Source: Haliotis rubra (Eukaryota). Taken from it: 64,000 nucleotides of DNA. Shown here one piece after another: positions 1 through 64,000 of this stretch. The stretch covers positions 434,001 to 498,000 of the forward strand of contig NW_025765115.1 in assembly GCF_003918875.1 (NCBI RefSeq), in the 5' to 3' direction. A program made the translations under genes and the position numbers. The notes under the pieces are model-generated. The model was not told the origin of the DNA and ran no database searches. It was given only the letters and a program-made list of their open reading frames with translations. Each line of letters starts with the position of its first letter. The stretch's first letter is position 1.

Positions 1-749
1 ACACCTAGAAGACACTCACAGCACACCCACAGCAAACCCACAACACACTTACAACACTCCCACAGCAAACCCACAACACTTGTTTGGAGTCTAACACATA
101 CAAAAATAACATAATTTAACGGCAGTTTCTAAAGAAATAACATTTACTCTTGAGTTTCAGTATAGTTCTATTTTGGGTCGGGTTCCTGTGAACATGTCCT
201 CGGGGAATTACAGACATTCTTCATTATATATGAGTGTTACCTCCACGTGTTGAATAGGAGAGGTGGACCAAGTACATCCCATAAGGATATAAAATATCGA
301 CCACACGAAAGATTCAGAACTACATACGTCGATACAATTCAAAACGAAAGTCAATCCTTTCAATTATTTCACAATTTGAATGTGTGAGTGGATACTTGTA
401 TACAAGCATGGGTTGCTGAAGATCTATTCTAACCCTGATCTTCACGGGTAGAACACTTTAGGTAAGATAAATTAGATAAATATAAAACCATTGCATCTGA
501 ATCGCTTTCTTTCAGTTTTCAAAACTGAACATACATGTTTTCAAAACTGAAACGTATCAGTTATATTTATGTTGTTGGGACATATGAATTAATAATTTAC
601 AGTTCTTTGATGGTGGTTTTTCAGAAAATTGTTTCATGACAACAAATAGTATCAGACCAAACAATACATATCTTCTTTTATCTCTAAGTGAATTTATCGC
701 TGTTTTGAAGAATCTACACAATATCGTAGCAGTTATGAAATGAGCCTAC

Positions 750-927
750 CTGACTGCATGGTAAATATAATAAAGGAGCTTGTAAGAATCCATGTAGCAT
801 CGTCCCACGTTGGAGTGTTTCGGAAGTCTGTAGCCTCTGTTTGACTTTGGACAGTGGTCATCGACGATGTATTGGCAGGAAATGTTGACTCTGTCGTAAT
901 TTCCAGGGAACTTGTATTTGTCGCCAT
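750..927 (-). CDS. amt: Ammonium transporter paralogue A, first coding exon (N-terminus + TM1); gene continues left of the window
   Basis: Encodes MATNTSS...WDDATWILTSSFIIFTMQS-G, nearly identical to the TM1 motif of gene B exon 1; ends at a phase-1 donor G|GTAGGC at 750/749, the same position as in genes B and C. Confidence 0.9.
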
Positions 928-2277
928 GTTGAGCCAATTGCGATTTGGAGTTGAAATTTGGACTACTCTTTGTAGGAGAGCACAAAATCATATATGGCTA
1001 TACATTTTAACAAGATTGTCTTTACATCTGTCTAGGATGGTAACACATGAACACCTTGTCCAAGCTGTAAAAGGTCTTCAAATGACATTGAAAACACACA
1101 ATAGTTATACATGTGAAGAGTATAAATCCACACTCAGTTTATAGATAACGGAGATAGTTTGTCTAGTCACGGGACAGCCTTGCATTTCAACACACATAAT
1201 CACTTGAGTCTAATACACCTGTTCAGATTAAAGGTGATCCCCAAGAAAACAGCAGCGACAAGATGAAAAAAATGACATCAAGTCAGAAACCACTGCTGTG
1301 AAGAAACCACTGTCCAGTCCGTATTGATATAGCCAACAGATAGGTTCACTGACACGGACTGACGCTTTCAAGCGGACTAAGCTGAATGGAACAAATATAG
1401 CTTACCTGTGTGGCTGACAACATCAGGACAAATCGATCGCCTATTGGTGATCAGCATGAGCTACTCACCAGATGCTGTTCGGAGCCATGCCATGTCATCT
1501 CAGCTGATCACTTGGAAATTACATCCTACGATCGCTGTTGGTGTAGATCATTTAGTTTACCGGATAGCATGTGTTCGACTAACGCATTAATGTCTTTTGG
1601 GTTATTTTTATACTTTAAATTGTTCCTTTATACAAATTAGGATCTTTGTTGGGTGAGTGCAATAGACATGTATGTTCATTTTAACATCACTATCACCGAG
1701 GAGTTCATATTCGTGTATTGAGGTAGGAAATTGGAACATGTGAAGAGAATATCATTAGCAGCGAATTAAATATAAGCTGATATTTCAAATTTCTTGCAAA
1801 TTCCTTTTGGCGTTAATGATTTCTTATCCCATCGTTTCTGGAGCCGATATTCAGAAATGAAATCAAAAGGAAACCCTGAAGATATTACTAAAACTTTAAA
1901 CATATTGTGTGTATGTTCAGCATAGACAGAAAGCATCATGAATGTTTCAAAATGCAGCCTGCTATCGATACCGGGCAATAGGTATATAACTGTGTTTATA
2001 AGTAGTAGAATCTGATGTAATTCGAAACTGGCATATTGTTTGAAGTTCTTATAAATACAAGCGCTGTCGTGTGACTGCAATTATACAATGCAATGTTTAC
2101 ATGAAGCCGTCGAATGACAGGAGAATGCTGTGTGGTGTCAGGCAGGACATATGTAAGCAGCCCTCGTGTCCTCGGTCATTTTTATAACATTTACGGCTAT
2201 TTTGCCCTTTATTCCCAAATGAATCGTCGAATGTCTGACGTTGTATCCAGATAACCCATGTGCTTGCCATAGGCGAC

Positions 2278-2725
2278 TATCTTGTCGTAAGAGGCGACTG
2301 ATCGTTGTTTTGATATGTCATCGGTTAATTGCGCAGATCGAGCTGTTGATTGGACGCAGACTCGATTATTTACAGACCGCCGCATATATTGAATATTGCT
2401 GAGTGCGGCGTAAAAACTAAACTCATCACTCACTCTCTGGCGTTGTTTTATATGAGAGTTAATTTAGCTTTACGCCGCACTCAGCAATATTACAGTTATA
2501 TGGCGGCGGTCTGTAAATAATCGAGTTTGAACCAGACAATCCAGTGATCAACAGCCTGAGCATCGACCTGGGATACGATGACACGTGTCAACCAAGTCAG
2601 CGAGCCTGACCACCCGATCCCGTCAACCAAGTCAGCGAGCCTGACCACCCGATCCCGTTAGTCGCCTCTTACGACAAGCATTGGTTACTGGAGATCCGTT
2701 CTAACCCGGATCTTCAAGGGTCCGT
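2278..2725. mobile_element. Two inverted copies of SINE family 2 (Nin-domain-like)
   Basis: cttgtcgtaagaggcgact... on plus (2278-2435), followed by a minus copy (2455-2725) with an internal duplication. Confidence 0.8.
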
Positions 2726-3399
2726 GAAGCCAGAAGATAGGCAGTCATGTCCTGGTGAGTAGGTGTGTATAATTTATCGCCCACTGTTTCAGCTGTACCC
2801 GGATCTTCACGGGCCACGTTTTATATGTACTCAACTTAACGAGCAGAGGCTCACGAAATATCAATATTGATGTTAAATGTCAGACAAAGCTACCAGTTGA
2901 CGAAAACATTCTATTCGGGAAAATTGTTATGTCTGTAGAACTAACACCAAAACCTAATCCGGTAATTTGGACGTACCCCACAACCATGTGTCATTCTTGA
3001 TTTTGACACGCTCGAGGGAGGTCGATAAATCCTTGTGGTCCATTTTTCTTTTTAGACAGTTCTTAGGAATCTTGTTTATTCTCATACAGTTCTGATATAC
3101 TTGATAACATTTATTGTTCGTGTATGAACCAGCTCTGCAGTGACTCGGTGATTATGGAACAGGTTCCAAAATCCAAAAGGTTGACTGAACCTGTATAGTG
3201 CGTCCCAGGTCAACAAGAGTACAGGAATATATTCCACCTGGCTCAAAGAAATAGAGCTGAAACGGCGCATCAAACTGCTTTAATCATGCTGCTGGTGTTC
3301 AGGTTACTAGTCAGACTATTAGAAATCGACTACTTGCATCTGATTTCCATGCCGCTTAGAAATCGTCATATGGCCAACAAAGGTCAATGGTGAAGCGTC

Positions 3400-3990
3400 T
3401 AAACTGACGAAATTGTTGCTGATCACGTGTTATGTTTTCAGGTGATTCACTTTGCTCTTTCTTAATAGTCGTGGTCGTGTAGTCCTGTCTGAACGCCAGG
3501 CCAATGTCAACTTGAGGCCTTCAGACAGATTTGACAGTTATGATGTTGGGTGGCATGACTGACTGACAGAACCTGACTCCGTATTGTGCAGTGCAAGTTC
3601 AGTGGACATTACCATCGGGATAACTTTTTTTGAGGACGACAACGTCCATGCAATCGCCAAAGCTCACCTACGTACTAAGGAATGCCAAGGCCAGCAATGA
3701 GCCGAGACGTGTCCCTCATGTAATAAATGTCTAGGACATGATACGGAGACGTGTGCCTCAACATCATAGGCGATATTGGTCAGGCGCTTCATGAGGAGTA
3801 GGTTCGACTCCCTCAACTCGCCACTGGGAGACTCACACGCAGAATATGCCTAATCGAGGGATGTTTAACAAACCCACTTCTGATCTAAAAACGTCAACTT
3901 TCTCAACAAATTTTATATCTTACCCTTTTGTCGTTGAAGATACAATCTATTGCTATGCTTCGTTACTGTTTGTAATGTGTTCAATATCAC
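3400..3990 (+). mobile_element. Highly decayed Tc1/mariner transposase fossil
   Basis: Ordered remnants resembling VLFSDESRF (about 3430), VMVWG (3540), FQDDN (tttgaggacgacaac, 3630), ENVWD..RRV (3725) and QAL.EEW (3781). Confidence 0.55.
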
Positions 3991-6559
3991 ACATTTTTGC
4001 TACAAACTAATATCTCTAACCAATTTGGAAGACGTAAGTTAATTCTCCGTACCTCCTACTATACAGCACAGTATATGTTTGATGATTTTGTTCCACATAC
4101 TGACTATACAATATTTAGATACCATACGGATTTTAGCTGCTGTGATCTAAAATTATTACATCGAATTAAGCTTCACAAGTCAGTAAATGCGCTATGGTGT
4201 TGTCGGTTTTCTGATCAGTCACTTGATTGTCTGGTTTGTTTTACAGGCCGACGTCACATGACGGGAGTGCTGTTGGCCTGTGTCAGGAAACAAAGATGCA
4301 GCTACCATTTCTGGGGAAGTTTAGGATGCTGGTCCATTTGCATCAACACCAAGTGTCATTTTCAGAGATCGATTCATATTTTGTTATCCCTATTTAGCCT
4401 TATGGATAATGGAGACGCTAGGCATATTCAGTGATAATTAGTTTTCAGTCTATTAGTAACTGCGCCGTTGCCGATCACCATCGTTGTTTTGTCTCCTGTT
4501 GGTACTACACGCATGTTTGTCTGCTGACAAGAACTAGTTTGTTATCGTCACTGGCTTGTTTTCCACCATGGCGCTGGCATGTGTTACGTTGGCGTTCTAT
4601 TTACTTGAACTGGGTGGATGTTTCTTCTGAATGACTGAAGTTCTTTATTAACCCAGAAGCATTAAAGTAGTATTAAAGGTACCAGTATCACAGTACCAAC
4701 CGATTAACCGAGGGTACAGGGTTATAAGACATATAACATTGAGGAACCGTTTGCATGTAGAAACCTAGAATATCGGTGCAGTTGTTTCCAGTGTATCTCA
4801 CTGAACATTATCATTTCTCTTCCGTGCGGAATGGCATGTTCAGACTTATTGTTTTCATTGTTCGCAAAGCGGCCCATAGCAACGTGATGCCATGTCAACG
4901 TGATGCCGTCAATAATTGAAGCTGACGCCAACCATTGTTCTCCGTCACTTAGATTTCACAGTCGGCTTCATGTAACGTTTAACAACAGATTCACTGTGGT
5001 GAGGCCTCCACTGATTGAGAAGGTCGCCTTTATTTACATTTTCGAAGAAATGTGGATACTGTGCAGAGTAACCCTTGCAACTCGGCATGACAGTCAGCCT
5101 GTACCTCGTCACAAAATGTTGATGCTTAAATTATTACGCTATTCTCCTAAATTGTTATCCCCCGTTCGGTACAGCGAATGTTTTGAGTCTTTTGTAGTGC
5201 CAAGCAGAATGTTGCGATCTTGCATTATTATACCAGATCCACACAATATTCGTCTTGTTTTTGTTCAACTTATCCATACAAATACGATTGTTGCGAAATG
5301 TCTCATTACAGTAGCTTTAATGAGTGTCTTGGCTCATGAATTTCAAATGAAATATTTATTGTAAACTGTTTGGCACGTATCTTGTCAATACACCTTTCTA
5401 TACCACTCAGGTTAAATAAATCAGTGTTTTCACAGAAAACACTTTCGACGTCCCCATTCATTTCATCTGAGATCTTTTGTCTAGTGTTCACTCGTGCTCT
5501 TTAGACACATCAAGTCAGGGTGCTTAAACGCATACAGCACAAAGATTAAAGTAAACGGCAGTATGAAATATACGTTTGCTAAATATACACACATGCCATG
5601 TAGCTAAGTATGAGTGACACTGAAGTACAAAGGTAAACCATTGACGTAAACTGTATAGCGTCATTGCTTGCAGCCAGGTAGGTATTCTTAATAACGAAAA
5701 GTTTTCCTAACGTGTCAAAATATAGTGGATCATGGTCATAACGAGAAGAGCAGCTCTTGCAGATATACTAAATAGACTGGCTGGTCATCATTGATAATGA
5801 ATCCATCTAGATTGATTGTCCATGAATATTCTGGCAAAATGACTATTCTGATTCCAGGTTTTGTTGTTTTCATAAATAATTCTCTCTTATTTGATTTCGT
5901 TATACACAAACTTACATTCAATGTTTCTGAATATGCCCATATGCTCAGAAACCAGTGATATAATTGAAAACTTCAAACCGTTGATCCGGTAATGCTTCCA
6001 CTACGGCTTAAAGATTCTGTAACAATCCATGACAACAAAGGTCCTTTTAATCCAGCATTGTGTTTCATCCAATCGATATCTGGCCATTTTGAAGCTTGTC
6101 GGTAAGCCAGTAAGAAAGCGTAAATGGCGTCCATATTGTTGACAATCCCGAGATGGATGCTGAATCAGTTTCCACACAGCACTCAGATGGACAGATGTAT
6201 GTTATCGACAGTGGGAAAGCACCGTTGCCCATATTAGTAGGATTGTGTTGTGGAAAATGGGATTGATCGGAGGTCATAGAAGCCTTTGTATTAATAAATT
6301 GCAATAAAAATACATTTCTCAACAACAACAGTTCTGTATGGGATTAATCCGCCCGACCTTTGTGGCCCTAAACGGTCATGGGGACGACTAATGCTTTCAT
6401 GTGTTAATAATTTCTTTATGGTTTGATTTTATGTAATCTAACACCAATAGGGCAAATGGTCAAAGAACAATGAGTCCATATTCTTCTATTTATGTCCTAT
6501 ATGATTTCCCACAAAGGCGATCATGGTTACTTTTGCATGTGAGTATATATTTGTGTGCC

Positions 6560-6850
6560 CTTGGATTCTGCATTTGTTTAGGATGTTTGCAAATATATTG
6601 GCACTGTATTACTCACATGCTCAGGCATGTGATTCTTAAACATGCATTGTCAAACAATTTGCCTTTGGATTCTACATTTGTTTAGGATGTTTGCAAATAT
6701 ATCGGCACTGTAATAACTCACATGCTCATGCGTGCTATTCTTAAAAAATCATTGTGGAGCAATTTGCTTTTGGCTTCTACATTTGTTACGATGTTTGCGA
6801 ATTTACTTGCACTCTTAGACTTGCATGCTCATGTATGTTATTATTAAATG
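6560..6850. repeat. About 104-bp tandem repeat, roughly 3 diverged copies
   Basis: ttggattct.catttgtttaggatgtttgcaaatat recurs at about 6561, 6665 and 6769. Confidence 0.8.
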
Positions 6851-7299
6851 GTTTGTATAACATCCAAAGATTGTCTGTGCGTGTAAAGAGTGAGGCTTAC
6901 CATAATCCTGTGATCCTGGGGTCGATAACCGGATTCGCTCATATTATGATTCTTCCTTTGATCTCCATTAAATCGGACTTGCCTTCAGTATAGAGCTCAG
7001 GAACCGTTGTGCGTTACCTTAAATCCACGTCACTTGCTCAAAGAAATGCAAACAAGCCAAACCAACCTGAGTTTGCTCAGTTAGAGCTAATTTTATTTGT
7101 GGAAGACATGCATTTGAACACGCATGCATTAACTTCGGATTCTTTTCTGTACCATAAAGTTAAAATACTGTTTACAAACAAAATATTCACTGTAAACTGT
7201 CATTGTCCTTTTGAAAGAGCAGAATGTGTTGTTGCAGGATTTTGGCAATTTGGCGCTGAAGATGGCACCGGTTTGCGTTCTACTTACTGCTTTGAGTTC

Positions 7300-9220
7300 T
7301 CCTTCTTACCGTGTAATGTTCTTTGTTTTACTGTGTCATGTTCTCCGTCTTACTGTGTCATGTTCTCTGTCTGACTGTGTCATGTTCTCCGTCTTACTGT
7401 GTCATGTTCTCTGTCTGACTGTGTCATGTTCTCTGTCTGACTGTGTCATGTTCTCTGTCTGACTGTGTCATGTTCTCTTTTCGACTGTGTCATGTTCTCC
7501 GTCTGACTGTGTCATGTTCTCTGTCTGACTGTGTCATGTTCTCCTTCTTACTGTGTCATGTTCTCTGTCTTCTTACTGTGTCATGTTCTCCGTCTGACTG
7601 TGTCATGTTCTCCGTCTTACTGTGTCATGTTCATGTCTGACTTCTGTCATGTTCTCTGTCTTCATCGACTGTGTCTTCTGTCTTACTGTGTCATGTTCTC
7701 TCTGTCTGACTGTCATGTTCTCTTTTCGACTGTGTCATGTTCTCTCTTACTGTGTCATGTTCTGACTGTGTCTGTCTTACTGTGTCATGTTCTCTGTCTT
7801 ACTGTGTCATGTTCTCTGTCTTACTGTGTCATGTTTCATGTTCTCTGTGTCTGACTGTGTCATGTTCTCTGTCTTACTGTGTCATGTTCTCCTGTCTGAC
7901 TGTGTCATGTTCTGTCTTACTGTGTCATGTTCTCTGTCTGACTGTGTCATGTTCTCTGTCTTACTGTGTCATGTTCTCCGTCTGACTGTGTCATGTTCTC
8001 TGTCTTACTGTGTCATGTTCTCTGTCTGACTGTGTCATGTTCTCTCGTCTGACTTCTTCTTTCTTTACTGTGCCATGTTCTCTGTCTGACTGTGTCATGT
8101 TCTCTGTCTGACTGTGTCATGTTCTCTCGTCTGACTGTGTCATGTTCTCTGTCTGACTGTGTCATGTTCTCTGTCTTACTGTGTCATGTTCTCTGTCTGA
8201 CTGTGTCATGTTCTCTGTCTTACTGTGTCATGTTCTCTGTCTTACTGTGTCATGTTTTCTGTCTGACTGTGTCATGTTCTCCTTCTTACTGTGTCATGTT
8301 CTCCGTCATACTGTGTCATGTTCTCCGTCTTTCTGTGTCATGTTCTCTGTCTTACTGTGTCATGTTCTCTGTCTTACTGTGTCATGTTCTCTTTCTGACT
8401 GTGCCATGTTCTCTTTCTGACTGTGGCATGTTCTCCTTCTTACTGTCTGGTGTCATGTTCTCTGTCTGACTGTGTCATGTTTTCTGTCTTACTGTGTCAT
8501 GTTCTCTGTCTCTGACTGTCTGACTGTGTCATGTTCTCCGTCTTACTGTGTCATGTTCTCTTTTTGACTGTGTCATGTTCTCCGTCTGACTGTGTCATGT
8601 TCTCTGTCTTACTGTGTCATGTTCTCTGTCTTACTGTGTCATGTTCTCCGTCTGACTGTTCTCTGTCTTACTGTGTCATGTTCTCTGTCTTACTGTGTCA
8701 TGTTCTCTGTCTTACTGTGTCATGTTCTCTGTCTTACTGTGTCATGTTCTTCTGTGTCATGTTCTCTCCGTCTGACTGTGTCATGTTCGTCTGTGTGATG
8801 TTCTCTGTCTTACTGTGTCATGTTCTCTGTCTTACTGTGTCATGTTCTCTGTCTGACTGTGTCATGTTCTCTGTCTTACTGTGTCATGTTCTCTGTCTTG
8901 TGTCTGTGTCTGTCTGTTCTCTGTCCTTCTTACTGTGTTCTGTCTTACTTTGTCTTCTTCTTCTGTGTCATGTTCTCCTTCTTACTGTGTCATGTTCTCC
9001 TTCTTACTGTGTAATGTTCTCCGTCTGACTGTGTCATGTTCTCTGTCTTACTGTGTCATGTTTTCTGTCTGACTGTGTCATGTTCTCCGTCTGACTGTGT
9101 CATGTTCTCTGTCTGACTGTATCATGTTCTTCTTACTCTGTCTTGTTTTCCTTCTTACTGTGTCATGTTCTCCTTCTTACTGTGTCATGTTCTCCTTCTT
9201 ACTGTGTCATGTTCTCCGTC
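7300..9220. repeat. 22-bp minisatellite, about 1.9 kb
   Basis: Unit actgtgtcatgttctctgtct(g/t); explains the periodic Cys/Val/Ser ORFs in the track. Confidence 0.97.
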
Positions 9221-10762
9221 ATAACGTGCGTCAAAGGGACGTTACTCTCAACATCGTATCGTAGCAACAAGCATTGAACTACTAAAACGCCAATTCCAGG
9301 CTTAACGTATCTGCACCAAGTCACCCATTAGCTCTAACGTTTACGTTCAATGATTGGAGTTCATCATTTATTCACGATTGATGGAAGTGTTATTGTAGTA
9401 TACCTGGATATAATACACTCATAGGACTTATCAATCAATACGTAATGACACCACAGTAACATTACTATCAGTGATTTGCACTTGACTTGACAGCGACCTT
9501 TCTCTTACATAAACAGCTAGTTAAAATACAATAGAGATATTGCCACACAATAACTACTGAACGTGTTTCGCTGGAGATGTTTCAGCGTCCAAGTGTGTGT
9601 TTGCTCGTGTATGTGTGAGCGCGTGCGTGCCTGCGTACGTGTGTATGTAGCTGCGGACTTCTGCTGGTTTTATAGCTCCACCCAACAGGGATACCATGGG
9701 TGCCACACTAAGACACATTATACTGCGTCAGAGCTGATTAGTCTTTGTTTTCCAAAACTAATGCCGGGAGCAATTGAGCGTATGAACAAGTACCATATTT
9801 CAACGTCTTCCGCTAACAAAGGGATAGGAGTTTGAACCATCGACCTTCAGCCAATCATTTGGAAGACTGAGTCACAAATGGTGGCCAGTGCTACAATGCT
9901 CATGTACTATACAAACCATTCGTGGATGCTAATCAACACGTAGTCAAATAGTTCACACATCGCCAGATTCAATGAGCACTTTTTTATTTTCTCCAAAACA
10001 AATACATAAACGTTTGCTTAAAGCTGAAATGAGAAATGAAAATAAACATTCGTTGCCACTGCAAATATCTTTGAGAAACGTGCACAAAGCTCACTGATTT
10101 GTCAAGCATGTCTTTTGTAAATAGCACTTACTAATACGTACAATATATCCAAGAAAATATATAACAGGTACATCAAATTATCATGAATCATTATGTTTTG
10201 TTATAGAGCTGTTGTCACCAACCTCTGGCCCAAAACGTTTGGACGGATCATTTACCAGTGAAGGTTTAAGTCTTCACATATCTCCGGAATTGAAACCGAT
10301 TTGTAGTAGTCATGTACGGGAAGTTAGATACGATTTACATATGCCTTGGTACAAGAGGAGTAGTGATACAAGAAGCAAAGGGGAGCATTGCCACAACTTT
10401 AATTAATACTTACTAGATGTCATTTGTGACAATATAATCGCAGAAATACCGTCACAATCAGAACAACTTCTGTCGTCAAGACATGGAGTGTAGGAAGTGT
10501 TTCTCCACATTTATAGAAGTGTGGATTGATGTTTTCTTGCCTTGCGGTTTTGCCAATACGTGTTGATCCACGTGTATCGCTTTGCTCCGATGTAAGGCTT
10601 GCACGGCGTGATATAAATGAAATGCTAATGAAGGCAGCGTTAAAGTAATCATTTGTAAGATTGAAGGCGTGTAACAAACGGTAAAACAAAATGAAAAACT
10701 CACGGGTAACAACCAACAATAACGCCCCTTGTTATGACATGCACATTGACAACAACGTCAGA

Positions 10763-11341
10763 TCAGTCACCTTTTATATCGTCAACTGGGTTTGCTCCAT
10801 AACTCTTCTCTGGCTCATTCTCATCTTTGATGAAACCAAAGTTGGTAAACTGCACTCCAGCCGCAGTTTCACTTTCTGTTATGTCACTGATAACATCTTC
10901 TTCTGCTTTCCCTTCCTTCTTAGCGTGTTTCCTGAAGATGTCCAACGCTTTCTTCTCCGTCTGAAGCTCGTCACCTTTCGATTCGTCCTCTTCCTTATCA
11001 CTATTGCCCCTCTTCCGTCTTATTGCCACGATAGTCTTTTTCTTAATGAAACAGAAGCATAGTTTCTCATCAGCAACAACCTGTTCGTCCCCTCCGTCGT
11101 CCTTAGTTTTGTTCGCGGATCGCTTGGTCTTGAAGTGCTTTGCAAGAACTGGCATTACCCCATTGGGAGGCATGATGTTGTGTTCAAAGAAGTCTGCACC
11201 AACAATCTCTTCCTCTGCTGACACCCTCAGACCGATAACCAGGTCGATGACCTTGAGGATGATAACGGACATCATTGCTGACCAGAGGATGATTGTTACG
11301 ACAGCGAGAGTCTGGACGCCGAGGAGGTACCATCCTCCACC
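10763..11341 (-). CDS. amt: Amt gene B exon 9 (last TM + cytoplasmic tail)
   Basis: Acceptor ttacag|; GGGWYLLGVQ...GLRVSAEEEIVGADFFEH, then a charged tail to TGA. Confidence 0.93.
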   Translation of the reverse strand, partial: GGGWYLLGVQTLAVVTIILWSAMMSVIILKVIDLVIGLRVSAEEEIVGADFFEHNIMPPNGVMPVLAKHFKTKRSANKTKDDGGDEQVVADEKLCFCFIKKKTIVAIRRKRGNSDKEEDESKGDELQTEKKALDIFRKHAKKEGKAEEDVISDITESETAAGVQFTNFGFIKDENEPEKSYGANPVDDIKGD

Positions 11342-14300
11342 CTGTAATAATGAGAGCACTGGACATTGAAACTATCATTAAATCATCATGGCAATATTTT
11401 ACATATCAACTGTACGAGTGAAATTAACAAAATAATGATACAGTTAACAATTACTAATACAAATTAAAACAAAAATGCTCTAATTTAATGAATACATTTA
11501 TATTGCATCATCATATATCACATATCTTTTTCTGCCCAGCGAGGGCGTTGGGGAAGCATAGTGGTTAAAACGTTCGCTCGTTACGCCGAAGACCGGGTTC
11601 GATTCCCCGCATGGGTAATGTGTGAAGCCCATTTCTGGTGTCCCCACCACCGTGATATTGGTGAAATATTGCTAAAAAGCGGCGTAAAACTAAACTCACT
11701 CACTGCCCAGCGCACGGAACTTGTTGAGTAACCCCTCGCTGAATGGTTATTTGACGGCGCTTGCTTTATGTAGTGTGCGACATGCCAACAGTTTAGTTTA
11801 TACACATGCAGTAATGGCCAGAAGTGGCAGCATTGATTATTGCATTGAAGAGCGACTAACGGTTGAAGCGTCGCCCATCTCATTGAATGTCCGTGTTCGA
11901 TTCCCAACATGTACAAATTCCTGTGTACCCATAATATTTGATTAAAGGCATATATTAAATGAAGTAGTTTTGGCGTTGATCTTTGCAGTTGGGATACGAT
12001 GACATGTGTCAACCAAGTCAGTGAGTCTGACCACCCGATCCCGTTAGTCACATCTAACGAATAGCATGGGTTGCTGAAGCCCAATTCTAACCCGGATCTT
12101 CACGGGTCTTAAATGATGAGGATAGTGGCGACTTACCCAAAGTAGACCATGGTTAAAGTTGAACTCCCCTTGAATCTGATCTTTCTGAGCAAAGATACCA
12201 CAACAAAGAAGACCCCAGATAGAACAAAACAGGTGTACAGAGCTGGCCCCGACTGGGTCATCAATCTTCAGCTTGAACAACATAAGGTCACTCAAGGCAG
12301 CGATAATAGCTCCAACGGACCCTATTATTACGGCTGCCCACGTTGTTGTCACTGCGCAGATTGCTTCAAAAGAACATAATATTTTTTCGTGAGGCAGAAC
12401 AGAAAAGTATATTACCTTAATGAGAAACTGGTTTATTTTAGGTGAACATAAGAATCAATGTATAAATAATACCTTTTTGCTTCATGCACTATAATGTAAC
12501 GGTACTATCGGGGCGGATAATTGAAAAGTTATCCTTCGTTGCCAGACTATGAAGAAAATTGCCAGGTAAAGCAAAGTTTTTATTACATTGAGTAATGGAC
12601 GCCGTTGAGTGGTCTGCCCCTGCAGGAGAACAATGCTATTTTTATGTAAAATAAGTGGATGACATTGTCTGTTAAGATATTGTCTCAAACGAAAGCTTGG
12701 TGACCAAACTTAATGTGAATTTATAGTCCTTTTCTGTAAAAACTACAAGAAACGGAAATCATTTCTTGAACACCAATTATGTTGCATATATGTCGCCGGT
12801 GCAGTGGTGAAATTCATAATGTGGCATGCATGGACGGCCAATCGAATATATAAACAACGTATTGATAACAATTCAAACGGAGGCTCTACTAATTCCTAAT
12901 ATATTCCAAGGATAATTTCAAATTATAACAAATTATCGCTGTGATGTTTCTGTCATACTTCTGGATGAACATGCTACTTTAGGCTACTTAGAAGCAGTAG
13001 AAATACACATCAAACACCAAACACCAAACACCCAGGATAATTAAACCAAATTGCGGTAAAAGAATTAATTAATACATACCGCTGACAGATACCAGAGAAC
13101 CAAGAATTCCATTAACAATGAGGGGAATGATGTATTTTCTCTTGTGAAATATATAGCTGAAATATACAACAGAAACAAAAAAACATTAACTGATTGGAAA
13201 GGTAGTTTCTACAATATCATACAAATAGAAAATTCAGAGTAATTTCTTATATCTTATACTTACCTGCTTCACAACTAATGCATTTTCCTTCTAGTTCACT
13301 AGAAGTTTACTTTATGTTCTACTGAATATCAAGTGTTATCACTTGTAGTATCTGTCTGTGTGTGCACATCATCATTTCTTTGAAATGTAACTAGCCAGAA
13401 GTTGCCCTAGTAAGCGGGGAGGCACGGTAGGGCCATATTTACTTGTGAAGCAGGTGAGTATAAAAGATAAGAAATTACTCTGAATTTTTTATTCTTTTAA
13501 CTTACTCTGCTTCACAACTAATGTATGTTAATGCCGCAGCTCGGAGGTGGGAACTGATGATATAATGCACAGTACAAAACTCACACGACCTCTGAATAAA
13601 ATGAAGCATGTCAAATTACAGATACACCACGCTACCAGCTACAGAACAGCGCCACAGCAGGCAACCTTAGACGCTGGGCTGTCAGCGCAACGTGAATCAC
13701 AGACTGCGTGAACAAACACAGAGAGTAGGGATGGTATAGGCTCAAGTTTAGGCATACCGATCCCCAGAGTAAGGTGAACGACAAACACTGATACTAGGAA
13801 GCGTCAAGACTGGCGAGACTTTGCAATCCGACCAGTGTGCTGAGAAAAAGCTAGGGGACCTAGGGAGGACAGAAAATCCAGATCCTGAGCCGCAATATCC
13901 CGAAGGTAGTGGTTGGCAAAGGTGGTGTCTCTAGTCCAGAAACAGCCTCGCATGATGTCCAACACAGAGACATTAGCATGCAAGGCCATGGTCGCCGCAA
14001 CAGCCCGAACCTCATGAGGGTTGGAGCGAAATGGCGGCGGAAGTCCAGCTTTCTTATGAGCCCTCAAAATACAGGATCGGATTCAATACCTGTGGCATAA
14101 ATGGCGTGAATCTCAGATGATCGAGCCACCGCTGCTAAGGCCACCAGGGACAACGAGTTCATCGGAAGATGAAGGAGAGTAGCATCTTCCAGTAGTTCGA
14201 ATGGTTCACCTGCCAAGTAGGTGAGAACCACTGATAACTGCCAAGATAGGGGCCGAAAGCCCCATCTTCCTGACGGGACTTGTTGAGGATAGCTGAAGCT

Positions 14301-17300
14301 CAGGGGCCCTTGTAAGAGAGGCGCCAGCTTTAGACATCACAGAACCGACAGCAGGGAGATAAGTGATGATCGTTGTGGCTTTGAAATTCGCTTCTTCCGG
14401 AGGAAAAGGAGGCAGTCTGCAACCTGAGCAACCGAAGACTGACAGTACGTCAAAAATGAAACACACTGCTTGTCATAGAGCGCTCTAGTGGAGATCAGAT
14501 ACGCCATGGAAATAACTGAAGCCGCACCTTGGGAGAAGTCTCCTCGTGTGCTGGCTCCACAGAAGATCCACCCGATCCGGCAGAGGTAGAGGTGAACCGC
14601 TTGTCAGTTCTGTTAGTGCCACAAACCATTGGCGTGGAGGCCAGAGTGGCGCTATCAGACGCAGACGAAGGAGATTGGTGGACTGAACCTTCTCCATTGC
14701 TTTTAGCATGAGGCCTGGGGGAGGAAAGGCGTACGCATCCAACCCTTCCCAGCTGCCTGTAAAAGCGTCCAGATCCCACGCCAGAGGGTCCGGGACTGGA
14801 GAGATGAACGTCTCTAGCTGTATTTTGTGCCTTGTGGTGAACAGATCTATGAAGGGTCGACCCCAGAGATCGGCTATCTGGCGAAAGACGGCTGGATGCA
14901 GCATCCACTCCGTTGGTGGAGGAAGACCTGGTCGAGAGAGGTCGTCTGCCAGAAATTTGGTTACACCTGGAATGTGACGTGCTTTCAGTTGAATTCTGAA
15001 CTCGTCCTCGATAGTGAATAGATGGAATGTCAGGGTAAATAGAGATTGATCCCTGTTGATGAATGCTGCGACTGTCGAATTCGACCATCACTTGCTTGTC
15101 TGACAAATGAAGTTTCCAACGATCGAATGCTAGGATCACTGCCAGAAACTCAAGGTTGTTGATGTGAAGATCTTGTTGTTATTCCGACCACAACCCGGCT
15201 GATGTCTCCCCATCCAAATGAGCGCCCCACCCTTGGAAGGACGCGTCCACGGAAAAATGCTGAGTAGCCTGGAATGGTAACAGGGAGACGCTTCTTAGGA
15301 CATTTGATTGTTGGAGCCACTTTTCTAAGTACTGGTGGAGACTGCGGGGACAAGGGATCTGGATAAAAACGCCCCACGGAGTCAGAAACCTCTGAAGAGG
15401 TTTGTGCATCAGGCGTCCTCGGGATGTCAGATCCTGAGTGGAAGTGAGAAGACCTAATAGGCCTCAACCTGAGGGAGGTGCGAAGCTCCTGCTGGATCAG
15501 GGGTTGGTAGCTGTGAAGACCTCACTTGGGGAACTACCAGACGACAGAGGTCCGTCCAGAAGTGACAATCCTATGAAGACCCGTGACTGACACGGGGTGA
15601 GGTCCGACTTGTTCAAGTTGACGAGCCGTCCCAGTCGATGAAAAGGACTAATGACGAAGTCTCCCTGTTTGACAAGCAGCCGTGAACAAAGTTGCATCAT
15701 GTATCCGTCATTTAGGTACATCGACCTCGTGCAGATAGCGTCACCCTGGAAAATAGATGCGGGGCCATACAGATTCCAAACGGCATCACCTTCCACTGAT
15801 AGTGGCGTCCTTGAAAAATTAATCTCAAGAACTTGCGATATAGTGGGAAGATCGGAATGTTCAGGTATGCATCCTGAAGATCTAAGGAGATCATGAAGTC
15901 GCCTTTCTGCGCCAAAATTCTCTGCTGAGGCAGCGTGAGAAACCAGAAGTATGGCGGATCGTCCACATACTTTTTGCTGAAGACCTTTAAGTTTGGGATG
16001 ACCCTCAGCTTGCTTGAATTCCTCTTGGGAATGAAGGAGATTGGACTGTAAAACCCAGGAGTGATGTCGTCGGGACTTATGACTTGGATGGTGTCCTTGT
16101 CCAGAAGCAACTGAAGTTGTGACACAGCCTGAAGCTGCTTGTCTGGTGCTAGGGGTCCCTCTATTGGGCGAGTGGTCAACGGTGGAGACGCCTTGAGCGG
16201 AAGCTGGTACCCTCAATCTAAAATGGAGAAGATGAAGAGGTCATCTAAAATCTGACGTCATTTGGGTAGGAATGTCGACAGACGACCGCCCAAAGGTTAA
16301 GAAACGAATGCGTTGGGGTCTATGGCTGGGGTGGGAAGTGATGGAGACACCCATGCCACGTCACTGTTTCCTGTGTCCACGCCCCCTGCCACGGGTCTTG
16401 GACAGGATCTTGGGAGAATTTGTCAGGCTTCTTCCCCATTGGCTTGCCAGATATGATCCTGGAGGGATGAAAACTAGGCCTCTTATGAGTCGCTGACACC
16501 ACGCCCTTTCGAGAAAGATTTTCAACTGCCTTGGTCATGAGCTTGATCCGCTGCACCTGTTCGTACTTGGACCTGACATCTGCAATTCCCCCGGTGGAAA
16601 TCTGAAGCTGGGGATGCGCGGAAAAGTTCTGTCTTCAGATGATCAGGAAGCTCTGCATCCTCCAGAAAACCAGATCTACCAGATGATCCGAAAAAGCGCC
16701 GAGACAGACGGACGACCACCGGGAAGAGGCATACACTCATCATGTACGGGCCAAGAGAATCGATGCGGTTAAGTTCTCCTGTGCTGCTGACATCTGAGCA
16801 CAATGCTCGCTAATTCTCAATAATTGTAAGTAATAAGGGGCTTGTTCAGGTAAGTCCGATTCCACCAGAACTGAAGCAAGGGCATTGCAGGTGTGCATTA
16901 TCATGTCGGAGAGACCCACCATGGCTCGGATTTCCGCGTCCCACTTAACCAGCAGGGAGTCTGGAATCTTGTGCTCGAACCCGCCACATTCACTAGGTCT
17001 TTGATGTCGGAGTCCGGATTGGGGGGCACGACCTGTAAGGGAGGGTCGGCAATGGGAATTCTCCTCCTGGCCTGAGCTGTCATTGAAGGAGCGAAACCAG
17101 AATGAGGAAAAGTCACAACCTTCTTCTCCACAGTCGCTGTAAAGTCCACTGACCTCCTAGATCCTATGAGGGGGTAGCGCAAGTCTACCACCCATGGAAA
17201 ATTCTCTAATCCGGGGATCAGCATTATAGGTTTGTTGCAAGGTCTTCTCCAAAGCTCTAAGTGTGACTGGCTCCAGTAAATCAGCAATGATCTGAATCTC

Positions 17301-20300
17301 CTCTGAAGATGAAACAAGGGGAGAAGAATCCAGATCCTCATTACCAGAAGCATGATCCGGAGAGGCGCCACGCCACGCCGAGACAGACGGACGACCACCG
17401 GAAAGAGGCATACAATCATGGCTCCAAGGAGATGATGGGAGACGAGGAAGAGCCAGCAGTCGAAGCCTGAAGACAAGGTTTAGGTGGCGCCGACAAGGAA
17501 GACACCCGCGCTTTGGTGGTGTCCAGCTGCCTCTGAAAACCTCGTAAACCGTCTATCCAACCGGGCCTCGACATCTTTAAAAACATCTCTCAAAGTCTGG
17601 AATACCACTGCTGGCGACCTGGGAAGTGGCGATCGGTGACAGATGACGTATGGCGCTGGATGAACGGCGCTACGATGTCTGGCAGCAGAGGTCGTTCTTC
17701 TCACAGATCAGAAGGTTGGTGCAGGTCTGGCGCCAGGCATCGTATTGCCGTTCATCCACCGCCAGTCCTACGCCACCCTTCTGATATGTGCGGAGAACGA
17801 ACTCTACTCCTTGACCAGAGTAGTCCCGTCCTGACGACCTGCTCTCCACAAAAGGTGATTCTGAACGACGGTCAGCAAATGACTGGCTTGACTGGCGCCG
17901 ATCCAAAGTCTGGCGCTTGTCGGACTCCTGGCGCTGATCTGAAGTACTATTTGCAGATGGTCAGTAAAATTCCGTAGATCGTGGAATAATACTGTTCTCA
18001 ACTTCTTTATTTGTTTACATATACCAGTTTATGATCTGAATGATATTATTACTGAAGAGTTTAACTTGTCTAACATTTGTCTGTTATCCTTAGACCATTC
18101 TGATTGGTTGTATGGGCTCTGGAACGATACGGGTCAGGTAAATGGTAATAAGTTACGTACATACAGACTGTTTAAAGATTCTTTATCAGTAGAACCCTAT
18201 GTCAGTTTATTGATAAGCAGAGGTCAGCGCAGTATATTAAGTAAGTTTCGTTGCGGCTCACTGCCATTAGCAATAGAACTAGGGAGATTTACCCGCTCCA
18301 AAACCCCGCATATTGAACGAATTTGTAAATTTTGTAAATGCAATGTCGTTGAGGATGAAATACACTTTTTGCTGAATGTTCTCTCTATACAGATATACGC
18401 TATGATTTATGGAACTTAGCTTCCCAATCAACTCCGAACTTCATACAGATCACCGCTGCCGACCAGACTGTGTTCTTTATGCGGAATGATAAGTTTGTTA
18501 GACCCCTAGCCGCGCTACTATATCACATGTATCAGCGAAGACAACTGTGTCTTTCGTCTCTACCAACCTAATTAACATTAAATTTCTGCTCAGTATCAGG
18601 ATGTTCTCCCCCAAACTATAGATCTTGCACTTGATAACTTTCATATTATGTATATGTATGATCTGTGATATTTCTCTTTTTTATTTATATGTATGTGGCG
18701 TCCTGCGTATCCCATAGGCTATATTGGCCGGGCACTGTATATTATATTTATGTATTTTCATTGTCATTGTTTAACAGTGTGTGACACGGAAATAAAATAA
18801 TTTTCTTCTTCTTCATTTCTTCTCTATGGGTTGGCGCTGATCCGACGACTGGCGCCGATCCCAAGCCTGGTGCTGGTCTGACGACTGGCGCCGATCCCAA
18901 GCCTGGCGCTGGTCTGACGACTGGCGCCGATCCCAAGCCTGGCGTTGATCTGAAGGCTGGCGCCGATCCCAAGCCTGGCGCTGGTCTGACGACTGGCGCT
19001 GATCTGAAGGCGTGCGTCTAGACTGTTGTTGCTGGCGTTTCTTGACCACCCTGAGGTAAGCTGTAAACTCCTGCTCCGTAAGGTGATCGCATTCAGGGCA
19101 CTTATCCTCCTTCGTGGACGTCCTGTCCGAGCAGTCGGGACACCAGCCACGTGGATCCTTTCTACTCTTAGGGAGATGTCAGCTATCACACTTGGTGGTA
19201 AACACCGACAGTGTCTCCGACTCTGAAGGCTCAAGCAATAGGTCCGCCATCTTGACTAAGCGCCCAGCGCTGGTCTGACGACTGGTAGAACAAACCGATC
19301 AAATAAACGCCATGACAGAAAACACGAAATCAATACCAAACTACTTGCATACATGTTGTGTAACAATCAAAGAATGAAACACAACCTCAATGACAAAATA
19401 GGCCTTGAAAGGGTAAACACTGAAATAATATCAGAGACAATCGTAAATACAACCTCTCAGAGAAAAGCTTTGAAGGAATGATGAGTTTCCGGTCATGCAC
19501 AGTGCACACAAATAACACTTGTAATTCACTGGAACATAAGGTAGGCTTGTAGTGAACTAGAAGGAAAATGCATTAGTTGTAAAGCAGAGTAAAATAAAAG
19601 AATATTTATAGTTTTGACATAAACTGTTGCTACAAAATAATTAATATGTTGAATGTTTAAAATGTAATAAAATTGTCATGTTACCTGATGATAAACGCCG
19701 TTATTCCACCGCCACATGACGCTAGAATTGTTGTCGCTGCGGCTCTTTAAATATAAAAAAACAACAACAAAATCATATTTCAATAACATGAGTCACTCTG
19801 AGTGAGCGAACGCAATTTTTCACTGCATTCTGAAGTATCACGACCCGTGAAGATGCGGGTTCGAATTGATCTTCAGTTACCCATGTTTGTTGTAAGAGGC
19901 GACTAACGGGATCGGGGTGGTCAGGCTAGCTGACTTGGTTGACACATGTCATCGTATCACAATTGCGTAGACTGATGCTCATGCTGTTGATCACTGGATT
20001 GTCTGGTCCAGACTCGATTATTTACAGACCGCAGCCATGTAACTGTAATATTGCTGAGTGCGGCATAAAACTAAACTAACTCACTCACTCACTCACTCAC
20101 TGTAGTATCACAGCTGCAGCGTATATAGGTGGCCACTGACATCCGTCAGCAACGATCCAATCCATCGGGTCTATAACACTCAGTCGTTACGACTACACAT
20201 TCCCAATACCCGACAACAATCAGTGAGTGAGATAAGTTTTAGCAATATTCCAGCAATATCATGGCGGGTGACACCAGAAATAGGCTTCACACATTGTATC

Positions 20301-23300
20301 CATGTGGGAAATCGAACCCGGGGTCTTCGTCGTGACGAACGAACGCTTTAACCACTAGGCTACCCCACCGCCCCGACAACAATCAATAAATCAACAGTAT
20401 TACTGCTTCATTTATAATTCTACACTACGAAAAAAAGAATGGCAGTGGAAAACCGGTAAAACTAATTCAGCTGCATTTCAAGATAAGAATAGAAGCTTTC
20501 TACTATTAAATTGTTTGAGGAATTAAATTAATTTTATTTTTTTCGTACAGTCGACCGATAGAAGTAATACTTTGCTTTTATATAATAATAAAGGATGCGA
20601 CAGACATCTAGTAATTCTTAATCAAATTTGAGGCTTGTAATGGTATTATTGTTAGAATTTTCAAAGACTTGTTTCAAATGTAACACATGTATAATAATGA
20701 CATGTATTCTAATCGGTATTTCCCTTGGGGTAGCTCTCCAAAATGCAACATCCTTGAAAATATATGACCATGTTCAAAAGTTCTTTTGAAAGCATAATTT
20801 CAGTCAGTCGCAAAGGCTAAGCCTATGGCAGTTCAATGGACAGTTGTATACTTAATTCAAGATGCCAGATCAGGTTCGGGAACTCGGTTGATGCACATCA
20901 GTATATTATCCTATTGTGTGGACCATGGTAATAATGCCAATCATGTGATTGAATGGATCATATACTGACAGCCGTCGTGTAGCTTAAATATTACATAGTG
21001 CGACGTCAAACAACAAACAAACAAACAAACAAACAACTAGGACGCCGGATCGATGGGCTGCTGTAAAGTATATAATGAACTTCAATGAACTAACCATGAC
21101 CTAAACTCACGAAGTAGTGAGTGAGTGAGTTTGGTTTTACGCCGCACTCAGCAATGTTCCAGCTATATGGCGGCCGTCTGTAAATAATCGAGTCTTGGCC
21201 AGACAATCCAGTGATCAACAGCATGAACATCGATCTGCGCAATTGGGAACCGATGACATGTGTCAACCAAGTCAGCGAGCCCGACCACCCGATCCCGTTA
21301 GTCGCCTTTTACGACAAGCATGGGTTACAGAAGGATCATTCTAACCCGGACCTTCACGGGTCCTCACCAAGTAGAAATTCAGAAATGTTATTGTTACGAT
21401 GTATTATTACGTACTATTACGAAACGCATCATGTAAAATATACATCACGGATGTTGCAGTGAATCATGATTCAGAGTACCTGGTAGCAAGTTTCCATTTG
21501 CCTCCGCTTATTCCAAATGTGCTTCCACAATTGAAACCCAGCCAGCCCCACCTGAAAATTAAAGTCCGGTTGAAAATATTTCCCAACGATTCTGACAAAC
21601 ATTCATTATCACAGTCATACTGATTCCATAAAATGATTAAATCAAAAATACTTTAACAGTTTAAACTTTTAACAAAACTAATGTTAATCATATTTATTTA
21701 AAATCTACCATTCCACTGGGGCACATGTGATGAAGAAACACCCACCAGAGCATGAAAAGTCCCAAGAGAGTATTTACAGGGTTGGAAGAAGGTATGTGCT
21801 GGTAGATCCTACTGTCCTTCTTGAAACGTCCTTTTCTGGGTTTCAGCATAATTGCTGCAATGAGTGCAGTCACTCCCCCAACAAGGTGGACCGGCCCCAC
21901 TCCAGCCACATCAACAACGTAAAGCTTCTTCAGCCAGCCCTCGTCCGCCCACACCCAGTGAGCGGGGAACGAGTAAACGAAAGTGTTTAAGAGAGAGAAG
22001 ACGATGTATGCCATCAGTTTGGTCCGTTCAGCCATTGCACCTGAATAATGGAGCAAATGGTGATATTATATAACCTGTTGTTATGATCAAAGAATTCTAT
22101 GATCACATTATCATATGCACCTTTTGATTCAAGTGTGAAAGTTTGTAGCGATAACTAACCATGTAATACTTGATGTTGTCAATATCTAAAAAATACCCAA
22201 CTGACTTGTCCAGTGGGTTGAATTCATTCCGACACCCAACTCTTTTAAGAGCACCAGTCCCGTTTAGAAGATATCATCAGTAACCAATCCTTGTCGTGGG
22301 TAACTCGATTAATGTTTGCCACTGTATCCCAGATGCGTAAATCGATGATCATGATGACAATCACAGGATTGCCTGGTACAGACTTGATTATTTATAGGAC
22401 GGGGTCATATAGCGGGGGTTGTGCGGCATTTAACAAAACACAAACCTGATACGATCGTTGTTGCTGTTGTTGCAAAGGAGGCTTGAAACACGAATTTGGA
22501 GTAGATGTTACCAATGTTTTCTCCGTCTGCAATCAAAACGATTGAAAAATTGTCAGATGCATGTTGTAACCAATTCAGTCAATTGGTACTGAACTTTGAA
22601 GCCATGTAGGAATGTACTTCAGGATGGATCTGTGTCACATCATGACAACTGTCAAAGGACACAATCAGTGCTATAAAACACACAAAGTCATCTTGGTGGA
22701 CACATTAAGGAAGAGTGTGTATCGACAGGTAAAGAAATATTTTACAGGTACGTTCATTTCAGCTTTCACAAGACGTCTCAAGAGAGCGCCTATCCGCTAA
22801 CAAAAATATGTCAACTACAATGTTAACACAGTGACTGATTGGGTCGATTATATGTAATTTGCATGTAAAATACCTTGAAGTGTTGAGTTTAGCTCACCTG
22901 GATTAAGAAAGAAGTATCCCACACCAGTGAAACCGTTGGCCCCTGCATCCCCACCAAACGTCAAGCCGTACCCCAGGGACCAGTAGGTGATCCCACCAAA
23001 CACAACATCCACTACGTTCTTCAACATGATGTTAACTTCGTTCTTCCTACTCGCCATTCCGCTCTCCAGCAAGCCAAAACCTACAATATAACTCACATAC
23101 GTCATAATATTATTCAATGAAAAAGCCCACTGCAATACACCGCAACCCACAGCAAGGAAGTTCCAGGTAAGGTTTTGCACCATTTTTATCAATGTTTCCG
23201 GTATGTCAAAGCAAGAGGACACAACGAACTGACTTAGCATTATACCAATATGAGGACGAAGCTGAGTCTTTTGGTTTAGAACAACAACTGTTCCACTGGT

Positions 23301-26300
23301 CTGCCACATGCATTAAATGGAAGCCACAAAGCCTTTCACCGCAATCGTAACATTTAGAAGAGTTGATGGAGAATTATTCTCTATATATTCAGGGGTGTTC
23401 TTAAATTAAACAGCGTAGTACATGTTTGGTTTAACGTGAAAATAAGCTCCCTAATACCTTTCCAAATTATATTCGGAATACAAAATTCATTTCATATCAC
23501 AATTAGCGACTTAACCTGTGTCTACCATGGAGGAAGACTAGTTTAACTTGAATACATATTTCATCTGGACTTGGTAATTTTATGTTTAAATTTTAAAGTG
23601 TTCATATATTGCTTGCGTACATAAAGTTACTGAAGTATATCAATATATAATATTTCATTTTATTGTTTTTATGTATACTTCTACTGACAACGATGAAATT
23701 GTGTTCCCTTTCTAGTTATTTCTGTGGCATATGAAACATGAACGCAAGTAAACAACCAGTGTTGACCATCCGTCGTATTGATTCGACTTGGCGCAGTATT
23801 TAAAATAGCTCTGAGAATTTTATGAATACCAGGAGTTAGGAAACTGAACTGACTCCAGACATTTGACACATATTTCATCTCCTTCCGTGTATTTTTGCAT
23901 CTGTGTCAACACATATTACCTTATTTAATAAACGTATTGGCTGCTTATTAGACACAAAGTACAAATAAATACAATACAAAAGGTTTTCATAATACATATG
24001 TAGTCTCTCCGTGGGGAACATCATTTAATACAGACTAATCCTGATAGCCAAATTATTTAGATGGATGGATACACTGTCGCCGGGCGCTTTCTTCTTGATT
24101 CAAGCGTAAAATACCTAGCGGTACCATGCATTGTTTGACGCATTACCAGACCATTAATAAATCAGTATCGTGGATCAGGCTACCAAGTTGTGTTCTTGAT
24201 GCCGTGTGTTCATAAGATAGCCAGTATAGACAAATGGATGTGATGTGATGTGTGCGTGAGTGTGTGTGTTTGAGTGAGTGTGTGCATGCGTGCGGGATGT
24301 AGCTGTCGTTGAAGATTTGATCTTCAGAGACACACCGTCTTTAATCGTCAACGTGAAACTGCAGTATTATCGGTTGCGCAGGACAATGGATAACCACGTG
24401 AAGTGCCGCAGTACCGTAACCTGTAAAATGGCAGTTGTAGGAATTTCACAGAACTTGACACAACGACAAATGTAAGTCTAAGCGCCTAACATCCACAACA
24501 CGGCAATTGTAGGAGGTTCAGATAATACTGGGGCACAGCGGCAAAACGTTTACTGACTCAGCACCTTGCTACTTTAACGTAACAATTGTAGGAGGTTCAG
24601 ATATTACTTGGGCACAGCCGCAACACATTTACTGACTCAGCACCTTGCTACTTTAACGTGACAATTGTAGGAGGTTCAGATAATACTGGGGCACAGCTGC
24701 AAAACGTTTACTGACTTAGCACCTTGCTACTTTAACGTAACAATTGTAGGAGGTTCAGATTACACTGGGGCACAGCGGCAAAACGTTTACTGACTTAGCA
24801 CCTTGCTACTTTAACGTGACAGTTGTAGGAGGTTCAGGTAACACTGGGGCACAGTGGCAAAACATTTACTGACTCAGCACCTTGCTACTTTAACGTAACA
24901 ATTGTAGGAGGTTCAGATAATACTGGGGCACAGCTGCAAAACGTTTACTGACTTAGCACCTTGCTACTTTAACGTGACAATTGTAGGAGGTTCAGATAAT
25001 ACTGGGGCACAGCTGCAAAACGTTTACTGACTTAGCACCTTGCTACTTTAAAGTGACAATTGTAGGAACTTCAGATAATACTGGGGCACAGCGGCAAAAC
25101 GTTTACTGACTCAGCACCTTGCTACTTTAACGTAACAATTGTAGGAGGTTCAGATAATACTGGGGCACAGCGGCAAAACGTTTACTGACTTAGCACCTTG
25201 CTACTTTAACGTGACAGTTGTAGGAGGTTCAGGTAACACTGGGGCACAGCGGCAAAACGTTTACTGACTTAGCACCTTGCTACTTTAACGTGACAGTTGT
25301 AGGAGGTTCAGGTAACACTGGGGCACAGCTGCAAACCATTTACTGACTCAGCACCTTGCTACTTTAAAGTGACAATTGTAGGAACTTCAGATAATACTGG
25401 GGCACAGCGGCAAAACGTTTACTGACTTAGCACCTTGCTACTTTAACGTAACAATTGTAGGAGGTTCAGATAATACTGGGGCAAAGCGGCAAACCATTTA
25501 CTGACTCATCACCTTGCTACTTTAACGTGACAATTGCAGGTAGTTCTGGGATCACTATGACAACAGCAAAATCTTGTAATGCAATTAAACGGGATGTTCC
25601 CATTTCGTCTACCTCCCATTTCGCCTACAGTAATTGAGGATGGCAACTCATCCACCCCTCATTCAGTGAATGGGATGGCCCGCATTTCCTGCTCAGTGTC
25701 GTCAAAAGAATATGTTCAATGTTTTAATTTTGTTATTTTATTAATTAAAGTGGTTTGTTGCTTAATAATGCAAATTACTGTAATAGGTTTGAGATCAAAG
25801 TCACTTTATATCTATGTTGATAAGATTTGTTGTTTTAATAAAGCCTTAATAAAGTGGCTACTCTCAGGCTTCCTGCTCAATGTGCAAATTTGTTATGTTC
25901 TCTTCTCATAGTGTACTGTTGTTTTAATGTACAGTATATAAGGGATGTGAAATGTTGTTTGTGATGTCAAAATGGCAAACGCATTTCTTCAGAGAGTAGA
26001 ATTTATTACGACACAGAGAGGTGGGCAGCAAGTTCTATATGATAGATATCGCCAGCGACTGAATGTGAAACGTCAGGTGGCAACACACTGGAAGTGTGTT
26101 CAGACAGGATGCAAGGCACGTTGCGTCTGACCCTGACCACTGCCATCCCACAGAGAATGAAGATCATACGCGTCTTCTAAGCCGACTCCGTGAACGTGTG
26201 CAGACCGACATCACTCCAGTTCAGCAGATCTACGATGATGAGCTGAATGCAGCTGAAGACGTGAACGCAGCAACCATGCCATCCTTCAACAGCTTGAAGT

Positions 26301-29300
26301 CCGGACTGTATCGACAGCGAAGCAAGTGTATTCCACCTCTTCCTCAGTCTCGAGCGAAGGTTGATCTGCAAGAACCTTGGACTCAGACCCTAAATGGCGA
26401 CCAGTTCCTGTGCATCGACGACGGTGTTGACGACAAGCTGCTCGTATTTGCTACAACTGATATGCTAGATATTCTGAGTGAGGCAGAGACCCTGTACATG
26501 GATGGTAGTTTATCCACATGTCCCAGTTTGTGGGCGCAGGTTTACGTTGTGCATTGTATGGTGGACGAGAAAATGTACCCTGTTGCATTTTCTTTGCTGC
26601 CAAATAAAACCAAACAGACTTATGTGAGACTTTTTACTCTGTTCAAGAACACCGCTGAGACCGTTACCGGTACGGTACCATCGCCAGAAGTAATCCAGAC
26701 TGATTTTGAAGCTGCCGTCATTAGTGCCATTGCAGAAGTGTTCCCTGAGTCGTCGACCCGTGGATGCTACTTCCATTACTGTCAGGCCCTTTGGCGTCAT
26801 GTTGTTGACTATGTCCTGGCCCTCGATTACAAGGACGAGAACCTACCAGTCAGCTCACATGTGAACAGAGTTGATGCCTTGCCCTTGCTGCCTATTGGTG
26901 AAATCCACGATGCCTGGATGGCTGTAATGGATGCAGGACCCAACACTCCATCCATCCAGCGTTTCAATGACTACGTCACAGTCAACTGGGTAGAATACGA
27001 CGCACGCTTTCTAAGAGAGATATGGAACCAACATGAAACTATTGGCCCGAGAACTAACAACCACTTGGAAGGCTTCCATCTGGGACTAAAGAAGAGGTTG
27101 AAGAAGTCCCATCCTAACCTCTATGAATTTGTCAAGGAAATCAAGAAGATTGAGTCAGCTGACCGACGACTTCGCTTGAAGATAGACCATGGTGCTGGAG
27201 TCCGCTCACGTCCTCGCAAGTACAAGGAACTGGACGCTAGACTGACTCGCTTGAAGGACCAGTTAGCAACTGGAAGAAAGACAGTGCTGCAGTTTCTGGA
27301 CGCAGCTGGACATTTAATTAAACTGCAAATACATTAGATTTGTTGAGAACAATGATATGAACTTGATATCTTCGATGACTTGATATATAACTTGATATAT
27401 TTGTTCTTATGTGATTTGATATAGCTCGATATGTTCAAGTTTATGATTATATTATTTGATATATATTTGAGTTATTAAAATATATATACTATTTAAATGG
27501 TCAAACCAACTCAACCCGACTCACAATGTTTCTAATTATTTGGGTTAGTCCATTAAACTACAGTGAACAGCATACAAATTCTTATTTTCACTCAAAGTGT
27601 AAATTTGTTTTGATAAGAGTGTAGGCGAAATGGGATGTAGGCGAAATGGGAAGAATCCAATTAAACCTGTGTAAACAATATGTAAGCCGGGATAAATTCG
27701 ACGCATGCTCTGATGATGTTTGATGCATATAGTAACTCATACGTGCTACGGCGAAACGGGTATATGCTGGGGAAATCTGGTAAAATCATCTGTCGGAGCT
27801 AAATTGGCAAAAACATGCAATCCGTAGTACGGGTGTGTTATCTTATAGAGCACGTGTATATTGAAATTATAAAGATTACATCATCCTTAGCAACTTTATT
27901 ATCATAATGGTATTATTGAAATTATACTATGGAACTTCTTTCTGAGCAGTTGATGGGTGGAGAAATTGCAGCGTGTTTGTGATCACCTAACGTTCACTGC
28001 AGTCATGGGTTCCTCTGTGTGATCTTGCGGGGGACATTAAAATCCTTCGCGGTCCATTTCACGCGAAACATCCATGTAATACTTAAACCAGCTAAACAGC
28101 TACCGCTTTGATGGTACTGGGCAATAATATTTCTAAAACAGTGCTTGTTAGATGGCGCTAGATAGAGCGAGCCTGGTGACCTGGTTGACTGCATGCCATC
28201 CTACTCCGATACCAGTCACTGCATTGTCTGGTCTGGATTTTATTGTTGAATGCCGCGTTTAACAAATATACCATTGAATGATAGACACACGTAATACGTA
28301 AAGCGGCTATGACATCAAACCTACATGTTGTGCAGTTTTCCTGTGATCTCGATGTTTTGTTTGATCAGCTGAATACAAGGGTACACATGAATAATTGCTT
28401 TGACTGTTATCAGTCAGTTTTATATTGCTGACAGAATATCTAAGGTGTATAAACGAGATCAAAGGACATCCACTTAAACAGTTAACGTAATTTGTTAATG
28501 TCTCCAGGTCCCCTCTTTATGATGTTTATTTTATTCCGTGTCGCAGTTATCAGTTGAACTGAGGCACTACACAAATATTGTTTTGGTATAAAATATCAAT
28601 GCATGTAACATTTAATCTAAATGGAAATAGGAATATAAGGCAAACAATAATTTAAATATAAATATTTGATGCAACAGTTTCCCGTGAAATGTTTACATAC
28701 ACTTGACAACTGTGTATGCCATGATATAAGGATAATACCAAAAAAACATAATCAATAGCATTAAAAATTTTCAATTTCTCTTCAAATGTATTGACACGAA
28801 TGACATATGTCAGTCGATATTGTTGTATATTATAGCAACGCAAAATGAGGATAATCGGATCAAATGTCTTACTGAAAATACGGTTATATTTAATAATATC
28901 ATAATTGTTTGATCGGCATTCTAGAAGTTGGTCAGTCAAAAATGAAACATACAACTTTTTGTTTGTTGCCTAGAGCGATGTTTCGATGTAGATTCTTACT
29001 CGTTATCAATCTGAAAGTGTTTAGCTTAAAACATTTAGCTTGATTGCTTTTTGCAATATTCCAGCAATATCATGGCGGATAACAGATAACTTCACACATT
29101 ATACCCATGTGGGGAATCGAACCCGGGTCTTCGGCGTGACGAGCGAACACTTTAACCACTAAGCTACCCCACCGCCCCCTGACAGAAGTAGGCAACGAAA
29201 CTATCTATGTGCAGTAATTTGTGGTGTTTTAACATAAGGTGTATCCGGGTTGATTGAAAATGGATGCATTTTATAATGACAATAAAATACAGTTGGCATG

Positions 29301-32269
29301 CTGTTATGACGAGTAAAGCGATGTATCATGTCGCCTGACAGACATGTCAGCTTTAAAAGGTTTGCCCTTCCCCTGCAGCACAACAACATGCCAGACTGAA
29401 TGTTTCGTATTTCTCGTTTATCTTCAAAGATTAAGACAAAACGTCTCCAAGAACCGATCTAATATCAAGTGCCATACGTTAAACATGGCTGTTCTTTGAA
29501 ACTGAGTGAGTGTTTTCCTTATTTAGAAATCAATTCTCTTTTTACCCTGAGGCAATTAACGGTCCCTGCTAGCCAGACCCGGTCGCTCTCTCGACGACTC
29601 TCTTTGTAACTACCTTGACCAGGCATGGCTCGACCGTTACAGGTCGTATCATTAATGGGTGATCAGGTCGAAACCATTTCGCTAGTAAGTACTGAAGGGC
29701 CAATTTTGATCGTGTACTGACTTACTTCATGGTATTACTGAGCTAAACTTATAGACTTATAGTATATATATATCCGTTACTTCTAACAATTCTTATGTAA
29801 ATAAAAACCGTGAAGATCCGGGTTAGAATTGATCTTCAGCAACCCATGTTTGTCGTAACAGGCGACTAACGGGATCGGGTGGTCAGGCTCGCTGACTTGG
29901 TTAACACATGGTTGACTCATGCTGTTGATCACTGGATTGTCTGGTCCTGACTCGATTATTTACAGACCGCTGCCATATAGCTGGAATATTGCTGAGTGCA
30001 CCGTAAAACTAAACTCACTCACATTATTTGAATCATTGTCCTGGAATTGTAATTTCTAATTGTTGTGATTCAAGTTACACCACAGCTCAAATGCCTGACT
30101 GTCCTAGTCTAGAATGCCATTGTTCAGATTTTATTCTGTATAAGTAGGCTTTGGTTCAGGTGTGTTCGTCTAATCTTAATACATGTAGTTCAAAAGACAT
30201 ATTTTACGGAAAGGCCCTCAGTGCTCATTTCTCCCTATCTTATCAAGCCGATGTTACTCGCTCCATAGAGCATGGAGTTAATTAAATCCCACATGACAGT
30301 TGGTAACTTACCTGGCTGTCTGTACACCTTTTCGATTGTCTTGTCATGGAGTGGTGCCAGCTATCTAATAGCGGTTATACAGTTGCTTAACTAATCCGAC
30401 TGTATATTTGCTCATGGTTTGTTAATCAGCGACCCTTGTCAGTGTTTATTAGGCCTTTGAACTCACTTTGCTGTGACTCGTGAAGATCCGGGTTAGAATT
30501 GATCGCCAGTAAGCCATGCTTGTCGTAAGAGGCGACTAACGGGATCGGGTCAGCCTCACTGACTTAGTTGACACATGTCATCGTATCCCAGTTGCGTAGA
30601 TCGATGCTCATGCTGTTGATCACTGGATTGTCTGGTCCAGGCTCGATTATTTACAGACCGCCGGACATGAGGTAGTCTAGACCACGGACCATGTTTTGTG
30701 TTATTACTTTATTCTTATTTAATGATACCCTGAAGTCCTTGAATGGAATTTACAAGTTGTAAGACAATAGAGCTTGTAAGTCTTGCCAGGCGCTACTTTC
30801 GGTACAAAGCTCCCTTTGCTCCCATTGCGCGCGCCAAATCGCGATATGCTTACTTCCGGTACCTGATTTCCGGTGACAAGCGTATATTCAAGAACCAGAT
30901 CTGGTTCAAAATTGCTCGAATGCCAAATATGACTTTACTAGGCCGGACCAAGTGTCCAATCATGTTTGGCTGTCACAGCTGTTGACAGTCGTAATAGTGT
31001 ACTAATTGGGGGGTGGGGTGGGGGTGGTGGTTTGGTCGGACGTTTGTTATTCCTGCAAGGATCAGTTCCTTACTGTCAGCAGACAACCATGAGACCATTC
31101 GAAAATGTATGCATCGTTGCTTGTCACCGGAAGTACCAAGGTCTCGCGAAGTGCCGTGACCTACGTACGGGCCCTATTTCATGGATAACAACATCTTTTT
31201 CTCATGGCGTCTCAGAGCTAATTCTTGCTCCTTCATCAAATGAGTGATGCAATGTTTATTCATTAATGTCATCTGGTGCCAAAGCACAGTTCCGTGACAG
31301 TGGAACTGGGGATGACAAATATTGACAGATTCGATATATTGACGTCATCGGACAGGAACTGTACGTGTTATGTAATCTTCATTTACATATTGCGAAACAG
31401 AAACAGAGTATCACGTCATGTCTACATGATGCATTGATACACATCGTGTCATATTATAATGCATCACTGAATCAATACAATGCATACATTTGTCAGTATA
31501 CTTGATAACCGTGAACTTGTCAACTTGGCACCGCCACCGTGACATATGTAGAATACATTTCTACCATATTGGCATGAATACTTGAACCCAATATGTCAAA
31601 TGTATAATAACATATTTATCGGAAATCCACGAATACAAAGAGTTGTGTGGGGTATTTTTACGTTGGTGAAAATGGTGATGATATTTTGTGAATATGCACA
31701 TGTACCACATGTTTTCTTTGGCAAGACTGCACGAGTAGCCTTAACAATTTAACGTCGAGTGTTCTTGAGAAACCTTTAACACCAATTGCTTTACTATCTT
31801 CCCCAAATGCTGATTAAAGATGCTAAGTGAAAGCAAATATGGTTTTGCTAATATCAGCGCCAAACTCTTAATGATTACGATCAGTCTCGTCCTCTACAAA
31901 CATTGGTAAGTTTATTTAAAATGAAGTAAATAATTTTAATGAAACTACGGTTCTCTTTCACCACCAAATTACTTTCATTTGATTGCCAACCAACTTATAG
32001 TCATAGATGAGTTTGATAATCCGATTAATCTGAACATTCGCGATTAAATGTTTTGGAGTCACGCAAATATACTGCAGTTGTTACCTTTTAATATCCCGCA
32101 GGAGGTAAAAACGAAAAAAACCCTTACCAGACTGCATCGTAAATATGATAAAAGCACTGGTGAGAATCCATGTGGCATCGTCCCATGGTGAATTGGCCTT
32201 CGGTTCATATGCTTCCGTCACATTTGAAGTCAAACTTTCATTCCCATACGCCGCTGTTACGTTCGCCAT
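10763..32269 (-). CDS. amt: Ammonium transporter paralogue B (amt-3-like), complete 9-exon CDS, 571 aa
   Basis: Exons 32128-32269, 22898-23080, 22446-22526, 21746-22040, 21480-21551, 19685-19744, 13080-13156, 12137-12363 and 10763-11341 join via GT-AG in frame (1716 nt). Amt motifs: MQSGFGLLESG, FQASFA, AHWVW, DVAGVGPVHLVGG, WWGWLGFNCGS, DDPVGASSVH, GLRVSAEEEIVGAD. Confidence 0.95.
11542..11702 (+). mobile_element. tRNA-derived SINE family 1
   Basis: A box/B box head (tagtggttaaa...gggttcgattccc), tail gcggcgtaaaactaaactcactcac; TSD ctgcccagcg. Confidence 0.88.
11975..12107 (-). mobile_element. SINE family 2 (partial)
   Basis: caaccaagtcagtgagtctgaccacccgatcccgttagtc...cccggatcttcacggg. Confidence 0.82.
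12137..12363 (-). CDS. amt: Amt gene B exon 8
   Basis: Acceptor ttgaag|; AICAVTTTWAAVIIG...KIDDPVGASSVH...HGLLW; donor |GTAAGT. Confidence 0.93.
13080..13156 (-). CDS. amt: Amt gene B exon 7
   Basis: Acceptor tttcag|; YIFHKRKYIIPLIVNGILGSLVSVS; donor G|GTATGT. Confidence 0.92.
13804..14205 (-). pseudogene. DIRS tyrosine recombinase remnant (internally deleted)
   Basis: LVALAAVARSSEIHA (first catalytic R), then HEVR and WTRDTTFANHY (HxxR and Y), with the intervening region apparently missing. Confidence 0.85.
14485..16200 (-). pseudogene. DIRS pol remnant: RT - RNase H - adenine-methyltransferase-like domain
   Basis: ISLDLQDAY, MPFGICMAP, MYLND (degenerate YLDD); VDASFQGWGAHL; WGRPFIDLF...DAF..SWEGLDAYAFPP; spread over several frames. 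Confidence 0.88.
17945..18815 (+). mobile_element. 5'-truncated non-LTR retrotransposon 3' fragment nested in the DIRS gag region
   Basis: KLRTYRLFK...LSKFRCGSLPLAIELGRF...ERICKFCKCNVVEDEIHF (LINE ORF2 C-terminal Cys/His motif), 3' UTR, AATAAA and (TTC)n tail; DIRS 36-bp repeats lie on both sides. Confidence 0.85.
18830..19010. repeat. 36-bp tandem repeat inside DIRS gag (about 5 copies; related copies at 17880-17945)
   Basis: Unit ctggcgccgatcccaagcctggcgctggtctgacga. Confidence 0.85.
19685..19744 (-). CDS. amt: Amt gene B exon 6
   Basis: Acceptor ttaaag|; RAAATTILASCGGGITAFIIS; donor AG|GTAA. Confidence 0.9.
19843..20100 (+). mobile_element. SINE family 2 (Nin-domain-like), full copy
   Basis: cccgtgaagat...gtaagaggcgactaacgggatcgg...gcggcataaaactaaactaactcactcactc. 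Confidence 0.88.
20223..20372 (-). mobile_element. tRNA-derived SINE family 1
   Basis: Reverse complement of the same consensus; TSD ccgacaacaatca. Confidence 0.88.
21115..21362 (-). mobile_element. SINE family 2, full copy
   Basis: Reverse complement of the family 2 consensus. Confidence 0.88.
21480..21551 (-). CDS. amt: Amt gene B exon 5
   Basis: Acceptor ttttcag|; WGWLGFNCGSTFGISGGKWKLAT; donor AG|GTAC. Confidence 0.92.
21746..22040 (-). CDS. amt: Amt gene B exon 4
   Basis: Acceptor attcag|; GAMAERTK...FPAHWVW...DVAGVGPVHLVGG...LGLFMLW; donor TG|GTGGGT. Confidence 0.93.
22446..22526 (-). CDS. amt: Amt gene B exon 3
   Basis: Acceptor ttgcag|; DGENIGNIYSKFVFQASFATTATTIVS; donor G|GTTTG. 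Confidence 0.92.
22898..23080 (-). CDS. amt: Amt gene B exon 2
   Basis: Acceptor ttgtag|; GFGLLESGMASRKNEVNIMLKNVVDVVFGG...YFFLNP; donor G|GTGAGC. Confidence 0.93.
24504..25545. repeat. 79-bp minisatellite, about 13 copies
   Basis: Unit caattgtaggaggttcagataatactggggcacagcggcaaaacgtttactgact(c/t)agcaccttgctactttaacgt(g/a)a. Confidence 0.96.
25591..27658 (+). mobile_element. Mutator/MULE DNA transposon with TIRs and TSD, in intron 1 of Amt gene B
   Basis: TIRs gggatgttcccatttcgtctacctcccatttcgcctaca / tgtaggcgaaatgggatgtaggcgaaatgggaagaatcc; flanking direct repeat aattaaac at 25583-25590 and 27659-27666. Confidence 0.93.
25972..27337 (+). pseudogene. MULE transposase with N-terminal FLYWCH-like zinc finger; frameshift near 26128
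   Basis: MANAF...TQRGGQQVLYDRY...HWKCVQTGCKARC from 25972 stops at about 26130; the long frame (to 27337) has YMDG, QTDFE, GCYFH and RTNNHLEGFH (DDE + CxxH). Confidence 0.88.
29050..29178 (-). mobile_element. tRNA-derived SINE family 1
   Basis: ggggaatcgaacccgggtcttcggcgtgacgagc...ctaccccaccgcccc. Confidence 0.85.
29808..30022 (+). mobile_element. SINE family 2
   Basis: Consensus match. Confidence 0.87.
30478..30662 (+). mobile_element. SINE family 2 (3'-truncated)
   Basis: Consensus match ending at cagaccgccg. Confidence 0.85.
32128..32269 (-). CDS. amt: Amt gene B exon 1
   Basis: MANVTAAYGNES...WDDATWILTSAFIIFTMQS; donor G|GTAAGG. Confidence 0.93.
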
Positions 32270-33959
32270 CTTGAAACGGAACTCCGCTCAAATGTCTGAG
32301 TATTGAGTATGTATGTACAGACACGGCACTGTAAATACGTATTTCAGGCGCGTGTTAAATATTTATTGACCATTGGTAAGAAACGAAGACTGGAAGACTT
32401 TTATTGTTATTTGTAAGAACATCCGCTGAAGCGTGTTTACTCGACGTATGTATATGAATTGGTTTTATTCTCTAAGGACAGGCGTTAAAACCACTTCAAT
32501 GTGCTGTTTATCTGTAGCTGAACTGTTCGATAACCATTGTGGCTGCTGTCATAGAAGCGACATCAACACACAAGGTGGAAATAGCTCAGTTCGGTTAGGG
32601 ATGGTATTTTCAAAGTCCGTTTTGTGCAAATGACCTTTTGTTTTCTCCAAGAATTGCCTTTAATGATAGCATTCGTTAATAATTAGAAGCACGGTCCAAG
32701 CATCAAACAGTTCATTCTGTTTGATCAACCAGAAAACCTAGGAACGTAATACACGTAGCCATAGATACAAGTGATCCGAATAATAATCGTTCTCAGTGAT
32801 TAAAATGTAACGGAACGTTATCATTATCTAAAACAAGCCTTGCATATTATAGGCCTTCACTGTACTGGATATGCACGTACAGGAAATTATAAATATCTTT
32901 GAGCAGAAAATAACAATAAGCAGACATTATTTAGCATCGAGTCGTGGGAGGGGCTATGGGTTCACATCTTAAAGACAGCTGAAGACTAGGGAAGCATTTG
33001 CTGTAGAAATGTCACTATGTCACTATTCCCAGTTGTCCACTGTGTCATGCGCTTCAGCAAATCTAACAAATCCAATACCGCCATGATGCCTTTACATTCA
33101 GTGTTTAAGATTAAACATTTTCTTCAACGCGGATTGTTCAAACTAATTTGTTACGTATGCTCTCTGGTGGTATACCGTGCGAAACATTGTAAGTGAGTGA
33201 GTTTAGTTTTGCACCGCTCTCAGCAATATTCCGGCAATATGGCGGCTGAAACATTGTAACATAATCACAGTACTCTGTCTCAAAGACCTCTGACGTCTTC
33301 CTTACTGCATATACATGTATTGTCTCATGGAAGGGATTGTTTCTATCAACCCGGGGTATCAGTGTCGTTTGGATATCAGAGGGATACCTTTATGCAATCA
33401 ATAGGCAAATGTCAATAGTGCTGCATCTCTGTGATATGTTTGATAAACATAGGGGAAAATCGATAATCATGTCTCATTTCCGTACATGGCATTGATGCAA
33501 TGAGAACTTTCTATTTACCATTTTATGTAAACTAACAATGGTCGGCGACCGGGTACAATTTTAATTGGTTTTCAAAGGAACAGACAATACCTTTCTGAAG
33601 CTTTTAACGGTTTCTCTTTTAACATTCTAAAAAAATAACAAAAATTCTGCGATTCTGAAAGAGCTATGTAAATCTAATCAGCTATCATTTGGAATTTTGA
33701 AAAAGATCCTTCAAACCAAATAAAACGCTGGATGTGATAATGAAAGTAGATTGCGAAATGTCGACATTGTACAAATCGACCGTAAAGCTATGGCTGCTCA
33801 TGTTGGAACTTCACACAAAGTACAGGCAGTGTATCTCTGTCAGTCGTAAAGGGTACCGATTTTATCACGGCAAAGGCATTGTAGAAAATATGGATTTGCA
33901 TCGGGCATCATGTTTGTCCTTGTATGGCGGCACACTTTCAAATCTTCGTTTAAAGAGCA

Positions 33960-34170
33960 CCCGTGAATATCCGGGATAGAATATTGGTCTTCAGCGACCC
34001 ATGCTTGTCGTAAGAGGCGACTAACGAGATCGGGTAGTCAGGCTCGCTGACTTGGTTGACACATGTCATCGTATCCCAGCTACTTAGATGCTCATGCTGT
34101 TGATCGATTATTTACAGACCGCCACCATACAGCTGGAACATTGCGGCCTTAAACAACAAACCAAACTAAA
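33960..34170 (+). mobile_element. SINE family 2
   Basis: Consensus match. Confidence 0.85.
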
Positions 34171-35649
34171 TCGTATGAAGAGCATTTTCCGTCGTACCGT
34201 AAACGCTACGAATTATAGACACCAAAGGTTGTACATATGATTGTATATAACCGACACTATATACTCGAAACCTTTTTTGAAGTCATCCTATTGTCTTACA
34301 GACCTGTTCATAATATCTTGTTACTCTGAAACAAATGAGGCTGATGTCATTTGTCGCTTATTTTGGTGAGAATCATCATTAGCTGGTTGACTATTATTGA
34401 ATGATATCAATCTCCTTGATTTACTCAGTTAAACTGAAGCCTCAGTTAAACTCTTGTCCGAATGTTCTTGTTTGGACTATATCGATTCAAGCATAACACA
34501 ATTGATGCCACGATTTCACCTTGATCTTATTATGAGAGAGTCCACCTTTTCACAAATAAACCAAGCATTTCGAAGCTACGTAAATGTCATCTGCATTTAA
34601 AGTGTCAGAGATATTCCTCTTCCATTCATTTCCACTAACAAACCTGGAGAAATCAGCTTGAATCAGCTGAGGAAACCACTTACATTCACATTTCCGATCG
34701 ATAAGATATAAATTTGACTTCTTGCAAGTCAAGTTGAAATTGCTGCGATTGTGTCACATACTTGTATGAATAATGCACAGGGAATACTTTAATTATTTCT
34801 CTATGGACGATTTATCTGACCCTGGACGAGGATATAGTTACTGTAGACTGAGTACACGGAGTTTATCACACGTGACAATAGAACTGTATTTCATTTGATT
34901 GACATGGAACATTTATGATTTTCTGTGATGGAAATAGGTAAAAATTAAGCAAAGATATAATATGGGGAAAGTATATATCATATTCTGTTTCTTTCTTTAC
35001 TTGGTAAACGTCTTCCCCACTTCCGTCACTAAAATTTGAAGCAGTGTATATAACAATGCTGTGTGGTGAAAAGATTTAACATCGGTGACCTGCCATATGC
35101 TACTCAAGAGGAAATACGTCAAACTACTGTCCTGTCATCCGTCCCCGCTGCTGGACATAGAGAAAGGTTGTTTCCAGTTGATCCGAGACAAATTATGATT
35201 ACTATCATTCATATAATAAAGCACGGTTATGTTGGACTATCTTTTGTAATCTTTCCCCTTGTCCCTCTTTTCCCAGACTCGGGACAGTTGATTTATGAAG
35301 TCTGGACAGTATTTCGATAGAAAACTAGAAACTACTGGAGTCAGGTCTGGTCGTCCTATTGACGTGATATTCGGCCCATTCCAAACTTGCCTGCATTCAA
35401 TGTGGGTTAAGTGGGATGCAAACGCATTCCGTGACCGGAGATCAGGAGATCAGTCCTACGGAGAGTAGACATTTTAATCCCACTGCAGGTCTTTCTGAGA
35501 ATGATGACGTCTCTCTACAGTCAGGAGAAATCTGTCTTCTCGTTGTGTGTTGGGCCAAAGTCAAAAACATGCATATCGCTGGGTAGCTGATCACAGTTTG
35601 GCTGGCACCAACGACATTAAATTGCCGCAGTAAACGAGTTAAAATTTAT

Positions 35650-36370
35650 ATGAACAATGACAACATTTAGCCATATAGCTAAACCCAGTTTCATGCATGC
35701 CAAAGATTTGCCTTATGCTTTGGTTGTCAAGCTGGCATCTTGGTTTCTGAGTTGGAATATGTGTATTCAGCTGTTGCAAGCCACACTAGCAAATGTTGTG
35801 CTTTCTGACATTTATGAGCACCGATTTTGTAACGATGCATCCAAACACAGGTTTTCAANNNNNNNNNNNNNNNNNNNNNNNNNNNNNNNNNNNNNNNNNN
35901 NNNNNNNNNNNNNNNNNNNNNNNNNNNNNNNNNNNNNNNNNNNNNNNNNNNNNNNNNNNNNNNNNNNNNNNNNNNNNNNNNNNNNNNNNNNNNNNNNNNN
36001 NNNNNNNNNNNNNNNNNNNNNNTATATCTATTTGCACTATTTGCAACAAGTTTCCATTTGTAAATATAGGACTGCACTTGCTCAGCTGCGATATTTAAAA
36101 AAACCCAAACACCACGGATTGCGCCTAATTTGTAGCATTTTGTAATGTTTACAAACAGCTAAGAGGTAAACATGTGCCACAAAAAATACCATCTATTCCC
36201 GATATGGCATATTTTGTTAATGTCATCTAATAATGTATTAAAAATATATTCCTGCATATACTTCTAAAAGAATGCGCTTCCGTCTTTTTATGATTATGGA
36301 TATATTGTGAATGCTCTTTCTTAGTGTAACTTTGTAATACAGAATGAGCCTATGGCCTAAACTATGAAAG
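35650..36370 (+). mobile_element. Degenerate LINE 3' fragment spanning an assembly gap
   Basis: YLQQVSICKYRTALAQLR resembles the LINE ORF2 C-terminal motif also seen at 18200 and 46500. Confidence 0.5.
35859..36022. other. Assembly gap (N run)
   Basis: Run of n. Confidence 1.
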
Positions 36371-37554
36371 TGCGGAGATGTACACTGCTAGTGCTTTATT
36401 CCAGGGACGCGTTCTGTTGAAAAAATAAACACAAACAAATAGATGTGTGAAGTGGGAATCTAATGTCATACCGTGCACTTATTGAATACGTCTCTTTGAT
36501 CAAAACACCAGGAGTCGTGAGTGACAGACATCTGATACTACAAGTTTGACTCGTATACAAGAATATGATCAGCTGCTGAAATCATCCTGTCAATATAGGC
36601 GGACAAAGGGCAGCTGAAATCACTGTTTCTGTCAACCTAGATTTCATTGGAAAACAAACTTGCGTGTACAGAAGACCTGGATCTGCTCTCTGGTATTTAC
36701 TGGATTCATTTATTACTCCAGAGTATCGGGGATGACAACCACAACACGTTATAATAGAATAACAGATGATCTTCGAAGAAACTCACTTGTTTATGGAGGA
36801 CTGCATAATGGGATATTCTACCAAAGCAAACGTTTTTTATGTGTCAAATCGATTATATCTTAGTTTACAAATCACCTTGTTAGACCATGTTTTTTATGGG
36901 AACAAAAGTACCACTACATCGTGTTCACAGTTAAACAGCAATCAATATATTGCCAAGTGTGTACAGGCAGAAATAACCGGTTTCATTTGGATTGCTGCGG
37001 CGTTAACAAGTACCCTTCGAATACAGCTATTAGTTAGCATACAAGGTCCTATGCCAAATGTCCATTGTACGATGTCATCCAACATGGTCTTGTATTTTTA
37101 CCTGAAATATTCGCTGTTCTCCTTTATTAAGTCTTGATGTGTCCTTTTCAATGATAGGTGATCCAGTCATCTCTGGCTTTCTTGTCCGAAACGCTGACAT
37201 AACCTTATATAATTGGAATATTGTTTGAGGCAACATTAAGCTCATGAGCCCACGTCAGTTTTGTTAATTTGTCTGTATTTAAAGCCGCTCTCTGCAATAA
37301 TGCACATGATTGCGGTCTGAAAACATAAAAGAGTCTGGACCAGACAGTCTGATGATCGGTATCATGAGTGTATGTCGACACGCAGTCAACAATATCACAT
37401 AACCTGGTCACCATTTTGTCGCCTTGTGCCATAGGGAGTGACCCATACTTAGTGAAATACTGTATATAGGAAAGTGAAAGCAGGCCATATAGTCACAGAG
37501 CATTGCTATGCTCATGTACATTCTCATATATGTGTGTACATGTACAAGATACTG

Positions 37555-37713
37555 CGGCGGTGGGGTAGCCCAGTGGTTGAAGCGTTCGCTCGTCACGCCC
37601 AGGTTCGATTCCCCACATGGGTACAATGTGTGAAGCCCTTTTCTGGTGTCCCCCGCCGGGATATTGCTGGAATATTGCTAAAAGCGGCGTAAAACCATAT
37701 TCACTCACTCACT
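37555..37713 (+). mobile_element. tRNA-derived SINE family 1
   Basis: Same head and tail consensus. Confidence 0.85.
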
Positions 37714-39819
37714 CCATATAGCTGCTTCTTCTACCCCATACAGAAATAAGCAATGCCTGACGAATTTTACGAGTTTTTTACGAGGCGCATATGATGGATT
37801 TATCATGCTATTGATGCAAAGCCATGGTATGTTCAATAGTCAGACTATTATTGTTAATCTAACAGAATCATCATACAGTGCTATTTATTGAGAAAACATA
37901 GACGAATGACGTCAGGGAAATAAATAATTATCTTCATAGTTTTAGTCTAGCTTATTAACTATTGGGATCTGAAGCCCAGACCCCGAGACAACATGTTTTG
38001 ATCGAATAAGAGTTGGCCCCTCAAGCTTGCATCAAACAGACACTTCATTAGCGCGAAACATTTTTGGTTGAAAATGTCATTAATGCCAGTTAATGTTCTT
38101 GGCATAACCCTTATTGATAAAGTCTGATCTACGCGCTGACAATGACATCAGTTACTTTGGAAATACGGATAACTTGAATTATCAAGGAATCAGCATGAAA
38201 TGCCTTATTTATCTGAACATATATAATTGATATTTCACTCGAGTAATAGTCGAAACGTCCACGCCAGAGAGTACATATCTGGCGAAATAGAATCCAAGTG
38301 GACGTCTTAAGCTGGAGCTGATGGTATATCGTTAGGCGTGGAATTCAGTCGTTTTCTTTGTTACCTGGCAAGTTTACGTAATCCCGTGGCGTGATAAAAA
38401 ACCCTTTAATATCAATTTTGTCAGTTCACTCGGTACAACAAACATGTCCTGAGACACGAAGATTCAAATATCCTCCATAAATGGTCCACTCGTCAGTGGC
38501 GCAGAAGCTATCAAGCACAGGTGTTAACTTTATTGGTTAAACATTGTCAAAATCGATGGTGGCTTTGTTTTCAGCACTGTCCTGATTTTGCTGACGTGAG
38601 ATAAGCAATTACCTTATTACTGGCGTTTCAACACACGCCGAGAGTATGTGACGGACGGTCACTGAATGCCACTTCAGTATGTTGTCATGATCAGCAGAAT
38701 TAGATATCGACTCGACAGGAAACATCGTGTTGTTTTACAAGCGGCGTAACATGTCTTTTCACACATATGGTATCAACTAAACTTTCGTCTTAGAACTGAA
38801 AGAGTGTCATGTTACACTGAAATGTGTCATGAACGTTATCTCTCAAACATTCAAACATTGATTGCGTCTTTTATCATATGCCATATGTTCGACTGATATG
38901 AGAATTCCCCAATATTCAATCATCATATTCATTTTATTTTCTTGTTTTTTTCAGGTAATCGTTATAACAGAATCATCAGTAGCACGTCATATTTAACATT
39001 GATACCCGACAAATGTGAATTTGAGTGAAGTCTAAATATAATCTAAACTACATATGTGAACCGAGAAGTAACTATTTCTACTGGGGATGGTCATCAGTAT
39101 GCACTTGTCTGTAAATGTCAAACCATGATCATCTCAGATTACCATCACCGCAAAAGATTCTCCTCAAGCTAACGGTATTACACCTTTCTAAATTCTGAGG
39201 GGCAGTTCCCGAAGTAGGTCGGAAGGTGTAGGCGGTACAAATGACTGGGTTTGCGCTGGAATAGGCGTGATTCTTAGAAGCAGCTGACTCTTGAAGACGG
39301 TAATCTGCACGTGATCAGTGGCACCAATGGTCATACGCTTATCGCTGAGTCTAATCGAGGAACTTCTCCTGAGAAACTGTGATATCAGCAAGGGCTTTTC
39401 GACAAGTATTACCTTACTTCAAGGTATTTTCTACTCATGGGAGGATCGTTTTCATCACGGGAATCTTATGCACCTGCACGTTTAAGCCAGACATTTCTGT
39501 GAAAAGCCTTTGAGAGGATATTTGTGTGTGATGTCATAAGCGAGGCGGATATGAAATACTTATAAATGATAATTGCATGTTAATTGAAGCTGGTACCAAA
39601 CCAAGATATCAATAGCATCAAGTGTGAATATGTGAGGAGCACAACCCAGCTGGTGTTAACATGATGTCGCATGACGATAAACACAAATATCAAATGTTTT
39701 AGTTGCTAAAAGCATTCTGGATCGTCATAGCTTAAAGTGACAGCTGTTTTTCAACAATCCTTATTTTCTTGATGGATGGACAGATGTAATAAGTGCACAT
39801 GTGATATACCTCCAACATC

Positions 39820-39961
39820 ATGTCTAATACAGCATGGGGGAATGATACTTTGGGAGATGTGACAACAACTTTATCCCTTGGGAAGAATTTTCGGGTTCAA
39901 TCTCATGATGATGCAACTTGGATACTTAGCAGCGCTTTTGTGGTGTTTACAATGCAGTCAG
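39820..39961 (+). CDS. amt: Ammonium transporter paralogue C, first coding exon 1a
   Basis: Hand translation: MSNTAWGNDTLGDVTTTLSLGKNFRVQSHDDATWILSSAFVVFTMQS-G|GTAAAA; 142 nt, same length and phase as gene B exon 1. Confidence 0.88.
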
Positions 39962-40586
39962 GTAAAACCAATACCAAGTGCTTATCGATTTGAAGTCCTT
40001 AACACATTTCTCTATCAGTATATTCAGTCTTTCATTATTGTTGTGAAAACGCGCTACTCATTCCAGCTTGTTACAACGCCTTATCATGATTGTAGATGTG
40101 TAACCGTAGCAGTATATACATGGTTGTATATTCTACCTGTAGTTTAAAGAGTGTAATTTTTAATTATTCAAGAAAATGTGGTTATAAAACCCTTGTCAGA
40201 AGTGTTTAATTGGGGAAAACACTCTTCACTCTACCGGTTTCTGAATTAGGCTTAAAATAGAATTGATCTGTCAATTTCTTCATAATTTGGCATCGTTTGT
40301 TATCAAACTCCACATGTAGTTAGTCAAATTGGTCCTAATTGTATATATATATACCCTTAGTATTATTTTCGCTTTATCAACATATTGGACTCCATATAGA
40401 TTGTTAATTAATGACAAGACACAATTATTGTCATACGTATTGATACAATATGAAAGATGCTTCTCTTCACTAATGACCAAGTACTTTCATTAGTGTTGCA
40501 TTGCATCTGAAATCCGATTAACCCACCATTAGTTATTGACCACAGCATATACAATCAAATGTGTAAATTACACGAAACCAAGGAGG

Positions 40587-40934
40587 TGAGATGAAATTGG
40601 GTTTAACGTCTTGCTTGAGAATATTTCGCTCATATGACGACGTGCATGCGTGTGTATGTGTATGTGCGGCTGCTTGTACTAGCCCAGACTTAAGCTGGTT
40701 TTATAGTGCTAGCCCACTGAGATACCATGCCGCAGTGAAGCATGAATACCCCTCTCAGACACATTATACTGACTCCAAGCCGACCAGCCCTTGTTGTACC
40801 CATTAATGCCGAGCGCCAGGCAGGGACCAACAAGTACCATATTTTAACGTCTTTTGTATGACGCGGTCGGGGATCGAACCCGCGATCTTCCGCTCTCCGG
40901 GCGGACGCTCTAACCACTACACCACGGAGGCGGT
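40587..40934 (-). mobile_element. tRNA-derived SINE family 3 (central region resembles V-domain SINEs), full length
   Basis: Head gtggtgtagtggttagagcg...gggttcgatcccc on minus; perfect 16-bp TSD cacgaaaccaaggagg (40571-40586 and 40935-40950); diverged relative at about 9590-9850. Confidence 0.88.
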
Positions 40935-41145
40935 CACGAAACCAAGGAGGTTTCTTAGGTTATAATATTAATTATATAAAGAATAAGTACGAGTGTCAAG
41001 ATTAATAGCAATCGAAAATGCAATATTGTGTATGCTTACCGCGTGTCTAACCCTACTCAATGATCGTGAAAGATAACGTTACGTTTTCAGATTGACTTAA
41101 GCTCTTAAATTTTAAGAGCTATCGCTTGGTGTATGTTCCTGATCA

Positions 41146-41269
41146 ATGGATAGCTCCGCTACTACGCAGATAGGTCTCTCGAGGGGCGAGCCTTCTCATG
41201 GTGAAGACCCTTCATCAGATAGTATATGGATACTTTCAAGCACATTTGTCATCTTCGCGATGCAGTCAG
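41146..41269 (+). CDS. amt: Ammonium transporter paralogue C, candidate alternative first coding exon 1b
   Basis: Hand translation: MDSSATTQIGLSRGEPSHGEDPSSDSIWILSSTFVIFAMQS-G|GTCGGT; open from ATG to a phase-1 donor at the homologous position. Confidence 0.75.
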
Positions 41270-41309
41270 GTCGGTCGTTTCTTTTGGAAGGAGTTTCAGT
41301 GTAGATTAT

Positions 41310-41628
41310 TGGGAACTGCCCATTATCTGGTGACTTATAAATGACCGAATTATTATTATTGAATAAGGAGATACACATTTGCGTTTTGATATTACGTACC
41401 CGCAATGTTCCACTTGAACTTGTGGTCATTTATGTTGTGGGGAAGTTGCAGTTTAAGCTTATATCTGGGAACTGCACGTTATCTGTCGACTTATAAATGT
41501 AATTATTGAAAATTAAGGAAATACACATTTATGTGTTTTCATCATTTGCGCGTTTGCGTATACCATACCCGCAATGTTCCACTTGAATTTGTGATTAGGT
41601 GCGTTGTGAAGAAGTTGCAGTTTAAGCT
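41310..41628. repeat. About 157-bp tandem duplication
   Basis: tgggaactgc..ttatctg..gacttataaatg and tacccgcaatgttccacttgaa...gaagttgcagtttaagctt each occur twice. Confidence 0.8.
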
Positions 41629-42052
41629 TCAATCTCACTTCTCGAGTGCATTTGTATTAGTTCATAAGTCTTAAGCGACGAAAGTGATGTGTTGTTAGTG
41701 TTGGTACCTTAATGATCTGGCATCGTAAAGACAGGAAACCTGACCTATACGCAGTGGAAAATAGCCACCGATTGACGGACTAGTTATAAACGACTGAAAA
41801 GAAAGTTATGTTGATGGTAACGAGTAATTCTAGCAAGTGAAGACTGTAGCGATATCATAAATGTCGCTTCCCGCGTGTCATGGAATCAGATTAAAGAGTA
41901 TTTTGCGTGCAGAGAGGTATACATTGCAATAAATGAGTCTAAAATGTTTTATATCTGTAATCAATAAACAGAGACAGTAGTTATGATATGGCAAGACACT
42001 CAGTAGTACATTAGTCAGAATGAATACTTCTTGTAGCAATGACTCTTCGTTG

Positions 42053-42093
<41 letters not shown>
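42053..42093. repeat. (GAT)n microsatellite
   Basis: Pure gat run. Confidence 0.95.
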
Positions 42094-42094
<1 letters not shown>

Positions 42095-43059
42095 CGATTT
42101 ATTTATGTAAATGTTTGATACAAAGGACGAAGTATGTTGAGTAATATTGTTAAATAAAGAATGTTGTATTAGCAATCGGGTTACATTGTTTTGACACACC
42201 AAGTTAACTGAAGGCAAATAAGGACAGATATGAATTTTGACATTTATAGTGTTTGCGATAGATTTGGGATGTTCTTGCCATGGTAGGTATCAAATAATGC
42301 AGGCACGAAAGCATTATAATGTAAAAGCAATATCAATGTAATATCGTTGCAGCATGAAAGGCGCAACTTCTTTGAATGTAGATGGTGATAAAGACATCCA
42401 CAACTATTATTCTGTTATGTTCTCCACAGGTTGTAATGCATCGATTCTTGAATATTTTATGTGTAACATAAATCTCCGAGGCTGGAATTTTCCGAATGTA
42501 TGCTCATAAATTCTTCTGCACTTCATAAAAAGGCAATACAACGTATAGAAAACATGTACTTTCATCAAAATTCAGAAATAGCAAACTTATGATTCTTTAT
42601 TGATTGGTGTGGTAAGATTCTTTCGGGAAATGGACTAATGGCAGTGCAGATGATAATTCGGATGCAAGTAATCTGAGCCGCATCATCTTAACAAATTCAA
42701 TATAGTTTGGTTCATGATCGCGTGTCTCACTGAAGAAATATAGTTACTGTCACTGGTAAGTCAATAATGAAATGCTAAATTTACATGATTTTGTATGAAA
42801 CTGTCTACTAGAAGAGGAAAATGTGTCTCGGCTGGTTGTATTTTTTATCTGAGCAACATATAAAAGTCTTGCCAATCACAATGCACAAATATATACTTAC
42901 GATTCTATGTGAACCTTCATGCTTCCAGTTCGTTGATTTCATGCCAATTTAGCAATATTCAAGCAAATTGCGGAGAGAAAAGGCGCGATTTACAAAATTA
43001 ATCTGAAGTGGAAATGTGAACTAATTTATAAGCTACCCAACAACGTTATACTTACAATC

Positions 43060-43229
43060 GGGGCGGTGGGGTAGCCTAATGGTTAAAGCGTTGGCTTGTC
43101 ACGCCGAAGACCCGGGTTCGAATCCCAACATGGGCACAATGTGTGAAGCCCATTTCTTGTGTCCCCCGCCGTGATGTTGCTGGAATATTGCTAAAAGCGG
43201 CGTAAAACCAAAATCAGTCAGTCAGTCAG
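43060..43229 (+). mobile_element. tRNA-derived SINE family 1
   Basis: Full head and tail; 13-bp TSD tatacttacaatc. Confidence 0.9.
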
Positions 43230-45669
43230 TATACTTACAATCATTTCGAGTTCCCCGGGTTCTGGTTTACGGTAAACAGAAAGACTGTCAAATCAATTTC
43301 ATATGCCATTATCTACTTTACTGTTGCACATTCAATATCCCAACTGGAAGTAAAACTAATGTAGAAAGTTTTACATTACAGTGGATGACCAGTGACATGT
43401 TCACGGAGTGACTGAAATCATGTAGCAGTTGTAATCGATAACCATTTATTCCAGAAATTTGGTATCTGTCATCTGTCTCTAGATGTAGTAGAGGAACTGT
43501 TCTGATGCATGGGAAACAAATACTAAATAAATAGAAAACCTTGGGAGGGCCATTCTGTTAGGCATTGCGGCTACCAACACATCACTGGCACAGATTGGTA
43601 TTCTGTCTGTGAAAAACACAGGCACAAATACCGTCACTAATCATGATGACAACGTAAACATATACCACCTGTGAGTGACTGATTTCAAGATCTCACATAT
43701 CACTGGGTATAATGTCATTCCCCAGCTTGTATAATGTACATCTCCGAGTTGTCGTGCAATCGAATCTCTTCCTACGTCCACGGGTCTTGTCCCTTTCCAG
43801 TCTTTGTCAAATTTCATTCGTAATGTTCTCTAACCTGAACTGTGTTATTTGAGTATGTGTAACTGCTTATAGTCTATGGCTATTCATGGTATTGTCAATA
43901 TTGTAAAACGACCGCCGCCATATACCTGGAAAATTGCTGAGTGCGGCGTAAAACTAAACTCATTCACTCACTCAATATTGTAAAACAAACATTACTTAAT
44001 ATGAAACAAACCGTTTCTGCATTGATATTTCTACATTGATGTTGGACAAGCATTGATGTTTAACCCGCTACAAGTATTGGATTTCATTCAGGCGCTCGGA
44101 GCAAACCTAACCAGTGGAAAATTGGTATACGAGTTCCAAAACTAAAATTACAATGTATACGATTGTATACAATCACAAAATGTCCATATGCTGATATAGA
44201 AACAGAACCTCTGGGTAGTGAATTCTCTCTGGTTCACTGTGGTTCAGGTTTATTGAACAAGCTCTTAGTATGCTTGTCTTCCAGTGTACCTTCTTGTAAA
44301 TGGGCATTATGATTGCTATGGACTAAGTATGGTGGTTAGTTAATGTTATCGTTTATATTATAGACAATACGATCTCACAACGATTGTCATGTTATGGCAT
44401 CCAATGATATATACAGTAAATACCACAACAGAAAAGGTACATATTGGTTATCGCATATACATCTTCACGAAATGCAGTGCACAATGAATTTGGATGTGGG
44501 AACTTAATGATTATTTGCCTTGTGCAACCAATGATTGTCGACGGAGGCGATAATCGGGATCTAGTTGTCAGGCTCGCTGGTTTGGTTTTAAACCTTTATA
44601 CAACAAACTAGCCAAACAACATTATGTTTGCATTGCGTGTGATAATGGTGTAGACAAATACACATGAACACAAGGTGGTACAGTATGGTCGCAATTCAAT
44701 GTTCAAGCTGCATTTTGTTTTATGGAAGTCGTATTTATGTTTAATAAAATGCAATTCTAGCATTAATGCTTACCGAGTAATTCTCATTTCTGAAGGGTAA
44801 ATTGTGTGAAGCCTGTTTCTGGTGTCCCACGCTGTTATATTGCTGGAACAGTGATAAAAGCGGCGTTAAACCGTACTCACTCATTTCTGAACCCATTGTA
44901 GGTTATTCAGTTCATCGCTTGAACCTTACCAGTTAAATAATTCCACAGTGTAGGCTAAATATCTTTTACTCTCATAAACTTTAAGCTGAAACGATGTTAT
45001 CTGGTAATATGGTAAAGTTATAGCCTAGTGTTTTCTGTTATGGTTATAGAGAATGTTACATCTCGATTCACAGACAAAATGAAAACAGTTTTGTGTCAGT
45101 AGTCCACAACTTTGGAAATATGATTCAACATGAATTTCATTATCTCCTTCAAAACGGAAACAACCATTGACATAATATATAATTACCTGATTGTAAAGTG
45201 ATACGAGAGCCCGGCCGTAGCACATGGCGGATAATGCCAATACTGCAAGACAGTAACGCTTGTGTACGCATTGTGTTATCATTGTAACGGTACAATCAAT
45301 TCGGGGGTGCAGTCGATTTTCCAGTTTTTGTTTGTTATTTCAATGTGCCAGGGATAAGAGACGCTTGGCATTGTCAACCAAATTCACGTGCTGAACAGAG
45401 GATAATACCAGAGCACCAGAGGTGCAACATACATGACCGTTACATAAAGCAGGACACAGGGGCAATAACCGATTTCGCGATTACCACAAGAGTGGAAAAC
45501 AATCTCTCGGTGTGACGAAACGTCGTGCAACCGAGGCATGGTGACCAGCTTAAGGTGATTTCCTGGACCAGTTGATGTTCCCGGTGCACTGTTCACGCTG
45601 ACACACATATAAAGTGGCATAAATGCTTTTCCTCCTTCTTCGTCACATTGAAATTGAAATATACTTCTA

Positions 45670-47054
45670 GAGGGACTCGGTCAGTGGTGCCAAGTAAACA
45701 AGATGTCTGTCAACCCAGAGAAGACAAAGGTCATACATTTTAGAAGCCAAGCAGTAGAAAGAACATGTGATATTTCAGTGTGGAGACAAGACCCTAGAGA
45801 TAGTAGAAAGCAACCATTACCTCGGCCTGCTCTTGACAGAGCATATGAACAACACCCGGATGAGAAATGCGGTGGCAGGCGCAGCCAGCAGGGCACTAGG
45901 ACTCCTCATATCCAAGTTGAAAATCCTTGGAGGCATGCAGCACAGGACTTTTACAAAGCTTTACGATTCCATGGTATGGGCTACTATAGACTACGGTGCT
46001 GCAATATGGGGAACGTATCATACCCCAGCCATAAATGCTGTTCCCAACCGAGCTATGAGGTACTTTATGGGCGTGAGGAAGTATACGCCGAACATTGCTT
46101 TAGCCGGTGATATGGGGTGGGTGCCACCGGTTGTCCGGCAATGGAAGAATGTTGCTCGATTTTACAAGCGATCATACGATCAGAACCCGAACAGAATATT
46201 TTTTAATGTGTTCAAGTGGGCCCATTCTAAGGCTGTGTCTAGTAAGCGGAATTGGCATCAACGTGTACACAGGAAATTTAGATCTTTAGATCTTGAACAT
46301 TTTATCCCTATTGGAAATTCATTTTACATATTACGCTTTTTAATATCAGAGGTTGAACATGTGATGCAAAACTATTTACGTGAGTGGAGTGTTGCAGTCA
46401 GTCAGGAGAATAGTAAGCGGGGAGATGGGAAGAACCAGTTGAAACTGTATCGTAACTTTAAACAGTCGTATGGAGTTGAACCGCATCTGCAGAGTAGCCT
46501 CCTTTGGTCGTATCGCCGAGAGCTAGCCATGTTGTGCTGTGGTGTCGCCCCGCTACGTGTTCAGATGGGCCGATACACCAACATGCCCCTGAACCAACGT
46601 GTGTGTTTTAATTGTAATGAGTGCGTTGAGGATGAATGTCATGTTTTATTCCAATGTCCACTTTATTTTGATGTTACAAACAGTCTTTTGGTCAAATATG
46701 AAGAAATATGTTATGATTTTAAATGTTTGAGTGATAATGACAAGTTTAGTTTTATCATGTCCGAGGCCGAGATGTTCTTCTTAGCAACCAAAACCTGCAA
46801 ACTTTTATTGGGAAAACGGGAAAGTATTTTATATCATGATGGGTAGTATTTCTTTTAGAATGTGTATTGTGTATTTAACAATTATTGCTTTATAATTCCC
46901 AGGTATTAATTAAACAATAGTTTACATTGTACATATAGTCTCTCGTAACCCTCAATGGGTGGCTCGTAAAGGATAGTTTGTTTTAATGACTTGTCAATTG
47001 TTTTATTTTGTAAATACGAGGTGAGACTTTAATAAAATATCTGTCTGTCTGTCT
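45670..47054 (+). mobile_element. 5'-truncated LINE (RT thumb + C-terminal Cys/His motif + 3' UTR with (TCTG)n tail)
   Basis: WCQVNKMSVNPEKTKVIHFR / YLGLLL...LCCGVAPLRVQMGRY...RVCFNCNECVEDECHVLFQCPLY; AATAAA near 47032, then tctgtctgtctgtct. Confidence 0.9.
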
Positions 47055-47077
47055 TGAAAGAAATCATACACCTTGTT
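46874..47077 (+). repeat. 204-bp direct repeat, copy 1
   Basis: Matches 52270-52473 with one visible mismatch (cataca/cacaca). Confidence 0.92.
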
Positions 47078-47093
47078 AAACGATAGCCAGAGT

Positions 47094-48101
47094 ATGAATT
47101 TACCAAAACAGACATTTATTGAACAGTTACTTGGCTGTGTGAAATGTGATTTACATGAACTTGAAATGTGTCGATTTGAATTGCACACAAACGCAAGACA
47201 AAAAACTGATTTACCTTATCAAAATGATAGTTTGAAAAAGCGGCTACATCCGAGAAGGAAAAACGGGGAATCATTAGAAATAAAATTAGCCAAAGATTGT
47301 TTCTATCTTTGACGGGCATGTAATGGAGAAGAGATAGCAGAGCTTAGAACCCCCGATGATGAGAATGCAGGTATCAATGTCGTTGGACAGACGTCAACAG
47401 ATATTGAATGTGAAAAAGTCAGTAGTACCATTAATCCAGACTTGACACCTCGCATATCCATTGAAAGCCAATCGTGTGATATATGCGACCATTCTGGCAA
47501 TGGCGTCACTAGATCTGAGAAACAGGGCAGTAAGAAACATGTTATTGGCAGTATGGTGGATAGGTTAATCCAGTGTTCACAGTTATCATTCTTTCCGGAG
47601 CAGAATGATTCACAGACACATATGGATGATGTAATGGATTACGTGGAGAAAAGCGACACCTTCCAAAGCGTTAATGGAGAACAAAAAAACGTGTCCACAT
47701 GTCGTCGTACCCAGCTAAACAAATCATATGATATTCAGGTAACCTGTAACGCAGACGAAGAGAATACCAGGCAAGTGAAATCTGTGAAAAGGAAAGGAAT
47801 TGAGAGATTCAGAGGAGTAGTGAGTGGAAACCGGGTAGCTAGGTTCTTCATTGGAGGAATAGACAAACGGTGTACTGAAAGCGCAATGAGGGACTTTCTT
47901 CAGGATAAAGGTGTCCGGGTTACACATCTCCGCTTTAATTGTAACCCTAACAAGAGATCAGCTTGGGCTCAGTTGAATGTTGACTCTCTCGATAAGGTGA
48001 GAGTTGAGGATCCAAACTTCTGGCCAGACCATATTACTGTGAAGAAATGGATTCCTTGGAGTCAGTACCAAAGGAAAATGCAAGATAAATGGATGTACTA
48101 A
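47094..48101 (+). pseudogene. LINE ORF1 (one in-frame TGA at 47310-47312); C-terminal RRM-like domain
   Basis: ORFs 47073-47312 and 47442-48101 share a frame; FFIGGID...LNV...FWPDHITVKKW motif typical of LINE ORF1; its end overlaps the ORF2 start. Confidence 0.75.
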
Positions 48102-51100
48102 GCCTAATGACATGGAACTGTAGAGGATTCACGTCCTCAGCTGCATATCTCACTGACTGTCTGCAGACATTCTCGGTTGATATATGTGCTCTTACAGAAC
48201 ATCAGTTGCATCAACGCAACGTATGTCTACTGTCACATTTACCACCTGACTATTCTTTTCTTGTAAAATGTTTTGGTGATCATGATGATCTTCCAGAAAA
48301 TTACTTCCCAGCACGGGGAGGAGTTGCTTTAATCCTGTCACAACGTGTGGCACCATACACACAACTGATTGATACAGATTATGACTTTGTAATAGGTGCA
48401 GAGATACATATACCAAATAGCCGACCATTGGTGATATTGTCGGTGTATTTACCTGCAATAACACAACCCTTGAAAAACTTAATGTGAGCTGTTGACGTTC
48501 TAGAGGGTTTGATGCAGTCATTCTGTGAAGAATATACAGTTATTGTAATGGGGGACTTCAACACCAATGTTACAGGACCTAGATGTGACTTCCAGCCAGA
48601 TTCCAGAAGCAGACGACTTCTTCACCTGCTGTCATCCTTCGACATGGTATCCATAGTAACACAAAGTGAGTGTCAAGGACCAAACTGGACCTTCTGTTCA
48701 TATGATGGGGGACCTAAGACACTCATTGATCACGTGTTAGTATCACAGAATGACCAAATTAACGTTACTCATGCCAGAGTACTTGATGATCATGGATTCA
48801 ATGTCTCGGATCATCACCCCATTGTATGTGGATTTGCGTTAGATACTGCCTTGCCACATCATATTGACAATGAAGCGAAACATAGAGTTGCGTGGGAGAA
48901 AGCTCGTGACCGTGGTATCATCCGTGATTATACATTTGCTGTGTCACATATCCTGTGGCCGTTGCCGGTTGTAGATGTCAACTGTGGTGAAGAGGGGCTA
49001 AACCTATACTATGAGACAATTGTCGCCTGTTTGATAAATGCTGCTACTGATACACTTCCTCTGAAACGGTTCCAGAAAACATCTAAAGCCCTACTGGACA
49101 GATTGCGTAAAAGTCTCCCATAGGGACATGACTATGGCAAGAACAAGGTGGAAGCAAGAGGGACGTCCCAGAGGCATGCAACACATATCATTCAAGGAGT
49201 ACAAGATGAATAAAGACAAATTTAGGAGAGAGATGAGACAGGCTGCAAATAATGTGATATCTCAATGGATGAGTGACCTTGAGAAATCATCTGAACTGAA
49301 TCAAAAAGCTTTCTGGCACCTGGTGAACCGAAGGTTGAAAGGATCCCGTGACAAAGTGATCACACCAATTCAAGTAGAAGGGGTCACATACAGCAACCCT
49401 GATGATGTGCTTGAAAAATGGGCTTCTCACTTTGAAACTGTCTTTCAGTCATCAGATAAGCCTCATTTTGATGAATGTTTTAAACGCAACATCGAAAGTC
49501 AGGTTTCTGAGATAAGGAAACTGTGCAACGCCGACACATCTGATCCCTGTCATATCACACTTAATGAAGTTGAGGCAGTGTGCAAGAAGCTAAAAAATGG
49601 AAAATCAGGTGGAATTGATGGATTAGTATATGAGCATCTGAAGTTTGGAGGGAGAACATTAATGCATCACCTGAGCTGTCTATATAACCTTGTCATTCAA
49701 ACTGGTTTCATTCCACGAGCCTGGAAGCGTAGTGTTATCCTGCCACTACATAAAGGAGGCGGCAAATCAAAGAAAGACCCAAACTGTTATCGCGGTATTT
49801 CATTAAGCCCCGTAATAGAGAAAGTCTTTGAAATGGCCCTACTGCCACACTTAAACGCTCTGCGCCAGGATAACAATTTCCCTAACAAACAGCAGATGGC
49901 TTACCAGGAAAGTCTCTGTTCAACTCACGCTTCGTTCAACCTGCAGGAGACAGTTCAGCACTACCAAGAGCGAGGCAGCGACGTTCATGTGCTATTTCTT
50001 GACAGCTGTAAAGCATTCGACAGTGTGTGGCATGATGGTTTGCGGAAGAAGTTGAAGTTGTATGATGGTGGAGTAAAAGGAAAACTGTGGACTGTTATAG
50101 ACAAGCTGTACCATGATATGGAGAGCTGTGTATTGATAGGTAACATGCAATCGAGGTGGTTCACTCTTCAACAAGGCGTACGTCAGGGTGGAGTGTTGTC
50201 TGCAAGGCTGTATCTGCTGTATATCAACCAACTCTTGGACGATATTACTGAATCGAAGAAGGGTGCCCTGATTATGGATTTGAACACAGAATGTCCAACT
50301 CAAGCCGATGACGTAGCCTTGGTGAGTTCCTGTACCAGTAATCTCAGCTCCCTCCTGAGAATTGCAGAAAACTACAGTAGGTTGTGGCGCTTCACATTCT
50401 CCTCTAGTAAGACTGAGCGCGTTACATTTGGGGCTAGCAGAAAATCTAAAGTTGTTGCTGACGACCTCTCCTTATATGGGTGTCTACTACCAACAGTTAA
50501 CCAAGTCAAACATGTCGGCATTATACTCTCTGACAGGTTTAATTCAATGGAAAGAACACTAGACGCATGTACTAAGATCAGATCCTATGCTTACACAATG
50601 TCAAGGAAAGGATTGAATCCATCTCTGGTGTCTCCCATTGTCTGTCTGAAACTGATCCAGAAAGTAGCTCTACCAAAGTGTCTTTTCGGTAGTGAGCTGT
50701 GGAACTCTCTCAGTCAGACTGAGATTCTTATGCTTGAACGTTCCTACAGGCATGTCATAAAGACGATCCAAGGCCTCCCAAAGAGAACTAGGACTGATGT
50801 GTGTCTTGGTCTCCTGGGTTTACTACCTCTGGAAGCTGAGATAGATAAAAAGAAACTCTTGTTTGCCGGAAACCTCATAAACATGAACACATCTTACCTT
50901 CCACACCAGGTGTTTCTGACAAGGCTACTGTGCTTTGTTCATGGTGTGTGTGCACAACCGAGAGGTTTCATTCCTGATCTGATGAGACTCCTCCAGAAGT
51001 ATCAGTTGACAAATGTGCTAGAAGACTACTTGTCAACTGGCATATTTCCACGTAAGGCTTCTTGGAAACAAAGTGTGAAAGCCGCTGTTTGGAAGTTCTA

Positions 51101-51566
51101 TTCCGCCTCTTGGACTGATAGGATAACGGTTGAACCAGATCTCCAGTGGTTCGCACAGATACACAGAGATCTGTGTGTTCATCCAGCATGGACATTGTCA
51201 CGGGAAGACCACCTGTACCGAACCTCGTCCAAGTTCCTGGTGCAGTTATGTTCCAGCATTAGATACATTAAAGATGCTGTGTACCTGTGTGAGAAGTGTG
51301 GACGGTTATATAGTGATCCGTGTGTTCATGCTGTCGTGCAGTGTGATAATTTACTCTCTGTGAGAGATCAGCTGTGGTGTGAACTGATCAATATTGGTCC
51401 TGTGGACTTCAGTGTATGGTTCCACAACTTGTCAGACATTGAGATGGTGTTGTGTCTTCTGTCATGTAGCCCTCAGTATGGACTTAATGCAGAGGATCAG
51501 AGAACATTTACTAGTGTGGCTGTAAGGTACATTCATCTGATGTGCAGAGAAGTCACACAGCACTAA
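48089..51566 (+). pseudogene. LINE ORF2: apurinic-like endonuclease + reverse transcriptase
   Basis: TWNCRG, LTEH, GDFN, IDH, SDHHP (EN); YRGISL, KAFDSVWH, GVRQGGVLS, QADD (RT); in-frame TGA at 48485 and a frameshift near 49075. Confidence 0.93.
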
Positions 51567-52269
51567 GCAGTGCAGCCAGCTTTCTGAGAGACTCTATTTC
51601 ACATAACAATGTGACTGTGGTGTAAATATTACCTTTTTGCAACTTGTACTTGTACTCTCCCAACTTGGAGGATAAATAAAGAATATATATCACAGACAAA
51701 ACTCAATGTCTTGTTTTATTGACACCTGTGTGTCTGCCTGCCTGTCTGCTAATGACAATATTCAATACACAACTGCAATCACTGACCACATGCAATTTGA
51801 ACTTAACACCAATCAGGCTATACACCATAAACAAAATGCATTGATTTATGGCCCGAGTTCGGTCTCTGTCACATTATGTAATTACACAGACAGGCAGGTG
51901 TGATACTTGAACACATGACATGTTATGATGTCTGTTGATTGCAAAATGTTATACACAAAAAATGAGCATGTATTTACAAAACCCAACATCTCTATATATA
52001 CACACACAATGAGCCGTGAAGGCGGCATCTGCTAATGAACCAGCCGTTACACTTGAGTGCACACCCACCCGCTCTGACTGGGTTCGGTATCCCGGCTGCT
52101 TGGTTTCGAGGGAGGTAAACCCAAGTACAAAATATTGCACTTTTGATTTGCGATTATACGCTTATAATTTTGTTTATTTGTTTTTTCATAATCAGCAATG
52201 CATATTATATGTCATGAAGAAGTGATAATTGTGCTTTAATTATGTTTGATTTGTTGGTTGCATGTGACC

Positions 52270-52473
52270 TTTAACAATTATTGCTTTATAATTCCCAGGT
52301 ATTAATTAAACAATAGTTTACATTGTACATATAGTCTCTCGTAACCCTCAATGGGTGGCTCGTAAAGGATAGTTTGTTTTAATGACTTGTCAATTGTTTT
52401 ATTTTGTAAATACGAGGTGAGACTTTAATAAAATATCTGTCTGTCTGTCTTGAAAGAAATCACACACCTTGTT
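52270..52473 (+). repeat. 204-bp direct repeat, copy 2
   Basis: Matches 46874-47077. Confidence 0.92.
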
Positions 52474-53420
52474 GAACTGTGTCACTACAGCTGAGCAGTT
52501 AATCTTTTCAGTCAATTACGACGTATACTATGTAGCACGCGCAGAACCCCCCCGCACACACACACACACACAACACACACACACAACAACTGACTGACTG
52601 ACTGACTCAGTTTGGTTTTACGCCGCTTTTAGCAATATTCCAGCAACATCACGGCGGGTACACACAACAACGTCCCATGAGGTATTGCTGCAATTTTCGA
52701 TTTTGAGCTAATGTGCAATCCATCGTCCGCTTCTGGAGACAAATGGATAGCAGCAGTCCATGTGTCCAAAAATATAAACATTCAATGTTCCCCTGTACAA
52801 TGTATCCTGATGAGTTGCATTCGGCACGACTGTTCACGCTTCTCACTGTAACTTATCTATCCTGACAATGTACATGGTGACAAGTATACCTGAACATGTG
52901 GAAATGTTACATTCTACTGAAATCAAAACATTACCGCCGAGTTGAATGTAATGAAATGACATTGTTCCTGACAAAATATTTACAGAAGTTTTGAAAAAAG
53001 TGTCCTTACTTTATATAAGAATTATCTTTTACTTTGAACACGTGCATGCATGGCGTGTTGCACTTATGGTTCAATCAATAAATCTTTGATGTACGCTATA
53101 AGTGTTCAAGAATGAACAAATTTCCACTTACAGGAATTGTTATTGATAAAATAGGACACGTTATTGCAAAGAGTAAAATATGATATCAAAATATAACTAT
53201 TAATGTTTTGTCTTGAATTTCAAAAACCTTCTCACGTCATGCGTGTACAATCATCAGAATAGTAATAAAATATACTAACATAACAATACGAGATGTCCCT
53301 ATCAGAACACAAATCGCAGCTATCTCAAACCAATGTTTATGTTTCCGGGACATTATTTGTAACAGACGAGTGAGTACATGCTATTATGTTTAAAAATCGA
53401 TACGCAAGCTAGTACGATTG

Positions 53421-53641
53421 CACCCGAGAAAATTCGGGGAAGAATTGGTCTTCGGTAACACATGCTTGTCGTAAGCCTCTTACGGGATCGGGTGGTCAAG
53501 CTCTCTGACTTCTTTGACACATGTCATCATATCCCAATTGTGTACACCGATGCTCGTGATGTTGATCACTGGATTGTCTGGTCCAGTCATTATTTTGTAC
53601 AGAACATTGCTGAGTGCTGCTTTAAACAACAAACAAACAAA
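53421..53641 (+). mobile_element. SINE family 2 (diverged; other diverged or partial copies near 405, 20860, 22260, 43910, 44545)
   Basis: catgcttgtcgtaag...gggatcgggtggtcaagct...(aaac)n tail. Confidence 0.75.
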
Positions 53642-56600
53642 CTAGTACGATTGATACTAGGTAAGTACCAACAACAACATTTGTACTGATTTAGAGTGAT
53701 CCATTAATCTGCTTTGGACTTCGAAATAAAAGAAAAGGAAGAATCACGGTTGAAACTCCCAACAATCCAACAAACTACTTTAACAGTGGATGTTATACTT
53801 TCAATTCACCAAACGATAGGGGAAACATAACACACGTGCCGGATAAATCGTGAATTGTGTATTCATGGTGTATGACGGATTATGAAAATCACACTTATTC
53901 CAAAATACATAGTTAACGACAACTTCAACTGTGCAGAACCGTTTTTACAAGGTGTGTTCGTGTGCACCACGTTTCTTCTCCCTACCATGTTCCAATAACC
54001 AATGTGTGTACACAATACGGCTACATATAATATCTAACGGTAGCTAATGCGCTGTTAACAACAGGGTGATACATAACGAATCTCATCAGTGTCTCATACA
54101 GAAATTCAAACTATCATCAAAAGACGATGAAAGCTAAAGAAACCACTTTTCTCGATGAGTGCACAAAAATTTGATATCGAAAGATACATGTGTGACATTT
54201 TCTTATCCGATAATGGCGGTATAATATAATGTAATGATTAGAACGTTGAAACGTAAATGACTGATTGAATGTTTTGGGGCCTAGTCACTTTTGTAGATAG
54301 CTACGAAATCTTATGAACTCACTACCTATATAATTAAATTGCATAATTATGATTTTAAATTGAAAACATCCATTGAAACGAAGCATCGATCGCTCTTGTT
54401 GAAAAAGGTAAAAAACTTTTCAGTTAAGACATATCGCAAGCGAATTGGAGAAGCGACGTTTCTTAATGAGGTGTCAATGAAAACTGGCGGCTCCCTGTAT
54501 AGCTTATCTTCTGTGTTGTGAGAACACGACTAGCTGTTCAAGTTCTAGTTAATTTATTTACCAAAACCACTCACAGTGGTACATAGTACATTCAAGCATT
54601 AATGGTGATACAATATTACAACAAGGCAATATCATTAAAGTTTTGAAAGATTTTCTTAGATACATTTAATATATTTACTTAGCTTATCAATAATTATGTA
54701 ATTTCTTTCCTTAAAAAGGGTATGAAATTTGAAATAATTAGGTCTTGTACAACACTATTGTGGTAATAACTTACTTAGTTCTCAATATAAGGTGGTGTAA
54801 ATGTTATGTTTCTAATAATAGCAACTTCATACTTGGTCGTTTGTCTAAGCAATGTTCCATCATAATAATTACATTGACAAAACCCCGTACCCTGGAACTG
54901 GAGACGTACCTGGGTGATGGGGGACGGGGCAAATAGACAATTAACATTGATATCAATGTCGTTGGTGACCACCATTTGCCCTGAAGATACCAGATGATTG
55001 AAAGCAGTGTTGGTGATGATTCTCCACATTTACACGAAGTGGCGAGATTACCCAGTACTATGTAGGTATTTCACATCTACTTTTTATCATTTGTGCCACC
55101 CCACGAATTGTACCAGGTTTTACATTTTATTGGTACCTTTAGGTAGCTCATGTTCAGCTGCTTATCTTGGTGCCTACATCTTGCAGCAAAAATCTCCCTA
55201 TTGCTAGTAGTGTTGTCACTGTTTTAAAACAAAATACAATTTTCATATTCCTTGGGGCATTTAGTAGTCGCTTCAAGCCAGCGCTGGTCGTTTTTTGCCA
55301 CCTTCAAGGATAACTATCACCAAGAGTCGCTGGAGGGAATCTAGTCGTACTGCTACTGAGCGGTCAGGTCAAAACTTGTCTTCGCTACTAACTATTTTAA
55401 AGTTGGATATTGATCTTATTCTGACTTACGTCTGCTGGTACTGATCTAAACCAATTGGCTGCGGTGTTATATTCAGGATCCCCTATTTCTAATAATCTCT
55501 AGATGACCAATCTTCCCTTGATCACCTAGTTTGAGTCGAGAACCGTTTTATTGGTGTTAGTAAGTTACTCAACACGTCAAGTATCCGTATGTTTTAGAAA
55601 TCTGAAGGTTCAGTCCAAACAACTTTATGTTGTAAGACTAGCCTTTTATTAACTTGTTACTGTGTAAAAGAATATTTTAGGTTCACGCTTTGTGAAAGGC
55701 TTTCCTAATTACCAAAGCCAAGGTTAATCGCTCTTAATGGTAAATCCCAGCTGATGACTGATCTTAGCCGACTAATGAGTTGTCTACTTCAGCGGGAGGT
55801 GTTAGCTACCTTTGTTAATAGGGGCTGTAGCGTTGCTTAGCTGATCATCCTTGTCAGTGTTGATTAGAGCTTTGGCCCTTTATAATTTGCGTTACTTGTC
55901 TTTAATTACTGTTTGTTGGTACTAATAAAACCGTGAATCTTTGCCACGTTTTCTAGTATTAGTATATTCTTATTTAAGGACCCTAATCTCAGAAGCACAC
56001 CCCATTTGGAGCTCAAGGTAAACGTTCCTAGTGTTTGGAGTAGTATTCATGTATATCATGAAAGTTAACTTTAATCAGATACGGATAATGATTTCATATA
56101 AAAACGCACGTGATTAGTAATCAGCTCTAGGAGGTTTTAAGTTGAGCGTATGATATAGGATTAATGATGCTCTTCAGACGTATGTACTTAATACGAATTT
56201 TTTCCCAAACCCATGGTATTCATGTAACTCCATTAGGCAGGAAATGGCATTCTCCAACAATCTGTCATGTTTGGAAGACTCTCAGTGCGACTAACATTTA
56301 CTGCATCTGGAGTAGTTCACGTAATGACATTCTGTTAGTACAAGATCTATTGGAGCAAAATGTTGCCTCAATCATTCTATTTATCTGTAATTTGAGAAGT
56401 CAATAATTTCACTTCTGTGAGTACTTCTCCCAAGACAAAGCCATCAGTAAAGCTTAGCATTTTGAAGGATGCAATCGCAATGATGACAAGATGTATTGAA
56501 CTTGTCCTGTTCACATGCTGTAGGGGTGATGAACAGCATTCGCTCTAAATAATGGTTAGTAAATATGAATGATTTAAGACAAATTTTCGGATGACCAAAA

Positions 56601-57227
56601 CTGGAACTTGCTTCTAGTTACAACAATTCTGGATGACAATTTGCTCATAGTAACTACGGGCGAGGAGGCAGCAGAGGAACATTATTGCCACTGGGTTGTG
56701 TCATTAAGAAAGGGGCGCGAGTCTGATTTCTAACCAAAATATCTTTTCGATCAATCAGTGGTGTCGATCTGTCTTTCGTGATACCATACTCGGACACTTG
56801 CGTGCCCTATCACTATAAATCTCCTTGAGTGGCAGAAGGAAATCAACAGGATCTTTCCCATGGTAAAAGCATAAGTTCCAAGGCGCGTCAAACTAAATAC
56901 ATCAATATGGTGGGCAATTGGAAGAAATTCTACTTTACCCCAGGGATCATTAAGTCTGTTTTCAGTATCTCTTTGAGTATATCCGTGAGGGGAGTTATAT
57001 TTTTAATTTACAAAACGTAATGTTCAAATGCAGGAAAGTCAAAAGCAGTTTGGAGTGATATATATATCCCAGTAATTTACTATCTTCCAGCTATAGTCTT
57101 TATTCGAATTTCTTTATTCGACAATCCAGTGACGCGATAGCGTAATTACTGATTTTGATAAAGCGACACCCAATGTTTGTATTTTTGAAGTGCGCTTGAT
57201 GGTGACGATTGCTTCTTTGGGATTTAT

Positions 57228-57615
57228 CAGTAAAGAAAAATGTTCAAGAAATATGTTGGCTTTTCAGCACAGTGGGCGTTGTTGAGGTAAAGTACAATGG
57301 TTGAGAGTAAAGAAAAACATTCAAGAAATAGGTTGGCTTTGCAGCAGAGTGGGCTTGTTGAGGTAAAGTACAATGGTTGAGAGTAAAGAAAAACGTCCAT
57401 GAGACATGTTCGCTTTGCAGCACAGTGGGGCTTGTTGAGGTAAAGTACAATTGCTGAGAGTAAAGAAAAACGTCCATGAGACATGTTCGCTTTGCAGCAC
57501 AGTGGGGCTTGTTGAGTTAAAGTTCAATGGTTGAGAGTAAAGAAAAACGTTCATGAGACATGTTCGCCTTGCAGTACAGTGGGGGTTGTTGAGACGTTGA
57601 GGTAAAGTACAATTG
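57228..57615. repeat. About 77-bp minisatellite, about 5 copies
   Basis: gagagtaaagaaaaacgtccatgagacatgttcgctttgcagcacagtggggcttgttgaggtaaagtacaatggtt. Confidence 0.92.
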
Positions 57616-60494
57616 GCAACGCACTTAATCCCTCATAATGTGTATTGACTCTGTATGTCCTTGTGTTGAAATGAAAGTTTGTAAAACGCAATTTGCCCAA
57701 AGAATGAATCTGTTGAAACACATAAACATTGATAATGAACAACATGCCAGTGCATTAACGATGATTATCATGTTGTGGACGTCTATTATGGCGCTGCCAT
57801 CAGCACTAACTATGACTACTATCCCGGCCGTCGTGAAATTCTGTATCAACCAAGCCCACATGTTGACTGATTGTATTTGTCAGTAGAGGTTAGCCCTGTC
57901 TATCTCACCGTACATATTGGACCCAGAGGGACCTGGCTTTCCAAGATAACGTATTTAACTGCGCATCGTCGGATGTAACTAGAATGGATTATTATTTATT
58001 TCGGCTGACTATGTATACACCGAACCGTGGACATTAGTAATGAAGGAATATAGATTGTGTGGAACATGAATAGAAATGCCGTTCTTCGGATCAATTAAAG
58101 CGGAGGTTAAAGTGTTGAATACACGTAATAGAAGAACACAGTTACGCCATATTTAGTCAATACGGAATCGCATTATCGAACATTTGTTTTTTTCAAGGTT
58201 CTCGAAGGTCTTCATGGTCCCTGATTGGGTTGCTGGTGATCCCTGGACTGTTTCTTGTATATTGTGTCGTTAAATGGTAGTTTGATTTTCTTACACGCTC
58301 TTAAACTAGATTTAGTTTTAGATAAAATCTGTGATAGTCTAGTTATTGTACTTTAATATGCTGACGTGATTTTAGACAGCCCAAATATTTTGTTGTCATT
58401 TCAAATTTCATTCACTCACTTTCAAGGTTCATGATTTTAACAACCCAAGTCGTGGTAATTAAAACACACGAGATGTATGGGCTGTTTCACAATGCATTAT
58501 CACACACATGGTGAGCTTTGCATGACTGAGCGCTCCCGTCACTATGTGGCCGTCATAGTGCCGATGTGGTGATAAATGTTTACTCACCCACTAACTTAGA
58601 ACTGAGAGCTGGTTACATTCATAAACATTTAAACAAAAGTTGGATTTATCATGTTGTTTAGCTTTGGTTTAAAAAATGAGGGAATGAATTTAACGTGTGA
58701 TGCCATCTACATTTGCCTGAAAGAATGTTTCGAATTTGTGGTGGTGTTCTAATAAACGTTGCATGTTTTATCTTTTGGCCAGCGTATTTCTTCCAAAGAT
58801 GACAGTGCAGAATTCAAGGAATTAAAACATATACTGGACAGATGAATTATTAATTTACCACCTTTGAGAGGGCGAATGTGGAATGCGCAACTGAAGGCAT
58901 TGATACCATATCCCTAGGCACATAATTGTTACACAATAAATGAGGACTTAAAATGCACATTATTTAAAAAACATGACTACTAGCCTAACGTTTTGCGCAT
59001 ATTCATATTCGAGCAAGAATTACTTCAAGAATGTACACACTAATATTGTACTTATACTAGCGAGTACAAATTGAGATAAGTGATTGCTTTACTTTTGACA
59101 TTGTTGGTATATAAGAGACGACAAACCATGTGTTTGACTACACGAGATGCCTAAGCAAACTGATAAGGTCTTTATCTATCCCTGGAAGGAATCTTACAAC
59201 CAATTATTTGTTCCAAGTATTGATATTCAGATGACAAAGACTCGCGATTCCAAGATACAACATGCTCTCCGACTAATTAGCCGTATATAAACATGACATT
59301 TAGGATAGTTTTCCACTGCTAGGAAGGTGCATGTTCTTTAAATATTTAGTCAGTAATCTCACAAGGATGTGGTAGGATGTAACAACGTATTAGGTGAGTT
59401 GTCATGCCAACTACAAGTAATTGCTTCTAAAAATACCCCCAAAAGTTATGGTACCGGTGTGAAGATCAATGGCAGTATTTCTAGTGCCTAAGTGTTCAAT
59501 ACATAAACGTTGAAATAACTCATACAATTAATATGCAATGTACATGTAAAAGAGATTTCCAACTTCATAATCAAATTTTAGAATTAAATCCTAAGGAAGT
59601 CTTCAGCTGATGTTTTCATTTCCTGCATTCTAAAGTTTTATCACCCGCATGCCATGAATATAAATTACAATAGCTGTTCCATTCCCTGGAGAAAGCATTT
59701 TGTCTCCATCAAGTACATTGATTATTGGCTCTTAGCATAGAATACAGTGAAGTGATTTGCTGTATGGAGTTATCGGTTCGTTGAAAAGGAGACGTTCAGC
59801 TCAGAGAAGATTTGGGTACTGGTACATATAATCCTTAGTCCTGAGTGAAGGAGGAGGGATTTTTCGCCGTTTTCAGCAATATTCCAGCAATATCACAGCA
59901 CATATCTGCTTATATCATCGGTGGTCACAATTATTGTGAAAATATAGGAGTATGTTATACTGTTTGTTTTTACAGAAGAAGAATATCTTCAGAGGGACTC
60001 GTATTTCTTCTAGATTAGGATACTTTGGCATTGGACACATAGGAAAGATAAAGTAAATAGCACCGACAAAATCATTTCCATAATAATTAGAAATATGCCA
60101 TATCATTGTTGTGTTACCAGCTGTTACCATGGTAATGTATTAGCCGCAGGTTTGCTGAAGCAGTTGTTTCGTTTACAATATTACCGGTGGAACTCATTGA
60201 GGTACAGTTTAGGGGCATAGACATGAAAAGCATGATCAATTTGCGTTTAAGATGTTGTACTAAACGAACCTGTATCGCTTACCAGCTTTCTGTATCCACT
60301 TGATACAGCGGATATGTAAAGAGGATTGGAGTAGGGACTTAGTTTCGTGTTGACTAATACCCAGGGTTCAGTCAGTACCCACCCGGTGTTTCTTAAACAT
60401 TGGATGATAGCACTTGATGCAGCAGTGGCGGAGAAATGTTGTTATATTGTAACTGGAAAGTCTCCCCAACCACGTCATATTTATACACATACTA

Positions 60495-60650
60495 GTGATT
60501 GAATGAGTATGGGTTTACGTCGCTTTAAGGAATGTCACGGCGGGGGGACACCAGAAATGGGCTTCACACATTGTAAACATGTGGGGAATCGAACCCGGGT
60601 CCTTGGTGTGACGAGCGGACGCTTTAACCACTAGGCTACCCTACCGCCCC
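60495..60650 (-). mobile_element. tRNA-derived SINE family 1 (further partial copies near 44805, 52600, 59865, 62500)
   Basis: Reverse complement of the consensus. Confidence 0.85.
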
Positions 60651-60970
60651 GATGTGTTCAGAAAGCAATATAGATATTTCTGGAAAAGCGCCCCTATACA
60701 GATATAAGTAGTAAAGATAGATTTTATTTGGACTTGTAGATAGCTAGAACGTAGCGCATTACAGCATGTTCTCTTGGCACCGGGGGAAAACACACCACAC
60801 CTACCCCCCTCCAACAACAACAACAACAACAACAACAAATAGCACACATACCAAAAACACCAAAAACCAACACACGCGTGTACCAATACCACCTATCATC
60901 ACATCTGACTTAATATAACATTCCATTTGCTGATTCTTGGTTTTGTGTACAAAACGTCTGTTTGTTGCAG

Positions 60971-61236
60971 GTTTTGGTCTGTTGGAAAGCGGCTCAGTCT
61001 CCAGCAAGAACGAGGTGAACATCATGGTAAAGAACGCCGTGGATGTAATCTGCGGGGACTCACATACTGGATGTTTGGTTATGGACTGAGTTTTGGTGAA
61101 GATGAACGCGGTGCTACCCCTTTCAATGGCTGGGGGGACTTTTTTGTCACGGCAGATGAAGAAAGTTTAGGATACGTGTATTCAAAGTTCTTTTTCCAGG
61201 CGTCGTTTGCCACGACCGCTACTACTATCGTTTCAG
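60971..61236 (+). CDS. amt: Amt gene C exon 2 (1-nt frameshift in a G run near 61054; sequencing error or pseudogenisation)
   Basis: Acceptor ttgcag|; GFGLLESGSVSSKNEVNIMVKNAVDVIC-(shift)-GLTYWMFGYGLSFG...FQASFATTATTIVS; donor G|GTAACC; 266 nt, one short of the required 267. Confidence 0.88.
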
Positions 61237-61307
61237 GTAACCGACATTTATGCTACCTAATTTGTTTGTTTACTTGTTCTTTAACGTTGCACGGTAAATA
61301 ATGGAAC

Positions 61308-61464
61308 TTGGACCAATCCAGTGATTGATATCATGAGCATCGATGACGCAATCGGGATACGATGACATTTGTGAAGCAATACAGTGAGTCTGACAATCCC
61401 TTTAGTCGCCCCTTACGACGAGCAGGGGTTGCTGAAGACCAATTCTAACCCGGATCTTCACGGG
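61308..61464 (-). mobile_element. SINE family 2
   Basis: ttagtcgccccttacgac...cccggatcttcacggg. Confidence 0.82.
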
Positions 61465-62897
61465 TGGCATGTGACATAAACATGCCGGATGTACAGTTAT
61501 GTAAGACTGTAATGTCTGTATGCACATAGGTTATGGAGAAGAGAAGCGTTGACGGTGGAACATACGTTCAGATGTACAGTCATCTTCACGAAGCAAGAAT
61601 GTATATAGACACTTCTATAGACATTCAACCTTGCCATGTTAAGTCTACATTTCGTGCTAAAACAAAGACGCTCTGTACGGATTATCCAACATGCATCAGG
61701 TGATAGCGCTAAAATGTGTCCATCAGTTAAGTGAAGATAAATATTTTGGAAGCATTAAATAGTTTTCAATCAATGTGCCAAAGTACTGAATGTCTTTTAA
61801 ATATTTCTGCGCAAACTTCATTGATTTATATTTTGAACGGGTGAACATTTTGTGGCAGCCGTTGAGATGCAACACTAGTTTTAACCTATACTGAGGGTTT
61901 CAAGTCAACGAGGTGGTGAGTTTATATTGAAACTGCGAAATAAACACCATCAGTGCCAATGATGGTCTCTCATTGTGTTTGTATGTCATACATTGTGTTT
62001 GTATGTCTTATTGTGTTTGTATGGAATCTTTAAGTCACCTGATCGACCAAGTCGTCTTTTATAATATACGTCAGTGAATCCCTTAAAATAAACACATCGA
62101 TCTAATTGGATACATTACAAGGGATCCCTATTTGATCTGAGAGGAGTATAACCCGTTGTCTTACAAAGACAACTATTTATCTAAGGAAAAAAACGCAAGT
62201 GTGCTAATATCTTTGAATGAAAACAAGAAATACAACTTACAGTTATTACAAAATGTCATAGTGCGCTTGTCTAGACATATCCATAATGTTTGCTGTTCAC
62301 CTCATCATAGATTTTGTATCATATGATGACAATCCGGGTAAAAGCGGTTATACTAATCAGTGCGTCTTGAAGTCGGCAAATAAAGCTAGTATATTACCAG
62401 CACATGCCGAAAAATAAACCACAGGAATAAACTTGCACATGTAGTACTAGAGTTTAAAATTCGAGGTGCTGAAAGCTCGACTTTGAGAATGTTCGACTGA
62501 CTGACTGACGGAGTATGGTTTTACGCTGTTTTTAGCAATATTCCAGCAATATCACGGCGGGGGACACCAGAAATGGGCTTCACAAATTAAGAATGTTCGA
62601 GTCCCTACATGGTACAATGAGTGACGTTTTAATTTTGTTCCTTAAAGTGGCGTGAAACCGATCTCTAACTCTTAACGATTGTCTATTTCTTGGTGAAAAC
62701 ATAGTCATACCCTATATACATTGACGTACGTTGTTCCAGATATGAACGTTTCACTGGTTATTCCATGGTGTCTGATCTGAAACCTTGTTACCTTTTTTTA
62801 CCATCCATAGGGTCAATATGAATGCTAGGGTTACATAAATGATATCAATTCATGGTTGTGTTTAAGGGATGGCACAGTAAACAGCTGGCACAGAAAA

Positions 62898-63090
62898 NNN
62901 NNNNNNNNNNNNNNNNNNNNNNNNNNNNNNNNNNNNNNNNNNNNNNNNNNNNNNNNNNNNNNNNNNNNNNNNNNNNNNNNNNNNNNNNNNNNNNNNNNNN
63001 NNNNNNNNNNNNNNNNNNNNNNNNNNNNNNNNNNNNNNNNNNNNNNNNNNNNNNNNNNNNNNNNNNNNNNNNNNNNNNNNNNNNNNNNNN
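62898..63090. other. Assembly gap (N run)
   Basis: Run of n. Confidence 1.
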
Positions 63091-63397
63091 NAAAGAGTGA
63101 TTCATCACTTCAGAATTTAACCTACATTTTGCAGTGGTAATGTTGTATTATAGATACATCTGAAGAGTTATCTCTGTCTATTTGGTCAGATTCCAAAAGA
63201 TTCGACATTTTTCTCACGAGTATACAGCTTCACCTGTAAATAATTACTACATTTATATGGAGCAGTATTTCACACAGACTACGATTATAACTTCAATAAT
63301 GCGATAATTCAACGATACAAATGATTGCAATCTCTAAATGTGACATGATTATACTTACATATTTATTGCTCAAAAACATGACAACTTTTTTCTATGA

Positions 63398-63997
63398 TAT
63401 ATGATAAACTATTTTGAGTTCAGTTGGTATACATCCTATGTTTGATTGTCATTCCAGATGTATATGATAAACTATTTTGAATTTTAGTTGGTATACATCC
63501 TATGTTTGATTGTCATTCCAGATGTATATGATAAACTATTTTGAGTTCAGTTGGTATACATCCTATGTTTGATTGTCATTCCAGATGTTTATGATAAACT
63601 ATTTTGAGTTCAGTTGGTATACATCCTATGTTTGATTGTCATTCCAGATGTATATGATAAACTATTTTGAGTTCAGTTGGTATACATCCTATGTATGATT
63701 GTCATTCCAGATGTTTATGATAAACTATTTTGAGTTCAGTCCAGATGTATATATGATAAACTAATTGAGTTCAGTTGGGTATACATCCTATGTTTGATTG
63801 TCATTCCAGATGTATATGATAAACTAATTGAGTTCAGTTGGTATACATCCTATGTTTGATTGTCATTCCAGATGTTTATGATAAACTATTTTTGGTTCAG
63901 CCGGTGTATATACTATGTTTGATTGTCATTCCAGATGTATATGATAAACTATTTTGACTTCAGCTGGTATACATCCTATGTTTGATTGTTATTCCAG
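63398..63997. repeat. 63-bp minisatellite, about 9-10 copies
   Basis: atgataaactattttgagttcagttggtatacatcctatgtttgattgtcattccagatgtat. Confidence 0.95.
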
Positions 63998-64000
63998 GTG

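What the first reader, a model, noticed from the sequence alone, without database searches (positions are those of the whole stretch)
39820..41269. Duplicated, swappable N-terminus+TM1 exons in an ammonium transporter (gene C exons 1a and 1b)
Seen: two separate ATG-initiated open exons 1.2 kb apart, both ending in MQS-G|GT at the same phase-1 junction and both able to join exon 2 at 60971. 1a is ...HDDATWILSSAFVVFTMQS and 1b is ...SSDSIWILSSTFVIFAMQS. Their extracellular N-termini are unrelated, while TM1 similarity is kept at protein level despite much nucleotide change. Neither is in the ORF track. Inference: the pattern suggests purifying selection on both copies, i.e. alternative-promoter or mutually exclusive isoforms that swap the ectodomain and TM1. 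Amt proteins are trimers and TM1 lies near the subunit interface, so the isoforms could differ in assembly, trafficking or tissue use.
Basis: partly seen in the sequence, partly recalled or inferred. Interest (0 to 1): 0.8.

Follow-up and report, generated by a model that had tools for sequence, protein, structure and literature searches.

The report
Alternative first exons in abalone ammonium transporter
An abalone ammonium-transporter gene carries two start exons that encode different outer tails and first membrane helices, and a distant snail keeps both, so the gene probably makes two transporter versions, though no RNA evidence shows this yet.

Summary
Exon 1a (39820-39961) and exon 1b (41146-41269) each start with ATG and stay open. 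Each ends ...MQS G|GT in phase 1 and fits the only downstream Amt exon 2 (60971-61238). A TM1 profile finds just four such exons in the window: 1a, 1b and the first exons of paralogues A and B.

New comparative evidence supports selection on both. A distant relative's 517-kb contig has a 1a orthologue (19/22 identical), two 1b-type exons (X; Y 16/22) and one exon 2, in the same order. Only these exons align between the species. Synonymous sites are saturated (pS 0.6-0.94) while pN is 0.09 (1a) and 0.17 (1b/Y). A Batillaria gene model joins a 1b-type N-terminus to exon 2.

Joining 1a to 1b gives an immediate stop, so the two must be used exclusively, most likely from separate promoters.

Caveats:
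- There is no junction evidence. The runs held only a SINE lying between the exons, plus one weak contig on 1a.
- The 1b donor (GTCGGT) is weak.
- Exon 2 lacks one base in a G-run (61054-61057), either an assembly error or a recent null allele.

This is a new member of a known architecture.

The parts
39820..39961 (+). Gene C exon 1a. ATG, 47 codons plus 1 nt, donor CAG|GTAAAA. Encodes an N-terminal tail with one N-x-T sequon and the outer part of TM1 (DDATWILSSAFVVFTMQS). This is the canonical animal Amt type.
   Evidence: TM1 HMM E 1.8e-14. The orthologue in the relative is 19/22 identical, with pN 0.09 against pS 0.88. A 168-nt contig of run X1 lies on 39745-39912 (weak).
41146..41269 (+). 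Gene C exon 1b. ATG, 41 codons plus 1 nt, donor CAG|GTCGGT (weak). Encodes a tail without an N-glycosylation sequon and a divergent TM1 (EDPSSDSIWILSSTFVIFAMQS).
   Evidence: TM1 HMM E 4.6e-12. Identity to Y in the relative is 16/22, to X 15/22 and to the Batillaria P0024 N-terminus 14/22. pN 0.17 against pS 0.94 versus Y. No RNA contig lies on it.
60971..61238 (+). Gene C exon 2, the common acceptor exon in phase 1. Encodes GFGLLESG...ATTATTIVSG. One base is missing in the G-run at 61054-61057, which shifts the frame.
   Evidence: Pfam PF00909 at 36.8 bits (cut-off 23.2) on 61056-61238, profile positions 46-104; positions 17-42 match on 60973-61053. DNA identity to the relative's exon 2 is 76.6%.
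41133..41153 (+). Short upstream ORF (MFLING*) that overlaps the 1b start codon. It would only matter if the 1b transcript starts upstream of 41133.
   Evidence: sequence only.
40588..40935 (.). Very high-copy SINE between 1a and 1b. It is flanked by a 17-nt target-site duplication, CACGAAACCAAGGAGGT, at 40571-40587 and 40936-40952. It is not part of the gene. It explains why the RNA-like runs appeared to hold this stretch.
   Evidence: Loose ends sit at 40583 and 40935. Summed depth is in the millions in X19. The X19 contig bridges 40587 to 40972 without it.
45703..51566 (+). Non-LTR retrotransposon (endonuclease plus reverse transcriptase ORFs) inside the roughly 20-kb first intron.
   Evidence: PF03372, PF14529, PF00078.
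32128..32269 (-). Exon 1 of paralogue B, which lies head to head with gene C. It is a single first exon and serves as a comparison.
750..927 (-). Exon 1 of paralogue A. The rest of the gene lies left of the window. It serves as a comparison.

Best explanation
Gene C is an animal Amt-type (amt-3-like) ammonium transporter gene with a small cassette of alternative first coding exons. Exons 1a and 1b are old tandem duplicates. Each supplies its own start codon, its own extracellular N-terminal tail and the outer two-thirds of TM1. Each ends in the same phase-1 donor.

A transcript that starts at one or the other exon is spliced to the common exon 2, about 20 kb downstream, and then to the constant body of the transporter. 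This gives two subunits that differ only in tail and TM1. If 1b were included after 1a, the reading frame would hit a stop at once, so the two are mutually exclusive at the protein level. The most likely means is separate promoters.

What is shown:
- the exon anatomy;
- both exon types are conserved under purifying selection across a deep gastropod divergence;
- one shared exon 2.

What is inferred:
- separate transcription starts;
- actual splicing of each exon to exon 2;
- any functional difference. Plausible ones are glycosylation of the tail (1a has an N-x-T sequon, 1b and its orthologue Y have none), contacts with the neighbouring subunit, and tissue-specific expression.

The missing base in exon 2 is most likely an assembly error or a very recent lesion.
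For: 1. Anatomy. Both exons have an ATG, an open frame, a phase-1 GT donor and a compatible acceptor at 60970|60971.
2. One gene. tblastn with 12 animal Amt proteins and a TM1 HMM find no other Amt piece on the + strand between 41300 and 60930, or after 61240. An independent DNA contig from run X19 covers both sides, 38501-40587 and 40972-41362, so 1a and 1b really are neighbours.
3. Conservation. On contig ena:ERZ25071447:ctg86859 (L001-L003) the order is 1a' (L003:5803-5971), X (L001:1212-1320), Y (L001:3943-4045) and an intact exon 2 (L001:10001-). All three first exons have an ATG and G|GT donors: GTAGGC, GTTAGT and GTAAGT.
4. Only the exons align between the two species at DNA level. pS is 0.88 and pN 0.09 for 1a/1a'. 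pS is 0.94 and pN 0.17 for 1b/Y. For exon 2, pS is 0.61-0.87 and pN 0.05-0.085.
5. The exons fall into two types. 1a/1a' share 19/22 residues, 1b/Y 16/22 and 1b/X 15/22. Cross-type pairs share 12/22 or fewer. The duplication therefore predates the species split.
6. P0024, a Batillaria attramentaria gene model, joins a 1b/X-type N-terminus (DDPASDAVWILTSTFIIFTMQA) to exon 2 and 3 sequence.
7. Joining 1a to the ttttcag acceptor at 41090 gives ...MQSD*.
8. One contig of run X1 covers 39745-39912, which is the 5' leader plus part of 1a. This is weak.
Against: - There is no junction or transcription-start evidence for either exon. No contig lies on 1b in the three RNA-like runs laid. The single X1 contig has depth 2.3, and the run may be DNA.
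- The 1b donor GTCGGT departs from consensus at +3 and +4. The 1b ATG has T at -3 and is overlapped by a 6-codon upstream ORF.
- The X19 DNA contig has a 3-nt deletion at 41248 that removes one TM1 residue of 1b. It is in frame, but it sits in a helix.
- Exon 2 is frameshifted in this assembly. I could not test that against reads or same-species proteins.
- Conservation rests on one relative's contig plus one gene model. Two further relatives showed no first exon within 10 kb (L007) or about 18.6 kb (L006 with L009) of exon 2, so they could not be scored.
Confidence: 0.65

Rival explanations
1. Exon 1b was functional in the ancestor and still is in other gastropods. In this abalone it is silent or decaying, and only 1a is used.
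For: - The donor GTCGGT is weak, while the relative's Y has GTAAGT.
- The start context is poor and an upstream ORF overlaps the ATG.
- A one-codon deletion polymorphism sits in TM1 at 41248.
- No RNA-like contig lies on 1b, while one lies on 1a.
- X, the second 1b-type exon of the relative, has no counterpart in the window, so exons of this cassette can be lost.
Against: - 1b is still open from ATG to donor. It keeps 16/22 identity to Y although synonymous sites are saturated.
- The indel is a multiple of three.
- The absence of contigs in three small runs of unknown tissue says little.
Confidence: 0.15
2. The whole of gene C is a recently dead pseudogene in this genome. The exon 2 frameshift is real, and both first exons are relics that have not yet decayed.
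For: One base is missing in the G-run at 61054-61057, which gives stops in all downstream reading. No same-species protein or transcript for gene C turned up in the protein collections.
Against: - This is a single lesion in a homopolymer.
- Both halves of exon 2 still show pN of 0.05-0.085 against saturated pS.
- Both first exons and all splice sites are intact.
- Earlier follow-ups on this genome judged similar frameshifts to be assembly errors (unchecked notes, a lead only).
- The downstream exons lie outside the window, so there is no second lesion to point to.
Confidence: 0.12
3. Exons 1a and 1b belong to two different genes. Either a mis-assembly collapsed a tandem gene pair, or the body of one gene was deleted.
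For: Amt genes are tandemly duplicated here (A, B and C in one window). The assembly has N gaps at 35859-36022 and 62898-63091.
Against: - No gap lies between 1a and 1b or anywhere up to exon 2.
- An independent contig covers both sides of the 1a-1b interval.
- The relative has the same arrangement, several first exons and then one exon 2, on a 517-kb contig with no other Amt exons between them.
Confidence: 0.03

Closest known systems
Variable-first-exon genes (UGT1A locus, clustered protocadherins)
   Same: Tandem paralogous first exons lie upstream of the constant exons. Each has its own start codon and a donor that joins a common acceptor. Only one is used per transcript, and the number of variable exons differs between lineages: two here, three in the relative.
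   Different: The cassette has only two or three exons. The variable part is an N-terminal tail plus about 14 residues of TM1, not a whole domain. Promoter choice has not been shown here. (The description of UGT1A and protocadherins is from my own knowledge, not tested here.)
AgRh50a/AgRh50b of Anopheles gambiae (PMC4216128)
   Same: [quoted passage not shown]
   Different: That case is in the Rh branch and changes the 3' end and C-terminus through an extra 175-bp exon. It does not change the start exon or TM1.
Fungal Mep2 N-terminal extension (review PMC10794816)
   Same: Mep2 has an extended extracellular N-terminus ahead of TM1. [quoted passage not shown] This is a precedent for the swapped tail touching the trimer partner.
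   Different: Mep2 has one fixed N-terminus. Its deletion had no growth phenotype. The sequences are unrelated to the 1a and 1b tails.
SLC7 first-exon cassette in the same genome
   Same: Another transporter gene of this abalone was reported with duplicated first exons joined to one constant body.
   Different: It is a different family on a different contig. I did not check it.

Membership tests
Amt/Mep/Rh superfamily, Amt branch (Pfam PF00909 Ammonium_transp) | Significant match to the family profile | tested here: met
   Exon 2 piece 61056-61238 scores 36.8 bits (cut-off 23.2, E 2.4e-9) on profile positions 46-104. Piece 60973-61053 scores 20.5 bits on positions 17-42. phmmer gives 199 hits among 1.84 billion proteins. 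The hits fetched read as Amt-type proteins, and P0001 carries PF00909.
Amt/Mep/Rh superfamily, Amt branch (Pfam PF00909 Ammonium_transp) | TM1 with the conserved W-I-L...F-x-M-Q-S/G-F-G-L-L-E motif at the start of the domain | tested here: met
   Both 1a and 1b supply WIL..F..F.MQS, and exon 2 supplies GFGLLESG. The alignment to solved Amt 6EU6 starts at this motif. Alone, the first exons are too short to score in Pfam.
Amt/Mep/Rh superfamily, Amt branch (Pfam PF00909 Ammonium_transp) | Pore residues (Phe gate, twin His) and 11 transmembrane helices | not testable with these tools
   Exons 3 onward of gene C lie beyond the window end. In the relative they are present downstream at L001:13340-13633 and 16182-.
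Genes with alternative (variable) first coding exons | Two or more paralogous first exons in tandem, each with its own ATG and open frame | tested here: met
Genes with alternative (variable) first coding exons | All have donors in the same phase, compatible with one common acceptor exon | tested here: met
   Both end ...TCA G|GT in phase 1. There is a single exon 2 acceptor at 60970|60971.
Genes with alternative (variable) first coding exons | The exons cannot be used together in one coding transcript | tested here: met
   Joining 1a to the acceptor at 41090 gives a stop after one codon.
Genes with alternative (variable) first coding exons | Each variable exon is maintained by selection in other species | tested here: met
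   Orthologues of both types are in L001-L003, with pN far below a saturated pS. This rests on one relative plus one gene model.
Genes with alternative (variable) first coding exons | Transcripts joining each first exon to the constant exon, with a separate transcription start for each | tested here: inconclusive
   Read laying on 38500-42500 returned SINE contigs only, plus one 168-nt contig on 39745-39912 and nothing on 1b. No same-species proteins were in the collections.

The most novel reading that the evidence does not exclude
Gastropod Amt genes carry a conserved cassette of two or three alternative start exons whose number differs between lineages. The exons swap the extracellular tail and the outer part of TM1, giving glycosylated and non-glycosylated subunits. 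These subunits could differ in trimer partner choice, membrane targeting or tissue. This would be the first isoform system in the Amt branch that alters a membrane helix.
Probability: 0.5. Interest if true: 0.55.

Novelty: new member of a known kind. Interest (0 to 1): 0.45.

Why it matters
Amt proteins work as trimers. In solved structures the N-terminal region lies close to the neighbouring subunit (PMC10794816).

A natural, conserved pair of isoforms that differ only in tail and TM1 would make a clean tool. It could be used to ask what this region does for assembly, glycosylation, sorting or transport in an animal that excretes ammonia.

My literature searches found no report of alternative start exons in an Amt gene. 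The only isoform case found in the superfamily alters the C-terminus of an Rh protein.

For annotation, the result warns that one-model-per-gene pipelines will miss 1b-type exons. It also warns that this assembly may carry homopolymer errors inside real genes.

Tried and rejected
1. RNA evidence. The look-up of sequencing runs on 39700-41400 returned runs with small shares. Laying four of them showed they hold the high-copy SINE at 40588-40935, not the exons. A homologue search with the 1b ORF (41146-41301) found no candidate sharing enough 5-residue words.\n3. Homologue searches with P0024 and with the exon 2 ORF found no same-species protein, so there is no check of the frameshift or of spliced products.\n4. 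P0024 is not on record for a contig look-up. P0002 and P0003 sit on contigs of 2.3 and 0.9 kb.\n5. Three more animal contigs were examined. L006 with L009 and L007 have no first exon within 18.6 and 10 kb upstream. L008, a more distant animal, has a single first exon 2 kb upstream. These are uninformative rather than contrary.\n6. I first read DP-x-S/T-D before TM1 as a sharp 1b signature. Other animal Amts have intermediate forms such as EPSDATW...FAMQS. I therefore rely on the identity matrix and synteny, not on the motif.\n7. ARAGORN finds no tRNA gene in 39000-42000. The tRNA-like stretch is part of the SINE.\n8. The mis-assembly and two-gene readings were rejected.

Full report
**Observation**

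The window is animal DNA. Earlier notes on the same genome call it abalone. It holds three Amt-type ammonium transporter paralogues.
- Gene A, minus strand: exon 1 at 927-750, with the rest off the window.
- Gene B, minus strand: exon 1 at 32269-32128, with further exons down to about 10.9 kb.
- Gene C, plus strand.

- Exon 1a runs 39820-39961. It has an ATG, 47 codons plus one base, and the donor G|GTAAAA.
- Exon 1b runs 41146-41269. It has an ATG, 41 codons plus one base, and the donor G|GTCGGT.
- Exon 2 starts at 60971 behind an AG. With the carried-over G it reads GFGLLESGSVSSKNEVNIMVKN....

The two first exons share only 45 nt of TM1 at 76% identity. Their N-terminal tails are unrelated. 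A profile of 131 TM1 segments, searched against all six-frame pieces, finds exactly four copies in the window: A, B, 1a and 1b. They score E 2e-16 to 5e-12, and the next hit scores E about 1.

First, exon 2 is not intact in this assembly. One base is missing in the G-run at 61054-61057, so VDVICG is followed, one frame over, by GLTYWMFGYGLSFG... The relative reads VDVIFGGLTYW without interruption.

Second, by Pfam and by alignment to the solved Amt 6EU6, exon 2 begins at about profile position 17. The first exon therefore gives the tail and roughly the outer 14 residues of TM1. Exon 2 gives the rest of that helix.

**One gene or two?**

tblastn with twelve animal Amt proteins finds nothing Amt-like on the plus strand between 41300 and 60930, or after 61240. 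The only hit there is the reverse-transcriptase part of a chimeric query. It marks a LINE (endonuclease plus RT) at 45.7-51.6 kb, which accounts for much of the 20-kb intron.

No N gap lies between 1a and exon 2. A 2.9-kb DNA contig of public run X19 covers 38501-40587 and 40972-41362. So 1a and 1b are neighbours in an independent assembly.

**Comparative evidence**

phmmer with the second half of exon 2 against 1.84 billion proteins gave P0001 as the best hit, at 85% identity. P0001 is an ORF on a 517-kb contig, ena:ERZ25071447:ctg86859. I walked upstream along that contig in two further look-ups, giving loci L001-L003. It carries, all on the strand of the gene:
- a 1a orthologue at L003:5803-5971 (...GKNFRIRSHDDATWILTSAFVVFTMQS G|GTAGGC);
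- 13.6 kb further on, a 1b-type exon X at L001:1212-1320 (MLICNNSSVGECRFQDPSSDAMWIIQSTFIIFTMQS G|GTTAGT);
- a second 1b-type exon Y at L001:3943-4045 (MPVYDGESGHHFNDPPTDSMWIVSSTLVIFAMQS G|GTAAGT);
- 6 kb later, a single intact exon 2, followed by exons 3 and 4.

No other Amt exon lies between these.

Between window 30000-64000 and these 38.7 kb, blastn aligns only the TM1 part of 1a and exon 2. Nei-Gojobori counts:

| Pair | pS | pN |
|---|---|---|
| 1a / 1a' | 0.88 | 0.09 |
| 1b / Y | 0.94 | 0.17 |
| Exon 2 | 0.61-0.87 | 0.05-0.085 |

Synonymous sites are saturated, yet both exon types keep their protein sequence, start codon, frame and donor. Over the last 22 residues, 1a/1a' share 19, 1b/Y 16 and 1b/X 15. 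Cross-type pairs share 12 or fewer. The duplication is therefore older than the split of the two species, and both products have been kept.

P0024, a gene model of the caenogastropod Batillaria attramentaria, joins a 1b/X-like N-terminus to exon 2 and 3 sequence.

**Mechanism**

If 1b were spliced in behind 1a through the ttttcag acceptor at 41090, the frame would read ...MQSD and then stop. The two exons therefore cannot serve in one coding transcript. The simplest mechanism is a promoter in front of each, with each first exon spliced to exon 2. This step is inferred, not shown.

The tails differ in one testable respect. 1a has an N-D-T sequon, and paralogues A and B have several sequons. 1b and its orthologue Y have none. 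[quoted passage not shown] An effect on trimer contacts is therefore plausible but unproven.

**RNA evidence**

This part failed. The sequencing-run search was dominated by a SINE between the exons, at 40588-40935. The SINE is flanked by a 17-nt target-site duplication, reaches summed depths in the millions, and is absent from the X19 contig.

Of the three RNA-like runs laid, only X1 has a non-repeat contig. It is 168 nt at depth 2.3 and lies on 39745-39912, which is the leader plus part of 1a. Whether that run is RNA is a guess, and one such contig could equally come from sparse DNA. Nothing lies on 1b. I treat expression as untested.

**Points against 1b in this species**

- Its donor GTCGGT is weak.
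- The -3 position of its ATG is T.
- A six-codon upstream ORF overlaps the ATG.
- The X19 contig has a 3-nt deletion at 41248 that removes one TM1 residue.

The relative's third exon X has no counterpart here, so members of the cassette can be lost. These points feed the rival that 1b is silent in abalone (0.15).

**The frameshift**

The frameshift feeds the rival that gene C is a young pseudogene (0.12). Against that, it is a single homopolymer lesion in an exon that otherwise looks constrained. Earlier follow-ups on this genome judged similar frameshifts to be assembly errors (unchecked notes). I could not test it.

**Comparison with what is known**

The architecture is that of variable-first-exon genes such as UGT1A and the clustered protocadherins (from my own knowledge), on a small scale. 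Within the Amt/Mep/Rh superfamily, my searches found only AgRh50a/b of Anopheles, which differ at the C-terminus (PMC4216128). They found no report of alternative start exons in an Amt gene.

I class this as a new member of a known kind and of moderate interest. The conservation is solid. Use of each exon and any functional consequence remain open.

**Limits**

- Conservation rests on one relative's contig and one gene model.
- The relative's species is unknown to me.
- dN/dS is computed on 22-27 codons.

Noticed in passing
window 61054-61057: Exon 2 of gene C lacks one base in a G-run (GGGG where the reading frame needs five). This shifts the frame between VDVICG and GLTYW. The relative's exon is intact. 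It is either an assembly error or a recent null allele.
   Followed up: partly
window 40571-40952: A SINE at 40588-40935 carries a tRNA-like stretch and a 17-nt target-site duplication (CACGAAACCAAGGAGGT). Its copy number is enormous in runs of organisms A and D. It is absent from the X19 DNA contig, so it is an insertion polymorphism or a species difference.
   Followed up: partly
window 41248-41250: The DNA contig of run X19 lacks 3 nt here. This removes one residue (V) from the TM1 part of exon 1b and stays in frame. The same contig differs from the window at about 3.8% of positions.
   Followed up: no
window 45703-51566: A non-LTR retrotransposon sits in sense orientation inside the first intron of gene C. 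It has split endonuclease ORFs and an 812-aa ORF with a reverse transcriptase domain.
   Followed up: partly
window 23081-22444 (minus strand) versus 60971-61238: The stretch that is a single exon 2 in gene C is split by an extra intron in paralogue B (23081-22893 and 22545-22444). Intron positions therefore differ between the neighbouring paralogues.
   Followed up: no
window 63390-64000; L001:17000-20200: There are tandem repeat arrays downstream of exon 2 in both species. The window has units of about 60 nt ending ...gtcattccagatgt. The relative has a unit of about 64 nt over roughly 3 kb. I did not compare them.
   Followed up: no
runs X5 and X17: Two peat metatranscriptome runs hold 7-11% of the sampled words of 39700-41400. 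This is presumably the SINE or a carry-over. I did not lay them.
   Followed up: no
L001:1212-1320: The relative has a third start exon, X, which is 1b-type and carries an N-N-S-S sequon. It has no counterpart in the abalone window, so the cassette size differs between lineages.
   Followed up: partly
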